Assembly (NCBI RefSeq): GCF_030538695.1
Contig: NZ_JAUNTN010000003.1
Span: 13,678 to 77,677 of the forward strand
DNA length: 64,000 nucleotides
DNA from: Paracoccus sp. (in: a-proteobacteria)
GTDB taxonomy: Bacteria; Pseudomonadota; Alphaproteobacteria; Rhodobacterales; Rhodobacteraceae
Direction of reading: 5' to 3'
A program made the position numbers and the translations under genes. Shown here in pieces: positions 1-64,000 of the stretch. Positions within the stretch are counted from its first letter, which is position 1. Each line of letters starts with the position of its first letter. The notes beneath the pieces are model-generated. The model was given only the letters and a program-made list of their open reading frames with translations. It was not told the DNA's origin and did not search any database.

Positions 1-812
1 GGGTCGCCGGAGAGGTCATGCCCCGCCTGCTGCTGGAGGGTGAGCATCACACGGCCGATGTCACCATCGGGCTGTTTGCCGATGACACCGCCCGCGCCCG
101 CGCCACCGGGCTGTTCGCGCCGCATGGGCAGGATCTGGCGGGGCTGACCATGCCGGTGGAATGGACCGACGACACGTTCCTGCCCTTTGACTGGAGCGAG
201 CTTGCCTTTGTCTATGACGAAACCCGGTTGCCCAATCCGCCTGCATCCTTTGCGGAGCTGCTGGAATCGGATGTGAAAATCGTGCTGCAAGATCCGCGCA
301 GCTCGCCTTCGGGGCTGGCAACACTTTTCTGGGTGCGCTCGATCTACGGCGATGATGCCCCCGCAGCATGGGCGAAACTGGCCCCGAATGTGCTGACACT
401 GACGAAGGGCTGGTCGGAATCCTATGGCATGTTCACCAGCGGGGAGGTGGACATGGTGCTGTCCTTCACCACCTCGCCCGCCTACCATATCGCGGCGGAA
501 AACGACCTGACCAAGCACGCCGCGATCTTCCCCGAAGGCCATTATCTTTACGTCGAACTGGCGGGCCGCATGGCCAGCAGCCAGCAGCCCGAACTGGCCG
601 ATGCCTTTATGGCCTATATGCTGTCGCATGATTTTCAGGCGATGATCCCCGAGGCAAACTGGTCTTATCCGTCGAAACTGGCTGACGCTGATCTGCCGCA
701 GGTGTTCAAGGATCTGCCGCGCCCGGAAAAAACGCTGTGGTTCAGTGAGGCCGAAGCCGAGGCGCTGCGCCGCCCGATGCTTGACGAATGGCTGACCTCT
801 TTCGCGCGCTGA
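1..812 (+). CDS. thiB: thiamine ABC transporter periplasmic substrate-binding protein (5' end outside window)
   Basis: Open frame runs to the window edge with no upstream stop; 264 aa visible with ThiB/TbpA-type SBP sequence; followed directly by overlapping thiP and thiQ. Confidence 0.8.
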   Translation, partial: VAGEVMPRLLLEGEHHTADVTIGLFADDTARARATGLFAPHGQDLAGLTMPVEWTDDTFLPFDWSELAFVYDETRLPNPPASFAELLESDVKIVLQDPRSSPSGLATLFWVRSIYGDDAPAAWAKLAPNVLTLTKGWSESYGMFTSGEVDMVLSFTTSPAYHIAAENDLTKHAAIFPEGHYLYVELAGRMASSQQPELADAFMAYMLSHDFQAMIPEANWSYPSKLADADLPQVFKDLPRPEKTLWFSEAEAEALRRPMLDEWLTSFAR

Positions 813-2329
813 GTGCGGGCTGGCCGGGCCGGCTGGCGGCGCAGCTGCTGGCCGGGCTGATCTTTGGGTCGCTGGCGGCGGTGGTCTGGCAGGCGCGCGG
901 CTTGTCGGCGCTGGGGCCGTGGGATTGGCGGGCGGTCTGGTTCACGCTATGGCAGGCCGCGTTGTCGGCCAGCCTGTCGGCCCTTTGCGCGATTCCCGTT
1001 GCGCGGGCGCTGGCCCGGCGCCGCTTTGCCGGGCGCGGGTTGTTGGTCACGCTGTTGGGTGCGCCGTTTATCCTGCCGGTGATTGTTGCGGTCATGGGGC
1101 TGATTGCGGTTTTTGGCCGCAATGGGGTGGTGAACAGCGGGCTGGCGATGCTGGGCCTGCCGCCGGTGTCGATCTATGGCTGGCAAGGTGTCGTGCTGGC
1201 GCATGTGTTCTTTAACCTGCCGCTGGCGGTCAGGATGCTGCTGCAAGGTTGGCAGGCCATCCCGGCCGAGCGTATCCGCCTTGCGCAATCGCTGGATTTC
1301 ACCCCGCGCGACTTGGCCCGGCATCTGGAACGCCCGATGCTGCGGGCCAGCCTGCCGGGCATTTGGCTGGCGGTGTTTCTGGTCTGCCTGACCTCTTTCG
1401 CCATTGCCCTGACCCTTGGCGGCGGCCCGCGTGCCACCACGGTCGAACTGGCGATTTATCAGGCGTTCCGGCTGGATTTCGACCTTGGCCGCGCGGCAAT
1501 GCTGGCGCTGGTGCAGGTCGGGCTATGCCTGGCGGCGCTGCTGATTGCGGCGCGGGTAGCGGTGCCATCGGGCTTTGGCGCGGGGCTGGACCGGCGGCAG
1601 AGCCTGCCCACCCCGGCTGGCTGGCACCGGTTGGCGGATGCGTTTGTGATCACATTGGCGGCAGGGTTTCTGATCCTGCCGATGGCGCTGGTGCTGGCGC
1701 AGGGGGTGCCGCGCCTGCCGGCACTGCCCGATCACGTCTGGCTGGCGGCGGGGCGGTCTATCCTTATGACGCTGGCCTCGACCGCATTGGCGGTGGCGTT
1801 GGTGCTGGCTATCGCGCTGGCAGCCCCCGCGCGGCGCTGGATCGAGGTCGTGGGGATGCTGCCGATGGTGGTTTCGTCACTGGTGCTTGGGACCGGGTTG
1901 TATCTGATTTTCCGCGGGGTCGCCTCGCCTGCCGCGATGGCGCTGCCGGTGACGGTTCTGGTCAATGCGACCATGGCGTTGCCGTTCTCGCTGCGGGTGC
2001 TGCTGCCGCATGTCACGACGCTGAATGCCGATTATGGGCGGTTGGCCGAATCGCTGGATCTGCGCGGCTGGTCGCGATTGCGGCTGCTGGTGCTGCCACG
2101 GCTAAGGGCGCCGCTGGGTTTTGCGGCAGGGCTGTCGGCGGCGCTGGCGATGGGTGATCTTGGGGTCATCGCGCTGTTCGCCGGACCGGATCAGGCCACG
2201 CTGCCGTTGGTGATGTATCAACTGATGGGCAATTACCGGACGGCGGATGCGATGGCGGCGGCGGTGCTGCTGACCGGGTTGGCCTTTGCGATTTTCTGGA
2301 TTTTCGATCGGGCGGGACGTCATGCTTGA
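788..2329 (+). CDS. thiP: thiamine ABC transporter permease (two fused permease domains)
   Basis: 513 aa polytopic membrane protein with duplicated ABC permease domains typical of ThiP; overlaps thiB end and thiQ start. Confidence 0.85.
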   Translation: MADLFRALSAGWPGRLAAQLLAGLIFGSLAAVVWQARGLSALGPWDWRAVWFTLWQAALSASLSALCAIPVARALARRRFAGRGLLVTLLGAPFILPVIVAVMGLIAVFGRNGVVNSGLAMLGLPPVSIYGWQGVVLAHVFFNLPLAVRMLLQGWQAIPAERIRLAQSLDFTPRDLARHLERPMLRASLPGIWLAVFLVCLTSFAIALTLGGGPRATTVELAIYQAFRLDFDLGRAAMLALVQVGLCLAALLIAARVAVPSGFGAGLDRRQSLPTPAGWHRLADAFVITLAAGFLILPMALVLAQGVPRLPALPDHVWLAAGRSILMTLASTALAVALVLAIALAAPARRWIEVVGMLPMVVSSLVLGTGLYLIFRGVASPAAMALPVTVLVNATMALPFSLRVLLPHVTTLNADYGRLAESLDLRGWSRLRLLVLPRLRAPLGFAAGLSAALAMGDLGVIALFAGPDQATLPLVMYQLMGNYRTADAMAAAVLLTGLAFAIFWIFDRAGRHA

Positions 2330-3008
2330 ACTGCGCAATCTGACTGTAACCCTTGGCGATTTCAGCCTGAACGCCAATCTGACCGTGCCGCAGGGCGCAA
2401 GGGTTGCGGTGATCGGGCCGTCAGGTTCGGGAAAATCGACGCTGCTGGCGCTGATCGGCGGCTATCTGGCCCCGGATCAGGGTCAGGTGATCTGGCAGGG
2501 ACAGGACCTGACCCAGCTGCGACCAGGGCAGAGGCCCATTTCGACGCTGTTTCAGGACCAGAACTTGTTTCCGCATCTGACGGTAAAACAAAATACAGGG
2601 CTTGGTCTGCGCCCGGATTTGCGCCTGACCCCGGATCAGCACGCTGCCTGTCAGGCTGCGCTGGTGCAGGTCGGGCTGGCCGGAATGGCGGATCGCAAGC
2701 CCGCACAATTGTCCGGCGGGCAGCAAAGCCGGGTGGCGCTGGCACGAGTGCTGTTGCGCCGCCGCCCGATCCTGCTGCTGGATGAGCCGTTCTCGGCGCT
2801 TGGTCCGGCGTTGAAATCCGAAATGCTGGTGCTGCTGGATCAGATCGCGCAGGACACTACGGTGCTGATGGTCACGCATGACCCCGAGGATGCCCGCCGT
2901 TTCGCGCCGCTGACCGTGACCATCAGCGAAGGCCACGCCGCTGCGCCAGTGCCGACCGGGCCGCTGCTGGACAACCCGCCGCCCGCACTACGCGCCTATC
3001 TGGGTTAG
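2322..3008 (+). CDS. thiQ: thiamine ABC transporter ATP-binding protein
   Basis: Walker A GPSGSGKST, ABC signature LSGGQQSR, Walker B LLLDEPF; ATG at 2322 overlaps thiP stop (track ORF begins at 2286, but the homology starts at MLELRNLTV). Confidence 0.85.
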   Translation: MLELRNLTVTLGDFSLNANLTVPQGARVAVIGPSGSGKSTLLALIGGYLAPDQGQVIWQGQDLTQLRPGQRPISTLFQDQNLFPHLTVKQNTGLGLRPDLRLTPDQHAACQAALVQVGLAGMADRKPAQLSGGQQSRVALARVLLRRRPILLLDEPFSALGPALKSEMLVLLDQIAQDTTVLMVTHDPEDARRFAPLTVTISEGHAAAPVPTGPLLDNPPPALRAYLG

Positions 3009-3150
3009 GAATCTCTGCTGCGCGCTTTTGTGGGAACGATCCTTTCGCGGTCGGGCCACGCGGCGGAACGTGCTTGCTTTTCTGCGCCGCGCCGCTTGTG
3101 CCAGACGGCGGTTTCGGGCAGTTGAAGGCGGGATGAAACAAGGTGCGGAA

Positions 3151-4185
3151 ATGACCCAGGGCGCGGCCATCAGCTTTGAGAATGTCGGCAAGACCTATCC
3201 CGGCGGCGCGGTGGCGCTGGCGGATGTGTCGCTGCATGTTCAGCCGGGTGCGATTTGCGGGATCATCGGGCGCTCTGGTGCGGGAAAATCGACGCTGCTG
3301 CGTATGGTGAACGGGCTGGAGAAACCGACCAGCGGCCGGGTGTTGGTGGACGATACCGATGTGGGAACGGCGACCGGCAGCAGTCTGCGGACGATCCGCC
3401 GCCATGTCGGGATGATTTTCCAACATTTCAACCTGCTGACCTCGCGCACGGTTTACGGCAATATTGCCCTGCCGCTGGAAATCGCAGGCACACCGGGCGA
3501 CCAGATCCGCGCCCGCGTCACCGACCTGATTGCCCGCGTCGGCTTGCAGGATCTGGCTGACCGCTATCCGGCGCAGCTTTCCGGCGGCCAGAAACAGCGC
3601 GTCGGTATCGCCCGGGCTTTGGCGACCAGCCCAAAGGTGCTGCTGTCCGATGAGGCAACTTCGGCCCTTGACCCGGAGACCACGCAGACGGTTCTGGCGC
3701 TGCTGCGCGACATCAACCGCGATTTGGGGCTGACCATCCTGCTGATTACGCATGAAATGGGTGTCGTGCGCGACATCGCCAGCCATATGGCGGTGATCGA
3801 CGGCGGCCGGATCGTAGAAGCGGGGCCGACCTATGACGTATTCGTGCGCCCGCAACATGCAACGACGCGCAGCTTCCTGTCGGGCGTGACCGGGATCAAA
3901 CTGCCCGATTTCATCGCCGGGCGGATGGTGGCAACCCGGCCCGCAGGCGCGTCGCAAGAGGTGATCCGCGTGACCTTCAGCGGCACCCATGCCACCGACC
4001 CGATGCTGTCGCAACTGGCGGCGCAGGGGATGCCGGTCAACATCCTTGCCGGTGCCATCGAGGAAATCGGCCCGCATCCGTTCGGCAACCTGCTGATCTC
4101 GGTCCCGGCGGATCGCGGGGATGAGGCGCGGGCCTATCTGGAACAGCATAAACTGCTGACCGAGGTGCTTGGCTATGTCCGCTAA
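3151..4185 (+). CDS. metN: methionine ABC transporter ATP-binding protein with C-terminal NIL/MetN_C regulatory domain
   Basis: Walker A GRSGAGKST, LSGGQKQR, ABC ATPase plus C-terminal ~100 aa regulatory domain; AAGGTG SD before ATG 3151 (alternative starts 3133 or 3028). Confidence 0.85.
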   Translation: MTQGAAISFENVGKTYPGGAVALADVSLHVQPGAICGIIGRSGAGKSTLLRMVNGLEKPTSGRVLVDDTDVGTATGSSLRTIRRHVGMIFQHFNLLTSRTVYGNIALPLEIAGTPGDQIRARVTDLIARVGLQDLADRYPAQLSGGQKQRVGIARALATSPKVLLSDEATSALDPETTQTVLALLRDINRDLGLTILLITHEMGVVRDIASHMAVIDGGRIVEAGPTYDVFVRPQHATTRSFLSGVTGIKLPDFIAGRMVATRPAGASQEVIRVTFSGTHATDPMLSQLAAQGMPVNILAGAIEEIGPHPFGNLLISVPADRGDEARAYLEQHKLLTEVLGYVR

Positions 4186-4849
4186 TCTTATCAGCCTGCT
4201 GTATAACTCGACGCTGGAAACGCTGTATATGGTGGCGATTTCGGCGCTGATCGGCACGATTTTTGGCCTGCCGCTGGGTGTGTTTCTGGCCACCTCGCAG
4301 CGGGGCGAACTGCTGGCCGCGCCTTGGCTGAACCGGGTGCTGGGGCTGGTGGTCAATGCCGCGCGCTCGATCCCGTTCATCATTCTGGTGGTGGCGATTA
4401 TCCCCTTTACCCGCATGGTTGCAGGCACATCCATCGGGACCACGGCGGCCATCGTGCCGTTAAGCATCGCCGCCGCGCCCTTCATTGCGCGGCTGGTCGA
4501 GAATGCCATCCGCGAGGTGGACAGCGGCTTGATCGAGGCCGCCCGCGCCATGGGGGCAACGCCGTTCCAGATCATCCGCAAGGTGCTGCTGCGCGAGGCG
4601 CTGCCGGGCATTACCCTTGGCCTGACGCTGGCGGTGGTGTCGCTGATCGGCTATTCCGCCATGGTCGGCGCAGTCGGCGGCGGTGGCTTGGGTGATCTTG
4701 GCATCCGCTATGGCTATCAACGGTTTATGCCTGATGTGATGCTGATTGTCGTCATTATTATGATCGTTCTGGTGCAGCTTGTTCAGTCGGCCGGTGAGTG
4801 GATCGCCGGTCGCGTGGACAAACGCGCCCCCCGCAATCGCGGCCAATAA
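4169..4849 (+). CDS. metI: methionine ABC transporter permease
   Basis: 226 aa, 5-TM MetI-like permease; overlaps metN stop. Confidence 0.85.
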   Translation: MAMSANLISLLYNSTLETLYMVAISALIGTIFGLPLGVFLATSQRGELLAAPWLNRVLGLVVNAARSIPFIILVVAIIPFTRMVAGTSIGTTAAIVPLSIAAAPFIARLVENAIREVDSGLIEAARAMGATPFQIIRKVLLREALPGITLGLTLAVVSLIGYSAMVGAVGGGGLGDLGIRYGYQRFMPDVMLIVVIIMIVLVQLVQSAGEWIAGRVDKRAPRNRGQ

Positions 4850-4878
4850 CCGCGTAAACCCCAGAAAAGGAGCATATC

Positions 4879-5655
4879 ATGCTGCGTCTGACTACTTTTG
4901 TTTCTGCCCTCGCCCTGTCTACGGCTGCGGCCATGGCGCTGGACATCAAGGTTGGTGTTTCGCCCGGCGAACATGGCGAAATCATGGAAGAAGTCGCCAA
5001 AATCGCGGCGCCAAAGGGCCTGAATATTCAGGTGATCGAGTTTTCCGATTACGTCATTCCCAATCAGGCGCTGGCGGATGGCGATTTGAATGCCAACAGC
5101 TTTCAGCACCGTCCCTATCTGGAAAACCAGATGAAGGATCGCGGCTTTGATCTGGTCGAGATCGGCACCACCATCACCACGCCGATGGGGGTTTATTCCA
5201 GCAAGATCAAATCGCTGGACGATCTGCCCGAGGGCGCACAGGTCGCCATTCCGAACGACCCGACCAACGGTGGCCGCGCCCTGCTGGTGCTGCAAGACCT
5301 TGGTGTTCTGAAGCTGGCGGATGGCACCGGGCTGGTCCCCTCGCCGCTGGACGTGACCGAGAACCCCAAGAAGCTGCGCTTCATGGAGCTGGACGCCGCG
5401 CAACTGCCGCGCACGCTGGCTGATGTGGACATTGCAATCATCAACACCAATTACGCGCTGGCCTCGGGTCTGAACCCGAAAACCGACGCCATTGCGATGG
5501 AAAAGGCCGACAGCCCCTATGTGAACATCATCGTGGTGAAACAGGGCGATCAGGAGGCCGAATGGGTCGCGCCGCTGCTGGAGGCGTATCATTCCCCCGA
5601 GGTCAAGGCGTTCATTGATGAGAAATATCAAGGCTCGGTCCTGACCAGCTGGTAA
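4879..5655 (+). CDS. metQ: methionine-binding lipoprotein (NlpA/MetQ family)
   Basis: 258 aa with signal peptide; MetQ/NlpA family sequence; third gene of the metNIQ order. Confidence 0.85.
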   Translation: MLRLTTFVSALALSTAAAMALDIKVGVSPGEHGEIMEEVAKIAAPKGLNIQVIEFSDYVIPNQALADGDLNANSFQHRPYLENQMKDRGFDLVEIGTTITTPMGVYSSKIKSLDDLPEGAQVAIPNDPTNGGRALLVLQDLGVLKLADGTGLVPSPLDVTENPKKLRFMELDAAQLPRTLADVDIAIINTNYALASGLNPKTDAIAMEKADSPYVNIIVVKQGDQEAEWVAPLLEAYHSPEVKAFIDEKYQGSVLTSW

Positions 5656-5659
5656 GACG

Positions 5660-5688
5660 AATGGCGGGCCTTGCGCCCGCCATTTTCA
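5660..5688 (+). terminator. Rho-independent terminator of the met operon
   Basis: 10-bp perfect stem aatggcgggc / gcccgccatt with 5-nt loop, followed by TTTTCATT; 5 bp after the metQ stop. Confidence 0.6.
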
Positions 5689-5721
5689 TTAAGCCCACCA
5701 TTTCCATAAAAGACGACAGAT

Positions 5722-7053
5722 ATGCCCGGCCCCTTTACCACCCCCGTTCATGGTGATCTGACCCTGCCCGCACGCGTTGATGTGGTGGTGATCGGGGGCG
5801 GGATCATTGGGGCCTCGACCGCGCTGGAACTGGCCGAACGTGGGGTCAGCGTGGCGCTTTGCGAAAAGGGTGGCATCGGGCATGAGCAATCCAGCCGCAA
5901 CTGGGGCTGGGTCCGCATCACCCGCCGCGACCCGCGCGAGGTCGCGCTGATGGCCGAGGCTCTGCGTATCTGGCCCGGCCTTGCCGCCCGCACGGGCCGC
6001 AATCTGGGCTATACCCGCGCAGGGATTGCCTTTGCCTGCGCGACCGAAAAGGACGCCGAACATCATCACGGCTGGCTGAAGAATGTCGAGGGGCTGGATG
6101 TGGACACGCGGATGCTGTCCGCGTCCGCGTTTTCGGCCATGAACCCCGGTATGGATCTGGCGCATCATGGTGCGCTTTATACCGCGATGGATGGCCGCGC
6201 CGAGCCGCAGCTTGCCGCCCCCGCCATTGCCGAGGCTGCCCGCGACCGGGGTGCCCGCATCCTGACCGAATGTGCGGTGCGTGGGGTGGACATGGCGGCT
6301 GGCCGTATCGCCGGGGTTATCACCGAACGCGGCCCGATAGCCTGCGGTGCGGTGGTGCTGGCGGGCGGGGCATGGTCCAGCCTGTTTGCCCGGAACGAAG
6401 GGCTGCGGCTGCCGCAGCTCAAGGTCCGCAACTCGGTCCTGCGCACGACGCCGGTGGCCGGTGGTCCCGATATGGCGATCTGGACCGAGGGTTTTGCGAT
6501 CCGCAAACGCGCCGACGGCGGCTATACCGTCGCCAACGGGCATGAGAACGTGGCAGACATCGTGCCGGACAGTTTCCGCTTTTTCCGCGACTTTATCCCG
6601 GCGCTGCGGCATGAATGGCGGTCGCTGCTGATCCGGCCCGGTTGGCGCTTTTTCGACGAAGCCCGTATCCCGAACCGCTGGCGCATGGATGAGGCGTCGC
6701 CCTTTGAATATTGCCGGGTTCTGGACCCGAAACCGCATCTGTCTCTGCAAGATCGTGCGATGGAAAACCTGCGTCGTGCCTTTCCGGTCTTTGCCGGCGC
6801 CCGTGTGGCGCAGCGTTGGGCAGGGGCCATTGACGCCACGCCGGACGCGCTTCCGGTGATCTCCGGTGTGGACGCGCTGCCGGGCTTTTACATTGCCACC
6901 GGATTTTCCGGCCACGGTTTCGGCATCGGCCCGGCTGCCGGGCGGCTGATGGCCGATCTGGTGACAGGGGCCGCGCCGGTCGTCGATCCCACGGATTTTC
7001 GCTTCAGCCGGTTCTCGGACGGGTCAGAAATCCGCTGCCTGACCGGGTTCTGA
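5722..7053 (+). CDS. FAD-dependent oxidoreductase (DadA / D-amino-acid dehydrogenase-like)
   Basis: N-terminal VVVIGGGIIGASTALELAERG dinucleotide-binding motif; 443 aa DAO-family architecture. Confidence 0.7.
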   Translation: MPGPFTTPVHGDLTLPARVDVVVIGGGIIGASTALELAERGVSVALCEKGGIGHEQSSRNWGWVRITRRDPREVALMAEALRIWPGLAARTGRNLGYTRAGIAFACATEKDAEHHHGWLKNVEGLDVDTRMLSASAFSAMNPGMDLAHHGALYTAMDGRAEPQLAAPAIAEAARDRGARILTECAVRGVDMAAGRIAGVITERGPIACGAVVLAGGAWSSLFARNEGLRLPQLKVRNSVLRTTPVAGGPDMAIWTEGFAIRKRADGGYTVANGHENVADIVPDSFRFFRDFIPALRHEWRSLLIRPGWRFFDEARIPNRWRMDEASPFEYCRVLDPKPHLSLQDRAMENLRRAFPVFAGARVAQRWAGAIDATPDALPVISGVDALPGFYIATGFSGHGFGIGPAAGRLMADLVTGAAPVVDPTDFRFSRFSDGSEIRCLTGF

Positions 7054-7146
7054 CGCAGGGTCGCAACCGCAAGATGGTTTTGTAATGAAACCGAAAAGCA
7101 GACGGATGAGTTTTGGCTGTATCTGCATTTCACAACGGACAAGCCG

Positions 7147-7953
7147 ATGAAATATCTGACCGCTGCTGCCCTTGCGCTGACCCTTGGTGCCGGTGTTGCC
7201 CATGCCGAAACCGCCGATTGTGGCATCATGCCCGGCGACCTTGGCGAAGGATTCCAGACCATCACCGGCGTGATTACCGGCGATCAGACCTGTGATCTGT
7301 CCTTTGCCGCCCGCAAGGGCCAGCGGTTGCGGGTTAATCTGTCCAGCAAAGCGCCGCTGTCGCTGAATGTTTACAGCCCGGTGGATAAGCCGCTGCTGGA
7401 AACCGACGTGCTGACCCTGCCGCAGAATGACGTTTACCATCTGCGCCTTGGCATGGCTCGCGGCATCATTGCCAGCCACCCCGGCCCGCAGAGCTTTACC
7501 CTGCAACTGGCGGTCGAGGGTGACGGCGGCCCGGCCATCGGCATTGCCGCCGCCCCTGTGGGTGCAGACGGCCAGCCGGTCCCGGTGGTGGATACCGGCG
7601 GCGAGACCCCGCCCGAAGGCTATGTCGGTGGCGAGGATCTGGCCACGCTTGGGCTGGGCGGCGATTATCAGGGCGTGATCCCCTGCGCCTCTTGTCCCGG
7701 CATCGAAACCTATCTGAACCTGATGGATGACGGCAGCTTCACCCGCACGCAGGTCTATCAGGAGCAGGCGGACGGCACCTTTCAGGATATGGGCGACTGG
7801 TATGTTCAGGACGGCGTGATCGTCCTGCGTCCCGAAGGCAATGATCCCGAAGAAACCCGGCTGAAGCAGGTTGCCCCCGGCCAGCTTGAAATGCTGGGCG
7901 AAGGCGACACCCCTGCGGGCGAAGCCTATCGTCTGACCCGCGACGCGGGGTGA
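7147..7953 (+). CDS. secreted protein with C-terminal NlpE/CutF N-domain-like module
   Basis: Signal peptide MKYLTAAALALTLGAGVAHA; C-terminal GDYQGVIPCASCPGIETYLNLMDDGSFT motif (CxxC) as in the NlpE N-terminal domain. Confidence 0.55.
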   Translation: MKYLTAAALALTLGAGVAHAETADCGIMPGDLGEGFQTITGVITGDQTCDLSFAARKGQRLRVNLSSKAPLSLNVYSPVDKPLLETDVLTLPQNDVYHLRLGMARGIIASHPGPQSFTLQLAVEGDGGPAIGIAAAPVGADGQPVPVVDTGGETPPEGYVGGEDLATLGLGGDYQGVIPCASCPGIETYLNLMDDGSFTRTQVYQEQADGTFQDMGDWYVQDGVIVLRPEGNDPEETRLKQVAPGQLEMLGEGDTPAGEAYRLTRDAG

Positions 7954-8123
7954 TGCATCCGGGCGCGGGCGCAATCCGCGCCCCTTCCCACCGCCCTGCC
8001 AGTCGAGATTGACAGGGCGCCCGATGCTCAGGTGCAGATGTATGAGGCGCAACTGGCCACCGGTGCAGGGGCGGTCAACACACCTAAGAGGCCATCGGCA
8101 ATCTGACCTTCCGCACCGACGGG

Positions 8124-8435
8124 TTGCGGCGCGAGGGGATTTCACCTGGCGCGGCTTCACTGGTGCGGGTGCGCGGTGACAGTATGGAACCGACTCTGCG
8201 TGATGGCGCACTGGTGCTGGTCGATCACAAACACCGCGACGCGACCCGCAAGGGTATCTACGCCCTGCGCATTGGGGATGATGTGCTGGTTAAGCGCCCA
8301 CAAAAGCAAGGTGATGTGCTGCTGATCAACTCGGACAACCCGGCCTATGACATCCGGGTTTTGTCAGGCGATGACGGCGAGCGGGTCGAGATCATTGGCC
8401 GCGTGACGTGGCAGGGATATACGTTCAGAGCATAA
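8124..8435 (+). pseudogene. S24 (LexA/CI/UmuD-type) peptidase domain fragment lacking the N-terminal DNA-binding domain and cleavage site
   Basis: GDSMEP (Ser nucleophile) and VLVKR...GD (Lys) motifs present; in-frame stops at 8043 and 8085, no ATG (only TTG 8124), no room upstream for an HTH domain. Confidence 0.55.
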
Positions 8436-8785
8436 CGGAGGGCGCAAAACGAACGGAAAATATGATAAGACGATCCGCCTGTTAAGCGTCATTCAACTGT
8501 TCGGGTCTCTCGGCGTTATGGCTGCGTGTCAGCGTGGTGGCGTTCTGATCGACATTGCGTGCAACACCGCTGGACCAGCCAAGCCTTGACCGAACAAAAG
8601 CGCATTGTGTGAATGTGCAGAGGGGGCGGGATGGTCCCGCCTCGCAGGTTCAGGAGGTCAGCGATGAAGACGCCATTGCTGGCAGGGACACCCTGATTCC
8701 CGGTGGCGTTCAAGATGAAGATGCGCCTACGAGGTAGGGCCGCAGATGGCAAACGATTATGCTGGTCCGCGCCCTTCGCCTCACG

Positions 8786-8992
8786 TCAGCGCCGCTTGAG
8801 CCTTCGATCAAGCCAGCTTGCGCTCAGATAGGCAAGCGCCACCGCCAGTCCTATAACGATCACGCCAGTGGCCAGGTCGGACAACCCCAAGGCGAAAAAC
8901 AGCCTGCGGGGGATGATGGCGATCGTAAGAAACATCACAACAAGACCGAACGCGGTCGGAAGAATCATTTTCAGCATCAGCACTTGGTCCAA
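8786..8992 (-). CDS. hypothetical small membrane protein (2 predicted TM helices)
   Basis: 68-aa ORF with two hydrophobic segments and a basic C-terminus RRLKRR; lower-GC region; weak RBS; start ambiguous (TTG 8992 or ATG 8974/8962). Confidence 0.3.
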   Translation of the reverse strand: MDQVLMLKMILPTAFGLVVMFLTIAIIPRRLFFALGLSDLATGVIVIGLAVALAYLSASWLDRRLKRR

Positions 8993-9184
8993 ACAGAAAG
9001 GGGCTGGCTCCCGCCAACCTCTTCATTACATTTTCTTTTATGTCTCACAAGCCTTCCCGATATCGCTCTGCTGATCCAGATTGTTGTGGCGGTGGCGTTG
9101 ATCGCCAACATCATCTACCACTGAAGATCTGGATGCCCGGTCCCGGTCGTCGCCGGGGCCTCCTGAAAAGAGAGGAGCTGGCAG

Positions 9185-9409
9185 GTGACAGCGCAAGATT
9201 TTCTCGACTGGATGGCGCACGAACACTGCCGCACAGCGGCTGACATCGTGCGGACCCTTAAATGTGGCCGCACACAGGCCGAACGCTGGGTCAGTGCCGC
9301 GCGGGCTGGACAGGATGTTGAAGTCAAGCGCACAGTGGCATTGGCCATGACCGCCATCGCCCTGTCACTCATCATCCTCGGCCTTGCATATTGGGGCTTT
9401 GGCTGGTGA
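9185..9409 (+). CDS. hypothetical small protein, HTH-like N-terminus plus C-terminal TM anchor
   Basis: GTG start 8 nt after GAGAGGAG; segment TAADIVRTLKCGRTQAERWV resembles an HTH; C-terminal hydrophobic helix LAMTAIALSLIILGLAYWGFGW. Confidence 0.3.
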   Translation: MTAQDFLDWMAHEHCRTAADIVRTLKCGRTQAERWVSAARAGQDVEVKRTVALAMTAIALSLIILGLAYWGFGW

Positions 9410-9453
9410 TCTGTTGGGGTGGCGCACAAGCCGCCCCAATGCAATTAACACCC

Positions 9454-10773
9454 CTATGCCCCCGTCAGCATCCGCGATATGCGCAGCGCATAGCGGTCGG
9501 TCATGCCGGATGTGAAATCCGCCAGCGCGTGCAGCGCGGTTTCGGCATCGGTCACGTCGCGCAGGTCCAGCGACAGGGCGCGGGCAAGCTGGGTTTCATG
9601 GGTGGGCATATTCCCCGGCTTGCGCAGATGTGCGGCATAAACCGGCAGAATACCTGACATGACGTTGCGGATGATCTGCCGCCCCGAGATTTCCAGTTCC
9701 GTCTTGCGCGGGGCGGTAAAGATCTGGTCGCGCGACAGGGTTTTGATGTCCCTGAACACATCTGAAAGGGTGCTGGCGCTGACCAGATCGCCGGTAAACG
9801 TCCCGGCCATGATCGCCGCGTAATGCGTGGCAAAAGCATCCACGCAGGCCGCCACCCCCGCGCCGATGCTGCGGGCGCGCAGATGGGCGATATGTTCCGC
9901 GTTGGTCGCCTCGGGGGCAGGGCGAACCTCTTTGCCGATCAACCGGAACAGCAGGTCGCGCGTGGTTTCATAGGGCAGTTCGGCGGTGGTGAAGGCGTCC
10001 TCAAGGTCAACGATGTTATAGGTGATGTCATCGGCGGCCTCCATCACATAGACCAGCGGGTGACGGCCCCAGACGCGGGCCTTGCGTTTGCTGCGCTCGG
10101 GTAGGCCCAGGGTTTCGGCCACATTGGCAAAAGCGTCGCGGTCGGACTGGAAAATGCCGTATTTCTTGAATCCTGCGCCCTTCAGCGCCAGCCGGTCCGC
10201 CGCCGTGACCGGGTATTTGGTAAAAGCCCCAAGCGTCGCCTTGGCAAGCTGCATCCCGCCTGTGCCGCGATACATTTCCAGCCGGGTGAGGATGCGGAAC
10301 CCCTGCGCGTTGCCCTCGAAAGCGGTGAATTGCGGGCGCAATTTTTTCGGCAGATCATCCAGCAGACCCTTGCCGTGGTCAAAGCCTTCGGTGAACCATT
10401 CGCCCATCGCGGCCTCGCCGGAATGGCCAAAGGGCGGGTTGCCGATGTCATGCGCCACGCAGGCGGCCTGCACGATATTGGCCAGATCATGCACCCGGTC
10501 GCGGGGGATATGGTCGTTTTCGACCAGCCATTGCCCGATCCCCATGGCCAGCGAGCGGCCCACGCTGCTGACCTCGACCGAGTGGATCAGCCGGTGATGC
10601 ACATGGTCGTTTTCATAGAGCGGTTGCACCTGAGTCTTGTTCGCCAGCCGCCGGAAGGGCGCGGAAAACACGATCCGGTCGTGGTCCTGCACGAAATGCG
10701 AACGGCCCGGTTCCGGGCGACGGTCGCGGGCGCCGAAGCGTTCGTCTGATAGCAGGCGGCCCCAATCCATCAT
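9454..10773 (-). CDS. dgt: dGTP triphosphohydrolase-like HD-domain protein
   Basis: 439 aa; HD motif region HHRLIHSVEVSSVGRSLA...HDIGNPPFGH; ATG overlaps allA stop by 4 bp. Confidence 0.8.
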   Translation of the reverse strand: MMDWGRLLSDERFGARDRRPEPGRSHFVQDHDRIVFSAPFRRLANKTQVQPLYENDHVHHRLIHSVEVSSVGRSLAMGIGQWLVENDHIPRDRVHDLANIVQAACVAHDIGNPPFGHSGEAAMGEWFTEGFDHGKGLLDDLPKKLRPQFTAFEGNAQGFRILTRLEMYRGTGGMQLAKATLGAFTKYPVTAADRLALKGAGFKKYGIFQSDRDAFANVAETLGLPERSKRKARVWGRHPLVYVMEAADDITYNIVDLEDAFTTAELPYETTRDLLFRLIGKEVRPAPEATNAEHIAHLRARSIGAGVAACVDAFATHYAAIMAGTFTGDLVSASTLSDVFRDIKTLSRDQIFTAPRKTELEISGRQIIRNVMSGILPVYAAHLRKPGNMPTHETQLARALSLDLRDVTDAETALHALADFTSGMTDRYALRISRMLTGA

Positions 10774-11261
10774 GCGGCCCCCACGATCAGCGGCGTTTCA
10801 AACCAATGTTCCTGCAAATTGTCCCCTTCGCCCACGCGGTCCACCACCGCGTAAATGCCTGAACCATCCAGCGGGCACAGCACCCCATGCCAGACGTTGC
10901 GGTGCAGGTTGATACCTTGCCCCGGCGCGGCGATGAAAGCGCGGACCGGGCCGGGCTGGCCGTCCTGATCGGGGGCGACCGTGACCAGAAACCGGCTTTG
11001 CGACATGGGGATGAAAGCCTGACTGCCCAGAGGGTGCCGCTCGACCAGATCCAGCGCATAGGGCAGGCTGCGGATTTCGGCGTGAAACAGGCTGATCGCG
11101 GCACGGCCGCCGCCCTGATCGCCGCCGAAATCCAGCACCGCGCGGTCATGGAAGCGGCCGCATTTGCCCTGATTGATGATCTTGTCGGGGTCGCCGGTGA
11201 TCTCCAGCACCTCGCCAAAGGGGGCGAAAGCGGCGGCGGTCAGGGGTTCCGTGCGGATCAT
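10770..11261 (-). CDS. allA: ureidoglycolate lyase
   Basis: 163 aa AllA-family cupin; 4-bp overlaps with both the puuE-uraD end and the dgt start. Confidence 0.8.
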   Translation of the reverse strand: MIRTEPLTAAAFAPFGEVLEITGDPDKIINQGKCGRFHDRAVLDFGGDQGGGRAAISLFHAEIRSLPYALDLVERHPLGSQAFIPMSQSRFLVTVAPDQDGQPGPVRAFIAAPGQGINLHRNVWHGVLCPLDGSGIYAVVDRVGEGDNLQEHWFETPLIVGAA

Positions 11262-12673
11262 GGCAGCATATCCGCCAGCCGCAGCGCGGCGATGCGTTCG
11301 ACCTGACGCGCGGCCTCGGCCAGTTCGGTGTCGCGGTCGTGGGTCAGGCGGCGTTCAAACGCGGCCAGAATCCCGGCTTTGTCATGGTCGCGCACGGCGA
11401 TGATAAAGGGAAAGCCGAACCGCGCCGTATAGTCCGCGTTCAGCGCGGTGAAGCGGTCGCGTTCCGCATCGGTCAGCGCGTCAAGCCCGGCGCTGGCCTG
11501 TTCTGCCGTCGATTCCGGGGTCAGGCGGCGGGCGGCGGCCAGCTTTCCGGCAAGGTCGGGATGCGCCTGCAACACGCCAAGCCGTTCATCCGGGCTTGCA
11601 GACCGGAACACGCGGGCCAGCGCGTTATGAAGGCCCGTGGCGCAATCATGGGCAGGGCCAAGCTCCAGATCAAAGGCGCGTTCGGCAACCCAGGGCGAAT
11701 GTTCGAATACGCTGCCAAACCGGGCCACGAAACTGGCGCGGTCCATCTGGCTGGGCCGGTCCTGCGGCGCGGGCGGGTGCGTTGCCGCCCAATGCCGGGC
11801 GATGTCGATGCGGCGCGGGGTCCAGACGCCCTCAAACCCCTGAATATAGTCGATAAACCGTTTCAGCCCTGCAATCTTGCCGGGTCGTCCGATCAAGCGG
11901 CAATGCAGACCTATGCTGAGCATCTTGGGTGCGCCCGCCACGCCTTCGGCATAAAGCACGTCAAAGGCATCACGCAAATACTGAAAGAACTGCTCGCCGG
12001 TGATATAGCCCGGCGCGGTGGCAAAGCGCATGTCATTGGCTTCCAGCGTATAGGGGATCACCAACTGGTCGCGGTCGCCCACGCGCAGCCAATAGGGCAG
12101 GTCGTCATCGTAAGTGTCGGAAATATAGTCGAAAGCGCCCGTTTCAGCGGTCAGTCGCACGGTGTTGACGCTGCACCGGCCGGTATACCAGCCGCGCGGG
12201 GCCTCGCCCACGACTTCGGTGTGCAGGCGGATGGCCTCAGCGATGGCGGCGCGTTCCTCGGCCTCGGGCATGTCTTTGTGTTCGACCCATTTCAGCCCGT
12301 GCGACGCGATTTCCCAACCGGCGGATTTCATCGCCGCGACCTGCTCCGGGCTGCGGGCCAAAGCGGTCGCCACGCCGTAAATCGTCACCGGAATCTGCGC
12401 CCCGGTGAACAGCCGGTGCAGCCGCCAGAACCCGGCGCGAGCGCCATATTCATAGATGGATTCCATGTTCCAATGCCGTTGCCCCGGCCATTGCGCCGCG
12501 CCCGCGATGTCAGACAGGAATGCCTCGGATGCCGCATCTCCGTGCAGGATGCTGTTTTCGCCGCCTTCTTCATAGTTCAGGACGAATTGCACGGCGATTT
12601 TCGCCTCGCCCGGCCATTGCGCATCCGGCGGGTTGGGACCATAGCCCCGCATATCACGGCTGTAACGATTCAT
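11258..12673 (-). CDS. puuE: bifunctional allantoinase (PuuE, polysaccharide-deacetylase type) / OHCU decarboxylase (UraD) fusion
   Basis: N-terminal ~300 aa polysaccharide deacetylase-like PuuE; C-terminal ~165 aa OHCU decarboxylase (FVARFGSVFEHSPWVAERAF...). Confidence 0.8.
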   Translation of the reverse strand: MNRYSRDMRGYGPNPPDAQWPGEAKIAVQFVLNYEEGGENSILHGDAASEAFLSDIAGAAQWPGQRHWNMESIYEYGARAGFWRLHRLFTGAQIPVTIYGVATALARSPEQVAAMKSAGWEIASHGLKWVEHKDMPEAEERAAIAEAIRLHTEVVGEAPRGWYTGRCSVNTVRLTAETGAFDYISDTYDDDLPYWLRVGDRDQLVIPYTLEANDMRFATAPGYITGEQFFQYLRDAFDVLYAEGVAGAPKMLSIGLHCRLIGRPGKIAGLKRFIDYIQGFEGVWTPRRIDIARHWAATHPPAPQDRPSQMDRASFVARFGSVFEHSPWVAERAFDLELGPAHDCATGLHNALARVFRSASPDERLGVLQAHPDLAGKLAAARRLTPESTAEQASAGLDALTDAERDRFTALNADYTARFGFPFIIAVRDHDKAGILAAFERRLTHDRDTELAEAARQVERIAALRLADMLP

Positions 12674-12704
12674 GGCGGATCTCCTTTGCTTGCGGGCATT
12701 TCGG

Positions 12705-12750
12705 CGGAATCGCTATCGGGTTGCAAGGCCGGATAAAGCCGATAGGCTAA
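12705..12750. promoter_or_regulatory. candidate operator: inverted repeat CTATCGG-N19-CCGATAG in the puuE/uraH divergent promoter
   Basis: CTATCGG at 12713-12719 and CCGATAG at 12739-12745, inside the 99-bp divergent intergenic region. Confidence 0.3.
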
Positions 12751-12772
12751 AGAAAACAATACGGGGGAAGCG

Positions 12773-13099
12773 ATGGGCTATCTGACCACGCATGTTCTGG
12801 ATACGGCGCGGGGCGTCCCGGCGGCGGGGCTGCGGATCGAGCTGTTCCGGCTGGGCACCAGCCGCGACCGGCTTGCCGAGGTGGTGACGAATGCCGATGG
12901 CCGCACCGATGGCCCGATCCTGCCGGAAACCGCATTTGCGACCGGCGAATATGAGCTGGTCTTTCACGCCGGTGATTATATCGGCAGCCGTGATTTTCTG
13001 GACGTGGTGCCGATCCGCTTTCGCATGACGCAGGACGATCATTACCATGTGCCGCTGCTGCTGTCGCCCTTTGGCTTTTCGACCTATCGCGGAAGCTGA
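12773..13099 (+). CDS. uraH: 5-hydroxyisourate hydrolase (transthyretin-like)
   Basis: 108 aa, C-terminal YRGS signature; SD GGGGGAAG before the ATG. Confidence 0.9.
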   Translation: MGYLTTHVLDTARGVPAAGLRIELFRLGTSRDRLAEVVTNADGRTDGPILPETAFATGEYELVFHAGDYIGSRDFLDVVPIRFRMTQDDHYHVPLLLSPFGFSTYRGS

Positions 13100-13102
13100 C
13101 GT

Positions 13103-14344
13103 ATGGACATCATCGTTCTGACGGAATGGGCAACCTTTGCCGTGCGCTGGCTGCATGTCATCACCGCGATGGCGTGGATCGGGTCGTCGTTCTTTTTCAT
13201 CGCACTGGATCTGGGGCTGCGTAAATCGCCGCATCTGCCACCCAAAGCCTTTGGCGAGGAATGGCAGGTCCATGGCGGCGGTTTTTATCATATCCAGAAA
13301 TATCTGGTTGCCCCGGATAACATGCCCGAGCATCTGATCTGGCATAAATGGCAAAGCTATTCCACATGGCTGTCGGGCGCGGCCCTGCTGGTGCTGGTCT
13401 ATTGGATCGGCGGGCATTTGTTCCTGATCGACCCGGCCAAGGCGGATCTGGCGCTGTGGCAGGCGGTGCTGATTTCTGCGGCCTCGCTATCGGTGGGCTG
13501 GCTGGTTTATGACCGGCTGTGCAAATCCGGTCTGGCCGAGCGGCCAACCCTGCTGATGGTGCTGCTGTTTGTGCTGCTGGTGGCGATGGGCTGGGGCTAT
13601 AATCAGGTGTTCACGGGCCGCGCGGTGCTGCTGCATTTGGGCGCGTTTACCGCCACGATTATGACCGCGAATGTGTTTTTCATCATCATCCCGAACCAAA
13701 AGATCGTAGTGGCGGATCTGATTGCGGGCCGGGCACCCGATCCGAAATATGGCAAGATCGCCAAGCTGCGTTCGATGCATAACAACTATCTGACGCTGCC
13801 GGTCATTTTTCTGATGCTGTCGAACCATTACCCGCTGGCCTTTGCCAGCCCGTATAACTGGCTGATTGCGGCGCTGATCTTTCTGATGGGCGTGTCGATC
13901 CGGCATTTCTTCAACACCATGCACGCGGGACGGGGAATGCCGTGGTGGACCTGGGGCGTAACCGCGGCGCTGTTTGCTGCGGTGGTGTGGATTTCCACCG
14001 CGCCGCTGCAACAGCAGGATTATGAGACATCCGAGGCCCGCGCCCTGACCCCTTACGAGGCGCGTTTCGCCAGTGCCGACGGGTTCGAGGACATTGCCGC
14101 CATCGTGCCGGGCCGCTGCGCCATGTGCCACGCCCGCGAACCCGGCTGGCCCGGTATCCGCCATGCACCCAAGGGCGTGCTGCTGGAAACCCCCGCCGAT
14201 GTGGCGGCCCATGCGCGCGAGATCTACCTGCAAGCCGGTGCGACCGAGGCGATGCCGCCCGCAAATCTGTCCTTCATGGAACCGGCGGAACGTCAGGCCA
14301 TCCGTCGCTGGTATCAAAGCGCAAGCCGCTCGGCTGCAAATTGA
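13103..14344 (+). CDS. puuD: membrane-bound cytochrome c urate oxidase (urate hydroxylase)
   Basis: Polytopic N-terminal domain plus C-terminal CAMCH heme c-binding motif; sits between uraH and the other purine catabolism genes. Confidence 0.8.
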   Translation: MDIIVLTEWATFAVRWLHVITAMAWIGSSFFFIALDLGLRKSPHLPPKAFGEEWQVHGGGFYHIQKYLVAPDNMPEHLIWHKWQSYSTWLSGAALLVLVYWIGGHLFLIDPAKADLALWQAVLISAASLSVGWLVYDRLCKSGLAERPTLLMVLLFVLLVAMGWGYNQVFTGRAVLLHLGAFTATIMTANVFFIIIPNQKIVVADLIAGRAPDPKYGKIAKLRSMHNNYLTLPVIFLMLSNHYPLAFASPYNWLIAALIFLMGVSIRHFFNTMHAGRGMPWWTWGVTAALFAAVVWISTAPLQQQDYETSEARALTPYEARFASADGFEDIAAIVPGRCAMCHAREPGWPGIRHAPKGVLLETPADVAAHAREIYLQAGATEAMPPANLSFMEPAERQAIRRWYQSASRSAAN

Positions 14345-14438
14345 TGCGCCTGTGAACATTCGGGCTGCGGGCTGCATGATGGCCCGAACCAATCCCCGAC
14401 TTGCCGCGTTCCGTTCGGTATAACAAACGGATGGAACG

Positions 14439-16247
14439 ATGACCCTGCCGGAAATCATGGTGCTTGGCCTGTTGGCCGCAACGATGGCACTGTTCATCTT
14501 TTCCAGTCTGCGCCATGATATTGTCGCGTTGATCGCATTGCTGGCGGCTGTGCTGATCGGGCTGGTTCCGGCGGCGGATGCATTTGCCGGGTTCTCGCAA
14601 CCGGCGGTTATCACCGTGGCCTGCGTTCTGGTGCTGTCACGGATGCTGCAACAGACAGGCGCGGTGGAAACCGTCTCGAACCGTTTGCTGCCTGCGCAGG
14701 CCGGGCGCACGGTTTCCATGTTCGCGCTGGTCGGGCTTGGGGCGTTTCTGTCGGCCTTTATGAACAATGTTGGCGCGCTGGCGCTGCTGATGCCGGTGGC
14801 AATCCGGGTGGCCGCGCGGCTGGAGATGCCCGCCGGGCAGATTCTGATGCCGCTGTCCTTTGGCACCATCCTTGGCGGCATGACCACGCTGATCGGGACG
14901 CCGCCGAACCTGATCGTGTCCGGTATCCGGGCCGAGGCGGGGCTGGGTGAATATCAGATGTTTGATCTGACCCCGGTGGGCCTGCCGGTGGCGCTGGCCG
15001 GGGTGGTGGTGCTGGTCCTGTTCGGCTGGCGTTTGGTGCCGGGACGCGACGGGGCAGGGGCCGAGGTCTCGACCGGGCTGTATCTGACCGAAGTGCGCGT
15101 GGCCGAGAAATCCACGCTGATCGGCGGCACCCTGCACGAAGCCGAGGAGCAGATTTCCGAAAGCGGCAGTCAGGTTGTCGGGCTGGTTCGCAACGGCGTG
15201 CATCTGTTTGCGCCGCGCGGCTCCCGTGCGGTGCAGGCGGGCGATATTCTGGTGGTCGAAACCGAACTGGAGGAAGTCCCCGAATTGCTTGGCAAGCTGG
15301 GTCTTGCGCTGGCCGAGGGCGAGCAGCCCCCCGCCACTGCCGAGGATCAGCCCGCCGACCCTGATGCCGAGGACACCCCCGACACCCCCAAACGCAGCGA
15401 GATCATCCTGCGCGAAGTCGTGGTCATGCCCGGCGCGGCGCTGGCCGGACGTTCGCCCCGGTCGATCCAGTTGCGCAACAACTTCAGCATCAACCTGCTG
15501 GCGCTGTCGCGCAGCGGCCATCGGCGTATCTCGCGCCTGTCCACGGCGCAGTTTCAATCCGGTGATCTGCTGCTGGTGCAGGGTGACGAATCCGCCATCG
15601 CCCGGTTTTGCAGCGATCAGGGCTGTATGCCGCTGGCGACCCGCGAAATCGACCTGCCGGACCGTGCCAATGCCCGTTGGGCGATGCTGATTATGGGCGC
15701 GGCGCTGGTGGCCGTAACGGCAGGACTGCTGCCTACGGCCATCGCCTTTCTGCTGGCGGTGGTGGCTGCTGTGGTCTTTGGTATCCTGCCTTTGCGGCAG
15801 CTTTACACCTCGATCGACTGGACGGTGGTTGTGCTGCTGGCGGCGCTGATCCCGATTGCGGGCGCGATGGAGCAGACCGGTGCCGCGGCCTCGGTCGCGA
15901 CGGCGCTGGTCGGTCATGTGGCGGGCGACAGCGTGGTGATCGGGCTGGTTCTGGTGCTGGTTCTGACCATGTTCCTGTCGGATGTGATGAACAACGCCGC
16001 CACCGCTGCCGTCATGGCCCCCATCGGGATGCAGATGGCAAACCAGCTTGGGGCCTCGGTCGATCAGTTCCTGCTGGCGGTGGCGATCGGGGCGTCCTGT
16101 GCCTTTCTGACCCCGATCGGGCATCAGAACAACACATTGATCCTTGGGCCCGGCGGCTTCCGCTTTGGTGATTACTGGAAGGCGGGGCTGTTGCTGGAAC
16201 TGGCGATTTTGCCGGTGGCAGTCATCATGCTGATGCTGGTCTGGTAG
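14439..16247 (+). CDS. SLC13/DASS-family anion permease with two central TrkA-C domains
   Basis: 602 aa; membrane halves flank a cytoplasmic segment with two TrkA-C-like repeats. Confidence 0.7.
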   Translation: MTLPEIMVLGLLAATMALFIFSSLRHDIVALIALLAAVLIGLVPAADAFAGFSQPAVITVACVLVLSRMLQQTGAVETVSNRLLPAQAGRTVSMFALVGLGAFLSAFMNNVGALALLMPVAIRVAARLEMPAGQILMPLSFGTILGGMTTLIGTPPNLIVSGIRAEAGLGEYQMFDLTPVGLPVALAGVVVLVLFGWRLVPGRDGAGAEVSTGLYLTEVRVAEKSTLIGGTLHEAEEQISESGSQVVGLVRNGVHLFAPRGSRAVQAGDILVVETELEEVPELLGKLGLALAEGEQPPATAEDQPADPDAEDTPDTPKRSEIILREVVVMPGAALAGRSPRSIQLRNNFSINLLALSRSGHRRISRLSTAQFQSGDLLLVQGDESAIARFCSDQGCMPLATREIDLPDRANARWAMLIMGAALVAVTAGLLPTAIAFLLAVVAAVVFGILPLRQLYTSIDWTVVVLLAALIPIAGAMEQTGAAASVATALVGHVAGDSVVIGLVLVLVLTMFLSDVMNNAATAAVMAPIGMQMANQLGASVDQFLLAVAIGASCAFLTPIGHQNNTLILGPGGFRFGDYWKAGLLLELAILPVAVIMLMLVW

Positions 16248-16266
16248 ATAGATTACGCGGGCAGGT

Positions 16267-16352
16267 GCCTCCGGCGGGGATATTTAAGTGAAGAAGAAAA
16301 CCCATCTTTTGTCCCCAAATATCCCCGCCGGAGGCGAAGGGGGCAAAGCCCC
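16267..16352. repeat. palindromic intergenic repeat element, copy A (perfect 18-bp arms, 31-nt loop) plus G5C-AAA-GC5 mini-hairpin
   Basis: cctccggcggggatattt (16267-16284) is the exact reverse complement of aaatatccccgccggagg (16316-16333); loop aagtgaagaagaaaacccatcttttgtcccc; gggggcaaagccccc at 16338-16352; between convergent permease and glcB. Confidence 0.8.
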
Positions 16353-16355
16353 CGC

Positions 16356-18470
16356 TTACCCCGCCTTGACCCGTCGCCGTGCTGCGTGCAGCAAAGGTTC
16401 GGTATAGCCCGAGGGCTGCGCGGCCCCTTGCAGGATCAGATCCCGTGCGGCACGGAAAGCCTCGCCGTCAAAGCCCGGTGCCATGGGGCGATAGGCCGGA
16501 TCGGCCGCGTTTTGTGCATCGACCCGCACCGCCATGCGACGCAGGCTGTCCTCGACCTGCGCTTCGGTGCAAATCCCATGCAGAAGCCAGTTGGCCAGAT
16601 GCTGCGCTGAAATCCGCAGCGTCGCACGGTCCTCCATCAGCCCGATGTCGTTGATGTCAGGCACTTTGGAACAGCCAACCCCCTGATCGACCCAACGCAC
16701 CACATAGCCAAGGATCGACTGGCAGGAATTGTCCAGCTCATGCGTGATCTGATCCGGCGTCAGGTTGCGCCCGACCATCAGCGGCGGGGTCAGCAGCGCA
16801 TCCATGCTGGCCCGCGCCCGTGATCTCAGGCCGTCCTGAACCGCCGCGACATTGACCTGGTGGTAATGCGTCGCGTGCAGCGTGGCTGCGGTGGGGGACG
16901 GCACCCATGCTGTGTTCGCCCCGGCTTGCGGATGGGTGATTTTCTGGTCCAGCATCTCGGCCATGGCGTCGGGTTTGGCCCACATGCCCTTGCCGATCTG
17001 GCCGCGCCCGGCCAGCCCGGCGGCAAGGCCGGTATCGACATTGCCGTCCTCATAGGCCGCCAGCCATGCCGCGCCGCGCATCTCGGATTTCGGCAGCACT
17101 GGCCCGGCCTGCATCGAGCTGTGGATCTCGTCCCCGGTGCGGTCCAGAAAGCCGGTGTTGATGAACACGCAGCGGTTCCGCAATGCCGCGATACAGGCGG
17201 CGAGGTTGACGCTGGTGCGGCGCTCCTCGTCCATCAGGCCCAGTTTCACGGTGTTTTCCGGCAGGCCAAGCACCTGTTCGACCCGACCATACAGGCGGTC
17301 GGCAAAAGCCGCCTCGGTGGGGCCGTGCATCTTGGGCTTGACGACATAGACCGAACCGGCGCGGCTGTTGCGCGGACCATCCTTGGACAGATCGTGCATG
17401 GCGGCGGCGACTGTCACCATCGCATCCATGATCCCTTCCGGCGTGTCCTGCCCGTCCAGACGCACCGCATCGGTCAGCATCAGATGGCCCACGTTGCGCA
17501 CCAGCAGCAGGGCGCGGCCCGGATGTGTCACCGGCTGGCCCTGCGGGTCCAGATAGGTGACGTCAGGGTTCAGGGCGCGGGTCATTTCTGCACCATTCTT
17601 GGTGAATGTATCGGTCAGGTCGCCCCGCATCAGCCCCAGCCAGTTGCGATAGACGACAACCTTATCGGCAGCATCCACGGCGGCGACGGAATCTTCGGCA
17701 TCCTGAATCGCGGTCAGGGCGCTTTCCAGACGAATATCGGCAATCCCTGCCGGATCGTCGCGTCCGATGGTGCTGGCGCGGTCCACGACAATACGGATCA
17801 GCAGCCCGTTTACCCGCAGGAACACATCGCCCGTATCGGTATAGCCCGCGAATTGCGCCGGGTCCGCCAGCCCGGTTTCGCCGCCCGCATCAATCAGCAG
17901 CACACCGTCCGAGACTTGCATCTTTGTCACATCGGCCCAGCTTCCCCCGGCCAGGGGGGTCACCCGGTCCAGATGCGCCCGGCCCCATGCAATGACTTGC
18001 GCCCCCCGCGTGGGGTCATAGCCCGGCGCGGCCTGCCCCGGTATCGCATCGGTGCCGTAAAGTGCGTCATAAAGGCTGCCCCAACGCGCATTGGCGGCGT
18101 TCAGCGCGAACCGTGCGTTCATCACCGGCACCACAAGCTGAGGCCCGGCGATGCTGGCGATTTCCGGGTCCACATGGGTGGTTTCCACCTGAAACGGCGC
18201 AGGTTCGGGTTCCAGATAGCTGATCTCTGTCAGGAAGGCGCGGTAAGCCTGCGGCTCAAAGGCGTTGTTGCGGTGCCAATCGTCGATCTGCGCCTGCAAT
18301 TCCGCCCGCCGTGCCAGAAGCGCCGCATTTTCCGGCATCAGATCCCGCAGCAGCGCGGCATAGCCTGACCAGAAGGCATCGGCGGAAACGCCGGTCAGCA
18401 CCTCGTTTTCGACCAGATCGGCGAGTTCAGCGGCGACGCTCAGCCCCGCGCGGTTGACATAATCGGTCAT
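16356..18470 (-). CDS. glcB: malate synthase G
   Basis: 704 aa, [12 protein letters not shown] start typical of GlcB; full-length malate synthase G family. Confidence 0.9.
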
Positions 18471-18482
18471 TCTATCCCCCTG

Positions 18483-19775
18483 TTATTCTTGTGGCCGAAC
18501 GGCCTGACCCGCGACATAAGTTTGCACCACGGCGCGATCATCGCCAAGTGTTTGCAGCAAGAACAGCTCATCCGCCAGCGGGTCACGCCCATCCTGCACC
18601 CGTGCCATGCGCAGGCGCATCGCTGGGGTCGCGCTGCTGTCCAGCACCACCAGATCGGCGGCGGTTCCGGGGTCCAGCGTCCCGACATCCGCCATCCCCA
18701 TCGCCTGCGCATTGCCGCGTGTGATCCAATGCGCGGCGGCCAGCGGGTGCATCCGCTGGCGCTGCATTTGCAGAACCTTGAAGCCCTCGTCGGCGGTTTT
18801 CAGCATCGACCAGCTTGTGCCGCCGCCGATGTCGGTTGCGATCCCTGCGACCACGCCTGCATCGCGCAGCCGTCGCGCGTCATAAAGGCCTGATCCCAGA
18901 AACAGGTTCGAGGTCGGGCAGAAAACCGCGCGGCTGCCGGTTTCCGCCATACGGGCGATTTCGCGGTCAGACAGGTGGATGGCATGGCCGAAAAGGCTGT
19001 TTGGGCCAAGCAGGCCAAAGCGGTCGTAAACGTCCAGATAATCGCTCGCTTCCGGGTAAAGCTGCATGGTCAGCGCGATTTCGTCATGGTTTTCCGATAG
19101 ATGCGTTTGCATCAGGCAGTCGGGGTTTTCCGCCACCAACGCGCCCGCCGCCTGCAACTGCGCGGGCGTCGAGGTGATCGCAAAGCGCGGCGTAATCGCA
19201 TAGCGCAGCCGCCCGCGCCCGTGCCAGCGGGCAATCAGCGCGGCGCTGTCATCATAGCTGGCCTGCGCCGTGTCCAGCACCCCCGGCGGGGCATTGCGGT
19301 CCATCATCACCTTGCCCGCCGCCAGCGCCATGCCGCGCGCATCAGCCTGCTGCATCAGCGCATCCACGCTGGCCGCATGTGCGGAACCAAAGACGCAGGC
19401 CGTCGTGGTGCCGTGGCGCAGCAACTCATCCAGAAACGCGCCTGCCATGACCTGCGCATGGGCGGAGTCGGCATAGCGGGATTCCTCGGGGAAGGTGTGG
19501 TCGTTCAGCCAGTCCAGAAGCTGATCGGCATAAGAGGCCACCACCTGAAGCTGCGGGAAATGGATATGTGGATCGACAAAGCCGGGCAGGATCAGATGCG
19601 GGCGGTGGTCGATCTCGGGCAGGCCCTCGGCCCGCAGATCGGCATATTCGCCCATCGCCTCGATCCGGCCATCCGCGACGATCAGCGCCCCGTCAGGGAT
19701 ATAGCGGTGGTTGTCCGCCGTTGTGAACGGGTCGGCGTGAAAGCTCAGCAGGCGGCCTCGGATCAACTGGCGCAT
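18483..19775 (-). CDS. guaD: guanine deaminase
   Basis: 430 aa amidohydrolase with HxH metal motif PGFVDPHIHFPQ; guanine deaminase family. Confidence 0.85.
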   Translation of the reverse strand: MRQLIRGRLLSFHADPFTTADNHRYIPDGALIVADGRIEAMGEYADLRAEGLPEIDHRPHLILPGFVDPHIHFPQLQVVASYADQLLDWLNDHTFPEESRYADSAHAQVMAGAFLDELLRHGTTTACVFGSAHAASVDALMQQADARGMALAAGKVMMDRNAPPGVLDTAQASYDDSAALIARWHGRGRLRYAITPRFAITSTPAQLQAAGALVAENPDCLMQTHLSENHDEIALTMQLYPEASDYLDVYDRFGLLGPNSLFGHAIHLSDREIARMAETGSRAVFCPTSNLFLGSGLYDARRLRDAGVVAGIATDIGGGTSWSMLKTADEGFKVLQMQRQRMHPLAAAHWITRGNAQAMGMADVGTLDPGTAADLVVLDSSATPAMRLRMARVQDGRDPLADELFLLQTLGDDRAVVQTYVAGQAVRPQE

Positions 19776-20491
19776 TTTGGGCCTTTCGTCAGTGTGGCGA
19801 TGATTTCGGCGGCGGTAAAGGCCGCAATGATTTCAGGGCGTTTGTCGGGGGAAAACCCCGCGCCTATGGGGCAGATCAGCGGGCCGGGGTCAAGCCCTTC
19901 GCGCCGGACATGAGCATCAAAGCGGGCGCGTTTCGTGGCGCTGCCGATCAGCCCGATATAGGCGGCGTCCCCACGGCGCAGGGCCTCGGTCGCCAGCGCG
20001 AAATCCAGCGCGTGATCGTGGGTGGCGATGACAAAGGCGCTGCCGGGGCGGGCGGCGCGGATCGCGGCTTCGGGCAGGGCGGTCAGGTGGCTGCGGCCTG
20101 CGTCCAACCGTGCCAGCTCCTCTGCCCGCTGGTCGTAAACGCTGACGTTCAGCGGCAGCAGCACCGCCGCCCGCGCCAAGGCCCGGCCCACATGGCCGGC
20201 GCCAAAGATCAGCAGGTCATGGCGCGGGTCAGCCGCAGGTGCGGTATCAACCCGCTGAAAAGACAGCGCCACCCAGCCACCGCAGCATTGCGCGATCTCT
20301 GGCCCAAGTGCGGTTTCCAGATGGGCGCTGTCCTGCCCGGCCTTCAGCATGGCGCGGGCCTTGTCGATGGCGATGGATTCCAGCGCCCCGCCGCCGATAC
20401 TGCCCTGCGTGTCATGGGGCAGGACCAGCATCCACGCCCCGACCTCGCGCGGGGCAGAGCCGCGCAGGCGTTCCACCCGCACCCGGATCAT
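19763..20491 (-). CDS. xdhC: xanthine dehydrogenase accessory/maturation factor
   Basis: 242 aa XdhC/CoxI family; 4-bp overlap with xdhB. Confidence 0.8.
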   Translation of the reverse strand: MIRVRVERLRGSAPREVGAWMLVLPHDTQGSIGGGALESIAIDKARAMLKAGQDSAHLETALGPEIAQCCGGWVALSFQRVDTAPAADPRHDLLIFGAGHVGRALARAAVLLPLNVSVYDQRAEELARLDAGRSHLTALPEAAIRAARPGSAFVIATHDHALDFALATEALRRGDAAYIGLIGSATKRARFDAHVRREGLDPGPLICPIGAGFSPDKRPEIIAAFTAAEIIATLTKGPKCAS

Positions 20492-22749
20492 CGCCGCGCC
20501 GCAATCGCCATCAGCACCCGTTCCGGTGTGGCGGGCGCGTCCAGCCCGACCGGCTGACGCGGATCACCGAACGAGGCCACCGCCGCCTGAATCGCCTGAA
20601 ACACGCTGATCGCCAGCATGAAGGGCGGTTCCCCCACCGCCTTTGACCGGCGGATCGTCGGCTTTTCCGCCTGTGACCAATCGGCCAGCGCCAGCCGGAA
20701 ATCACGGGGCCGATCGCTGGCCACCGGGATTTTATAGGTCGAAGGCGCGTGTGTGCGCAGCCGCCCCTGATCGTCCCACCATAATTCCTCGGTGGTCAGC
20801 CATCCCATGCCCTGAACAAAGGCGCCCTCGACCTGACCGCGGTCCAGCGCCGGGTTCAGGCTGCGGCCCACATCATGCAGGATGTCCACCCGTTCCACGC
20901 GATATTCGCCGGTCAGGCTGTCCACGCTGACCTCGGATACGGCTGCGCCATAGGCGAAATAATAGAACGGATGGCCCCGCCCCTCGGCGCGGTTCCAGTG
21001 GATGTCGGGGGTTTTGTAAAATCCTGCCGCCGACAGATGCACCCGCGCCAGATAGGCCATGCGGATCAGGTCGGGAAAGCTGATTGTTTCATCCCCCGCC
21101 TGCACGGTTTCATCTTGAAAGCTGATCTGATCCGGGTTCAGCCCTTTGGTTTCACACAAGAAATCGACCAGACGCGTCTTGATCTGCTGGGCCGCGTCCT
21201 GCGCTGCCATGCCGTTCAGATCGGTGCCGGAACTGGCCGCCGTGGCCGAGGTGTTCGGCACCTGATCGGTCGATGTGGCGGTGATGCGCACCCGGTTCAG
21301 CCCGACCTGAAACACGTCTGCCACCACCTGCGCGACCTTGGTGTGCAGACCCTGGCCCATTTCGGTGCCGCCATGGTTCAGCCGGATTGAGCCATCGGCA
21401 TAAATATGCACCAAGGCCCCCGCCTGATTGAAATGCGTGGCGGTAAAGCTGATCCCGAACTTGACCGGCGTCAGCGCGATGCCGCGCCGGATCGTGCCGC
21501 CCCGCGCGTTCCATTCCGCCACCGCCGTGCGCCGTGCCTGATAGTCGCTGCTGCTTTCCAATTCATCCAGCAGGCGCGGCAGGATCTGATCCTCGACCGG
21601 CTGGTGATAGGGGGTCAGATCGCCGTTGCGATACAGGTTGCGGCGGCGGACCGTCAGCGGGTCGAAGCCCAGCACAGTTGCTATATCATCGACGATGCGT
21701 TCCGCCACGATCACCCCTTGCGGGCCGCCAAAGCCGCGAAAGGCGGTATTGCTGACGGTATTGGTGCGCATCGGGTGACTGCGCAGGGTCACATCGGGGT
21801 AGAAATAGGCGTTGTCGCCATGAAACAGTGCCCGATCCGTTACCGCGCCCGACAGGTCGGCGGAAAAGCCGCAGCGCGCAAACCAGTCGCCGTCCACCGC
21901 CAGAATCCGGCCCTGATCGTCAAAGCCAACGCTGTAATCTACAATGAAATCATGGCGCTTTCCGGTGGTGAGCATGTCCTCGTCACGGTCGGGGCGCAGC
22001 TTGACGGTACGGCCCAAGCGGCGGGCGGCCATTGCGGCAAGGCAGGCGAACAGGTTCATCTGGGTTTCCTTGCCACCAAAGCCGCCGCCCATCCGCCGCA
22101 CCCGCACCGTCACCGCGCTGGAAGGCAGATCAAGCGCATGGGCCACCATATGCTGCACTTCGGACGGGTGCTGTGTGCTGACATGGATCAGCATTCCGCC
22201 ATCATCATCGGGTTCGGCAAGGGCGATCTGGCCTTCGAGGTAAAAGTGATCCTGCCCGCCAATCCGCATCCGCCCTTGCAGCCGGTGCGGGGCTGCCGCG
22301 AAGGCCGGGCCGGGGTCGCCACGCCGCAGGACCATCCCCGGCACGACGGTTTCATGCGCATCCATCGCATCCAGAACGGCGGGCAGGGGCGCATAGTCCA
22401 CCGCAGCCAGCCGCACTGCCGCCCGTGCCTGCAACCGGGTCTGCGCCACCACGGCAAAGACCGGCTGACCGTGGAAACTGACCATCCCCGGCGCAAGGAT
22501 CGGGTCATCGCCCAACCCGTTCGGGCTGACATCATTATGCGGCAGATCATCCGCGGTCAGAACCGCAACCACCCCGGGCGCGGTCCGCACCGCCCCAAGG
22601 TCCAGCCGCGTGATCCGGCCATGCGCGCAATCCGACAGGCCAAGCGCCATATGCAGCAAATCCGCCCGTTCCGCCCGATCGTCGGTGTAATCCGCCTGCC
22701 CGGTCACATGGGCAAGGGCGCTGTCATGGGGGGCGTCGCGGTGGATCAT
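20488..22749 (-). CDS. xdhB: xanthine dehydrogenase molybdopterin-binding large subunit
   Basis: ~750 aa aldehyde oxidase/xanthine dehydrogenase Mo-binding domains; ATG at 22749 gives an ATGA overlap with the xdhA stop (track ORF starts at 22764). Confidence 0.85.
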   Translation of the reverse strand: MIHRDAPHDSALAHVTGQADYTDDRAERADLLHMALGLSDCAHGRITRLDLGAVRTAPGVVAVLTADDLPHNDVSPNGLGDDPILAPGMVSFHGQPVFAVVAQTRLQARAAVRLAAVDYAPLPAVLDAMDAHETVVPGMVLRRGDPGPAFAAAPHRLQGRMRIGGQDHFYLEGQIALAEPDDDGGMLIHVSTQHPSEVQHMVAHALDLPSSAVTVRVRRMGGGFGGKETQMNLFACLAAMAARRLGRTVKLRPDRDEDMLTTGKRHDFIVDYSVGFDDQGRILAVDGDWFARCGFSADLSGAVTDRALFHGDNAYFYPDVTLRSHPMRTNTVSNTAFRGFGGPQGVIVAERIVDDIATVLGFDPLTVRRRNLYRNGDLTPYHQPVEDQILPRLLDELESSSDYQARRTAVAEWNARGGTIRRGIALTPVKFGISFTATHFNQAGALVHIYADGSIRLNHGGTEMGQGLHTKVAQVVADVFQVGLNRVRITATSTDQVPNTSATAASSGTDLNGMAAQDAAQQIKTRLVDFLCETKGLNPDQISFQDETVQAGDETISFPDLIRMAYLARVHLSAAGFYKTPDIHWNRAEGRGHPFYYFAYGAAVSEVSVDSLTGEYRVERVDILHDVGRSLNPALDRGQVEGAFVQGMGWLTTEELWWDDQGRLRTHAPSTYKIPVASDRPRDFRLALADWSQAEKPTIRRSKAVGEPPFMLAISVFQAIQAAVASFGDPRQPVGLDAPATPERVLMAIAARR

Positions 22750-24104
22750 TGCCAGCCCTCCCAAGCGCGGCGGATCAGGTTTCCGGCCAGCATTCGCCGA
22801 TATTCCGCGCTGGCCCGCATATCGGTCAGCGGGGTGAAATCCCCCTCGGCGGCGCGGGCGGCGGCGTCGAAGGTGGCGGCGGTAAAGGGCTGGCCGATCA
22901 GCGCGGCCTCGGCCCCCTGCGCTCGGCGTGGGATGCCATCCAGCCCGCCATAGGCCAGCCGCGCGTCCGTGATCTGCCCACCCTCATGGCGCAGCCAGAA
23001 CCCCATCGCCACGGCGGTAATGTCGCTGTCGCGCCGCTTGCTGACCTTTTCCGCCGCGACCAGATCACCGGGGGCAGGGCGGGGAATGTCGATATATTCC
23101 AGAAACTCGCCCGGCTGGCGGTCTTGCTTGCCATAGGTCAGGAAATAATCCTGCAAGGGGATCTCGCGCCGTTGGTCGCCCCGCCGCAGCCCGATCCGGG
23201 TGCCAAGCGCGATCAGCAGCGGTGGCATATCCCCGATGGGCGAGCCGTTGGCGATATTGCCACCGACCGTCCCCGCATTGCGCACCTGCCAGCCGCCGAT
23301 GCGTTGCAGATACGGCCCGACCGCCGGGGCCAGTGCCGCCAGCGCAGGTGCGGCGCGGGTATAGGTGACGCCCGCGCCAAGTCGCAGGCTATCCCCCCGG
23401 TCCTCGATCCCCTGCATCAGATGGCCGATGAATATGGCGGGCGCGATGTCGCGCATCTGTTTCGTCACCCACAGCCCCACATCCGTTGCCCCCGCCACCA
23501 GTGTGGCATCCGGCGAGGCCGCATAGGCGCGGGCCAGCGCGTCCTCATCCACGGGGATCATGGGGCTGTCCGCCGGGGCAATCGCCGCCAGTCGCGCCAC
23601 CATATTGCCCCCGGCCAGAGGGTCCGCCGGTCCCGCCGCCTGCGCCGCCGCAATGATCGATCCGTATCCCGTGCAGCGGCACAGGTTTCCCTGCAACGCG
23701 ACCTCAATATCATGTATCGAGGGGGCCGCATTCTGCTGCCGCAGCGCGTGCAGCACCACCGCGATACCGGGCGAGCAGAACCCGCATTGGCTGGCGTGGT
23801 GATCTACCATTGCTTGTTGCACCGGGGCAGGACCATGCACTGCCAGCCCCTCGACGGTGACGATATGCTGACCGTGACAGGTTGCCAGCGGACGGATGCA
23901 GGCGTTCACGGGCGCATAGGTCATGCGGCCCTGATCCACGCGACCGACCAGCACGCTGCACGCGCCACAGTCACCTTCGGCGCAGCCTTCCTTGCTGCCG
24001 GTCAGCCCCCGGTTCAGCCGCAGATAGTCCAGCAGCATATCACCCGGCGCGGCCTCGGGGGCCACATCCTGATCGTTCAGCACAAAGCGCACAGCCGCCA
24101 TCAA
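22746..24104 (-). CDS. xdhA: xanthine dehydrogenase small subunit (2Fe-2S + FAD-binding)
   Basis: N-terminal Cys clusters CAEGDCGAC and CGFCSPG, then an FAD-binding domain; 452 aa. Confidence 0.85.
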   Translation of the reverse strand: MMAAVRFVLNDQDVAPEAAPGDMLLDYLRLNRGLTGSKEGCAEGDCGACSVLVGRVDQGRMTYAPVNACIRPLATCHGQHIVTVEGLAVHGPAPVQQAMVDHHASQCGFCSPGIAVVLHALRQQNAAPSIHDIEVALQGNLCRCTGYGSIIAAAQAAGPADPLAGGNMVARLAAIAPADSPMIPVDEDALARAYAASPDATLVAGATDVGLWVTKQMRDIAPAIFIGHLMQGIEDRGDSLRLGAGVTYTRAAPALAALAPAVGPYLQRIGGWQVRNAGTVGGNIANGSPIGDMPPLLIALGTRIGLRRGDQRREIPLQDYFLTYGKQDRQPGEFLEYIDIPRPAPGDLVAAEKVSKRRDSDITAVAMGFWLRHEGGQITDARLAYGGLDGIPRRAQGAEAALIGQPFTAATFDAAARAAEGDFTPLTDMRASAEYRRMLAGNLIRRAWEGWQ

Positions 24105-24196
24105 TCGCCCCCATGTTCAGCCGTGCCAGCTTAGCGGAACCCTGCGCCGGGGCAACCGGCTGACATGCGTTGAGCTGAGCGATTCACCATCCGCCC

Positions 24197-24236
24197 ATCT
24201 GGCAGGCAGATCGCTGCACAATCAGGCAGATTGCGC
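24197..24236. promoter_or_regulatory. direct repeat CAGGCAGAT x2 (20-bp spacing) in the xdhA/ureD divergent intergenic region
   Basis: caggcagat at 24203-24211 and 24223-24231, each followed by (c/t)gc, inside the 205-bp divergent region. Confidence 0.3.
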
Positions 24237-24309
24237 CGTCCATTCCCCGGCCTGCCCGGATTTTGGGCGCATCGCTGGACAAAGACCCCGCCCGGCGCAA
24301 GCTGGCGGC

Positions 24310-25089
24310 ATGAACGCACCCGCCCATATCCTGCCCCGCAGCCATGGCCGCGCCGAGATCGCTCTGGACGGCGCCCGCCTGACGCGGCTGTTTCAGCAGG
24401 GCTGCGCGAAAATCCTGCTGCCGCGCGGGCGGGACGAGGCGGTGTTTACCAATACCGCAGGCGGTATCACCGGCGGCGATCGTATCGCGCTGGCGGCCAG
24501 CCTTGGTGCGGGCGACCGTTTGACCATGACCACTCAGGCTGCCGAGCGTATCTATCGCAGCGCGGGTGGGGTGGCGCGGGTGACGAATGAGCTGACCCTT
24601 GCTGCCGGGGCGCGGCTGGATTGGCTGCCACAGGAAACCATCCTGTTCAACGGTGCCGCGCTGGACCGCTGTCTGACCGTCCATATGGCCGGGGACGCAC
24701 AACTTCTGGCGCTGGAAACCCTGATTTTTGGCCGGGCCGCGCATGGCGAGGTCATCACCCGCCTGCACCTGCGCGACAACTGGCGCATCCATCGCGGCGG
24801 GCGGCTGATCCATGCGGAATCGTTGCGCCTTGATGGGCTGCCCGGCACCCCTGCGACCACCGCAGGCATAGGCGCGGCAGCAACACTGGTGCTGGCCGCC
24901 CCCGGCGTGGGTGACCGTCTGGATGCCGCCCGCGCCATGCTGACCGGCGCGGCGGGCGCAACCGCCCCTTTGCCTGATCTGCTGGTGGTGCGGCTGCTGG
25001 CCCCCTCGGGGCAGGCGCTGCGGGCCATGCTGATCCCGTTGATTCACCTGCTGCGCGGCAGCCGCCCGCCGCGCGTCTGGCAACTCTGA
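24310..25089 (+). CDS. ureD: urease accessory protein UreD/UreH
   Basis: 259 aa UreD family; first gene of the urease cluster. Confidence 0.8.
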
Positions 25090-25099
25090 AAGGCCCGCT

Positions 25100-25402
25100 A
25101 TGAATCTGACCCCCCGCGAAAAGGACAAGCTGCTGGTGGCGCTGGCCGCCATGATCGCCCGCGACCGCCGCGCCCGAGGCGTCAAGCTGAACCATCCCGA
25201 AGCCATTGCCATCATCACCGATGCGGTGGTCGAAGGCGCTCGGGACGGGCGCAGCGTGGCCGATCTGATGCAGGCCGGGGCCGAAATCCTGCGGGCCGAG
25301 GATTGTATGCCCGGCATCCCGGACATGATCCCCGAAATCCAGATCGAGGCCACCTTTCCCGATGGCACCAAGCTCGTCACCGTTCACCACCCGATCCGAT
25401 AA
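25100..25402 (+). CDS. ureA: urease gamma subunit
   Basis: 100 aa, [13 protein letters not shown]...HHPIR canonical UreA. Confidence 0.95.
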
Positions 25403-25411
25403 GGCGCTGAT

Positions 25412-25960
25412 ATGAAAAACCTGTTCATCCTTCTGACCCTGCTGCCCTCTGCCGCGCTGGCGCATCCGGGCCATGACACCGGCGCGCCTTTCATGGCGGG
25501 TCTGAACCACCCGCTTGGCGGCACCGATCACCTGCTGGCGATGGTGGCGGTCGGCCTTTGGGCGGCACTTGCCGGAGGCCGTGCCATCTGGGCCATGCCG
25601 CTGACCTTTGTTGCGGCGATGCTGGCAGGTGGGGCCTTGGGGGCTGTGGGCATGACCCTGCCGCTGGTGGAGCCGCTGATCCTTGCCTCATCCATCATCA
25701 TCGGTGCGGCGGTGGCGCTGGCCCTGCGGCCCTCACTGGCGGCAACCCTGCCGCTGGTGGCGCTGTTCGGTCTGGCGCATGGCTTTGCTCATGGGGCTGA
25801 AGGCCCGGCCACCGGCCTGGTCGCCTATGCCGCAGGCTTTGCGCTGGCGACCGCATTGCTGCACCTTGCAGGCATCGGGCTTGGCCGCTTTGGCCTGACT
25901 GCCACCCGTCTGCTGGGCGCGGCAACCATGGCAGCGGGTCTTGCACTTGGCTTTGCATGA
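25412..25960 (+). CDS. ureJ: HupE/UreJ-family nickel transporter
   Basis: 182 aa; signal peptide then HPGHD motif; 6 TM; inserted between ureA and ureB. Confidence 0.8.
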   Translation: MKNLFILLTLLPSAALAHPGHDTGAPFMAGLNHPLGGTDHLLAMVAVGLWAALAGGRAIWAMPLTFVAAMLAGGALGAVGMTLPLVEPLILASSIIIGAAVALALRPSLAATLPLVALFGLAHGFAHGAEGPATGLVAYAAGFALATALLHLAGIGLGRFGLTATRLLGAATMAAGLALGFA

Positions 25961-25973
25961 TTTTCGACGCCGC

Positions 25974-26085
25974 AGGGGGCTTTGCCCCCTCGGGCTGACG
26001 CCCTCACCCCCAGGATATTGAGGTGAAGAAGAATGGGCATCTTTTGTCCCTAAATATCCCCGGGGGTCCGGGGGCTGGCCCCCGG
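25974..26085. repeat. palindromic intergenic repeat element, copy B (imperfect arms, same conserved loop), flanked by two GC mini-hairpins
   Basis: agggggctttgccccct (25974-25990); arms cccccaggatatt (26007-26019) / aaatatccccggggg (26052-26066) around loop gaggtgaagaagaatgggcatcttttgtccct; ccgggggctggcccccgg (26068-26085). Confidence 0.75.
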
Positions 26086-26112
26086 TCCACCTCAGCCAAA
26101 AAGGAACCCGCT

Positions 26113-26418
26113 ATGATCCCCGGCGAAATCATTCCCGCTGACGGCGACATCACCCTGAACCAAGGCCGCCCGCAGATTACCCTGACCGTGGCTAATACCG
26201 GCGACCGCCCGGTTCAGGTTGGCAGCCATTACCACTTTGCCGAAACCAACCCGGCGCTGGATTTTGATCGTCGGGCCGCGCATGGGCATCGGCTGAACAT
26301 CCCCGCAGGCACGGCGATCCGGTTCGAGCCGGGCCAGACCCGGGACGTGCCGCTGATCCCCTTTTCCGGGGAGCGCCGCGCCATTGGCTTTCGCGCCGCC
26401 GTCATGGGGGATTTGTAA
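26113..26418 (+). CDS. ureB: urease beta subunit
   Basis: [19 protein letters not shown] canonical UreB start with AAGGAA SD; the upstream in-frame GTG extension (26023) lies inside the repeat and is rejected. Confidence 0.9.
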
Positions 26419-28100
26419 TGGTCAGCCTGTCCCGCGCCGATTACGCCGCGATTTACGGCCCCACCACTGGCGACTGCATCCGTCTTGCCGATACCGACCT
26501 GCTGATCGAGGTTGAGCGCGACCTGACCACCTATGGCGAGGAGGTCAAGTTCGGTGGCGGCAAGGTCATCCGCGACGGTATGGGGCAGTCGCAGAAATCC
26601 CGTGCCGAAGGTGCGATGGATACCGTCATCACCAACGCGCTGATCGTGGATGCGACGGGTATCTACAAGGCCGATGTCGGCCTGCGCGATGGGCGCATTG
26701 CAGCCATCGGCAAGGCGGGTAACCCTGATACACAGCCCGCCGTCACCGTGCTGATCGGGCCGGGAACCGAGATCATCGCGGGCGAGGGTCGCATCCTGAC
26801 CGCCGGTGCGATGGATGCGCATATCCATTACATCTGCCCGCAGCAGGTCAATGACGCGCTGCATTCCGGCGTGACCACCATGCTTGGCGGCGGCACCGGC
26901 CCGGCGCATGGTACGCTGGCCACCACCTGCACGCCGGGGCCGTGGCATATCCACCGCATGATGCAGGCCGCCGACAGCCTGCCGATGAATCTTGCGTTTG
27001 CGGGCAAGGGCAATGCCAGCCTGCCTGCCGCGCTGGAGGAACAGATCCGTGCCGGAGCCTGTGCGCTGAAGCTGCATGAGGACTGGGGGACCACCCCCGC
27101 CGCCATCGACTGTTGCCTGACCGTGGCCGACCGCCACGACATTCAGGTGATGATCCATACCGATACGCTGAACGAATCCGGCTTTGTCGAGGACACCATC
27201 CGCGCCATCAACGGTCGCACTATCCACGCCTTTCACACCGAAGGCGCGGGCGGCGGCCATGCGCCGGACATCATTCGGGTGGCGGGGCTGGCGAATGTGA
27301 TCCCGTCGTCCACCAACCCGACCCGTCCCTTCACCGTGAACACGATGGAGGAGCATCTGGACATGCTGATGGTCTGTCATCACCTTGACCGCGCCATCCC
27401 CGAGGACATCGCCTTTGCCGAATCCCGTATCCGGCGCGAGACCATCGCGGCCGAGGACATCCTGCACGACCTTGGGGCCATGTCGATCATCAGCAGCGAC
27501 AGTCAGGCGATGGGCCGCGTGGGCGAGGTGCTGATCCGCACATGGCAGACCGCGCATAAGATGCGGGGCCAGCGCGGCAAGCTGGGGGACGGCCCGGCGG
27601 ATAATTTCCGCGTCCGCCGCTATATTGCGAAATACACCATCAACCCGGCAATTGCGCATGGTATCGGCCATGAAATCGGCACTATCGAGGTTGGCAAACG
27701 TGCTGATCTGGTGCTGTGGAACCCGGCGTTTTTCGGGGTGAAGCCGGAAATGGTGCTGCTTGGCGGCATGGTGGCCATGGCGCAAATGGGCGATCCGAAT
27801 GCCTCTATCCCGACGCCGCAGCCGGTCCACTCGCGCCCGATGTTCGGGGCTTTGGGCCGGGCGCTGCACGCCAGCGCGGTGACATTCACCAGCGCCGGGG
27901 CCGATCTGCCTGAGCTGTCGAAAGCCTGCGTCGCGGTGAAAAACACCCGCAACATCGGCAAGGCCGATATGATGCTGAACGACGCTACGCCCGATATTAC
28001 CGTGGACCCTGAAACCTATGAAGTCCGCGCCGATGGCGAATTGCTGACCTGTGAACCAGCCAGCGAATTGCCGATGGCGCAACGCTATTTCCTGTTCTGA
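26418..28100 (+). CDS. ureC: urease alpha subunit
   Basis: 560 aa; amidohydrolase nickel-site HxH/KCX region ([12 protein letters not shown], ...HEDWG); TAATG overlap with ureB. Confidence 0.95.
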
Positions 28101-28110
28101 AAGCCACCTT

Positions 28111-28593
28111 ATGCAACGCGCCACCACCCATCTGCACGCCCCGCTGTCCACCGCCCCCGCCGACCATATCGCGCTGGATTACGACGACCGTTTTTTGCGC
28201 CGTAAAGCCCTGCGCAGCGATTACGGGCTGGATTTTGTCGTGGACCTGCCGAAAACCGTGGCGCTGGTCCATGGTGATGCGCTGCAACTGGAGGACGGGC
28301 GGCTGGTGCAGATCATCGCCGCGCCGGAACCCGTGCTGCTGATCCGGGGCGACCTGCCGCGTCTGGCATGGCATATCGGCAACCGCCATACGCCTTGCCA
28401 GATCGAGGCCGATCATCTGGTGATCCGCGCCGATCATGTCTTGCGGGCGATGCTGGAGGGGCTTGGCGCGGATGTGACTGAGGCCCGCGCGCCCTTTACC
28501 CCCGAAGGCGGGGCTTATGGCGCGGCGCAGGTCATGGGCCATTCGCATGGACCCCATGACCACGAACACGGGCATCACCACCACCATGACTGA
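28111..28593 (+). CDS. ureE: urease accessory metallochaperone UreE with His-rich tail
   Basis: Homology starts at MQRATTHLHAP; C-terminal [17 protein letters not shown]. Confidence 0.8.
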   Translation: MQRATTHLHAPLSTAPADHIALDYDDRFLRRKALRSDYGLDFVVDLPKTVALVHGDALQLEDGRLVQIIAAPEPVLLIRGDLPRLAWHIGNRHTPCQIEADHLVIRADHVLRAMLEGLGADVTEARAPFTPEGGAYGAAQVMGHSHGPHDHEHGHHHHHD

Positions 28594-29212
28594 GCTTGCG
28601 GGCCTGCAAAAGCTGGCGCTGTGGCTGTCGCCGGGTTTTCCGATCAGCGCCTATGCCTACTCCCACGGGGTCGAGCAGGCCATCGCGGATGGTGCGATCC
28701 ATGACGCCGCCACGGCGCAAGGGTGGATTGCCGACCTGCTGGCCCATGGCGCGGGGCGCAATGATGCGATCCTGCTGGTCCATGCCTGGCGCGGCGCGGA
28801 TGTGGCTGATCTGGCGCTGGCGCTGACCGGCGCGGCCAGTCGCCGGCGCGAGGCCGTTGAGCAGGGCGCAGCCTTTGCCCGCATCATCAGCGCGACCGAG
28901 GCACCGCTGCCCGCCGCGCCTTATCCGGTTGTCGTGGGGCAGGCTGCCGCCCGCGCCGGTGCCGCCCTGCCGGAAACGCTGGTGCTGTTCTTGCAGGCTT
29001 TTGCCAGCACGCTGACCACGGTTTGCGTGAAATCCGTCCCGCTGGGCCAGACGCAGGGGCAAAGCGTCCTGACGGCGCTGCTGCCGCTGATCCGCAGCCT
29101 CGCCGGGCAGGCGGCAAGCGCCAGCCTCGACGATCTTGGCGGGGCCTGCCTGTGGGGTGATCTGGCCGCTATCCGCCATGAAACGCTTGAACCAAGGATT
29201 TATCGCACATGA
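28586..29212 (+). CDS. ureF: urease accessory protein UreF
   Basis: UreF family (…[13 protein letters not shown]…); ATG 28586 overlaps the ureE stop (alternative starts 28556 or 28517). Confidence 0.75.
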
Positions 29213-29817
29213 GCCAGAACGGACCCCTTCGCATCGGTATCGGCGGCCCCGTCGGCGCAGGCAAAACCCGGCTGACCGAGGCGCTTTGCCGGGCGCTGTC
29301 CGGCGATCTTTCGGTCGCCGCGATCACCAATGACATCTACACGCGCGAGGATGCCGAATATCTGACCCGTGTGCAGGCGCTGCCTGCGGATCGTATCCGC
29401 GGGGTCGAAACCGGCGGCTGCCCGCATACGGCGATCCGCGAGGATTGTTCCATCAACCTTGCCGCCGTGGACGATCTGACGGCGGCTTTTCCCGATCTGG
29501 ATGTGATCCTGATTGAATCCGGTGGCGACAACCTGTCAGCGACTTTCTCGCCCGAGCTGGCGGATCTGACCGTCTATGTCATCAGTTGCAGCATGGGCGA
29601 CGATATTCCGCGCAAGGGCGGGCCGGGGGTCACACGGTCCGATCTGCTGGTCATCAACAAGACGGACATTGCCGGGGCTGTCGATTGCGACACCGAGCGC
29701 ATGGCCCGCGATGCCGCCCAAAATCGCGGCCCCCGGCCGGTGCGGTTCTGTTCGCTGAAAACCGGCGCGGGGGTGGCGGAGGTGGTGGCCGAAATCCGCA
29801 GGCTGGGCGGGCTTTAA
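29209..29817 (+). CDS. ureG: urease accessory GTPase UreG
   Basis: P-loop GGPVGAGKT; 202 aa; ATGA overlap with ureF. Confidence 0.9.
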
Positions 29818-29820
29818 CCC

Positions 29821-30294
29821 CTAACCCGGCAGCGGCACCGGCTGCGTGACCAGATGCGGCTTGCGCTTTTCATAAAAGGCGTTGCCGCCCGCTGTCAGCA
29901 CATAATGCATGTTGTTATAGGAAAACCGATGTGTGGCGGCGTGGAAGAACATCGCATTGCCGATCCTTGGGTGGCGTTCGCCGCGCAGAACGGCGCGGGC
30001 GGCCTCGCGCACATCGGGCATAGCCTTGGACTGCATCTTGCGGGTCATCACCCCCGGCGCGAACTGGTTCTTCTGCGCCACCACCGCGCAGACCGAGTTC
30101 GGAAACTGATCCGAGCGCACCCGGTTCATCACCACGCTGCCCACCGCGATCATGCCCTCGCGGCTGGAACGGTGCGATTCAAAAAACATCGCCCGTTCCA
30201 TACATTCCTGGGCGCTGTGGCGCGGGCCGATGCCGCAGCCTGCCAGCGTGGCCCCGATCAGGCCAAGCGCCAGTGCGGTTTTTGCGCGTTTCAT
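29821..30294 (-). CDS. cell wall hydrolase (SleB/Hydrolase_2 family) lipoprotein
   Basis: Lipobox LAGC after the signal peptide; SleB-domain motifs (MFFES..., SVCAVVAQKNQF, NAMFFHA). Confidence 0.7.
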   Translation of the reverse strand: MKRAKTALALGLIGATLAGCGIGPRHSAQECMERAMFFESHRSSREGMIAVGSVVMNRVRSDQFPNSVCAVVAQKNQFAPGVMTRKMQSKAMPDVREAARAVLRGERHPRIGNAMFFHAATHRFSYNNMHYVLTAGGNAFYEKRKPHLVTQPVPLPG

Positions 30295-30388
30295 GGGTTC
30301 TGCCCCTTATGTCCTGCTCTTTTGGACAGGTTATCAGCAGGGCAGCATGGCACGCAATATCCGCGCAGGCCGGTCGGCAAGGTGCGGC

Positions 30389-32377
30389 TTAACCTTTGGG
30401 GCGGCGCGGGGCAGAGGTGCCGCCGGGGCGTGCCGGGCCAGAACGCGGGGGGCCAGAACGCGACGGGCGCGCTGGCTTGCCATAAGCCGGTTTCCCGCCA
30501 GAGGGTTTTCCCGCTGCCGCCTTGCTGCGTGGGGCCTTTGCCTTGGGCGCATAGGGCTTGCCCGCAGGCTTTTCCGCAGCATTACGGGCAGCTTTGGCCG
30601 CGGGTTTCGGGGCAGTGGTCCGCGCAGTTTTTGCCGGTTTTGCGGCAGGTTTGGCAGCCTTTGGCGCAGGCTTCGCCGGGCGCGGCGCATCCTCATCACG
30701 CGGGGCCTTGCTGAAGGGGGGCTTGGAAAATGAGGTTTTGCCCGACGGGGCCTTGTCGAAGGCCGCCTTGCTGAAACTTTGGCCCTTGCGATGCGGCTTT
30801 TTCGGCGCGGGGCCGGTGGGCGCGTCGAAATCGGGGGCGGTTTCCATGCGCAGCATGGTCAGCCCCGGTTCCAACTCGTGACCCGCGCCGAAATGTGCGG
30901 CGGCGGCTTCGGCAAGCTGCACGAAGGTCACGCGCTGTTTGACCCGGATTGCACCGATCAGGTCGCGGGTGATGCCACCTGCCTCGCAAATCTTGGGCAG
31001 AAGCCAGCGGGCCTCGGCGCGGTCCTCATGCCCTGCGGATACGGTAAACCAGACCGAGGGGCCGAACTCGCCGCGCGGGGCACGCGGGGCCGCCGGGGCC
31101 GAAGGCTGCACGGGGATCAGCTCCTCGGGGGCGGGACGCCCGCCACGCCACAGCCGGACAAAGGCCGCTGCCACCGCATCGGCGCCGAAACGCTCCAGCA
31201 GGGCGGTGCCGTCCTCGTCGCCGCCGCTCCATACCGGATCGGTCAGCATCCGTTCGTCATCGGCGGCACGCACCGCATCGGCCGAGGGGGCCTCAACCCA
31301 TTCGGCCTCCAGCTTGGCGAAACGCAGCAGGCGGGTGGCCTTGCCCCGGTCCGGCAGCGGCACGATGAGCGCGGAAACGCCCTTGGCTCCGGCCCGCCCG
31401 GTCCGGCCCGAGCGGTGCAGCAGGGTTTCGGCATTGGTCGGCAGATCGGCGTGGATCACCAGATCCAGCCCCGGCAGGTCGATGCCCCGCGCCGCCACAT
31501 CGGTGGCGATGCAGACCTGCGCCCGCCCGTCGCGCAGCGCCAGCAGCGCATGGCTGCGCTCCTGCTGGCTAAGCTCGCCCGACAGCGCCACGGCGCGGAA
31601 ACCACGGTTTCCCATCCGCGCCAGCAGATGCGCCACATTCGCCCGCGTCTTGCAAAAGACGATAGCGGTGCGCGGTTCATAGTAACGCAGCAGGTTGAAA
31701 ATCGCCGGCTCGCGGTCGCGCGGCTGCACGGTCACGGCGCGATAGGTGATGTCGCCATGCTGGCGGGCCTCGCCGCCCACGGTCAGGCGCAGCGCGTCGC
31801 GCTGGAAATCACGGGCCAGCGCCTCGATGGCGGGGGGGACGGTGGCGGAAAACAGCAGCGTGCGGCGGCTTTCGGGGGCGGCGGCCAGGATGAACTCCAG
31901 ATCCTCGCGGAAACCGAGGTCCAGCATCTCATCGGCCTCGTCCAGCACCACGGCGCGCAGGCCAGACAGGTCCAGCGAGCCGCGCTCGATATGGTCGCGC
32001 AGGCGGCCCGGCGTGCCGACGACGATCTGCGGCCCGGCGGCGAGCGCCCGCAACTGGCCGCGATATTCCATGCCGCCAACGACGGTTGCGACCTGAGCCC
32101 CCTGATGCAGCCAGCCCAATTCACGGGCGACTTGCAGTGCCAGCTCGCGCGTCGGCGCGATCACCAGCGCCAGTGGCAGGCCGGAGACGGCGGCCAGATC
32201 CGGCCCCAGCGCCAGCCCAAAGGCCACCGTTTTGCCCGAGCCGGTCTGCGCCGACACCAGCAGGTCGCGGCCTGCGGCCTCGGGGGCCAGCACGGCCTGT
32301 TGCACGGCGGTCAGGCTGTCATAGCCCTTGGCGGCGAGAGCCTCGGCCAATGCCGGGGCAAGATCGGGATGAATCAT
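30389..32377 (-). CDS. DEAD-box ATP-dependent RNA helicase with DbpA-like RNA-binding domain and Lys/Ala/Pro-rich basic C-terminal tail
   Basis: Q-motif, AQTGSGKT (motif I), DEAD (VLDEADEM), SAT, HRSGRTGR; start at MIHPDL (AGGA SD); ~200-aa KPA-rich tail. Confidence 0.85.
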   Translation of the reverse strand: MIHPDLAPALAEALAAKGYDSLTAVQQAVLAPEAAGRDLLVSAQTGSGKTVAFGLALGPDLAAVSGLPLALVIAPTRELALQVARELGWLHQGAQVATVVGGMEYRGQLRALAAGPQIVVGTPGRLRDHIERGSLDLSGLRAVVLDEADEMLDLGFREDLEFILAAAPESRRTLLFSATVPPAIEALARDFQRDALRLTVGGEARQHGDITYRAVTVQPRDREPAIFNLLRYYEPRTAIVFCKTRANVAHLLARMGNRGFRAVALSGELSQQERSHALLALRDGRAQVCIATDVAARGIDLPGLDLVIHADLPTNAETLLHRSGRTGRAGAKGVSALIVPLPDRGKATRLLRFAKLEAEWVEAPSADAVRAADDERMLTDPVWSGGDEDGTALLERFGADAVAAAFVRLWRGGRPAPEELIPVQPSAPAAPRAPRGEFGPSVWFTVSAGHEDRAEARWLLPKICEAGGITRDLIGAIRVKQRVTFVQLAEAAAAHFGAGHELEPGLTMLRMETAPDFDAPTGPAPKKPHRKGQSFSKAAFDKAPSGKTSFSKPPFSKAPRDEDAPRPAKPAPKAAKPAAKPAKTARTTAPKPAAKAARNAAEKPAGKPYAPKAKAPRSKAAAGKPSGGKPAYGKPARPSRSGPPRSGPARPGGTSAPRRPKG

Positions 32378-32477
32378 AGCTGTCCTGAAGTTGCGGTGCG
32401 CAACCACCAGCGACAGCCCATCCATCGCATTCCGGTTTTCCCGCAAACCCGCCCCCTAGAGGCGTGGCGACCCAATG

Positions 32478-33425
32478 TCAAAGGAAAACGAAAGGATCAG
32501 CCTGCGCCAGCAGCCATTCGGCGCTGGCCTCGTCCGTTATCAGCCCGTTTACCAGCCCGCCGCGCAATGCACCCAGCATGGCTTCGCGCTTGGCCGGGCC
32601 ATGGGCGGCGGCGGTGACTTCTGCCCGGTCCAGCGGCGGCAGATGGGCCGAAGCGACGCGGTCGTCGTGATCCAGCCAGCGCCCGTTCAGGTCATAGGGG
32701 CGGCCCAAAATCTCGCCCGCTGCGCCACGCCGGGCCAGCGCAGCGACCTCATCAGCGGTCAGAAAGCCGTCCTTCATCAGCGGCGCATCGGCATTGAACG
32801 ATCCCAGCCCGATCAGTGCCAGATCGGCGCGGGCGGCCATCTCTATCACGCGGATATTGCCGGGCTGGCGGTGCAGGGCGGCGCGTTCCTCGGGGCTGGC
32901 GGCGATCACTGGAACCATTAGCGGAAAGCTGCGGGCCGTGATCAGTTCAGACAGTGAGAACAGCACGTTGTAATAAGCTGCGGAACCGTCAGGTGCGATA
33001 TTCCCGGTCAGCGAGACGATCCGGTGCTGCGGACAGTCGATGCGCGTCATCTGCGCCACCGCTGCCCGCAAGACGCGCCCGGTGCCGATGGCCAGAATCA
33101 GCGGATCGGGGCGGGACAGGGCTTGTTCCAGTCCCGCCGCTGCAAGCTGCGCCACCCCGACCGCGCCGGATTCGGCAGGGGCAATTTCGGCCCGGCGCAG
33201 GGCAAAGCGGCCGGCCAGCCGCCCGGCCAGATCAAGGCAGCGCCCGGTGTGGTGGTCGATGCGCACCTTGACGATGCCAGCCGCCTGCGCCTGCGCCAGC
33301 AAACGCTGCGCGGTCTGGCGCGATACGCCCATCTGTGCGGCGATCTGATCCTGCCGCAGCCCGCCGACGTAATACAGCCACGCCGCGCGGGCGGCCTGAT
33401 CCAGTTTCCGGTCGCCTTCGGTCAT
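32478..33425 (-). CDS. smoC: SorC/DeoR-family sugar-binding transcriptional regulator (polyol operon repressor SmoC-like)
   Basis: N-terminal HTH (LRQDQIAAQMGVSRQTAQRLL) plus sugar-binding domain; divergent from smoE; start at MTEGDR (longer alternative 33488). Confidence 0.7.
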   Translation of the reverse strand: MTEGDRKLDQAARAAWLYYVGGLRQDQIAAQMGVSRQTAQRLLAQAQAAGIVKVRIDHHTGRCLDLAGRLAGRFALRRAEIAPAESGAVGVAQLAAAGLEQALSRPDPLILAIGTGRVLRAAVAQMTRIDCPQHRIVSLTGNIAPDGSAAYYNVLFSLSELITARSFPLMVPVIAASPEERAALHRQPGNIRVIEMAARADLALIGLGSFNADAPLMKDGFLTADEVAALARRGAAGEILGRPYDLNGRWLDHDDRVASAHLPPLDRAEVTAAAHGPAKREAMLGALRGGLVNGLITDEASAEWLLAQADPFVFL

Positions 33426-33522
33426 TTTTTGCCACTCTTGCAGATTCGCCTTGCTGAAAGTATTAACACGATATGAGCATTTGCCCATAGTGCGGGCATT
33501 TGTTGTTTGTGAGGAGGATCAC

Positions 33523-34839
33523 ATGACCATTTCCCTGCGCAGCCTTTTGGGCGCTGGTGCTGTCGTTGCGCTGACCGCGCCTGCGATGGCGGAAACCATC
33601 ACCATTGCCACCGTGAACAACGGCGATATGATTCGGATGCAGCGTCTGGCCAGCGCCTTTACCGAGGCGCATCCCGACATCACCCTGAACTGGGTCACGC
33701 TGGAGGAGAACATCCTGCGCGAGCGTGTGACCACCGACATCGCCACCCGTGGCGGTCAGTATGACGTGCTGACCATCGGCAACTATGAGGTGCCGATCTG
33801 GGCAAAGCAGGAATGGCTGGTCCCGATGACCGACATGCCCGAAGGCTATGATGCCGACGACTTGCTGCCCGCCGTGCGTCAGGCGCTTTCGGTGGATGAC
33901 ACGCTGTATGCCGCGCCGTTTTATGGCGAATCGGCCATCGTGATGTATCGCACCGATCTGGCGCAGGCTGCGGGTGTGACCATTTCCGAAAACCCGACCT
34001 GGACCGAGATCAAGGCCGCCGCCGAAGCCATGACCGACAAATCGGCCGAGCAATACGGCATCTGCCTGCGTGGCAAGCCCGGCTGGGGCGAGAACATGGC
34101 GTTCCTGTCGGCCATGGCCAACAGCTATGGCGCGCGCTGGTTCGATATGGACTGGAAACCGCAGTTCGACAGCGCCGAGTGGAGCGAAACCCTGACCGAT
34201 TATCTGGCGCTGATGACCAATTATGGCCCGCCGGGCGCGTCGTCCAACGGGTTTAACGAAAACCTGTCGCTGTTCCAGCAGGGCAAATGCGGCATCTGGA
34301 TTGACGCCAGCGTGGCGGCCAGCTTTGTGACCGACCCGGAAAACTCGACCGTGGCCGAACACGTCGGTTTCGCCAGCTTCCCCAACAAGGAAGGCGTGGA
34401 CAATCGCGGCAACTGGCTGTGGTCGTGGAACCTTGCGATCCCGGCCTCGTCTAAGGCGCAGGATGCAGCCAAGACCTTTGTCGCCTGGGCAACCAGCAAG
34501 GATTACACTGCGCTGGTGGCCGAGAAAGAAGGCTGGCGCGCTGCGCCTCCGGGAACGCGGACCTCGCTGTATGAAAACGCCGATTATCAGGCTGCGGCTC
34601 CGTTTGCCGGGATCACGCTGGCGGCGATGAACGCGGCCAACACCGCAGAACCTTCGGTGTATGAGGTGCCCTATACCGGGGGTCAGTTCGTTGCTATCCC
34701 CGAGTTTCAGGGCATTGGCACCGCTGTAGGACAGCAATTCGCAGCGGCTCTGGCCGGGCAAACCACGGGCGAGGCCGCGCTGAGCGCCGCGCAATCCAAC
34801 GTGGCCCGTGAAATGGCCCGCGCCGGCTATCCCAAGTAA
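33523..34839 (+). CDS. smoE: sorbitol/mannitol ABC transporter periplasmic substrate-binding protein
   Basis: ATG 33523 preceded by GAGGAGGA SD; signal peptide; family-1 sugar SBP; first gene of the smoEFGK order. Confidence 0.8.
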   Translation: MTISLRSLLGAGAVVALTAPAMAETITIATVNNGDMIRMQRLASAFTEAHPDITLNWVTLEENILRERVTTDIATRGGQYDVLTIGNYEVPIWAKQEWLVPMTDMPEGYDADDLLPAVRQALSVDDTLYAAPFYGESAIVMYRTDLAQAAGVTISENPTWTEIKAAAEAMTDKSAEQYGICLRGKPGWGENMAFLSAMANSYGARWFDMDWKPQFDSAEWSETLTDYLALMTNYGPPGASSNGFNENLSLFQQGKCGIWIDASVAASFVTDPENSTVAEHVGFASFPNKEGVDNRGNWLWSWNLAIPASSKAQDAAKTFVAWATSKDYTALVAEKEGWRAAPPGTRTSLYENADYQAAAPFAGITLAAMNAANTAEPSVYEVPYTGGQFVAIPEFQGIGTAVGQQFAAALAGQTTGEAALSAAQSNVAREMARAGYPK

Positions 34840-34845
34840 CCCTTT

Positions 34846-34874
34846 GCGCCGCCCCTGACCGGGCGGCGCTTTCC
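34846..34874 (+). terminator. intra-operon stem-loop (partial terminator/attenuator) after smoE
   Basis: gcgccgccc-CTGACC-gggcggcgc 9-bp stem followed by TTTCC; 6 bp after the smoE stop. Confidence 0.5.
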
Positions 34875-34894
34875 TTGCGCAAAGGGACGCTGCC

Positions 34895-35764
34895 ATGGCG
34901 ACACGCGAAACGGCCCGGATTGCCCGACTGATGCGGATGCCCGCGATTATCCTGCTGTTGGTCTGGATGCTCGTGCCGCTGGGCATGACGCTGTATTATT
35001 CGTTCCTGAATTACAATCTGCTGAACCCGGCTGGAACCAGTTGGGCGGGGTGGTTCAACTATCAGTATTTCTACACTGACCCGGCGTTCTGGGAATCCAT
35101 CCTGAACACGATGATTCTGGTGCTGGGGGTGCTGGCGATTACCGTTATCGGCGGGATCGGCGTTGCCATGCTGATCGACAAGCCGATCTTCGGGCAGGGG
35201 ATCGTGCGCATCCTTGTGATCTCGCCCTTTTTCGTCATGCCGCCGGTGGCCGCGCTGATCTGGAAGAACATGATCATGCACCCCAGCTATGGCGTCTTTG
35301 CCGACATAGCGCGGTTTCTGGGTGTGTCGCCGGTGGACTGGTTCGCGCAATTCCCGCTGTTTTCGATCATCATCATCGTGGCCTGGCAATGGCTGCCCTT
35401 TGCGACGCTGATCCTGCTGACTGCGCTGCAATCGCTGGACAGCGAGCAGGTCGAGGCGGCCGAAATGGACGGCGCGGGCGCTTGGGCGCGGTTCACGCAT
35501 CTGACCCTGCCGCATATGGCGCGGGCGATTACCGTGGTGGTGCTGATCCAGACGATCTTTCTGCTGGGCGTCTACGCCGAAATCCTTGTCACCACCGGGG
35601 GCGGGCCGGGCAATGCCTCGACCAACCTGACCTATCTGATCTACCGCGCGGCGCGTCTGAACTTTGACGTGGGCGGGGCGGCGGCGGGCGGCATCATCGC
35701 CGTTGTGCTGGCCAATATCGTGGCGCTGTTCCTGATGCGCGCCGTCGGCAAGAATCTGGACTGA
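34895..35764 (+). CDS. smoF: polyol ABC transporter permease
   Basis: 289 aa MalF/UgpA-type permease with EAA loop. Confidence 0.8.
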   Translation: MATRETARIARLMRMPAIILLLVWMLVPLGMTLYYSFLNYNLLNPAGTSWAGWFNYQYFYTDPAFWESILNTMILVLGVLAITVIGGIGVAMLIDKPIFGQGIVRILVISPFFVMPPVAALIWKNMIMHPSYGVFADIARFLGVSPVDWFAQFPLFSIIIIVAWQWLPFATLILLTALQSLDSEQVEAAEMDGAGAWARFTHLTLPHMARAITVVVLIQTIFLLGVYAEILVTTGGGPGNASTNLTYLIYRAARLNFDVGGAAAGGIIAVVLANIVALFLMRAVGKNLD

Positions 35765-35775
35765 GGGGGGATCAC

Positions 35776-36600
35776 ATGGCACGCGCAATCCCGCAAAGCA
35801 GCCGCATCCTGTGGACCATCGCCGCATGGGCGGTGGCCCTGATGCTGTTCTTTCCGATCCTTTACGCGATCATCACCAGCCTGAAAACCGAACAGGAGGC
35901 GATTGCCGGGTTCAACCTGATCCCGTCCTTTACCCTGCAAAGTTTTCAGGACGTGCAGTCGCAAAGCAACTATATCCGGCCCTTTATGAACTCGGTCGTT
36001 ATCGCGCTGGGGTCTACGGTGCTGGCGCTGATCGTGGCCATCCCGGCGGCCTGGGCGATGGCCTTTTCGCCCACCAAGAGGACCAAGGACATTCTGATGT
36101 GGATGCTGTCCACCAAGATGATGCCCGCCGTCGCCGTTCTGGTGCCGATCTATCTGATCTTTCTGCGCACCGGGCTGATGGATACGCGCATCGGTCTGAC
36201 CATCATCCTGATGCTGATGAACCTGCCGATCGTGGTCTGGATGCTTTACACCTATTTCCGCGAGATTCCCGGCGAAATCCTTGAGGCCGCGCGGATGGAC
36301 GGCGCGAGCCTGCGCGACGAAATCGTTCACATCCTGACGCCGATGGCGGTGCCGGGGATCGCATCCACGATGCTGCTGAACATCATTCTGGCATGGAACG
36401 AAAGTTTCTGGACCATCCAGTTGACGACGACCAATGCCGCGCCGCTGTCGGCCTTTATCGCCTCGTTCTCAAGCCCGCAGGGCTTGTTCTGGGCGAAACT
36501 CTCGGCGGCATCGGTCATGGCGATTGCGCCGATCCTGATCATGGGCTGGTTCAGCCAGAAACAACTTGTCCGCGGCCTGACGTTCGGCGCGGTGAAATAA
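35776..36600 (+). CDS. smoG: polyol ABC transporter permease
   Basis: 274 aa MalG/UgpE-type permease. Confidence 0.8.
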   Translation: MARAIPQSSRILWTIAAWAVALMLFFPILYAIITSLKTEQEAIAGFNLIPSFTLQSFQDVQSQSNYIRPFMNSVVIALGSTVLALIVAIPAAWAMAFSPTKRTKDILMWMLSTKMMPAVAVLVPIYLIFLRTGLMDTRIGLTIILMLMNLPIVVWMLYTYFREIPGEILEAARMDGASLRDEIVHILTPMAVPGIASTMLLNIILAWNESFWTIQLTTTNAAPLSAFIASFSSPQGLFWAKLSAASVMAIAPILIMGWFSQKQLVRGLTFGAVK

Positions 36601-36609
36601 GGGGATACC

Positions 36610-37608
36610 ATGGGCAGCATTACCCTGAAGCAAGTGCGCAAGGCGTTCGGTGATGTCGAGGTTATTCCCGGCGTCGATCTGGACATCACCGAGGGCGAGT
36701 TCGTGGTCTTTGTCGGCCCCTCGGGCTGCGGCAAATCCACGCTCTTGCGGCTGATCGCGGGGCTGGAGGATGTGACCTCGGGGCAGATCCTGATTAACGG
36801 GCGCGATGTCACCCACGCTGCTCCCGCGCAGCGCAAGCTGGCGATGGTGTTCCAGTCCTATGCGCTTTACCCGCATATGACGGTGCGCAAGAATATCGCC
36901 TTTCCGCTGAAAATGGCGAAAATGCCGCAGGCGGAACAGGACCGGCGGATCGAACATGCCGCCCGCATCCTGAACCTGACCGACTATCTGGACCGCCGCC
37001 CCGGCCAATTGTCCGGCGGTCAGCGCCAACGCGTCGCCATTGGCCGCGCCATCGTGCGCGAACCGGCGGCGTTTCTGTTTGACGAGCCGTTGTCGAACCT
37101 TGATGCGGCGCTGCGGGTGAACATGCGGGTCGAGATTTCCGAACTGCATCAGAACCTGCAAACCACGATGATCTATGTGACCCACGATCAGGTCGAGGCG
37201 ATGACCATGGCCGATAAGATCGTCGTCCTTCGTGCGGGCCGGGTGGAGCAGGTGGGATCGCCGCTGGAGCTGTATAACAAACCCGCAAACCGTTTCGTCG
37301 GTGGTTTTATCGGCAGCCCGAACATGAACTTTATCGAAGGCCCCGATGCTGCGGCCCATGGCGCGCATGCCATCGGGGTGCGCCCCGAACACTGGCAATT
37401 GTCCACAACCGAAGGTGCCTATCGTGGCATCGTCGGCGTGGCGGAACATCTGGGGTCTGACACGCTTTTGCATGTGCATCTGGACAATGGTGCCAGCGTT
37501 ATCGCCCGCGCCAATGGCGAGGTGCCGGTCCATCACGACGACCGCATCTGGCTGACGCCTCAGCCGGGACGCATCTATAAGTTCGACGCAGAAGGACTCG
37601 CACTATGA
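36610..37608 (+). CDS. smoK: polyol ABC transporter ATP-binding protein (MalK-like with C-terminal TOBE domain)
   Basis: [27 protein letters not shown]; 332 aa. Confidence 0.85.
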
Positions 37609-38369
37609 GGTTAGAGGGCAAAACCGCGCTGATAACCGGCGCAGCACGGGGCATTGGCCGCGCCTTTGCGGAAGGCTATATCCGCGAAGGCGCACGCGTC
37701 GCCATTGCCGACATCAACGTCGAAGGCGTGCGCGCCACGGCGGCCGAAATCGGTGCGGTGCCGGTGGTCATGGACGTGACCGATCAGGCCAGCATCGACG
37801 CGGGCGTGGCGCAGGCGGTCGAGGCAATGGGCGGCATCGACATTCTGATCAACAACGCCGCCCTGTTCGATCTGGCCCCCATCGTGGACATCACGCGGGA
37901 CAGTTACGACCGGCTGTTCGCAATCAACGTGGGCGGCACGCTGTTCACCATGCAGGCCGTCGCCCGCCACATGATCGAACGCGGCAAAGGTGGCAAGATC
38001 ATCAACATGGCCAGCCAAGCCGGGCGGCGCGGCGAGCCTCTGGTGGCCGTCTATTGCGCCACCAAGGCCGCCGTCATCAGCCTGACCCAATCGGCCGGCC
38101 TGAACCTGATTTCCCACGGCATCAACGTCAACGCCATCGCCCCCGGCGTGGTGGACGGCGAGCATTGGGACGGCGTGGACGCCAAGTTCGCGGAATATGA
38201 AAATAAACCTCGCGGCCAGAAAAAGACCGAGGTCGGCGCCGCCGTCCCCTTTGGCCGCATGGGCACTGCGAACGACCTGACCGGCATGGCGATTTTCCTT
38301 GCCACCCCTGAATCCGATTACATCGTCGCGCAGACATATAACGTCGACGGCGGCAACTGGATGAGCTGA
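37605..38369 (+). CDS. smoS: sorbitol dehydrogenase (short-chain dehydrogenase/reductase)
   Basis: [10 protein letters not shown] Rossmann motif, YCATKAA catalytic motif; 254 aa; ATGA overlap with smoK. Confidence 0.8.
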
Positions 38370-38370
38370 G

Positions 38371-39828
38371 ATGAAACTGAACAACGCCAATCTGGCCGCG
38401 CTGGACGCCGCCACCCCAACCTATGACCGCGCCGCCCTGACCGGCGGGATCGTGCATTTCGGTCTGGGCAATTTTCACCGGGCGCATCAGGCGGTTTATC
38501 TGGACCGGCTGATGAACACCGGCAAGGGCCATGACTTTGCCATCATCGGCGCGGGCGTCATGCCGGGCGACGCGCGGATGCGCGATGCTCTGGCAGGGCA
38601 GGATTACCTTTACACCGTGGTCGAACAATCGGCGGATGCCTCGGACCCGCGCGTCATTGGCGCGATGGTGGATCATCTGCCCGCCGCCGACAGCGCCGCG
38701 ATTGTGGCTAAGCTGGCCGATCCCGCGATCCGCATCGCCAGCCTGACCATCACTGAGGGCGGCTATTTCATCGACGCCGCGACCGGGCACTTCGACCCCA
38801 CCCATCCGGCGATTGCCGCCGATGGGGCTTCGCCCGACGCACCCAAAACCGTGTTCGGGATGCTGGTCGCGGGCCTTGCCGCCCGCCGCACTGCTGGCAC
38901 CCCGCCCTTTACCGTCATGTGCTGCGACAACATCCCCCACAACGGCCTCGTCACGCGCGAGGCGGTGGTGGAAACCGCGCGCCTCTCTGACCCCGACCTT
39001 GCCGAGTGGATCGCCGCCAATGTCGCCTTTCCGAACGGCATGGTTGACCGCATCACCCCCGCGACGGGCGACCGCGAGCGCGCCCTGATCCGCGATATGG
39101 GAATTGACGACGCCGCCCCGGTCTTTGCCGAGGATTTCATCCAATGGGTGCTGGAGGATAACTTCCCCGCCGGTCGCCCCGCGCTGGAGGAGGTCGGCGT
39201 CGAGTTCGTCACCGACGTGACCCCGTGGGAGCTGATGAAGATCCGCATCCTGAACGGCGGCCATGCGATCATCGCCTATCCCTCGGGGCTGATGGACATT
39301 CATTTTGTCCATGAGGGGATGGAAAACGATCTGGTTCGCGCCTTTCTGGATAAGGTGGAAACCGAAGAAGTGATCCCGGTGGTGCCGCCGGTGCCGAACA
39401 CCGACCTGACCGCCTATTTTGAAAAGGTCAAGGAACGCTGCGCCAACCCGAAAATCGGTGACACGATCCGGCGGCTGTGTCTGGACGGGTCGAACCGCCA
39501 GCCCAAGTTCATCATCCCGACCATTGCTGACCGTCTGGCAAAGGGCCTGCCGGTGGATGGTCTGGCGCTGGAATCGGCGCTGTGGTGCCGCTATTGCGCC
39601 GGCACCACCGACAGCGGCACGGTGATTGAACCCAACGATCCGAATTGGGACCGGCTGACGGTGGCCGGTCAGGCCGCGCGGGAAAACCCCGAGGCATGGC
39701 TGGGCATGGCCGATATTTACGGCGCAACAGGCCGTGACCCGCGCTTTACTGAGCCCTTTGCCCGCTGGCTGGGGATGCTGTGGCGTGACGGGACCGAGGC
39801 GACCTTGCGCGCCTATCTGGGCCAATGA
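38371..39828 (+). CDS. mtlK: mannitol 2-dehydrogenase (long-chain mannitol dehydrogenase family)
   Basis: 485 aa; N-terminal IVHFGLGNFHRAHQA motif of the mannitol dehydrogenase family. Confidence 0.8.
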   Translation: MKLNNANLAALDAATPTYDRAALTGGIVHFGLGNFHRAHQAVYLDRLMNTGKGHDFAIIGAGVMPGDARMRDALAGQDYLYTVVEQSADASDPRVIGAMVDHLPAADSAAIVAKLADPAIRIASLTITEGGYFIDAATGHFDPTHPAIAADGASPDAPKTVFGMLVAGLAARRTAGTPPFTVMCCDNIPHNGLVTREAVVETARLSDPDLAEWIAANVAFPNGMVDRITPATGDRERALIRDMGIDDAAPVFAEDFIQWVLEDNFPAGRPALEEVGVEFVTDVTPWELMKIRILNGGHAIIAYPSGLMDIHFVHEGMENDLVRAFLDKVETEEVIPVVPPVPNTDLTAYFEKVKERCANPKIGDTIRRLCLDGSNRQPKFIIPTIADRLAKGLPVDGLALESALWCRYCAGTTDSGTVIEPNDPNWDRLTVAGQAARENPEAWLGMADIYGATGRDPRFTEPFARWLGMLWRDGTEATLRAYLGQ

Positions 39829-40484
39829 CGGCGCTGATTTTCGACTGTGACGGGGTGCTGGTGGACAGCGAACCTCTGTCGGTGGCCGAACTTGGCCTGA
39901 CCTTGCGTCAGGCCGGGGCGCCGGTCGCGGATGCGGAAATCTTTGATCGGATGATCGGGCGATCCATCGCCAGCATCGTGGCGCTGGTGCAGGCGGAACA
40001 TGGGGTCGATGCCTCGCCCTTGTTGCCCGATTATCGCGCCCGGCTGAAGGCGCGGTTCGATGCCGAGCTGCGCCCCGTTCCCGGCATTGCACAGGCGCTG
40101 ACAGGGCTGGATATGCCCCGCGCGGTGGCCTCGTCCTCGACGCCGGAAAGGCTGCAACATTGCCTGACGCTGACCGGGCTGTATGACTGTTTTGCGCCGC
40201 ATATCTATTCGGCAACCATGGTGCAGAACGGCAAACCCGCGCCGGATCTGTTCCTGCTGGCCGCCGAACGGCTTGGCGCGGCCCCCGCTGATTGCATCGT
40301 GGTCGAGGACAGCCTTGCCGGTGTCACCGCCGCCAAGGCCGCCGGGATGCGGGTCATCGGCTTTACCGGCGGCAGCCATGCGCAGGCCGCCCGCCTGCCC
40401 GAACGCTTGCCCGCGCTGCACCCGGATGCGATTATCGCGGATATGGGCGATCTGGCGCAGGCCGTGCGTGATATAGGGGGTTAA
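39825..40484 (+). CDS. HAD-superfamily hydrolase (beta-phosphoglucomutase-like)
   Basis: LIFDCDGVLVDSE motif I; 219 aa; overlaps the mtlK stop. Confidence 0.75.
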   Translation: MTALIFDCDGVLVDSEPLSVAELGLTLRQAGAPVADAEIFDRMIGRSIASIVALVQAEHGVDASPLLPDYRARLKARFDAELRPVPGIAQALTGLDMPRAVASSSTPERLQHCLTLTGLYDCFAPHIYSATMVQNGKPAPDLFLLAAERLGAAPADCIVVEDSLAGVTAAKAAGMRVIGFTGGSHAQAARLPERLPALHPDAIIADMGDLAQAVRDIGG

Positions 40485-40485
40485 T

Positions 40486-41913
40486 ATGTATCTGGGAATC
40501 GACCTCGGCACATCCGGGGTCAAGGTGCTGCTGATGGACGCGGACCAGCGCATCATCGCATCCGCAACCGCCGCGCTGACGGTGCAGCGCCCCCATTCCG
40601 GCTGGTCGGAACAGAACCCCGCCGACTGGATCAGCGCGACCCGTGCCGCTATGGCAGAACTGCGCGGTCAGCACGATCTGGGCGCGGTCGCCGGGATCGG
40701 CCTGTCCGGCCAGATGCACGGCGCGGTCACGTTGGATGCTGCCGATCAGGTGATCCGCCCGGCGATCCTGTGGAACGACACCCGCAGCCACGCGCAGGCA
40801 GCAACGCTGGACGCCGACCCCGATTTCCGCGCGATCAGCGGCAATATTGTCTTTCCGGGCTTTACCGCGCCGAAGCTGGTCTGGATGGCCGAAAACGAAC
40901 CGGACGCTTTTGCCCGCGTGGCCAAGGTGCTGCTGCCCAAGGATTACCTGCGCCTGTGGCTGACCGGCGAGCATGTCGCGGAAATGTCGGATGCGGCGGG
41001 GACAAGCTGGCTGGATACCGGCGCGCGGGAATGGTCGGACCGGCTGCTGGCGGCGTCAGGGATGCGCCGCGACCAGATGCCCACGCTGATCGAGGGTAAC
41101 GCGGTCTCCGGCACTCTTCGGGCGGAACTGGTCGCCGACTGGGGCATGTCGCCGGGCGTGGTCGTCGCGGGCGGTGCAGGCGATAACGCCGCCACCGCCA
41201 TCGGCGCGGGGACGGTTGCGGCGGGGCAGGGCTTTGTCAGCCTTGGCACCTCGGGCGTGCTGTTTGCCGCGACCGACCGTTACCTGCCGCGCCCCGAAAG
41301 CGCCGTTCACGCCTTTTGCCACGCCTTGCCCGGCATGTGGCACCAGATGGGCGTGATCCTGTCGGCATCCGCCGCGATGGAATGGTTCGCCACCATCACC
41401 GGCGCGCGCCCGGCGGATCTGACGGCGGCACTTGGCCCGCTGCAAGCGCCGGGGCCGGTGACGTTCCTGCCCTATCTGTCGGGCGAACGCACGCCGCATA
41501 ACGATGCCGGCATCCGCGCCAGCTTTCACGGGCTGTCCGCACGCAGCGACCGTGCCGCCCTGACCCGCGCCGTGCTGGAAGGCGTCGCTTTTGCGCTGGC
41601 CGATAACCTCGACGCGCTGCGGGCGGCGGGGTCTGATCCACAGGCACTGTTGGCGCTTGGCGGCGGGGCGCGGTCGGATTACTGGCTGGTGGCGATTGCC
41701 ACCGCGCTGGATATTCCGGTTCTGGTTCCCGAAAGCGGCGATTTCGGCGCGGCATTCGGCGCGGCGCGGCTGGGGCTGATGGCGGCCACCGGGGCGGACC
41801 CGGCGCAGGTCTGCACCCCGCCCAGGATCGCTGCCGAGATCACGCCCGATCCCGCCCTGCGCCCGGCCTTTGCCGAGGCTCTGGGACGTTTTCGTGGTCT
41901 TTATCGCGCATAA
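40486..41913 (+). CDS. xylB: xylulokinase (FGGY carbohydrate kinase)
   Basis: 475 aa; MYLGIDLGTSGVKV N-terminus; FGGY family. Confidence 0.8.
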   Translation: MYLGIDLGTSGVKVLLMDADQRIIASATAALTVQRPHSGWSEQNPADWISATRAAMAELRGQHDLGAVAGIGLSGQMHGAVTLDAADQVIRPAILWNDTRSHAQAATLDADPDFRAISGNIVFPGFTAPKLVWMAENEPDAFARVAKVLLPKDYLRLWLTGEHVAEMSDAAGTSWLDTGAREWSDRLLAASGMRRDQMPTLIEGNAVSGTLRAELVADWGMSPGVVVAGGAGDNAATAIGAGTVAAGQGFVSLGTSGVLFAATDRYLPRPESAVHAFCHALPGMWHQMGVILSASAAMEWFATITGARPADLTAALGPLQAPGPVTFLPYLSGERTPHNDAGIRASFHGLSARSDRAALTRAVLEGVAFALADNLDALRAAGSDPQALLALGGGARSDYWLVAIATALDIPVLVPESGDFGAAFGAARLGLMAATGADPAQVCTPPRIAAEITPDPALRPAFAEALGRFRGLYRA

Positions 41914-41914
41914 T

Positions 41915-41945
41915 ATCTTTTGTCCTCAAATATCCCCGCCGGAGG
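41915..41945. repeat. half copy (right half) of the palindromic repeat element, copy C
   Basis: atcttttgtcctcaaatatccccgccggagg matches copy A positions 16303-16333 with 1 mismatch; starts 2 nt after the xylB stop. Confidence 0.75.
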
Positions 41946-41988
41946 CTCCTGCCCGCGCAGCAGGGCGATGGGTGGGGGAAAGGGTGCC

Positions 41989-42939
41989 ATGCCACGCCAA
42001 AGCGCCAGCAAGCCCGGTCTGACCCTGCGCCAGATCGAGGTGATCCGCGCCGTGATGATGACCGGCACCATTGCCGGGGCCGCGCGGATGCTTGGGGTCA
42101 GCGCGCCGGGGATCAGCCGCCTTGTGCGCCATACCGAGGAATCGCTGAAACTGCGTCTGTTCGAGCGGCGCGGCGGCGTCTTTGTTCCCGCGATCGAGGC
42201 CGGGGTGATTTTCGACCAGATTGCCCGTGTTTACGGTGGCGTCGAAACTCTGAACCGGGCCGTGGACAGTTTGCGGCGGGGCGAGGCGGTGGATCTGGCC
42301 TTTGCCTCGGCCCCGTCCATCGCGCAATTCATCGCCGCCCGCGCGTTGCGGCAGGTGCGCAACCGCTTTCCCGACCTGTTCATCGACCTCAACATCCTGA
42401 AGATCGAGGAAACGCTGGATTATCTGATGCTGGAGCGGGGCGAGTTCGTGATGATGTCTGCCGCGTTGGACAGCCCCGCTGTGACCAGCACCCTGACCGC
42501 CGAAGGCAGTCTGGTGGCTATCGTCCCCGAAGGTCATGTGCTGGCCGCGGAGCGTCGGGTCTCTGTCCGCGATCTGGCGCGGTTTCCGATGATCGGCGTG
42601 GACCCGTCCGATCCTTACGGCGCGATTCTGGCACGCCCGCTGATTCAGGCCGGGTTGCCGGTTGATTATGCCATGCAGGGGCGTTTCGCGCAGACCGTCG
42701 TCAGCCTTGTGCGCCATGATCTTGGCGTGGCCATCATTGACGAGTTCTCCGTGGCCGAAGTTTATATGCCGGGCGTTGTCCGGGTGCCGCTGGATGTAGA
42801 TATTACACTGCAAATCCATACCGTTACCAAGACGGGGCGGGTGCTTTCCAGCTTTGCTGAATATGCGATCAGCCAGTTCGGAAGCGAGCTGCGCCGCGCC
42901 ACCGAAACGCGGCCGTGGGAATTGCGCAAAGGGACATGA
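41989..42939 (+). CDS. LysR-family transcriptional regulator
   Basis: N-terminal HTH LTLRQIEVIRAVMMTGTIAGAARMLGVSAPGISRLVRHTE; ~316 aa; start ambiguous (41920, 41968 or 41989). Confidence 0.75.
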   Translation: MPRQSASKPGLTLRQIEVIRAVMMTGTIAGAARMLGVSAPGISRLVRHTEESLKLRLFERRGGVFVPAIEAGVIFDQIARVYGGVETLNRAVDSLRRGEAVDLAFASAPSIAQFIAARALRQVRNRFPDLFIDLNILKIEETLDYLMLERGEFVMMSAALDSPAVTSTLTAEGSLVAIVPEGHVLAAERRVSVRDLARFPMIGVDPSDPYGAILARPLIQAGLPVDYAMQGRFAQTVVSLVRHDLGVAIIDEFSVAEVYMPGVVRVPLDVDITLQIHTVTKTGRVLSSFAEYAISQFGSELRRATETRPWELRKGT

Positions 42940-43061
42940 TCCACCGTGATATTAACATGATGTTAATGCCGCAGTCATAATTATATTTGCGGTTTTACTT
43001 GGGCTGCGGTCAGATTATGCCCGAAGGGTCCGTAACTTTCTGACCCCAAGGGAGGAATATT

Positions 43062-44054
43062 TTGAAACATCTGCTGATCGGCGGCCTGACCGCCGCAATC
43101 TTTGCCCTGCCGGTTGCCGCGCAGGATTATCCCGCCAAAGAGATTCAGGGTGTGATCCAATGGGGCGCGGGCGGTTCGACTGATGTGGTCATGCGCACCG
43201 TCACGCCCCATGCGGAACGTATCCTTGGTCAAAAGGTCGTCATGCGTAACATGACTGGCGGCGTCGGCGCGATTGCGACCAAGTTTGTCGCGGCGCAGAA
43301 AGACGATGGCTACACCCTGCTGATGGGGGCCGAAAACCCGCTGCTTTACAAGGTGATGGGCCTTGGTGACGTGGATTATTCGGATTACGAAACCGTCAAT
43401 ATCCTTGCCCGTGGTGTGCCGATTCTGGTCGCCCGCAACGACGCGCCGTTCAACACTCTGCCGGAAATGCTGGCCTATATTCAGGCCAATCCGGGCGCGG
43501 TGAAGTTCGGCTCGACCGGGCCGGGCGGGCTGGCTTCGGTCGTTACCGCCATGCTGCAATCCAGGCATGATCTGAACGTCACCGCGGTTCCCTATGACGG
43601 CGACGGCCCGGCGCTGACCGCGCTGCAAGGCGGGGCGATCGACGTGATGCCTGCCGTGCTGGGTGCGGCCATCGAATCAATCAAGGGCGGCCGGATGAAG
43701 GCCATCGCGCTGGTGGATAAGGACCGTGCCGAGGCGCTGCCCGATCTGGCGACGATTTCGGAAACCAACCCGGAATATGACCAATACCTGCCCTGGGGTC
43801 CGTTCTTTGGCGTGTTTGTCAAGAAAGGCACCCCGGATGAGGCTGTGGCCAAGCTGGTTGACGCCTATGCCGAGGGCGCGAAAAGCGACGATTTCGTCAA
43901 TCTGATGAACGAGCGCGGCTATATCATCGAAAGCCTGTCGGGCGAACCGGCGCAGCAGTTCCTGAACGGCTGGCAGTCCACGACCGCCTGGCTGTTGCAG
44001 GATGCCGGGCTGGCGAAAGTGTCGCCCGAGGAGCTGGGTATCCCCAAGCCGTAA
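43062..44054 (+). CDS. tctC: tripartite tricarboxylate transporter substrate-binding protein (Bug/TctC family)
   Basis: Signal peptide; 330 aa TctC-family fold sequence. Confidence 0.8.
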   Translation: MKHLLIGGLTAAIFALPVAAQDYPAKEIQGVIQWGAGGSTDVVMRTVTPHAERILGQKVVMRNMTGGVGAIATKFVAAQKDDGYTLLMGAENPLLYKVMGLGDVDYSDYETVNILARGVPILVARNDAPFNTLPEMLAYIQANPGAVKFGSTGPGGLASVVTAMLQSRHDLNVTAVPYDGDGPALTALQGGAIDVMPAVLGAAIESIKGGRMKAIALVDKDRAEALPDLATISETNPEYDQYLPWGPFFGVFVKKGTPDEAVAKLVDAYAEGAKSDDFVNLMNERGYIIESLSGEPAQQFLNGWQSTTAWLLQDAGLAKVSPEELGIPKP

Positions 44055-44061
44055 CGCCTGT

Positions 44062-44093
44062 GCCGCGCCCCTGACCGGGCGCGGCTTTTCTCT
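44062..44093 (+). terminator. intra-operon stem-loop after tctC
   Basis: gccgcgccc-CTGACC-gggcgcggc followed by TTTTCTCT; same loop as the smoE hairpin, with compensatory stem changes. Confidence 0.5.
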
Positions 44094-44111
44094 GATCGCC
44101 GGAACCATCCC

Positions 44112-44612
44112 ATGCAACACCATCGTAACCAGCGCAGCGCGGGCGAGTTAGTCTTTAACGCTCTGCTGTTTCTTGCCAGCCTGTTCCTGCTCTGGACGGC
44201 CTATAATATCTCGGGTTTTTCGTCGCTGTCCTCGCCCGGCACGCTGCCGATGGCACTGACCTTTGCGATGGTTGTCACCTCAGGGATGATCCTGCGCAAT
44301 ACGCTGCAAAGCCCGCGAGACGGCAGCAGCTTCTTCACCGATATTCTGCCCGCGCGGGTGGTGATTCTGACGGTGCTGATCGCCGCCTATGCTGTGCTGG
44401 TCGTGCCGCTTGGGTTCCTGCCGACCTCGCTGGCATTCCTGTTCCTGTCGATCCTCTACCTGCGCCGTGGCGGCGTGTTGTCGGCCTTTGGGCTGGCGGT
44501 GCTGAGCCTTGCGGTGGTTTACGTTGTTTTCCGGCTGATCTTCTCGGTTCTGCTGCCTGCGGGCATCGTTCCCGAGGGTGAGATTCTGGCCGCGATCCGG
44601 GGGCTGTTCTGA
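44112..44612 (+). CDS. tctB: tripartite tricarboxylate transporter small membrane subunit
   Basis: 166 aa, 4 TM; between tctC and tctA. Confidence 0.75.
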   Translation: MQHHRNQRSAGELVFNALLFLASLFLLWTAYNISGFSSLSSPGTLPMALTFAMVVTSGMILRNTLQSPRDGSSFFTDILPARVVILTVLIAAYAVLVVPLGFLPTSLAFLFLSILYLRRGGVLSAFGLAVLSLAVVYVVFRLIFSVLLPAGIVPEGEILAAIRGLF

Positions 44613-46144
44613 TGGATGCTCTGAGCTATTTCCTGATCCCGTGGCTGGATCTGAAACTGTTGTTTCTGGTCGCGGCGGGGACATTCGCCGGGGTCTATGT
44701 CGGTGCCATTCCGGGCCTGTCGGTCACGATGGCGGTGTCGATCCTGATTGGCTTTACCTTTACCTGGGACGTGTATTCGGCACTCAGCCTGATGGTCGGC
44801 ATCTTTATGGGCGGAGTCTATGGCGGGTCGCGCACGGCGATTTTGCTGAACATTCCCGGTTCGCCCTCGTCCATTGCCACGGCGATGGACGGCTATCCGC
44901 TGGCTCAGAGGGGCGAAGCGGGCGAGGCCATCGGCCTGTCCACCGTCATGTCCTTTGTTGGTGGTTTCGTCGGCATCTTTGTGCTGGCCGTCGCCGCCCC
45001 TGCACTCAGCGATTTTGCGCTGTCCTTTCAGCCGCGCGATTTCATGCTGATCGCCATTCTGGGTGTGCTGCTGGTCGGCTCGCTCTCGGGTGAAAGCCTG
45101 TTGAAAGGTATCTTCGCCGGGGCCTTCGGCCTGATGCTTGGCACCGTCGGTATGGACCCGCTGACCGCGCAGGAGCGGTTCACCTTTGGCATCACCGACC
45201 TGTGGGGCGGGATCAGCTTTATCGCGGTGATGATCGGTATGTTCGGTCTGTCTGAGGCGCTGATGCAGTTGCACCATATCGACGCGGTTGCCGTGCGGCA
45301 AAAGATCAACCGTATCGTGCCGCAATGGGCCTCGATCCGCAAATATCTGCCGCTGTCGATGCAGACCTCGGGGATTGGCGTTGTGGTCGGTGCGCTGCCG
45401 GGAACGGGCGGGGATGTGGCCGCGCTGATGGCCTATGACCATGCCAAGCGCATCACCCGCAATCCCGAAGTGCCGTTTGGCAAAGGCGCCAAGGAAGGGC
45501 TGGTCGCACCCGAAACCGCCAATAACGCCGCCGTTGGCGGGGCTTTTATCCCGATGCTGACACTGGGGATTCCGGGCGATGCGGTGACGGCCATTATGAT
45601 CGGGGCGCTGTTCATCCACGGGCTGAACCCCGGCCCGATGCTGATGATCGAACAGCCCTCGATGTTCTGGTTCATCGTCGGCTCGCTGGTGCTGGCTAAT
45701 ATCTTCATGCTGATCTTTGGCCTCACCGGGATCAAGCTGTTCACCAAGATTGTGGAAATGCCCCGCTCGGTGCTGATCCCGCTGATCTTCCTTTTGTCCA
45801 TCGTCGGTGCCTATGCGGTGAACAGCTCGATCACCGATGTGTATTGGATGCTTGGCTTTGGTGTCTTGGGCTATTTCATGCGCAGCTATGGGTTCCAGCT
45901 TGGGCCGGTGATTCTGGGGGTGATCCTGTCACGCCTGCTGGACGAGAACTGGCGGCGGGCGATTATTTCCGAACAGGAAAGCTTGCCGGCGTTGTTCAAA
46001 GGTATCCTGACCAGCCCGCTGTCTTTGGTGCTGTTCCTGATGGTGTTGGCGATCTTCCTCAGCCAGACGCCGATCTGGAAACGCTGGCAGAAACGGTTGG
46101 GGCTGGTGCCGCTGACCGATGAAGACAAGCTGAACCGGGGGTAA
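44612..46144 (+). CDS. tctA: tripartite tricarboxylate transporter large membrane subunit
   Basis: 510 aa polytopic TctA family. Confidence 0.8.
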   Translation: MDALSYFLIPWLDLKLLFLVAAGTFAGVYVGAIPGLSVTMAVSILIGFTFTWDVYSALSLMVGIFMGGVYGGSRTAILLNIPGSPSSIATAMDGYPLAQRGEAGEAIGLSTVMSFVGGFVGIFVLAVAAPALSDFALSFQPRDFMLIAILGVLLVGSLSGESLLKGIFAGAFGLMLGTVGMDPLTAQERFTFGITDLWGGISFIAVMIGMFGLSEALMQLHHIDAVAVRQKINRIVPQWASIRKYLPLSMQTSGIGVVVGALPGTGGDVAALMAYDHAKRITRNPEVPFGKGAKEGLVAPETANNAAVGGAFIPMLTLGIPGDAVTAIMIGALFIHGLNPGPMLMIEQPSMFWFIVGSLVLANIFMLIFGLTGIKLFTKIVEMPRSVLIPLIFLLSIVGAYAVNSSITDVYWMLGFGVLGYFMRSYGFQLGPVILGVILSRLLDENWRRAIISEQESLPALFKGILTSPLSLVLFLMVLAIFLSQTPIWKRWQKRLGLVPLTDEDKLNRG

Positions 46145-46147
46145 GCC

Positions 46148-48037
46148 ATGAAAACCGCCATTGCCACCGTATCCATCGCCGGGACGCTGCGGGAAAAGTT
46201 CCGCGCCATCGCGACGGCTGGTTTCGACGGGGTGGAAATCTTTGAACAGGATTTCCTGCGCGACGCCGCATCCCCGGCCGAGGCGGGGGCAATGGCCCGC
46301 GATCACGGGCTGGAGGTGATGCTGTTCCAGCCCTTCCGCGACTTCGAGGGGCTGCCCGGCGATCTGCGGCGGCAGGCATTTGACCGGGCGCGGCACAAAT
46401 TCGACCTGATGGCCGGGATGGGTGCGCCCCTGATGCTGATTTGTTCATCGCTGCACCCTGCGGCGATGGGCGGCATCGACCGCGCCGCCGATGATCTGGC
46501 CGAGCTGGCGGGCATTGCGGCAGAACGCGGGCTGAAGATTGGCTATGAGGCGCTGGCATGGGGCCGCCATGTCAACGACCACCGCGACGCATGGGAAATC
46601 GTGCGCCGCGCCGATCACCCGAACCTTGGGCTGATTCTGGACAGCTTTCATACCCTGTCCCGCAAGATCGACCCTGACACCATCCGCCGTATCCCCGGCG
46701 ACAAAATCTTTTTCGTGCAGCTTGCCGATGCGCCGCTGATCGACATGGACCTTTTGTATTGGTCGCGCCATTTCCGCAACATGCCGGGCGAGGGCGACCT
46801 GCCCGTGGTTGATTTCATGCGGGCGGTGGCGGCGACGGGCTATGCTGGCCCGCTGTCGCTGGAAATCTTTAACGACCAGTTTCGCGGCGGCAGCCCCGAG
46901 GGAATCGCGCGTGACGGCCACCGCAGCCTGATCTGGCTGGCGGATCAGACCCGCCGGGCGGAACCGGGCCTGCTGCCTGACACCCCAGCCTTGCCACCGA
47001 ATATCCCCGCGCAAGGGTTCGAGTTCATCGAGTTCGCCGCCAATGATGCGGATGCGAAGATGCTGGCCGCATCACTGCACAGCATGGGTTTCCGGCACAC
47101 GCTGGAGCATAAGAACAAGCGCGTCAGCGTTTGGCAGCAAGGCGATATTCGCATCATCGTGAACACCGAGCAGACCGGATTCGCGCAGAGCTTTTACCTG
47201 AATCACGGCACCGGCGTTTGCGATATTGGCCTGCGTGTGCAGGATGCGGGGGCCACTATCACCCGCGCCCGTGCATTGGACGCCAAGCCCTTTGACCAGC
47301 CCGTTGGGCCGGGAGAGCTGGACATTCCCGCCATTCGCGGCGTTGGCGGCTCGGTCCTGCATTTCATCGACCGGCAAAGCGGCCTTGCAGATGTCTGGCA
47401 GGTTGAGTTCGACCCGACCGGCGCTCCTGCCAATGATTTCGGCCTGACTCGCGTGGACCATCTGGCCGAGACCATGCCCTATGATGAAATGCTGTCATGG
47501 TCGCTGTTCTATACCTCGATCTTTGACATGGGGCGGCACCCGATGATCGACGTGGCCGACCCGGACGGGCTGGTGCGCTCGCAGGCGCTGGAATCGCCGG
47601 ACGGGCAGACGCGGATTACCCTGAACGGTGCGGAATCGCACCGGACGCTGGCAGGCAAGTTTTTGTCGGAATCCATGGGGTCCACGGTGCAGCATATCGC
47701 GCTGGAAAGCCGCGACCTTTTGGCCAGCGCCGTGCAGATGCAGGCGGCGGGGTTCCAGCCGTTGCCGATCCCGGAAAACTATTACGCCGATCTTCAGGCG
47801 CGTTTCGGGCTGGACCCGGCACTGCTGGCGGCGCTGAAATCGCATAATATCCTGTATGACCGCGACGAGGACGGGGGCGAGTTCTTCCAGCTTTACGGCC
47901 AGCCGCTGCTTGGCGGGATGTTCTTTGAAATCGTCCAACGCAAAGGCGGCTATAACGGCTATGGGGCCTATAACGCGCCGTTCCGCATTGCCGCACTGAA
48001 ACGGCTGATGGGCGGCCGCGCTATTCCAAGGGTATGA
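46148..48037 (+). CDS. 3-dehydroshikimate dehydratase-like fusion (sugar-phosphate isomerase/epimerase TIM barrel + C-terminal HPPD/VOC-like domain; QuiC1-type)
   Basis: 629 aa; N-terminal xylose-isomerase-like TIM domain, C-terminal 4-hydroxyphenylpyruvate-dioxygenase-like domain; next gene is a shikimate/quinate dehydrogenase. Confidence 0.65.
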   Translation: MKTAIATVSIAGTLREKFRAIATAGFDGVEIFEQDFLRDAASPAEAGAMARDHGLEVMLFQPFRDFEGLPGDLRRQAFDRARHKFDLMAGMGAPLMLICSSLHPAAMGGIDRAADDLAELAGIAAERGLKIGYEALAWGRHVNDHRDAWEIVRRADHPNLGLILDSFHTLSRKIDPDTIRRIPGDKIFFVQLADAPLIDMDLLYWSRHFRNMPGEGDLPVVDFMRAVAATGYAGPLSLEIFNDQFRGGSPEGIARDGHRSLIWLADQTRRAEPGLLPDTPALPPNIPAQGFEFIEFAANDADAKMLAASLHSMGFRHTLEHKNKRVSVWQQGDIRIIVNTEQTGFAQSFYLNHGTGVCDIGLRVQDAGATITRARALDAKPFDQPVGPGELDIPAIRGVGGSVLHFIDRQSGLADVWQVEFDPTGAPANDFGLTRVDHLAETMPYDEMLSWSLFYTSIFDMGRHPMIDVADPDGLVRSQALESPDGQTRITLNGAESHRTLAGKFLSESMGSTVQHIALESRDLLASAVQMQAAGFQPLPIPENYYADLQARFGLDPALLAALKSHNILYDRDEDGGEFFQLYGQPLLGGMFFEIVQRKGGYNGYGAYNAPFRIAALKRLMGGRAIPRV

Positions 48038-48044
48038 TTTTCCA

Positions 48045-48875
48045 ATGATTTCAGGCTATACCAAGCTGATCCCGCATATCGGTGTGCCGACCGAAAGTTT
48101 CAAGGCACCAATGATCTATAACCCGTGGTTCGATGCGCGGGGCATTGATGCTGTGGTGGTCCCGATGGGGGTTGAGCCTGACGATTTCGCAACCTTCCTG
48201 CCTGCTGCCGCAAGGATGCGCAATTTTGGCGGGGCGCTGATCACCATGCCCTATAAAGTGCCGGTGGTCGGGCTGCTGGATGAGGTCAGCGTGACCGTGC
48301 AGATCTGCGGTTCTTGCAATGCCGTGCGGCGCGACCCCGACGGGCGGCTGATCGGTGATATGTTCGACGGCGAAGGCTTCGTGCGCGGCGTCTTGCGCAA
48401 GGGCCGGGCGGTGGCCGGGGCCTCGGCGCTGGTGGTTGGTGCGGGCGGCGTCGGTTCGGCCATTGCGGCCTCGCTGGCTAAGGCCGGGGCGGCGCGGATC
48501 GGGCTTTACGACCTGAACATCGCTGCGACCGAGGCATTGGCGGGCCGTATCCGTGCCGCCTATCCGATTGCGGTCCAGACGGGCAGCAACGATCCCGCAG
48601 GTTGGGACATCGTGGTGAACGCCACCCCGATGGGCATGGCCGAGGGCGACCCGATGCCGATGGATACCACCCGCATTGCCCCGGAAACTTTTGTCGGTGA
48701 AGTGGTGATGAAGCGCGAGGAAACCGCCTTCCTCGCCGCGGCCCGCGCCCGCGGCTGTCAGGTCCAGATCGGCACCGATATGCTGTTCGAACAGATCCCC
48801 GCCTATCTGGAGTTCTTTGGCTTTCCCGCGACCACCGCCGATGAATTGCGCGGGCTGGCGCAGATCCGGTATTAA
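48045..48875 (+). CDS. shikimate/quinate 5-dehydrogenase family protein
   Basis: 276 aa; AroE-family N-terminal substrate domain plus GAGGVGSAIA Rossmann motif. Confidence 0.7.
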   Translation: MISGYTKLIPHIGVPTESFKAPMIYNPWFDARGIDAVVVPMGVEPDDFATFLPAAARMRNFGGALITMPYKVPVVGLLDEVSVTVQICGSCNAVRRDPDGRLIGDMFDGEGFVRGVLRKGRAVAGASALVVGAGGVGSAIAASLAKAGAARIGLYDLNIAATEALAGRIRAAYPIAVQTGSNDPAGWDIVVNATPMGMAEGDPMPMDTTRIAPETFVGEVVMKREETAFLAAARARGCQVQIGTDMLFEQIPAYLEFFGFPATTADELRGLAQIRY

Positions 48876-48881
48876 ATGCCC

Positions 48882-48944
48882 GCATCCGGGGCATGGTGAT
48901 GCCGTGCCCCGGATGCTGCTCATGTTGCGGTTCTTATTGTTTGG
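48882..48944 (+). terminator. strong Rho-independent terminator of the tct-quinate operon
   Basis: 15-bp stem gcatccggggcatgg / ccgtgccccggatgc (one G-U pair), loop tgatg, then a U-rich tract tgctcatgttgcggttcttattgtttgg. Confidence 0.65.
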
Positions 48945-48961
48945 GCGCTGTGTTGCGCCGG

Positions 48962-49813
48962 GTCGTGGTTCTTGATGACCTGTCCACGGGACACCGCCAC
49001 AACATTCCTGAGGCCGCAGAGTTTGTCGAAGGCAGTATTCTGGATGCGCCGCTGGTCGATCAGTTGGTTGCGCGCAGCGATGGGGTTTTCCACCTTGCGG
49101 CGCTGGTGTCCGTTCAGGATTGCATTGCCGACTGGCAGGGTGGGCATCGGACCAATCTGGGTGCAACAATCTCAATCATGCAGGCGGCGGCCCGGCATGG
49201 CGGCAAGCCGGTCATCTATGCTTCATCGGCGGCAATTTATGGCGACCAGAATCAGCAGGTCTGCACCGAACAACTGGTGCCGTCTCCGATTTCGCCCTAT
49301 GGCGCGGACAAGCTGGGCTGTGAGCATCAGGCGCGGGCTTTTGCGGTCATTCACGGGTTGCCGAGTGTCGGTCTGCGGTTTTTTAACGTCTATGGACCCC
49401 GGCAAGACCCGCGCTCACCCTATGCCGGGGTGATTTCGAAGTTTTGCGACAATCTGCGCAAAGGCGTCGCGCATACGGTCTTTGGCGACGGGATGCAAAG
49501 CCGCGACTTTGTTTACGTTGGTGATATCGTGGCCGGACTGATCGCGGCACGGGACTTTGCCCTGCGCAGCGGCGGGGCCGAGGTTGCCAACCTTTGCACC
49601 GGCAAGGTCACGACCCTTCTGGACCTGATTGCGACGCTGGATACGGTGGCGGCTATGCCGGCATCCGCGGTCAATCACGCGGCGGCGCGACCCGGTGATA
49701 TTCGCTTTTCGATGGGCAGTCCGGCACATGCGGCAGATCTGATGAACTGGTCTGCCTCGGTCGGGCTGGAGCAAGGGCTGCGTGAATTCTGGCGCACAGT
49801 TTCCGATAACTGA
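48962..49813 (+). pseudogene. N-terminally truncated NAD-dependent epimerase/dehydratase (GalE-like; lacks the GxxGxxG NAD-binding motif)
   Basis: Homology begins at VVVLDDLSTGHRHNI (residue ~25 of GalE-like proteins); catalytic SSAAIYG and YGADK present; upstream 'coding' is just translation of the terminator hairpin. Confidence 0.55.
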
Positions 49814-49823
49814 GAAAGATCAT

Positions 49824-52025
49824 ATGTCTCTTGTAACCAGTAACCTGAATGGCCGCTTGTCCGAGATTGCGCTGGCGGCAATCCATCTTGCCGATGCACA
49901 ATTGACTGATGCCCGCATTTGGGCGCCGGATGCAACCGACCTTCAGCGGGATGCGCTGGTTGCGGCGGGGGCGGCAGAGGTTCTGACCGGCTGGATGCGC
50001 CCGGATGGTGCGATTGATATTGTTGTCGTGCTGAACGGCCTTCCCGCGGATACCCCGGCCGAGGCGTGCCTGTCGATGCTGGCCGATGCGGCGCCAAAGC
50101 GGCTGGTCGTGCAGCCAAATGAGGTTGGCAGGCTGGGCTATGGCAAATTGCCAGAGCGTGACAGCCGCGATGCCCTGTCGTTTCCCGAATGGCGCAGCCT
50201 GTGCGATGCGCTGCTTGGGCAGGCGGATGGCTGGTGGCTGGCGGCCCCGGCCGAAGGTGTGGCGCTTTTCCCCCGGCCGGATTTTGACAGTGTTCAGGTG
50301 GCTGGTCCCGTTCACGCCGCGATTTCGGGTGCTGCCACCGAGCCGCTGCGCCCTGCTTCGGCTGTTGCGTGGGTGGGCTTTTGGGGGCTGGCGCCTGCCG
50401 GTTCTGCTGCTGTGCGACTGGAACAAAGCATCGCACGCAGCACTGAAACGGCGATTGCGTCGCCCGCGACGCTGGCCGGTCGTCAGCGGCGCATGGCCAT
50501 TGTGATTGACCGGCCGGATTGGGCTTTTGCCAATATCATCAACAACATCGCGCCGCTGCTGGAGGGGCGTTATCAGGTCTCGCGGTTTTATGTGACCGAC
50601 TATGAGAAACCCGCCGATCTGATTGCCGAAGTCTTTTGCAAGAACAGTTTTGACAATGTGCATTTCATGTGGCGCGAGCTGTTCTTTTCGTCGCTGTTTA
50701 CGCCCATGCTGCGCCGCGTCCACGAGTTGTCGGGCCTGAAGGCCGAAGATCTGGCCGAGCGGATCGCAGCCCCGGCGATTTCGACCTCGGTTTATGACCA
50801 TCTGTTCCTGCGCCGGGAAGATGTCGCTTCGCGCCGGGGGGGATTTGCGGCGGTTGATGCTTATGCTGTTTCATCCGCGCGTTTGTATGACGAATATTCC
50901 GGGCTGAACCTGCCTGCGCCTGCCTCGGAAACGCCGGATGCGGTTTCGTTCGGGCGGTTTGAACGTGCGCGCATCGCGCAACAGGCGCGCGGAGAACAGC
51001 GCAAGTCGCTGGTTGTCGGCTGGGTTGGGAACTCGAACTGGGCCAAGGGCAATGCCAGCTTGCAGGAAGACCCCAAGGGCTTCCATTCCATCCTTGTCCC
51101 TGCGGTCGAGCGGTTGCAGGCCAAGGGATTGCCGATCAGCCTGCATGTTGCGGATCGCAATATCCGCCATCGTGATGCCGATGAAATGGTCGACTACTAC
51201 GGTGAAATTGATGTGCTGGTCTGTTCGTCCAGTCATGAGGGCACGCCCAATCCGGTGTTGGAGGCAATGGCTTCGGGTCTGCCGTTCGTCAGCACTGATG
51301 TTGGTTTGGTGCGCGAGGTGTCGGGGGAATCGCAGCATCAGTTCATCTTGTCTGAACGCAACGTGGATGCGATGGCTGACGCGCTGGAACGCTTGTTGGA
51401 AAGCCCCGAAACCCGTGACGAGTTGGCCTGTGAAAATCTGAAGCATATCGAAGAATGGTCATGGTATTCCAAGCTGCCGGACTGGTTGCGGCTGTTTTCG
51501 GCGGCTGAAAAGCGCCACGCCGAAGGTGGATCACATAGCCGCCTTGCGCTGGTGCAGGCGCTTCTGGCTGACAGTTCGGCCATCATTCCGCAAAAGGACG
51601 GGCGACTGGAGGCACTGACCAATCGTTGCGAAAAACTGACCGAGGCGAATGGTGCGCTTCGGGAGCGTCTGGATAAGCTGCGTGAGACGAATACCTGGCT
51701 GATGACAATTAAGGCCAAGTTCGATGAGTTGAAAGCGTCGGTTGCGGATCAGCCTGCCGTTGCGGCTGTTGCCCCAGCCGCTCCAGCCGATCCGCTGCCT
51801 GTTGTGACACAGCTTCCCGAAGCTGAGGTTGCCGCCCTGCACGATGAAATTAAACGCTTACATCATATGGATGAGGTGGCGCGGGCCGAGATCAGCCGGC
51901 TGCGCGACCTGTGCGATCGGCTGACTCATATGGATCAGGCTGCGCGGGTGGAATTGGATCATCGCGGGCAATTGTTATCCAACCGTATGGCCAGCTTGCG
52001 TCATGCGTTGACGGGAAAGCGTTAA
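49824..52025 (+). CDS. multidomain glycosyltransferase: unknown N-terminal domain (~220 aa) + GT4/GT-B domain + C-terminal coiled coil (~130 aa)
   Basis: ATG 49824 after a GAGAAAG SD; GT4 motifs (GWVGNSNWAKG, EX7E-like SHEGTPNPVLEAMASGLP); heptad-rich C-terminus (LRERLDKLRETNTWL..., IKRLHHMDEVARAEISRLRDLCDRL...). Confidence 0.65.
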   Translation: MSLVTSNLNGRLSEIALAAIHLADAQLTDARIWAPDATDLQRDALVAAGAAEVLTGWMRPDGAIDIVVVLNGLPADTPAEACLSMLADAAPKRLVVQPNEVGRLGYGKLPERDSRDALSFPEWRSLCDALLGQADGWWLAAPAEGVALFPRPDFDSVQVAGPVHAAISGAATEPLRPASAVAWVGFWGLAPAGSAAVRLEQSIARSTETAIASPATLAGRQRRMAIVIDRPDWAFANIINNIAPLLEGRYQVSRFYVTDYEKPADLIAEVFCKNSFDNVHFMWRELFFSSLFTPMLRRVHELSGLKAEDLAERIAAPAISTSVYDHLFLRREDVASRRGGFAAVDAYAVSSARLYDEYSGLNLPAPASETPDAVSFGRFERARIAQQARGEQRKSLVVGWVGNSNWAKGNASLQEDPKGFHSILVPAVERLQAKGLPISLHVADRNIRHRDADEMVDYYGEIDVLVCSSSHEGTPNPVLEAMASGLPFVSTDVGLVREVSGESQHQFILSERNVDAMADALERLLESPETRDELACENLKHIEEWSWYSKLPDWLRLFSAAEKRHAEGGSHSRLALVQALLADSSAIIPQKDGRLEALTNRCEKLTEANGALRERLDKLRETNTWLMTIKAKFDELKASVADQPAVAAVAPAAPADPLPVVTQLPEAEVAALHDEIKRLHHMDEVARAEISRLRDLCDRLTHMDQAARVELDHRGQLLSNRMASLRHALTGKR

Positions 52026-52028
52026 GCC

Positions 52029-52769
52029 ATGACCAAGACGATCATTTTCCTGATGCCTTGGGGGCGTGTTGGCAGCAATCTGGTCAACTCGATCATTCAG
52101 TCGTCACGCGCCATGCGGGTTTTCAACGAACCGCTGACGGGCATTATGACGCGGACCGTTCAGGCGGGTGGCAGTGGCGATGAAATCTGGAAAAACCAGC
52201 GCGAATGGCTGGAAACCGAGATGTTGCCCGGTCAGCGCGATACGTTTCTGAATCTGGCTGCGAATTGCATTGCCGAACCTGATACGTTCCGGGACATCAT
52301 GGCCCCGCTTGCGCCGACCTATCTTGTTCTGGACCGCAAGGATGATCTGGCGACGGCCATTTCAGCTCTGCGCACCGAAGCATGGGTCAGCGAAGGCCGC
52401 GAAAAGGGCGAACATCGAAGCTGGGCTATTCCAAAGGGACAGGCCGTCGATTTTCGCCCGGTGATCCCGGTCGGGCGGCTGCGTCAGGCGCTTACGATCA
52501 TTCGTCAGGGCCGCGATCACATTCAGCGCATCACGCAGCACAAGATCCCGGTCACATACTATTACGAAGATCTGGTCGAGGATATGGCCGGAACGCTGAC
52601 GGACATCCTGTATCGTTGTGGTATTCCAAGGTTCGATTTCGAGGTGCGCTCAGCAAAGTTCGGGGATGCTGATTTGTCGAAAATGGTCGGCAACGCTGCT
52701 GAGATTTTCGATGAGGTCCGCCGTGATAACATCAGAACTGCGTTGACTGTGGCCGGTCAACAGATGTGA
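52029..52769 (+). CDS. sulfotransferase-family (P-loop fold) protein, putative
   Basis: 246 aa; N-terminal IFLMPWGRVGSNLV resembles the 5'-PSB/P-loop motif of Stf0-type sulfotransferases; starts 4 bp after the GT stop. Confidence 0.4.
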   Translation: MTKTIIFLMPWGRVGSNLVNSIIQSSRAMRVFNEPLTGIMTRTVQAGGSGDEIWKNQREWLETEMLPGQRDTFLNLAANCIAEPDTFRDIMAPLAPTYLVLDRKDDLATAISALRTEAWVSEGREKGEHRSWAIPKGQAVDFRPVIPVGRLRQALTIIRQGRDHIQRITQHKIPVTYYYEDLVEDMAGTLTDILYRCGIPRFDFEVRSAKFGDADLSKMVGNAAEIFDEVRRDNIRTALTVAGQQM

Positions 52770-52858
52770 CCGCTGGCGCGGGTTGATCTGACATCTGCAT
52801 AACCATTAGCGGACAGGCGCCAATAGACAGGCACCACTCCCGCCTGTATCAATCACGC

Positions 52859-53692
52859 ATGAGCGCCAGCCAGCAGATCCCCGTTTTCAACCTGTTCGGA
52901 GAGACCTCTGCCTTTCCCGATGTGGTTCATGTCGAGCGGATTCACGACCGGGCGCATCTGCATGACTGGCAGATCTTTCCGCATCGGCATCGGGACATGG
53001 CGCAGTTGTTCCTGATTGAGCAAGGGCAGGCCGCCGCCTTGATTGATGGGCAGGACATCACGCTGGAACAACAGCAAATCCTGTATATTCCGCCGATGGT
53101 GGTGCATGGTTTCCGCTTTCGTCAGCATAGCGAAGGGCTGGTGATTTCGCTTCCGGCGCCGGTGCTGGCAGGGCTGTCCGTTCAGCCCGCCGAGATCACC
53201 CGCAGCTTTGTCACCGTGCTTGATCCGGGGCTGGAGGCGCTGACCGGGCAACTGGCCGCAGCCTTTCCCATGTCTGGCACTTATCGCACACAACTGTTGG
53301 TGCTGCTGGCGCAGGCTTTGCTGATTGCTCTGGCGGCAAAGGCGGGTGCCGCGCAGGATCAGGCACCGCAGCCCCGGCAGATGCAGCGGTTCCAGCAGCT
53401 TCTGGCCGATCCGCAGACGCTTGGCTGGCGGCCCGGCGATTTTGCCCGCGCCCTGTCGATCACGCCGGGCCATCTGAACCGGCTGTGCCATGACGCGCAT
53501 GGCATGACTGCTTCGCGCCAGATCGAGGCGCGGCTGATGACCGAAGCCTGCCGTCTGCTGGCCTTTACCCGCTTGCCGGTGGCGGAAATCGGCTGGCGGC
53601 TTGGGTTTGAAGACCCGGCGCATTTCTCGCGCCGGTTCCGGTTGCATCAGGGGCAGTCGCCAAGTGCCTATCGTGCGCCATTCACGTCATAG
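52859..53692 (+). CDS. pobR: AraC-family transcriptional regulator (PobR-like, cupin + HTH)
   Basis: N-terminal cupin sensor domain, C-terminal AraC HTH; pobA lies nearby. Confidence 0.7.
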   Translation: MSASQQIPVFNLFGETSAFPDVVHVERIHDRAHLHDWQIFPHRHRDMAQLFLIEQGQAAALIDGQDITLEQQQILYIPPMVVHGFRFRQHSEGLVISLPAPVLAGLSVQPAEITRSFVTVLDPGLEALTGQLAAAFPMSGTYRTQLLVLLAQALLIALAAKAGAAQDQAPQPRQMQRFQQLLADPQTLGWRPGDFARALSITPGHLNRLCHDAHGMTASRQIEARLMTEACRLLAFTRLPVAEIGWRLGFEDPAHFSRRFRLHQGQSPSAYRAPFTS

Positions 53693-55129
53693 CGGGAATG
53701 TGCCGGGCTGGGTCTCGGCGGTGATCCAGCGCAGATCGGTGAACTCGGCAATCCCGGCCCGCCCGCCAAAGCGGCCATAGCCGCTGTCCCCGACGCCGCC
53801 AAAGGGCATTTGCGCTTCGTCATGGACGGTCGCGCCGTTGATGTGACAGATGCCCGAACGGATTTGGCCCGCCACCACCAACCCGCGGGCAATGTCGCGG
53901 GTAAAGACCGCTGCCGACAGGCCGTAATCGCTGTCATTGGCCAGCCGCACGGCGTCGGCTTCGTCCTGTGCGCGGATGATGGCGACGACCGGGCCAAAGG
54001 ATTCCTCGGCATAAATGCGCATGTCGGGGGTGACGTGATCGACGACCTGCGCAGGCATAAGGACGCCTTCGGCCGCGCCTGCGCTGTGGATGGTCGCACC
54101 CTTGTCGCGGGCGTCGGCAATCAGCGCCGAAACCTTGTCCACCGTCACCGCATCGACCACCGCGCCCAGCGGGGCAGAGCCGTCGCGCGGGTCGCCCGCT
54201 TTCAGCGTGGCGGCGCGGGCGGTAAAGCGGGCGACGAATTCGTCTGCGATTTCGGGTGCCAGAATGATGCGCTCTGTGGACATGCAAATCTGACCCTGAT
54301 TAAAGAACGCGCCGAAAATCGCGGCTTTCACGGCCTCGTCCAGATCGGCGTCCTTCAGCACGATCAGTGGCGCTTTGCCACCCAACTCCAGCAGGGCCGG
54401 TTTCAGATTACGGGCGCAGCGCTCCGCGATGATCCGGCCCACCTTCGTCGAGCCGGTAAAGTTCACCCGCCGGATCGCGGGATGGTCGATCAGGGTGCCG
54501 ACGATTTCGGCGGCATCCTCGGGCGCGTTGGTCAGCAGGCTGACGACGCCGGACGGCAGGGCCTCGGCCAGCGCCTCGGCAATCAGGGCATGGGTGCGGG
54601 GACAGATTTCCGAGGCCTTGAACACCACCGCATTGCCGCAGGCCAAGGGCGTTGCCAGCGCGCGCACGCCAAGGATCACCGGCGCATTCCACGGCGCAAT
54701 TCCCAAGACCACCCCGACTGGCTGGCGCAGGGCCATCGACAGGCAGCCGGGCTTGTCGGATGGGATCACCTCGCCCGTGACTTGTGTGGTCAGGGCGGCG
54801 GCCTCGCGCAGCATGGATGCGGCAAGGTTGACGTTAAACCCGGCCCATGCGGCAGTTGCGCCGGTCTCCTCCATCATCGCTGCGGTAAAGGCATCGGCCC
54901 GTGCCGCCACCGCATCGGCGGCCTTCAGCAATGCAGCGCGTCGGGCGTTGGGGCCAAGCGCGGCCCATTCCGGTGCGGCTGCGGCTGCTGCATCGGCCGC
55001 AGCGATGGCATCGGCAGGGCTGGCGGCGGCGGCCTCGCTGGCGACAGCTCCGGTGATCGGGTTCATGCGCTGAAAGCTGTGGTTATCCGTCGCTGGGTGG
55101 GATGCGCCGCCATAGATCAGGTTAATCAT
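53687..55129 (-). CDS. NAD(P)+ aldehyde dehydrogenase
   Basis: ALDH superfamily motifs (ELGGKAP, catalytic Cys in FNQGQICMSTERIIL); start MINLIYGG after an AGGAGGA SD. Confidence 0.8.
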   Translation of the reverse strand: MINLIYGGASHPATDNHSFQRMNPITGAVASEAAAASPADAIAAADAAAAAAPEWAALGPNARRAALLKAADAVAARADAFTAAMMEETGATAAWAGFNVNLAASMLREAAALTTQVTGEVIPSDKPGCLSMALRQPVGVVLGIAPWNAPVILGVRALATPLACGNAVVFKASEICPRTHALIAEALAEALPSGVVSLLTNAPEDAAEIVGTLIDHPAIRRVNFTGSTKVGRIIAERCARNLKPALLELGGKAPLIVLKDADLDEAVKAAIFGAFFNQGQICMSTERIILAPEIADEFVARFTARAATLKAGDPRDGSAPLGAVVDAVTVDKVSALIADARDKGATIHSAGAAEGVLMPAQVVDHVTPDMRIYAEESFGPVVAIIRAQDEADAVRLANDSDYGLSAAVFTRDIARGLVVAGQIRSGICHINGATVHDEAQMPFGGVGDSGYGRFGGRAGIAEFTDLRWITAETQPGTFPL

Positions 55130-55276
55130 ATGCTCCTCCTGTTTCGGGCAGGCTGGCATGGGGGCATGGCAGGTGCAAGGGCTGTCAGGATGCACGATTT
55201 ATCCAAGAGATTGCCTGCTGCGTCCATTCGTCGCGGGTTCCGGTCGGGCTAGATTCTGGCTGAACAGGGGGGACAT

Positions 55277-56446
55277 ATGGATACACAAGTCGTCATTATC
55301 GGGGCGGGGCCGTCAGGGCTGCTGCTGTCACAATTGCTGAATCGCGCGGGGGTGGAAACCGTGCTGCTGGAGCGGTCCAGCCGCGATCATGTGCTGTCGC
55401 GCATCCGGGCAGGGATTCTGGAATGGGGCAGCGTCGAGATGCTGCGCGAAGCCGGGGTCGGCGCCCGGATGGATGCCGAGGGGTTCCCCCATGATGGCAC
55501 CTTCATCACCGATGGCGACCGCTCGATCCACATTGATTTCAAGGGTCTGACGGGCAAGCGCGTCATGGTTTATGGCCAGACCGAGGTCACGCAGGATCTT
55601 TACGCCGCGCAGGATGCGATGGGGACGACCATTATCCACGGGGTTGAGGATGTCAGCATCCATGACCTCGATGCGACACGGGCGCGGGTGGAATATACGC
55701 TGAACGGCGAACGCCGCAGCCTGACCTGCGCTTATGTTGCGGGTTGTGACGGGTTCCACGGTGTCAGTCGCAAAACCATCCCCGAGGCCAAGCGGCGCGA
55801 GTTCGAGAGGGTTTACCCCTTTGGCTGGCTTGGCATCCTGTCACGCACGCCGCCGGTCAGTGAAGAATTGATTTATGCAAGCTCGGACCATGGTTTCGCG
55901 CTGGCCTCGATGCGCAATGCGAACCTGTCGCGCTATTACGTTCAGGTGCCGCTGACCGATACGCCCGAGGATTGGTCCGATGACCGCTTCTGGACCGAGT
56001 TCAAGCGCCGCATCCCGTCAGACGCCGCCGCGCGGCTGGTCACGGGACCGTCGATCGAGAAATCCATCGCCCCCCTGCGCAGTTTCGTCAGCGAGCCGCT
56101 GCGCTGGGGCAGGATGTTCCTGGTCGGTGACGCCGCCCATATCGTGCCGCCGACCGGGGCCAAGGGGCTGAATCTGGCGGTGTCTGACGTGTTCTATCTG
56201 CATCAGGCGCTGATCGAGGCGCTGAAACAGGGCAGCGAAAAGGGTGTGGACAGCTATTCCGAACGTGCGCTGGCGCGGATCTGGAAGGCGATGCGCTTTA
56301 GCTGGCAGATGACCACCATGCTGCACCAGTTCGAGGGCGAGGACACATTCGCCGCCGCCATGCGCCGGGCCACGCTGACCCATCTGGCGGAATCTGAAAC
56401 CGCGCGTCGTGAACTGGCAGAGAACTATGTTGGCCTGCCGTTTTAG
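55277..56446 (+). CDS. pobA: 4-hydroxybenzoate 3-monooxygenase
   Basis: 389 aa; VVIIGAGPSGLLLSQLL FAD motif; PHBH family. Confidence 0.85.
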   Translation: MDTQVVIIGAGPSGLLLSQLLNRAGVETVLLERSSRDHVLSRIRAGILEWGSVEMLREAGVGARMDAEGFPHDGTFITDGDRSIHIDFKGLTGKRVMVYGQTEVTQDLYAAQDAMGTTIIHGVEDVSIHDLDATRARVEYTLNGERRSLTCAYVAGCDGFHGVSRKTIPEAKRREFERVYPFGWLGILSRTPPVSEELIYASSDHGFALASMRNANLSRYYVQVPLTDTPEDWSDDRFWTEFKRRIPSDAAARLVTGPSIEKSIAPLRSFVSEPLRWGRMFLVGDAAHIVPPTGAKGLNLAVSDVFYLHQALIEALKQGSEKGVDSYSERALARIWKAMRFSWQMTTMLHQFEGEDTFAAAMRRATLTHLAESETARRELAENYVGLPF

Positions 56447-56510
56447 GCTGTGATGAAGGGCGGGGGCGATGTCCCCGCCCGTTATGCCCCCGGCTGTTAT
56501 GTCCTGCGCG

Positions 56511-56945
56511 TTATGCCAGCGCGATGTTCAGCGGGAATGACCCCTTGACCAGCAGCGGGGCCACGCCGCCTTCGATATGGCCCAGCCGGATCAGGTCGCC
56601 GCGATAGCGATAGCTGCCGTGGAACATCGCCAGATTGCCCCAACCCCTGAAATAGCACAGGTCGCCGGGCTGTTCGTCATCGTAATCAACCAGCCCGCCC
56701 TCATCCAGCCGCCGTGGCAGGTGGGCGATTTTTTCATTCGTCGAGAAATCCTCGATCATCAGATCCAGTGGCAGAAGCGAAATCAGATCACGCGTGGTTG
56801 GGTTGTCATGCAGCCGCCAGGTGAAATCCTGATCCGCAAAACGGCAACGCAGACGCAGGGGCGTTGCCGAGGTCGCGCGGGCTGTCATCAGCGCGGCGGT
56901 TGCGCCCGCAAGGATCGCGCGGCGCGGGAAATGGGGCGTCTGCAT
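56511..56945 (-). CDS. Tat-exported cyclophilin-like fold protein
   Basis: Twin-arginine motif RRAILAGATAAL; ~145 aa cyclophilin-like family sequence. Confidence 0.5.
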   Translation of the reverse strand: MQTPHFPRRAILAGATAALMTARATSATPLRLRCRFADQDFTWRLHDNPTTRDLISLLPLDLMIEDFSTNEKIAHLPRRLDEGGLVDYDDEQPGDLCYFRGWGNLAMFHGSYRYRGDLIRLGHIEGGVAPLLVKGSFPLNIALA

Positions 56946-56996
56946 CGGCTGTCCTTTGGCTGTGGAAAGGGGCGACATCGCCGCCCCCGTTGGCTT

Positions 56997-58055
56997 TTAT
57001 GCAAGATGCTCGGTGAAATAGGCTTGCAGCTTGTCCCAGGGGATTACACCGGCCTTATTGTCGTAAAGGTCGGTATGGGTCGCGCCGGGGACGATGAACA
57101 GTTCCTTGGGTTCCGCCGCCGCCTCATAGGCGGTTTCGCTGAAATAGCGCGAATGGGCCGCCTCGCCGTGGATCAGCAGGACCGGGCGGGGCGAGATTTC
57201 CGCGATATAGGTCAGCAGTGGCATGTTCATAAAGGACAGCGGCGTGGTGACGGACCATGCATTGCCGGAATTGACCGCACGCGGGTGATAGCCGCGCGGG
57301 GTGCGGTAATAATCGGCGTATTCCTTGACGAATTGCGGCTCGTCCCCGGTCAGATCCAGCGAGGGCGGGCCATAGGCGGGCGCGCCGTTTTCGGCATCTG
57401 TCCAGCGTTGCGCGGCCAGTTGCTCCAGCGTCTCGGCCCGCTGTTCGGGCGTGGTGCTGTCATTATAGCCGCGCGACATGACGCGGCTCATGTCATACAT
57501 GGTGCTGGTGGCCACGGCGCGCACGCGTTTGTCGATGGCCGCCGCGTTCAGCGCCATGCCGCCCCAGCCGCAAATGCCGATCATGCCGATGCGGTTCCGG
57601 TCCACCTCGGGGCGCAGGCCGATGGCGTCCACGGCGGCGCTGAAATCCTCGGTGTTGATGTCGGGTGAGGCGATGTTGCGCGGCTCGCCCCCGCTCTCGC
57701 CGGTGAAAGAGCCGTCAAAGGCCAGCGCGGCAAAGCCGCGTTCGGCCATGGTCTGCGCGTAAAGGCCCGAGGATTGTTCCTTGACCGCGCCAAACGGCCC
57801 GCCCACGACGATGGCGGGCAGGGGGCCGCCGCGGTCCTTGGGCAGATACAGGTCGCCCGACAGGGTGATGCCGTAGCGGTTCTTGAAGCTGATCTTTTCG
57901 TGATCGACGGTTTCGCTGCGAGGGAAAACCTTGTCCCATTCGGTTGTCATGGTTTGTGCCTTTGCGGTTGAGAGGGTGAGGGGCGCGCCAAGCATCAGGG
58001 CTGTCGCGCTGGTCAATTGCAGCAGGCTGCGGCGGTTGAGGCGATGATCGGGCAT
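56997..58055 (-). CDS. Tat-exported alpha/beta hydrolase
   Basis: RRSLLQL Tat signal; alpha/beta hydrolase with a GxSxG-like nucleophile elbow (IGICGWGG). Confidence 0.6.
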   Translation of the reverse strand: MPDHRLNRRSLLQLTSATALMLGAPLTLSTAKAQTMTTEWDKVFPRSETVDHEKISFKNRYGITLSGDLYLPKDRGGPLPAIVVGGPFGAVKEQSSGLYAQTMAERGFAALAFDGSFTGESGGEPRNIASPDINTEDFSAAVDAIGLRPEVDRNRIGMIGICGWGGMALNAAAIDKRVRAVATSTMYDMSRVMSRGYNDSTTPEQRAETLEQLAAQRWTDAENGAPAYGPPSLDLTGDEPQFVKEYADYYRTPRGYHPRAVNSGNAWSVTTPLSFMNMPLLTYIAEISPRPVLLIHGEAAHSRYFSETAYEAAAEPKELFIVPGATHTDLYDNKAGVIPWDKLQAYFTEHLA

Positions 58056-58148
58056 GTCTTATCCTTTCGATTGTGGACAAGATAACAAAAGAGGGTATGC
58101 CGGATTAGACGGGTAATTCGGCATAGACTTATACTGCTGGTTGCTTAA

Positions 58149-59180
58149 TCAGCCTGCGGCACTGACTTTGGCTGATGGGGCAGGCGGGGTCACGCTGTCA
58201 CGGATACGCAGGTCAAAAGGCATGACGTGGCGCAGTGGTGCCTTGGCCCCGCCGATCTGCGCCAGCAGCAATTCCGCCGCCCGCTGGCCGGTGGCGTGAT
58301 AGTCGTAATGCACCGTAGTCAGCGGCGGATTATAGGCGGCGGCGCTGTCGATGTCGCCCACACCGGCGACCGAGATTTCCCCCGGCACCGCAAGCCGCCG
58401 CTGGTGCAGGCGGCTGATTGCGCCGATGGCCAGCCGGTCGGTGACGGCCAGCACGGCGGTGGGTGTGCCGCGGTCGATATAAGGCACCAGCCGGTCGATT
58501 CCCGCCGCGCCATCGGCCAGATCGAACCCGCCCGAGACCATCAGCGCCGGGTCGGGCGTGATCCCCGCCGCTGCCAGCGCGTCCAGATAGCCGGCGCGGC
58601 GTTCCTGTCCGATCTGGATGTCCCAATCCGGGCCGCCGATCAGGCCGATGCGGCGGTGGCCGCTGCGGATCAGGTAATCGGTGATCTGGCGCAGCGCCCG
58701 GCGCTCGTCCTGAATGACCGAGGTAAAGCCCTGCGCACTGGCGTCCTGCCCCGTCACCACCACCGGCACACCCATCTGGCGCATGGTGGTCAGGTGCCGG
58801 TCGGTCAGGCGCGTTGCCAGCATCAGCACGCCGCTGACCCGGTGGCTGCGGAAAATGTCCAGATAGCGCAGTTCTTCGTCCGGGTCGTTGGCGGCATTGC
58901 CCAGCAGCGGGAACAGGCCACGCGCCGCCAGCGCCTGCGCCATGCCTGCCACGATCTGCCCCGAGGCATAGGAGTTGATGCGCGGAATGATGATCCCGAT
59001 GGCGTCAGAGCGGTTCGCTTTGAGGTTCTTGGCAATCCCGCTTGGCACATAGCCGGTTTCCGCGATGATCGCCTGAACCCGCGCCCGCAGCGTGGCGCTG
59101 ACATAGCCGGAATTGTTCAGCACCCGCGAAACGGTCGAGGTCGAAACCCCCGCCCGTTCGGCAAGTTCGCGGATATTCAT
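58149..59180 (-). CDS. LacI-family transcriptional regulator (sucrose/PTS operon repressor)
   Basis: N-terminal HTH MNIRELAERAGVSTSTVSRVLN plus periplasmic-binding-like sugar domain. Confidence 0.8.
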   Translation of the reverse strand: MNIRELAERAGVSTSTVSRVLNNSGYVSATLRARVQAIIAETGYVPSGIAKNLKANRSDAIGIIIPRINSYASGQIVAGMAQALAARGLFPLLGNAANDPDEELRYLDIFRSHRVSGVLMLATRLTDRHLTTMRQMGVPVVVTGQDASAQGFTSVIQDERRALRQITDYLIRSGHRRIGLIGGPDWDIQIGQERRAGYLDALAAAGITPDPALMVSGGFDLADGAAGIDRLVPYIDRGTPTAVLAVTDRLAIGAISRLHQRRLAVPGEISVAGVGDIDSAAAYNPPLTTVHYDYHATGQRAAELLLAQIGGAKAPLRHVMPFDLRIRDSVTPPAPSAKVSAAG

Positions 59181-59192
59181 TGCGGGGCCGCC

Positions 59193-61820
59193 TTAATGAC
59201 CGGGGAAGCGTTCAGCGAGCATGGCGCGGACCTGCGCGGCGTCCTCCAGCTTCAGCGCGGCTTCGGCGGCGTCGCGGCAGGTTGCCATGTCCAGTCCGCG
59301 CACCATCGCCTTGATCTCGGGCAGGGCGCCCGCGCTGGCGGACAGTTCGGTGACGCCAAGCCCGATCAGCACCGGCGCCGCCAGCGGAAAGGACGCAAGG
59401 TTGCCACAAACGCCGATCCAGCGGCCCTTTGCCGCCGCGCCCTGCGCGGTCAGCGCGATCAGGTGCAGAACGGCAGGGTGGAACGGGTCAAGTTGCGGTG
59501 CAAGGCGCGGGTTGATGCGGTCCATAGCCAGCGCATATTGCGTCAGGTCGTTGGTGCCGATGCTGAAAAAATCGACCTCATCTGCGAAACGCGCCGACAG
59601 CAGCGCGACCGAAGGCACCTCGACCATCACGCCCAATTCAATCGGTTCGGCCCGGCCAAGCGCCGCCATCTCGGCGTCGATCACGGCACGGACGTTGCGC
59701 AGATCCTCCAGCGTGGCGATCATCGGCAGCAGCAGCTTGACCACGCCGTAAGGTTTCACCCGCAGGATGGCGCGGATCTGGTCGCGCAGCAATTCGGGCT
59801 GGAACAGGCTCATACGGATGCCGCGCAGGCCAAGGGCGGGGTTTTCATCGGCGGGAAGCTGGACATAAGGCACGTCCTTGTCCGCGCCCGCGTCCAGCGT
59901 GCGGATCACCAGCGGCCGACCGTCCAGCGCATCGGCAATCGCCTGATACTGCTGGAACTGCTCCTCCTCGGTGGGTGCGGTGGCGCGGTCGAGATACAGG
60001 AACTCGGACCGCAGCAGGCCGCTGCCCTCGGCCCCGGCTTCCAGCGCGGGGGCGACATCGGCAAGCTGGCCGAGATTGGCCATAACCTCGATCCGGGTGC
60101 CGTCGGCCATGTGGCAGGTCTCGGCGGCATTGGCGCGGCTTTCGGCGGCGCGCTGGCGGCGGGCTTCGGCGCGGCTGCGGGCGGAGTCCAGATCGGCGGC
60201 GGGCGGGTTGATGCGCAGCGTGCCGGTCTCGCCCTCAAGGATGACGCTTTGCCCATCCGGCACCCGCATCGCATCGGGACCGGCGGCAACCACCATCGGC
60301 ACCCCACGCGCGCCGGCCAGAATGGCGATATGCGCGGTCGGGCCGGATGCGGCAAGGCAGATCCCCGCAAGCTGCGCCGGGTCGAGTTCTGCGAATTGTG
60401 AGGGCAGCAGGTCTTCGGCAAACACAACCGTGGGTTCGGTCAGGGTTACGCGGCTGTCGGCCTGCCCGGTCAGCAGGCGCACGACCCGGCGCTGCACATC
60501 GGCCAGATCGCTGGCGCGTTCGGCCATGACCGCATTGCCAAGGCTGCGCAGCGTGGTGATCTGTTCGTCCAGCGCGGTTTTCCACGCGAATGCGGCGCTT
60601 TTTCCCTGTTCAATCAGCGCCTTGGCAGCGTCCTGCAAGGCGGCGTCATCCAGAAAGGACAGATGCGCCTCCATGATGGCGGTCTGGGTGTGGTTCGCGC
60701 CGGTGGTGGCGTTGCGCAGGGCCTGCCGGGCAAGGTTCAGCGCATCGGTCAGGGCTGCGCCTTCGGCGGCCGGGTCGCGGCCGGTCTCGGGGACCTCCAG
60801 CGCGGCCTGCACCAGCCGCAGCGATTGGCCAATGCCAAGGCCCGGCACGGCGGACGCGCCGCTGAAATCCAGCGCCTCACCCATAGCCAGCAGAGGGGCG
60901 GCAGCGGTGACAGGGGCAGCGACAGGGGCCGCCGAAGGGGCTTCGGGCGCGGGGGTTGCGGTCCCGGTTTCGGGCGTGAAAGAGGCAATGAAATCCGCGA
61001 TGGCCTGCACGGCCTCGCGTCCCTCGGGACCGGCGGCGGCGATGGTCAGCCGGTCGCCCTTGGCCGCGCCCAGCGTCATCAGCGCGATGGGGCTGCGGGC
61101 GTCCACGGTCTTGCCATTCAGGCTGATGCTGACGCCGACCGGCGCGGATTTGGCGTGTTGCGCGATGATACCTGCGGGACGGGCGTGCAGGCCGAACGGG
61201 TCGATCAGCACGGCCTCGACACGGACGGCTTCGCCGGTCGTCGCCGCAGGGGTCTCGGTTGCCGCGCCTTCGGGGGTGAGGGTCAGCGCCGCATCACCCA
61301 CCGCCACCGCGCCGGGGGCCGCAAGGTCGGTCAGGGTGAAGCCTTCATTCGTCAGGATCACCGGAATCACCATGGACGGCACCTGCGCGGCAATCGCGTT
61401 ACGGTCAAAGCCGATCAGCGCCTGCCCCTGCCGCACGGCGTCGCCTTCGCGCACCTGCGGGCGAAAGCCCTTGCCGTTCAGCCCCACGGTGTCGATGCCA
61501 ATGTGCATCAGCACCTCGGCCCCGTTGCGGGCGCGCAGGGTCACGGCATGGCCAGTCGCAGGCAGGCTGATCACCGTGCCGTCAAAGGGGGCAACCAGCA
61601 TATCGGCTACCGGATCAATGGCAAAACCGTCGCCAAGCACCTTTTCCGCGAACACCGGGTCCGGCACATCGGCCAGCACCAGCAATTGCCCGCTGACAGG
61701 GGCAGCAACCGTGACCGGTCCGCTGATCGGGGACAGGTCCGGCGCGGGCTGTGCGGGTTCTGCTTTGGGTTCTGGCTTGGAATCGGGGGATTTGCTGCCG
61801 AACATGCCAAACAGTTTCAT
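59193..61820 (-). CDS. multiphosphoryl transfer protein: EIIA(Glc-type)-HPr-Enzyme I fusion
   Basis: N-terminal Crr-like EIIA (VFAEKVLGDGFAIDP...HIGIDTV), HPr (GLHARPA), EI PEP-utilising domains; 875 aa. Confidence 0.8.
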   Translation of the reverse strand: MKLFGMFGSKSPDSKPEPKAEPAQPAPDLSPISGPVTVAAPVSGQLLVLADVPDPVFAEKVLGDGFAIDPVADMLVAPFDGTVISLPATGHAVTLRARNGAEVLMHIGIDTVGLNGKGFRPQVREGDAVRQGQALIGFDRNAIAAQVPSMVIPVILTNEGFTLTDLAAPGAVAVGDAALTLTPEGAATETPAATTGEAVRVEAVLIDPFGLHARPAGIIAQHAKSAPVGVSISLNGKTVDARSPIALMTLGAAKGDRLTIAAAGPEGREAVQAIADFIASFTPETGTATPAPEAPSAAPVAAPVTAAAPLLAMGEALDFSGASAVPGLGIGQSLRLVQAALEVPETGRDPAAEGAALTDALNLARQALRNATTGANHTQTAIMEAHLSFLDDAALQDAAKALIEQGKSAAFAWKTALDEQITTLRSLGNAVMAERASDLADVQRRVVRLLTGQADSRVTLTEPTVVFAEDLLPSQFAELDPAQLAGICLAASGPTAHIAILAGARGVPMVVAAGPDAMRVPDGQSVILEGETGTLRINPPAADLDSARSRAEARRQRAAESRANAAETCHMADGTRIEVMANLGQLADVAPALEAGAEGSGLLRSEFLYLDRATAPTEEEQFQQYQAIADALDGRPLVIRTLDAGADKDVPYVQLPADENPALGLRGIRMSLFQPELLRDQIRAILRVKPYGVVKLLLPMIATLEDLRNVRAVIDAEMAALGRAEPIELGVMVEVPSVALLSARFADEVDFFSIGTNDLTQYALAMDRINPRLAPQLDPFHPAVLHLIALTAQGAAAKGRWIGVCGNLASFPLAAPVLIGLGVTELSASAGALPEIKAMVRGLDMATCRDAAEAALKLEDAAQVRAMLAERFPGH

Positions 61821-61847
61821 GTGGTTCCTTTCCGGGCGGCTGCGCCC

Positions 61848-63140
61848 TTAATCAATGCCCCGGCTCATCGGCCAGTATGTCAGCGCCAGTGGCACCGGGC
61901 TTGTGACGGTGATCCCCTGCGTCGCAGCAGGGGGATAGATGCGGGCGCTGATGGCGATTTCGCCGTCGCCCGCAAAGATTTCCACGCTCGAATGATCCGC
62001 CAGCACCCGCAGGCGGCACCCTTGGTCCGGGGTTAACGCGGCGTCAGCCAGCAGAGTTTCGCCTTCATACAGGGTTATTGCACCATTGCCGACCCGCAGC
62101 GTCGCATGGTCGCGGATGGTCAGCACCAGCGGTGCATCCGCCTGCACCAGCAGATCAAAGGCCCGTGCGTCAGGGATGCTCAGAGCATCGCCCGCCAGTT
62201 GGGTTTCCGGGCCGCGCAGCGCCGCCAGTTCCGCCACCGGCTGTTGCAGCAACCGGCCGTCGCGCAGGTGCAATTCCCGCGGCACCGTCAGACAGTGGAA
62301 CCAGCCATGGGCGACGCTTGGCGCGGTTTCCTGTTCCGGCAGGCCCATCCAGCCCAGCATGATCCGCCGCCCGTCCGGGTGCGCAAATGTCTGTGGCGCG
62401 TAAAAGTCGCGGCCATGATCCAGCCGCTGAAACGGGCCGTGGTCATAACCCGCCGAGGCCAGATCAACCCGGCCTGTGACATAGCCCGCCAGATTGCTGC
62501 CGGGGCGTTGCTCGGAAAACAGCAAGACATCGCTGCCGTCCAGCGCGAACAGGTCGGGACATTCGCACATATAGCCGTGATTGCCCGGCGTCAGCAGTTG
62601 CCCTGACAGCTCCCAATGGGTCAGGTCGGGGCTGTGCAGCAGGATGACGGTGCCTTGTTCAGTCTCGGTCTGGACGCCAAGCACCATCCGCCATGCGCCG
62701 TCCTGATACCACAGCTTCGGGTCACGGAAATGCGCCGTATAGCCGGGCAGGGGGCCGCTGATGACCGGGCCGTTTTTGGTAAATGCCACCCCATCTGCGG
62801 ACCGGGCAAGGCATTGATAGGTTTGACGGTTGCCGTCCTGATCCTTGACGTTGCCGGTATAGATCAGGGTCAGCCCGTCCGCATCCACCGCGCTGCCGGA
62901 ATAGCAGCCGTTCTTGTCAAACCAGTCGGTCGGGCCAATCGCGGCGGACAGGCGCTGCCAATGCGCCAGATCGGCGCTTGCGACATGGCCCCAGTGTTTG
63001 TTGCTATGGGTGCAGCCCGAGGGGTTCCACTGATAGAACACATGCGTCTGGCCGTTCCAGTGGATCAGCCCGTTCGGGTCATTCACCAGCCCTTGCGGGG
63101 CGCTGATGTGGAAGGCTTGTCGCCAGGGATCGTGTGTCAT
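61848..63140 (-). CDS. glycoside hydrolase family 32, sucrose-6-phosphate hydrolase-like (no signal peptide)
   Basis: GH32 N-terminal catalytic motif NDPNG, RDP, EC motifs; 430 aa. Confidence 0.8.
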   Translation of the reverse strand: MTHDPWRQAFHISAPQGLVNDPNGLIHWNGQTHVFYQWNPSGCTHSNKHWGHVASADLAHWQRLSAAIGPTDWFDKNGCYSGSAVDADGLTLIYTGNVKDQDGNRQTYQCLARSADGVAFTKNGPVISGPLPGYTAHFRDPKLWYQDGAWRMVLGVQTETEQGTVILLHSPDLTHWELSGQLLTPGNHGYMCECPDLFALDGSDVLLFSEQRPGSNLAGYVTGRVDLASAGYDHGPFQRLDHGRDFYAPQTFAHPDGRRIMLGWMGLPEQETAPSVAHGWFHCLTVPRELHLRDGRLLQQPVAELAALRGPETQLAGDALSIPDARAFDLLVQADAPLVLTIRDHATLRVGNGAITLYEGETLLADAALTPDQGCRLRVLADHSSVEIFAGDGEIAISARIYPPAATQGITVTSPVPLALTYWPMSRGID

Positions 63141-63192
63141 GGCTGGCCCTCTTGTGGCTGGCGGCGGGGGCGTGGCCGCCCCCGTCCGTTGT

Positions 63193-64000
63193 TCAGGCTT
63201 GCTTGGCCTTCGGTCCGGTCAGGGCGAACAGGTAAGACCCCACGCAGGCCACGCCAAAGGCAATCGCCATGCCGATGATATAGTTCAGCATCGAGGCGGG
63301 CTGCACGATGGCGATGCCGGGCACCCCGGTCACGCCCACCGCCGTCATGCCGACTTTGGTCGCCACGACATAGGCACCGCCGACCGCGCCACCGACAGCA
63401 GCCGCAAAGAAGGCGCGGATAAAGCGCAGGTTGATGCCGAACAGCGCGGCCTCGGTGATGCCCAGCAGGCAGGACAGCGAGGCGGGCAGGGCGATCTGGC
63501 GCACCTTCTGGTCATCGCTGCGCAGGAACACGCCAAGCGCCGCGCCGCCCTGCGCCACGTTTGCCATGGCCCAAATCGGCAGCAGGAAGTTCACCGCAAT
63601 CGCAGGATTGGCCAGCAGGCCCGCCTCGATTGCGTGGAAGCTGTGGTGAACGCCGGTAATGACGATGGCGGAATACAGCCCGCCGAACACCAGACCCGCC
63701 AGCGGCCCACCGACGTTATACAGCCATTGCAGCCCGAACGAGATGCCATCGCCCAAGCCCCGGCCCAGCGGTCCCAGCACCATCAGCGCGAAAAACGCCG
63801 AGATCAGTAGCGTCAGGAACGGCGTCAGCACGATGTCCAGCATATCCGGCACCACGCGGCGGACGGCACGGTTGACGTAGGACATGACCCAGACGGCAAT
63901 CAGGATCGGCAGCACCGTTCCCTGATAGCCAAGCTGCGCGACCTGCATCCCGAACAGATCCCAATATTCGCTGACGCCGCCGCCCACGGTCCAGGCGTTT
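63193..64000 (-). CDS. PTS EIIC (glucose/sucrose-family EIIBC, C-terminal part; 5' end outside window)
   Basis: Polytopic Glc-family EIIC sequence; frame continues past the window end. Confidence 0.7.
   Translation of the reverse strand, partial: NAWTVGGGVSEYWDLFGMQVAQLGYQGTVLPILIAVWVMSYVNRAVRRVVPDMLDIVLTPFLTLLISAFFALMVLGPLGRGLGDGISFGLQWLYNVGGPLAGLVFGGLYSAIVITGVHHSFHAIEAGLLANPAIAVNFLLPIWAMANVAQGGAALGVFLRSDDQKVRQIALPASLSCLLGITEAALFGINLRFIRAFFAAAVGGAVGGAYVVATKVGMTAVGVTGVPGIAIVQPASMLNYIIGMAIAFGVACVGSYLFALTGPKAKQA

Follow-up and report, generated by a model that had tools for sequence, protein, structure and literature searches.

The inverted repeat that separates a transporter gene from malate synthase G in the 64-kb Paracoccus stretch analyzed here (the window) is best read as a tail-to-tail doublet of an asymmetric noncoding unit, part of a modular mosaic repeat family of the Rhodobacterales with a BIME/REP-like arrangement, an explanation to which we assign a probability of about 60%. 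The units have been copied to many unrelated intergenic sites without target-site duplication; point mutation could not repeatedly generate a unit holding more than 45 bits at scores of unrelated sites, and copying is therefore required. The family is apparently undescribed, with no annotation on the replicons that carry it, no Rfam family, and no literature match found. Our searches of the literature, incomplete in coverage, addressed the sequence itself as well as REP, RAYT, MITE, and mosaic elements in Rhodobacterales and returned nothing matching.

The inverted repeat, here called copy A, spans positions 16267 to 16335, with a left arm GCCTCCGGCGGGGATATTT (16267 to 16285) and a right arm AAATATCCCCGCCGGAGGC (16317 to 16335) that are 19 bp long, 100% complementary, and separated by 31 nt. 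The first-pass annotation had described perfect 18-bp arms; the perfect repeat and its 31-nt gap stand, but the true arm length is 19, and the 18-mers had been placed one position off, their actual coordinates being 16268 to 16285 and 16317 to 16334. The small G5C-AAA-GC5 hairpin reported alongside is also present, at 16339 to 16353 and not at 16338 to 16352; it reads GGGGGC-AAA-GCCCCC and ends 2 nt from the stop codon of malate synthase G. Copy A occupies the 108-nt gap between a CitMHS/TrkA_C transporter gene (14439 to 16247, plus strand) and the malate synthase G gene (16356 to 18470, minus strand). Beyond an identical protein in a Paracoccus sp. MAG, the closest relative of the window's malate synthase G is 80% identical. 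In P. jiaweipingae, P. endophyticus, and P. contaminans, other genes lie downstream of malate synthase G, and the unit is absent there.

The basic element of the family is half of this hairpin, an asymmetric unit of 31 to 32 nt with the consensus tTCTTTTGTCC-NN-AAATATCCCCGCCGGAGGC. It comprises a variable, pyrimidine-rich arm of ~10 nt that starts with tTC, two to three free nucleotides, and the box AAATATCCCCGCCGGAGGC with its close variants. An information profile over 46 copies rises sharply at TCTTTT, drops past GGAGGC, and shows two free positions in the middle, and the arm becomes much looser (tTC.TCTT..C) when only the box is required. Copy A consists of two type 1 units placed tail to tail across a 7-nt spacer (aaaccca, 16298 to 16304). 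The right unit, on the plus strand at 16305 to 16335, reads TCTTTTGTCC-CC-AAATATCCCCGCCGGAGGC and shows no difference from the consensus of the 46 copies, all from other genomes; the left unit, on the minus strand at 16267 to 16297, reads TCTTCTTCAC-TT-AAATATCCCCGCCGGAGGC and has four mismatches to the unit consensus, confined to the variable arm. Directly after the GGAGGC of the left unit lies an extension box, ACCTGCCCGCG (minus strand, 16256 to 16266), near-identical to the box after copy C. What looks like a 31-nt loop is the 7-nt spacer together with the free dinucleotides and the inner arm of each unit (GTGAAGAAGA and TCTTTTGTCC). The earlier picture of a stem enclosing an independently constrained loop is not supported, as the repeating unit is a half-hairpin and most copies elsewhere are solo, with no partner arm.

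Alignment recovered both places in the window where the loop had been said to recur, whole at copy B and in half at copy C. Copy B (26013 to 26062) is 86% identical to 16278 to 16327 of copy A, and copy C (41915 to 41946) is 97% identical to 16304 to 16335. With a 23-nt pattern and up to three mismatches, exactly these three places (A, B, and C) were hit, against 0 in 100 shuffles; no further copies were found within the 64 kb. The count of three copies given in the first-pass annotation is thus correct for loci, but these hold five units in total.

Copy B is the same doublet as copy A with other outer arms, and the two have an asymmetric inner 50 nt in common. The apparent excess of loop over stem conservation between them arises because they share the inner part of the doublet and differ in outer-arm type. 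The left unit of copy B (minus strand, 26007 to 26032) has the inner arm GTGAAGAAGA, as in the left unit of copy A, and a type 2 outer arm, CCCCCAGGATATT; the spacer (atgggca, 26033 to 26039) is again 7 nt long and differs in sequence from that of copy A; and the right unit (type 2, plus strand, 26040 to 26069) reads TCTTTTGTCC-CT-AAATATCCCC-GGGGGTCC, with an outer arm found also at L004, L006, L028, L039, and L205. GC-rich hairpins lie upstream of the doublet (GGGGGC-TTT-GCCCCC, 25975 to 25989) and directly 3' of it (GGGGGC-TG-GCCCCC, 26070 to 26083). The whole is placed between ureJ (25412 to 25960) and ureB (26113 to 26418), inside a ureA-ureJ-ureB-ureC urease operon. Copy C, on the plus strand at 41916 to 41946, is a lone type 1 unit, TCTTTTGTCC-TC-AAATATCCCCGCCGGAGGC. 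It begins 2 nt past the stop codon of an FGGY kinase gene (40486 to 41913) and stops 42 nt short of a LysR gene (41989). It is followed by an extension box, TCCTGCCCGCG (plus strand, 41947 to 41957), matching the one beside the left unit of copy A, so that these two units have an extra 11 nt in common past GGAGGC (A/TCCTGCCCGCG). The fold of copy B (z = −2.35) is weaker than that of copy A, and copy C, lacking a partner arm, folds no better than shuffles (z = −0.53).

Besides several types of outer arm, the modules of the family include a G5C-N3-GC5 hairpin, a CCCGCGC box, and, in head-to-head pairs, an AT-rich linker. The type 2 outer arm begins CCCCGGGGG and continues into GGGGG-TCC plus a G5C-N-GC5 hairpin, and the type 3 unit reads TCTTCTGTGC-NN-AAATACTCA, without a GC-rich tail and with the GGAGG part absent. 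The other subfamilies have the core TCTTYTGTSY-NN-AAATAYYC in common and nothing more. The G5C-N3-GC5 hairpin is a module of the family: the window contains 4 against 0.24 expected, 3 of them abutting copies A and B, and the hairpin adjoins type 2 arms at many other loci. In Paracoccus MAG copies, the CCCGCGC box lies 5 to 14 nt past GGAGGC. Past a second box, ACAGGCGGGGACGCCGATGGCC, come a segment complementary to the arm of the same lineage and then a terminator. The box taken together with its 3' flank forms no special hairpin (−7.1 kcal/mol, compared with −6.9 when shuffled and −7.7 with random flanks).

The prediction of a genome-wide dispersed element was borne out on the scale of an order. 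A scan with TCTTTTGTCCNNAAATATCCCC of one genome per species returned 41 loci, all from Rhodobacterales or from one unclassified alphaproteobacterial MAG and nearly all from MAGs of Paracoccus or other Paracoccaceae; most of these copies have no left arm whatever, and one Paracoccus MAG alone has ~30 exact matches. Searches with the box AAATATCCCCGCCGGAGGC gave at least 120 metagenome contigs and 43 IMG/VR contigs. BLAST against plasmid and chromid records located the box in Paracoccus pantotrophus, P. versutus, P. ferrooxidans, and P. yeei, on replicons of Ruegeria sp. TM1040, R. pomeroyi DSS-3, Tritonibacter, Leisingera, Phaeobacter, Roseobacter litoralis, and Salipiger, and on a plasmid carried by a derivative strain of Cereibacter sphaeroides 2.4.1; in every record, these copies carry no annotation. 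All taxonomically labeled matches with a meaningful E value belong to Rhodobacterales without exception. Marginal 24-nt matches (E of about 1) were seen on Sinorhizobium replicons.

Of 220 distinct units, 176 stand alone, 26 belong to head-to-head pairs, and 18 to tail-to-tail pairs. In the head-to-head pairs, the box ends face each other 13 to 33 nt apart, often across an AT-rich linker such as ATAAAAGTTTTCTT, giving doublets of ~75 to 80 nt with 31-nt inverted ends and a conserved AT-rich center of 13 to 14 nt; the tail-to-tail doublets mostly join a type 1 arm with a type 2 or type 3 arm. A search for degenerate partners found clear doublets, scoring at least 13/19, at 15% of right and 8% of left flanks. 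In the remaining flanks, complementarity to the box was no higher than in random DNA, which indicates that most solos are truly solo; they make up ~78% of copies and keep a perfect consensus.

Gene context in the related loci was taken from a GC3-based gene caller, which serves as a proxy. For 191 units, both neighboring genes were called: the neighbors are tandem for 122 units (67 in one orientation and 55 in the other), convergent for 54, and divergent for 15, compared with 68, 17, and 15%, respectively, for baseline spacers of the same loci (chi-square P = 3.6e-5). Units are thus enriched between convergent genes, where 28% of them are found. They show no orientation bias with respect to flanking genes, and whichever their orientation they lie nearer to the stop codon of the upstream gene. 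Few of the 191 overlap a predicted gene end, and the intergenic, noncoding, near-stop placement first noticed in the window holds for nearly all copies. The short ORFs pointed out on both strands of copy A find no support. In terminase-portal spacer sequences, the ATG/TCAT in the arm leads to no conserved peptide. Between tandem genes, the unit is often 30 to 100 nt upstream of the next start codon. Other copies, like copy B, lie within operons, such as the one between gcvH and gcvP of the glycine cleavage operon in Phaeobacter. About 33 of the 43 IMG/VR matches fall between the genes for the large terminase and the portal protein, on contigs of ~14 kb that we infer to be gene-transfer-agent-like clusters. 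These terminase-portal units are mostly in the CCUCC orientation, usually 56 to 130 nt upstream of a GAGGAG-type ribosome-binding site. Phage portal and terminase are also the only recurrent clusters among the genes that flank units.

Comparison of orthologous loci shows conservation at some sites and patchy presence at others. At three orthologous locus pairs from different species, all with both members found through the motif and so subject to ascertainment bias, the unit is identical except at the two free positions (29/29) in a surrounding spacer that cannot be aligned; such identity in otherwise saturated DNA calls for constraint or homogenization. One of the three shows a 435-nt insertion separating the unit from its left-hand gene; the unit stays with its GGAGGC-side flank. 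Across genera of two families, the 19-nt box is identical, a degree of conservation greater than expected for a purely selfish repeat and one that points to constraint at the level of the host or of a machinery. Of 77 terminase-portal spacers gathered through the portal protein alone, ~14 have a recognizable unit (4 with an exact box), one has a decayed unit, and ~60 have none. Among the loci compared, no clean pair of filled and empty sites proves an insertion: the P. yeei strains all have the unit and differ by a 79-nt indel elsewhere, Phaeobacter DOK1-1 and strain 2.10 differ in the entire gcvH-gcvP spacer, and the closest discordant terminase-portal pairs are ~85% identical at best.

The arm varies by lineage. 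Arms differ at 1.6 of 10 positions within a doublet, and this figure rises to 3.4 for different loci on a contig and to 5.0 for loci on different contigs. The type 3 arm is TCTTCTGTGC in 10/10 copies of one Paracoccus species and TCTTCTGCGC/T in 3/3 copies of another, a one-nucleotide difference present in all copies, and the unusual arms ACCAGTTTC and TCCAAATTG recur at different loci, apparently of one lineage. Such variation implies ongoing copying or homogenization, and we propose that this process continues within lineages, driven by a putative trans-acting factor. Covariation was also sought, as the first-pass annotation had recommended, and it does occur in the 11-bp outer helix of 17 head-to-head doublets (42 both-side changes compared with 18.1 in shuffles, with 9/11 pairs covarying), but it is confounded by the lineage-specific arms. 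The 3 nt adjoining the box in head-to-head doublets pair at 0.31, 0.06, and 0.44, no more than unconstrained sequence does. We therefore dropped arm covariation as proof that an RNA or DNA structure is under selection, given that arm variants are lineage specific.

No target-site duplication of 2 to 8 bp was found at any tested boundary of 215 units, the best of 900 boundary/length combinations being a 2-mer with 33 matches versus 20.7 expected. The Escherichia coli RayT protein, with a query 100% identical to the annotated rayT, found nothing at an E value below 2 in 1.5 Mb of unit-bearing DNA near ~220 units, and in PLSDB it matched no Rhodobacterales replicon among plasmids and chromids. 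The genes that directly adjoin units include no recurrent transposase family. Rfam, searched at gathering threshold with the window and 10 related loci, gave no match at the element; in E-value mode, solely generic models of microRNA-precursor hairpins appeared, far below threshold. The suggestion that the element is a REP- or MITE-like repeat was close to the mark; as to MITEs, no target-site duplication was found, and solos dominate.

As RNA, copy A is predicted to fold at −56.6 kcal/mol (z = −6.45) on the plus strand and −59.8 kcal/mol (z = −6.3) on the minus strand. Both the transporter and the malate synthase G transcripts would then end in a 69-nt hairpin of about −57 kcal/mol beside the small GC hairpin. 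Terminator prediction over 16248 to 16355 gave no terminator-like site on either strand, and no U tract follows the copy A hairpin. A canonical terminator is thus not predicted at copy A, and the location of units inside operons (copy B and many elsewhere) argues against an efficient one. On the folding model, the hairpin would probably hinder 3' exonucleases, or weakly damp read-through or insulate, and not work as an intrinsic terminator. The T-rich arm was also considered as the U tract of a preceding hairpin and was rejected for type 1 units, where hairpins abut the arm at a random rate (28% versus 29%); at the GGAGGC end, abutting hairpins show a moderate excess (42% versus 29% random). 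The U-tract arrangement does hold for some doublets with a GC-hairpin spacer (L015, L020, L031, and L039) and for the second box ACAGGCGGGGACGCCGATGGCC. A promoter reading was discarded as well: no sigma-70-like site is predicted at copy A, hexamer spacings within the unit are by inspection unlike known sigma-factor consensus sequences, and two thirds of units face a gene end.

The main rival to a copied BIME/REP-like repeat is a role at the level of the host, either as a protein-binding site or as a signal for a copying machinery. In its first form, which we consider unlikely, the unit would be a double-stranded DNA recognition site for a conserved Rhodobacterales protein, selected at gene ends, with doublets representing two sites; candidates include a nucleoid-associated protein, a gyrase or topoisomerase site, and a DUS/USS-like uptake or recombination signal. 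Such a site would be expected to be indifferent to the orientation of flanking genes, and the two or three free nucleotides in the middle are what a bipartite site would have. The invariance of the 19-nt box over many genera, the retention of units at orthologous positions while their flanks decay, the enrichment between convergent genes, where supercoiling stress accumulates, and arms that recall DUS dialects all fit as well, as does the lack of a transposase among flanking genes and of a RAYT in the DNA searched. Yet a unit of more than 45 bits requires a copying process anyway, the density is low (3 loci in 64 kb, with almost all units outside predicted genes), and the unit is patchy even at an orthologous position, being present in ~14/77 terminase-portal spacers. 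We know of no candidate protein. In its second form, for which our confidence is low, the box and the lineage-specific 10-nt arm would together form the signal of a conserved Rhodobacterales machinery, a protein or a guide RNA, that copies or homogenizes units without a RAYT or DDE transposase. Such a machinery may be tied to the gene-transfer-agent-like clusters that carry the terminase-portal unit, and the second box ACAGGCGGGGACGCCGATGGCC, judged from its sequence, is a possible candidate for a trans-acting RNA.

That the functional entity is instead the folded RNA hairpin, be it a structured 3' untranslated region (UTR), an sRNA, an RNase III or RNase E site, or a protein-recognized terminator, with solos as decayed relics, seems to us improbable. 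The exceptional stability of copy A, the covariation in the outer helix of the 17 head-to-head doublets, and the position of units in UTRs near stop codons would all suit it. It is difficult to reconcile with the ~78% of copies that are true solos with an intact consensus, also at orthologous sites of different species, and with tail-to-tail doublets that often join outer-arm types unable to pair; the occurrence of the same two stems in either nesting order fits inverted DNA repeats better, the covariation is confounded as described above, and copy A has neither a U tract after it nor an Rfam match. Still harder to defend is the reading as a classical MITE, derived by deletion from an insertion sequence (IS), in which the units would be terminal inverted repeats for a DDE transposase and the solos half-elements. 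The head-to-head doublets have the appropriate length, inverted ends, and conserved AT-rich center, and there are many near-identical copies per genome, but no boundary tested has a duplication, solos far outnumber doublets, doublets occur in both polarities, and the large neighbor clusters consist of portal and terminase only, without a recurrent transposase; MITEPye1, one MITE reported in Paracoccus, is unrelated (PMC11578231). We see equally little likelihood in an effect on translation through the GGAGG/CCUCC core, which by its sequence could serve as a decoy or standby Shine-Dalgarno or as an anti-Shine-Dalgarno masking the ribosome-binding site of the next gene (ureB or portal). The box does contain GGAGG, with CCUCC as its complement, and the preferred orientation and distance of terminase-portal units, like the distance of units to the next start codon in tandem pairs, would accord with such an effect; against this, both orientations are equally common in tandem spacers, the 28% of units between convergent genes have no downstream start codon, and type 3 units have multiplied without GGAGG.

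The family is of practical interest in an order that includes the major marine roseobacters and the models Paracoccus denitrificans, Cereibacter sphaeroides, and Ruegeria pomeroyi. A catalogue of these repeats would improve genome annotation, account for many "conserved" intergenic hairpins, flag sequences prone to producing assembly and recombination artifacts, and supply markers for strain typing as in REP-PCR, and the copies within operons (urease, glycine cleavage, and terminase-portal) make effects on operon polarity directly testable. Should the machinery reading prove true, the unit would be a host-maintained genomic signal of a new kind, a variant of neither REP nor MITE.

Among known repeat systems, the uptake sequences of Neisseriaceae (DUS) and Pasteurellaceae (USS) resemble the family in being orientation independent, mostly single copy yet often in inverted pairs downstream of genes, and conserved across a family with lineage dialects and no transposase. 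A DUS has 10 to 12 nt and a USS a 9-nt core in a consensus of ~30 nt, and both occur about once per kilobase and are common inside genes. Set against these figures, the units described here are longer, occur at about one-twentieth the frequency, and with few exceptions lie outside predicted genes, with 3 loci in the window and none inside a gene; to our knowledge, sequence-specific DNA uptake is not known in Rhodobacterales. The RIMEs (Rhizobium-specific intergenic mosaic elements) of Rhizobiales are likewise intergenic mosaic repeats of alphaproteobacteria and are made of palindromic modules. MITEs such as the Correia elements of Neisseria and MITEPye1 of Paracoccus yeei are likewise small, nonautonomous, and intergenic and can form long hairpins cotranscribed with adjacent genes, but they have IS-related terminal inverted repeats and duplications (159 bp, IS1182-type ends, and 4-bp duplications in the case of MITEPye1 [PMC11578231]), whereas in the present family no duplication was detected, no parent IS was found, and most copies would be half-elements.

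The REPIN-RAYT system of Bertels and Rainey (PMC3116915, PMC5581495) shares with our family inverted doublets with a short spacer, a master sequence per genome, lineage variants, vertical persistence, and a lack of target-site duplication. It differs in that, according to REPIN theory, replication acts on the doublet and singlets are its decaying remnants, whereas here 176/220 units are solo and match the consensus perfectly, both polarities of doublet are present, and searches near ~220 units and on Rhodobacterales plasmids and chromids yielded no RAYT. Closest are the BIME/REP sequences of E. coli and its relatives, although their sequence is unrelated and REP sequences usually differ between species, whereas one 19-nt box is order-wide here. 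REP sequences are marked at one end by a conserved tetranucleotide, GTAG or CGTC (PMC3733652), and neither strand of the consensus tTCTTTTGTCCNNAAATATCCCCGCCGGAGGC contains such a tag. With a nonpalindromic unit, no tag, a predominance of solos, and no RAYT found in the DNA searched, we do not file the family as a REP or REPIN member. Like REP sequences, the units are short, noncoding, high-copy repeats that keep to extragenic DNA, both where genes end and within operons (one Paracoccus MAG has ~30 exact matches, and the 64 kb contain 5 units), and the hundreds of copies show no target duplication and can form hairpins that could stabilize upstream mRNA. As in BIMEs, they stand singly or in alternating orientation, with distinct linkers characteristic of head-to-head and tail-to-tail pairs and with unit types 1, 2, and 3 in place of Y and Z. 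The lack of duplication, the placement at gene ends in both orientations, and the coexistence of solos with both doublet polarities point to the REP/BIME kind and away from MITEs, as do the several unit types, linker modules, and lineage-specific variants. The family, REP-like with a nonpalindromic unit, no RAYT in the DNA searched, an order-wide core, and an arm that drifts by lineage, is therefore a tractable case for studying how small repeats persist and are copied.

The copy B doublet of the repeat lies in a urease operon whose structural genes (window 25100-28100) are split by a HupE/UreJ gene, so that the order reads ureA (25100-25402), ureJ (25412-25960), ureB (26113-26418) and ureC, which encodes the urease alpha subunit (26418-28100, plus strand). 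The 152-nt spacer between ureJ and ureB is filled by the doublet, with a GC hairpin on either side. A full-length Rfam match to 5_ureB_sRNA (106.9 bits) was found at 26567-26856 on the minus strand, within ureC. We consider that this match probably stems from coding sequence conserved between ureC and the Helicobacter gene overlapping this family, rather than from an antisense RNA in Paracoccus.

The fourth G5C...GC5 hairpin of the window, GGGGGCGTGGCCGCCCCC at 63166-63183, adjoins no unit and sits at the overlapping ends of two minus-strand predicted ORFs (61848-63218 and 63193-63999), both taken from our own gene calls.

Units in Paracoccus are flanked by a CCCGCGC box 5 to 14 nt past the GGAGGC end, both in the copies from metagenome-assembled genomes (L001-L041) and in the window (16256-16266 and 41947-41957). 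At these same loci the stop codon of the gene reading towards the unit often falls 26 to 29 nt from GGAGGC, just past the box. The closest named relative, Paracoccus jiaweipingae, carries a type 2 tail-to-tail doublet between PhoD and glyoxalase genes (L205, 1581-1660) with a different arm variant, TTCATCTTGG; its region downstream of malate synthase G was examined and holds no unit. On plasmids of three Paracoccus yeei strains, a unit lies downstream of purU in all three (L290 2150-2620, compared with L291 and L292), and within the unit the strains differ only by two substitutions, both in the portion made up of the free positions and the arm. These strains are also polymorphic for a 79-nt indel, which falls outside the unit at a distance of about 100 nt.

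A second conserved box, GGCCATCGGCGTCCCCGCCTGTWCCGC, accompanies type 1 units at a distance of up to 150 nt. It was located at L044 (3690-3775, plus strand), L004 (846-865) and L013 (6251-6270), as a variant at L040, and at the further loci L076, L106, L109, L118 and L153. Ahead of the box are a hairpin and an arm that matches the arm variant of the same lineage exactly or nearly so. In the opposite strand the order is ACAGGCGGGGACGCCGATGGCC-GT-(arm complement)-hairpin-T run; at L044, G·U pairs agree with this ACAGGCGGGGACGCCGATGGCC reading of the opposite strand. The box matched no Rfam family; it could be a small RNA or leader of no recognised family.

Beyond the Rhodobacterales, the plasmid search returned marginal 24-nt matches to the box region of the unit on Sinorhizobium megaplasmids (H49-H52; 22/24 identities, E ~1), which may be due to chance or may hint at related repeats in Rhizobiales.

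The unit was repeatedly found between the large terminase and portal genes, at L162 (1445-1475), at about 30 further IMG/VR loci (L163-L204) and at L208-L287, mostly oriented so that the mRNA carries GCCUCC.... Of the 77 terminase-portal spacers in an unbiased set, only about 14 contain it. The clusters bearing these genes together with the unit are phage-like and roughly 14 kb in length, and they look like gene-transfer-agent clusters.
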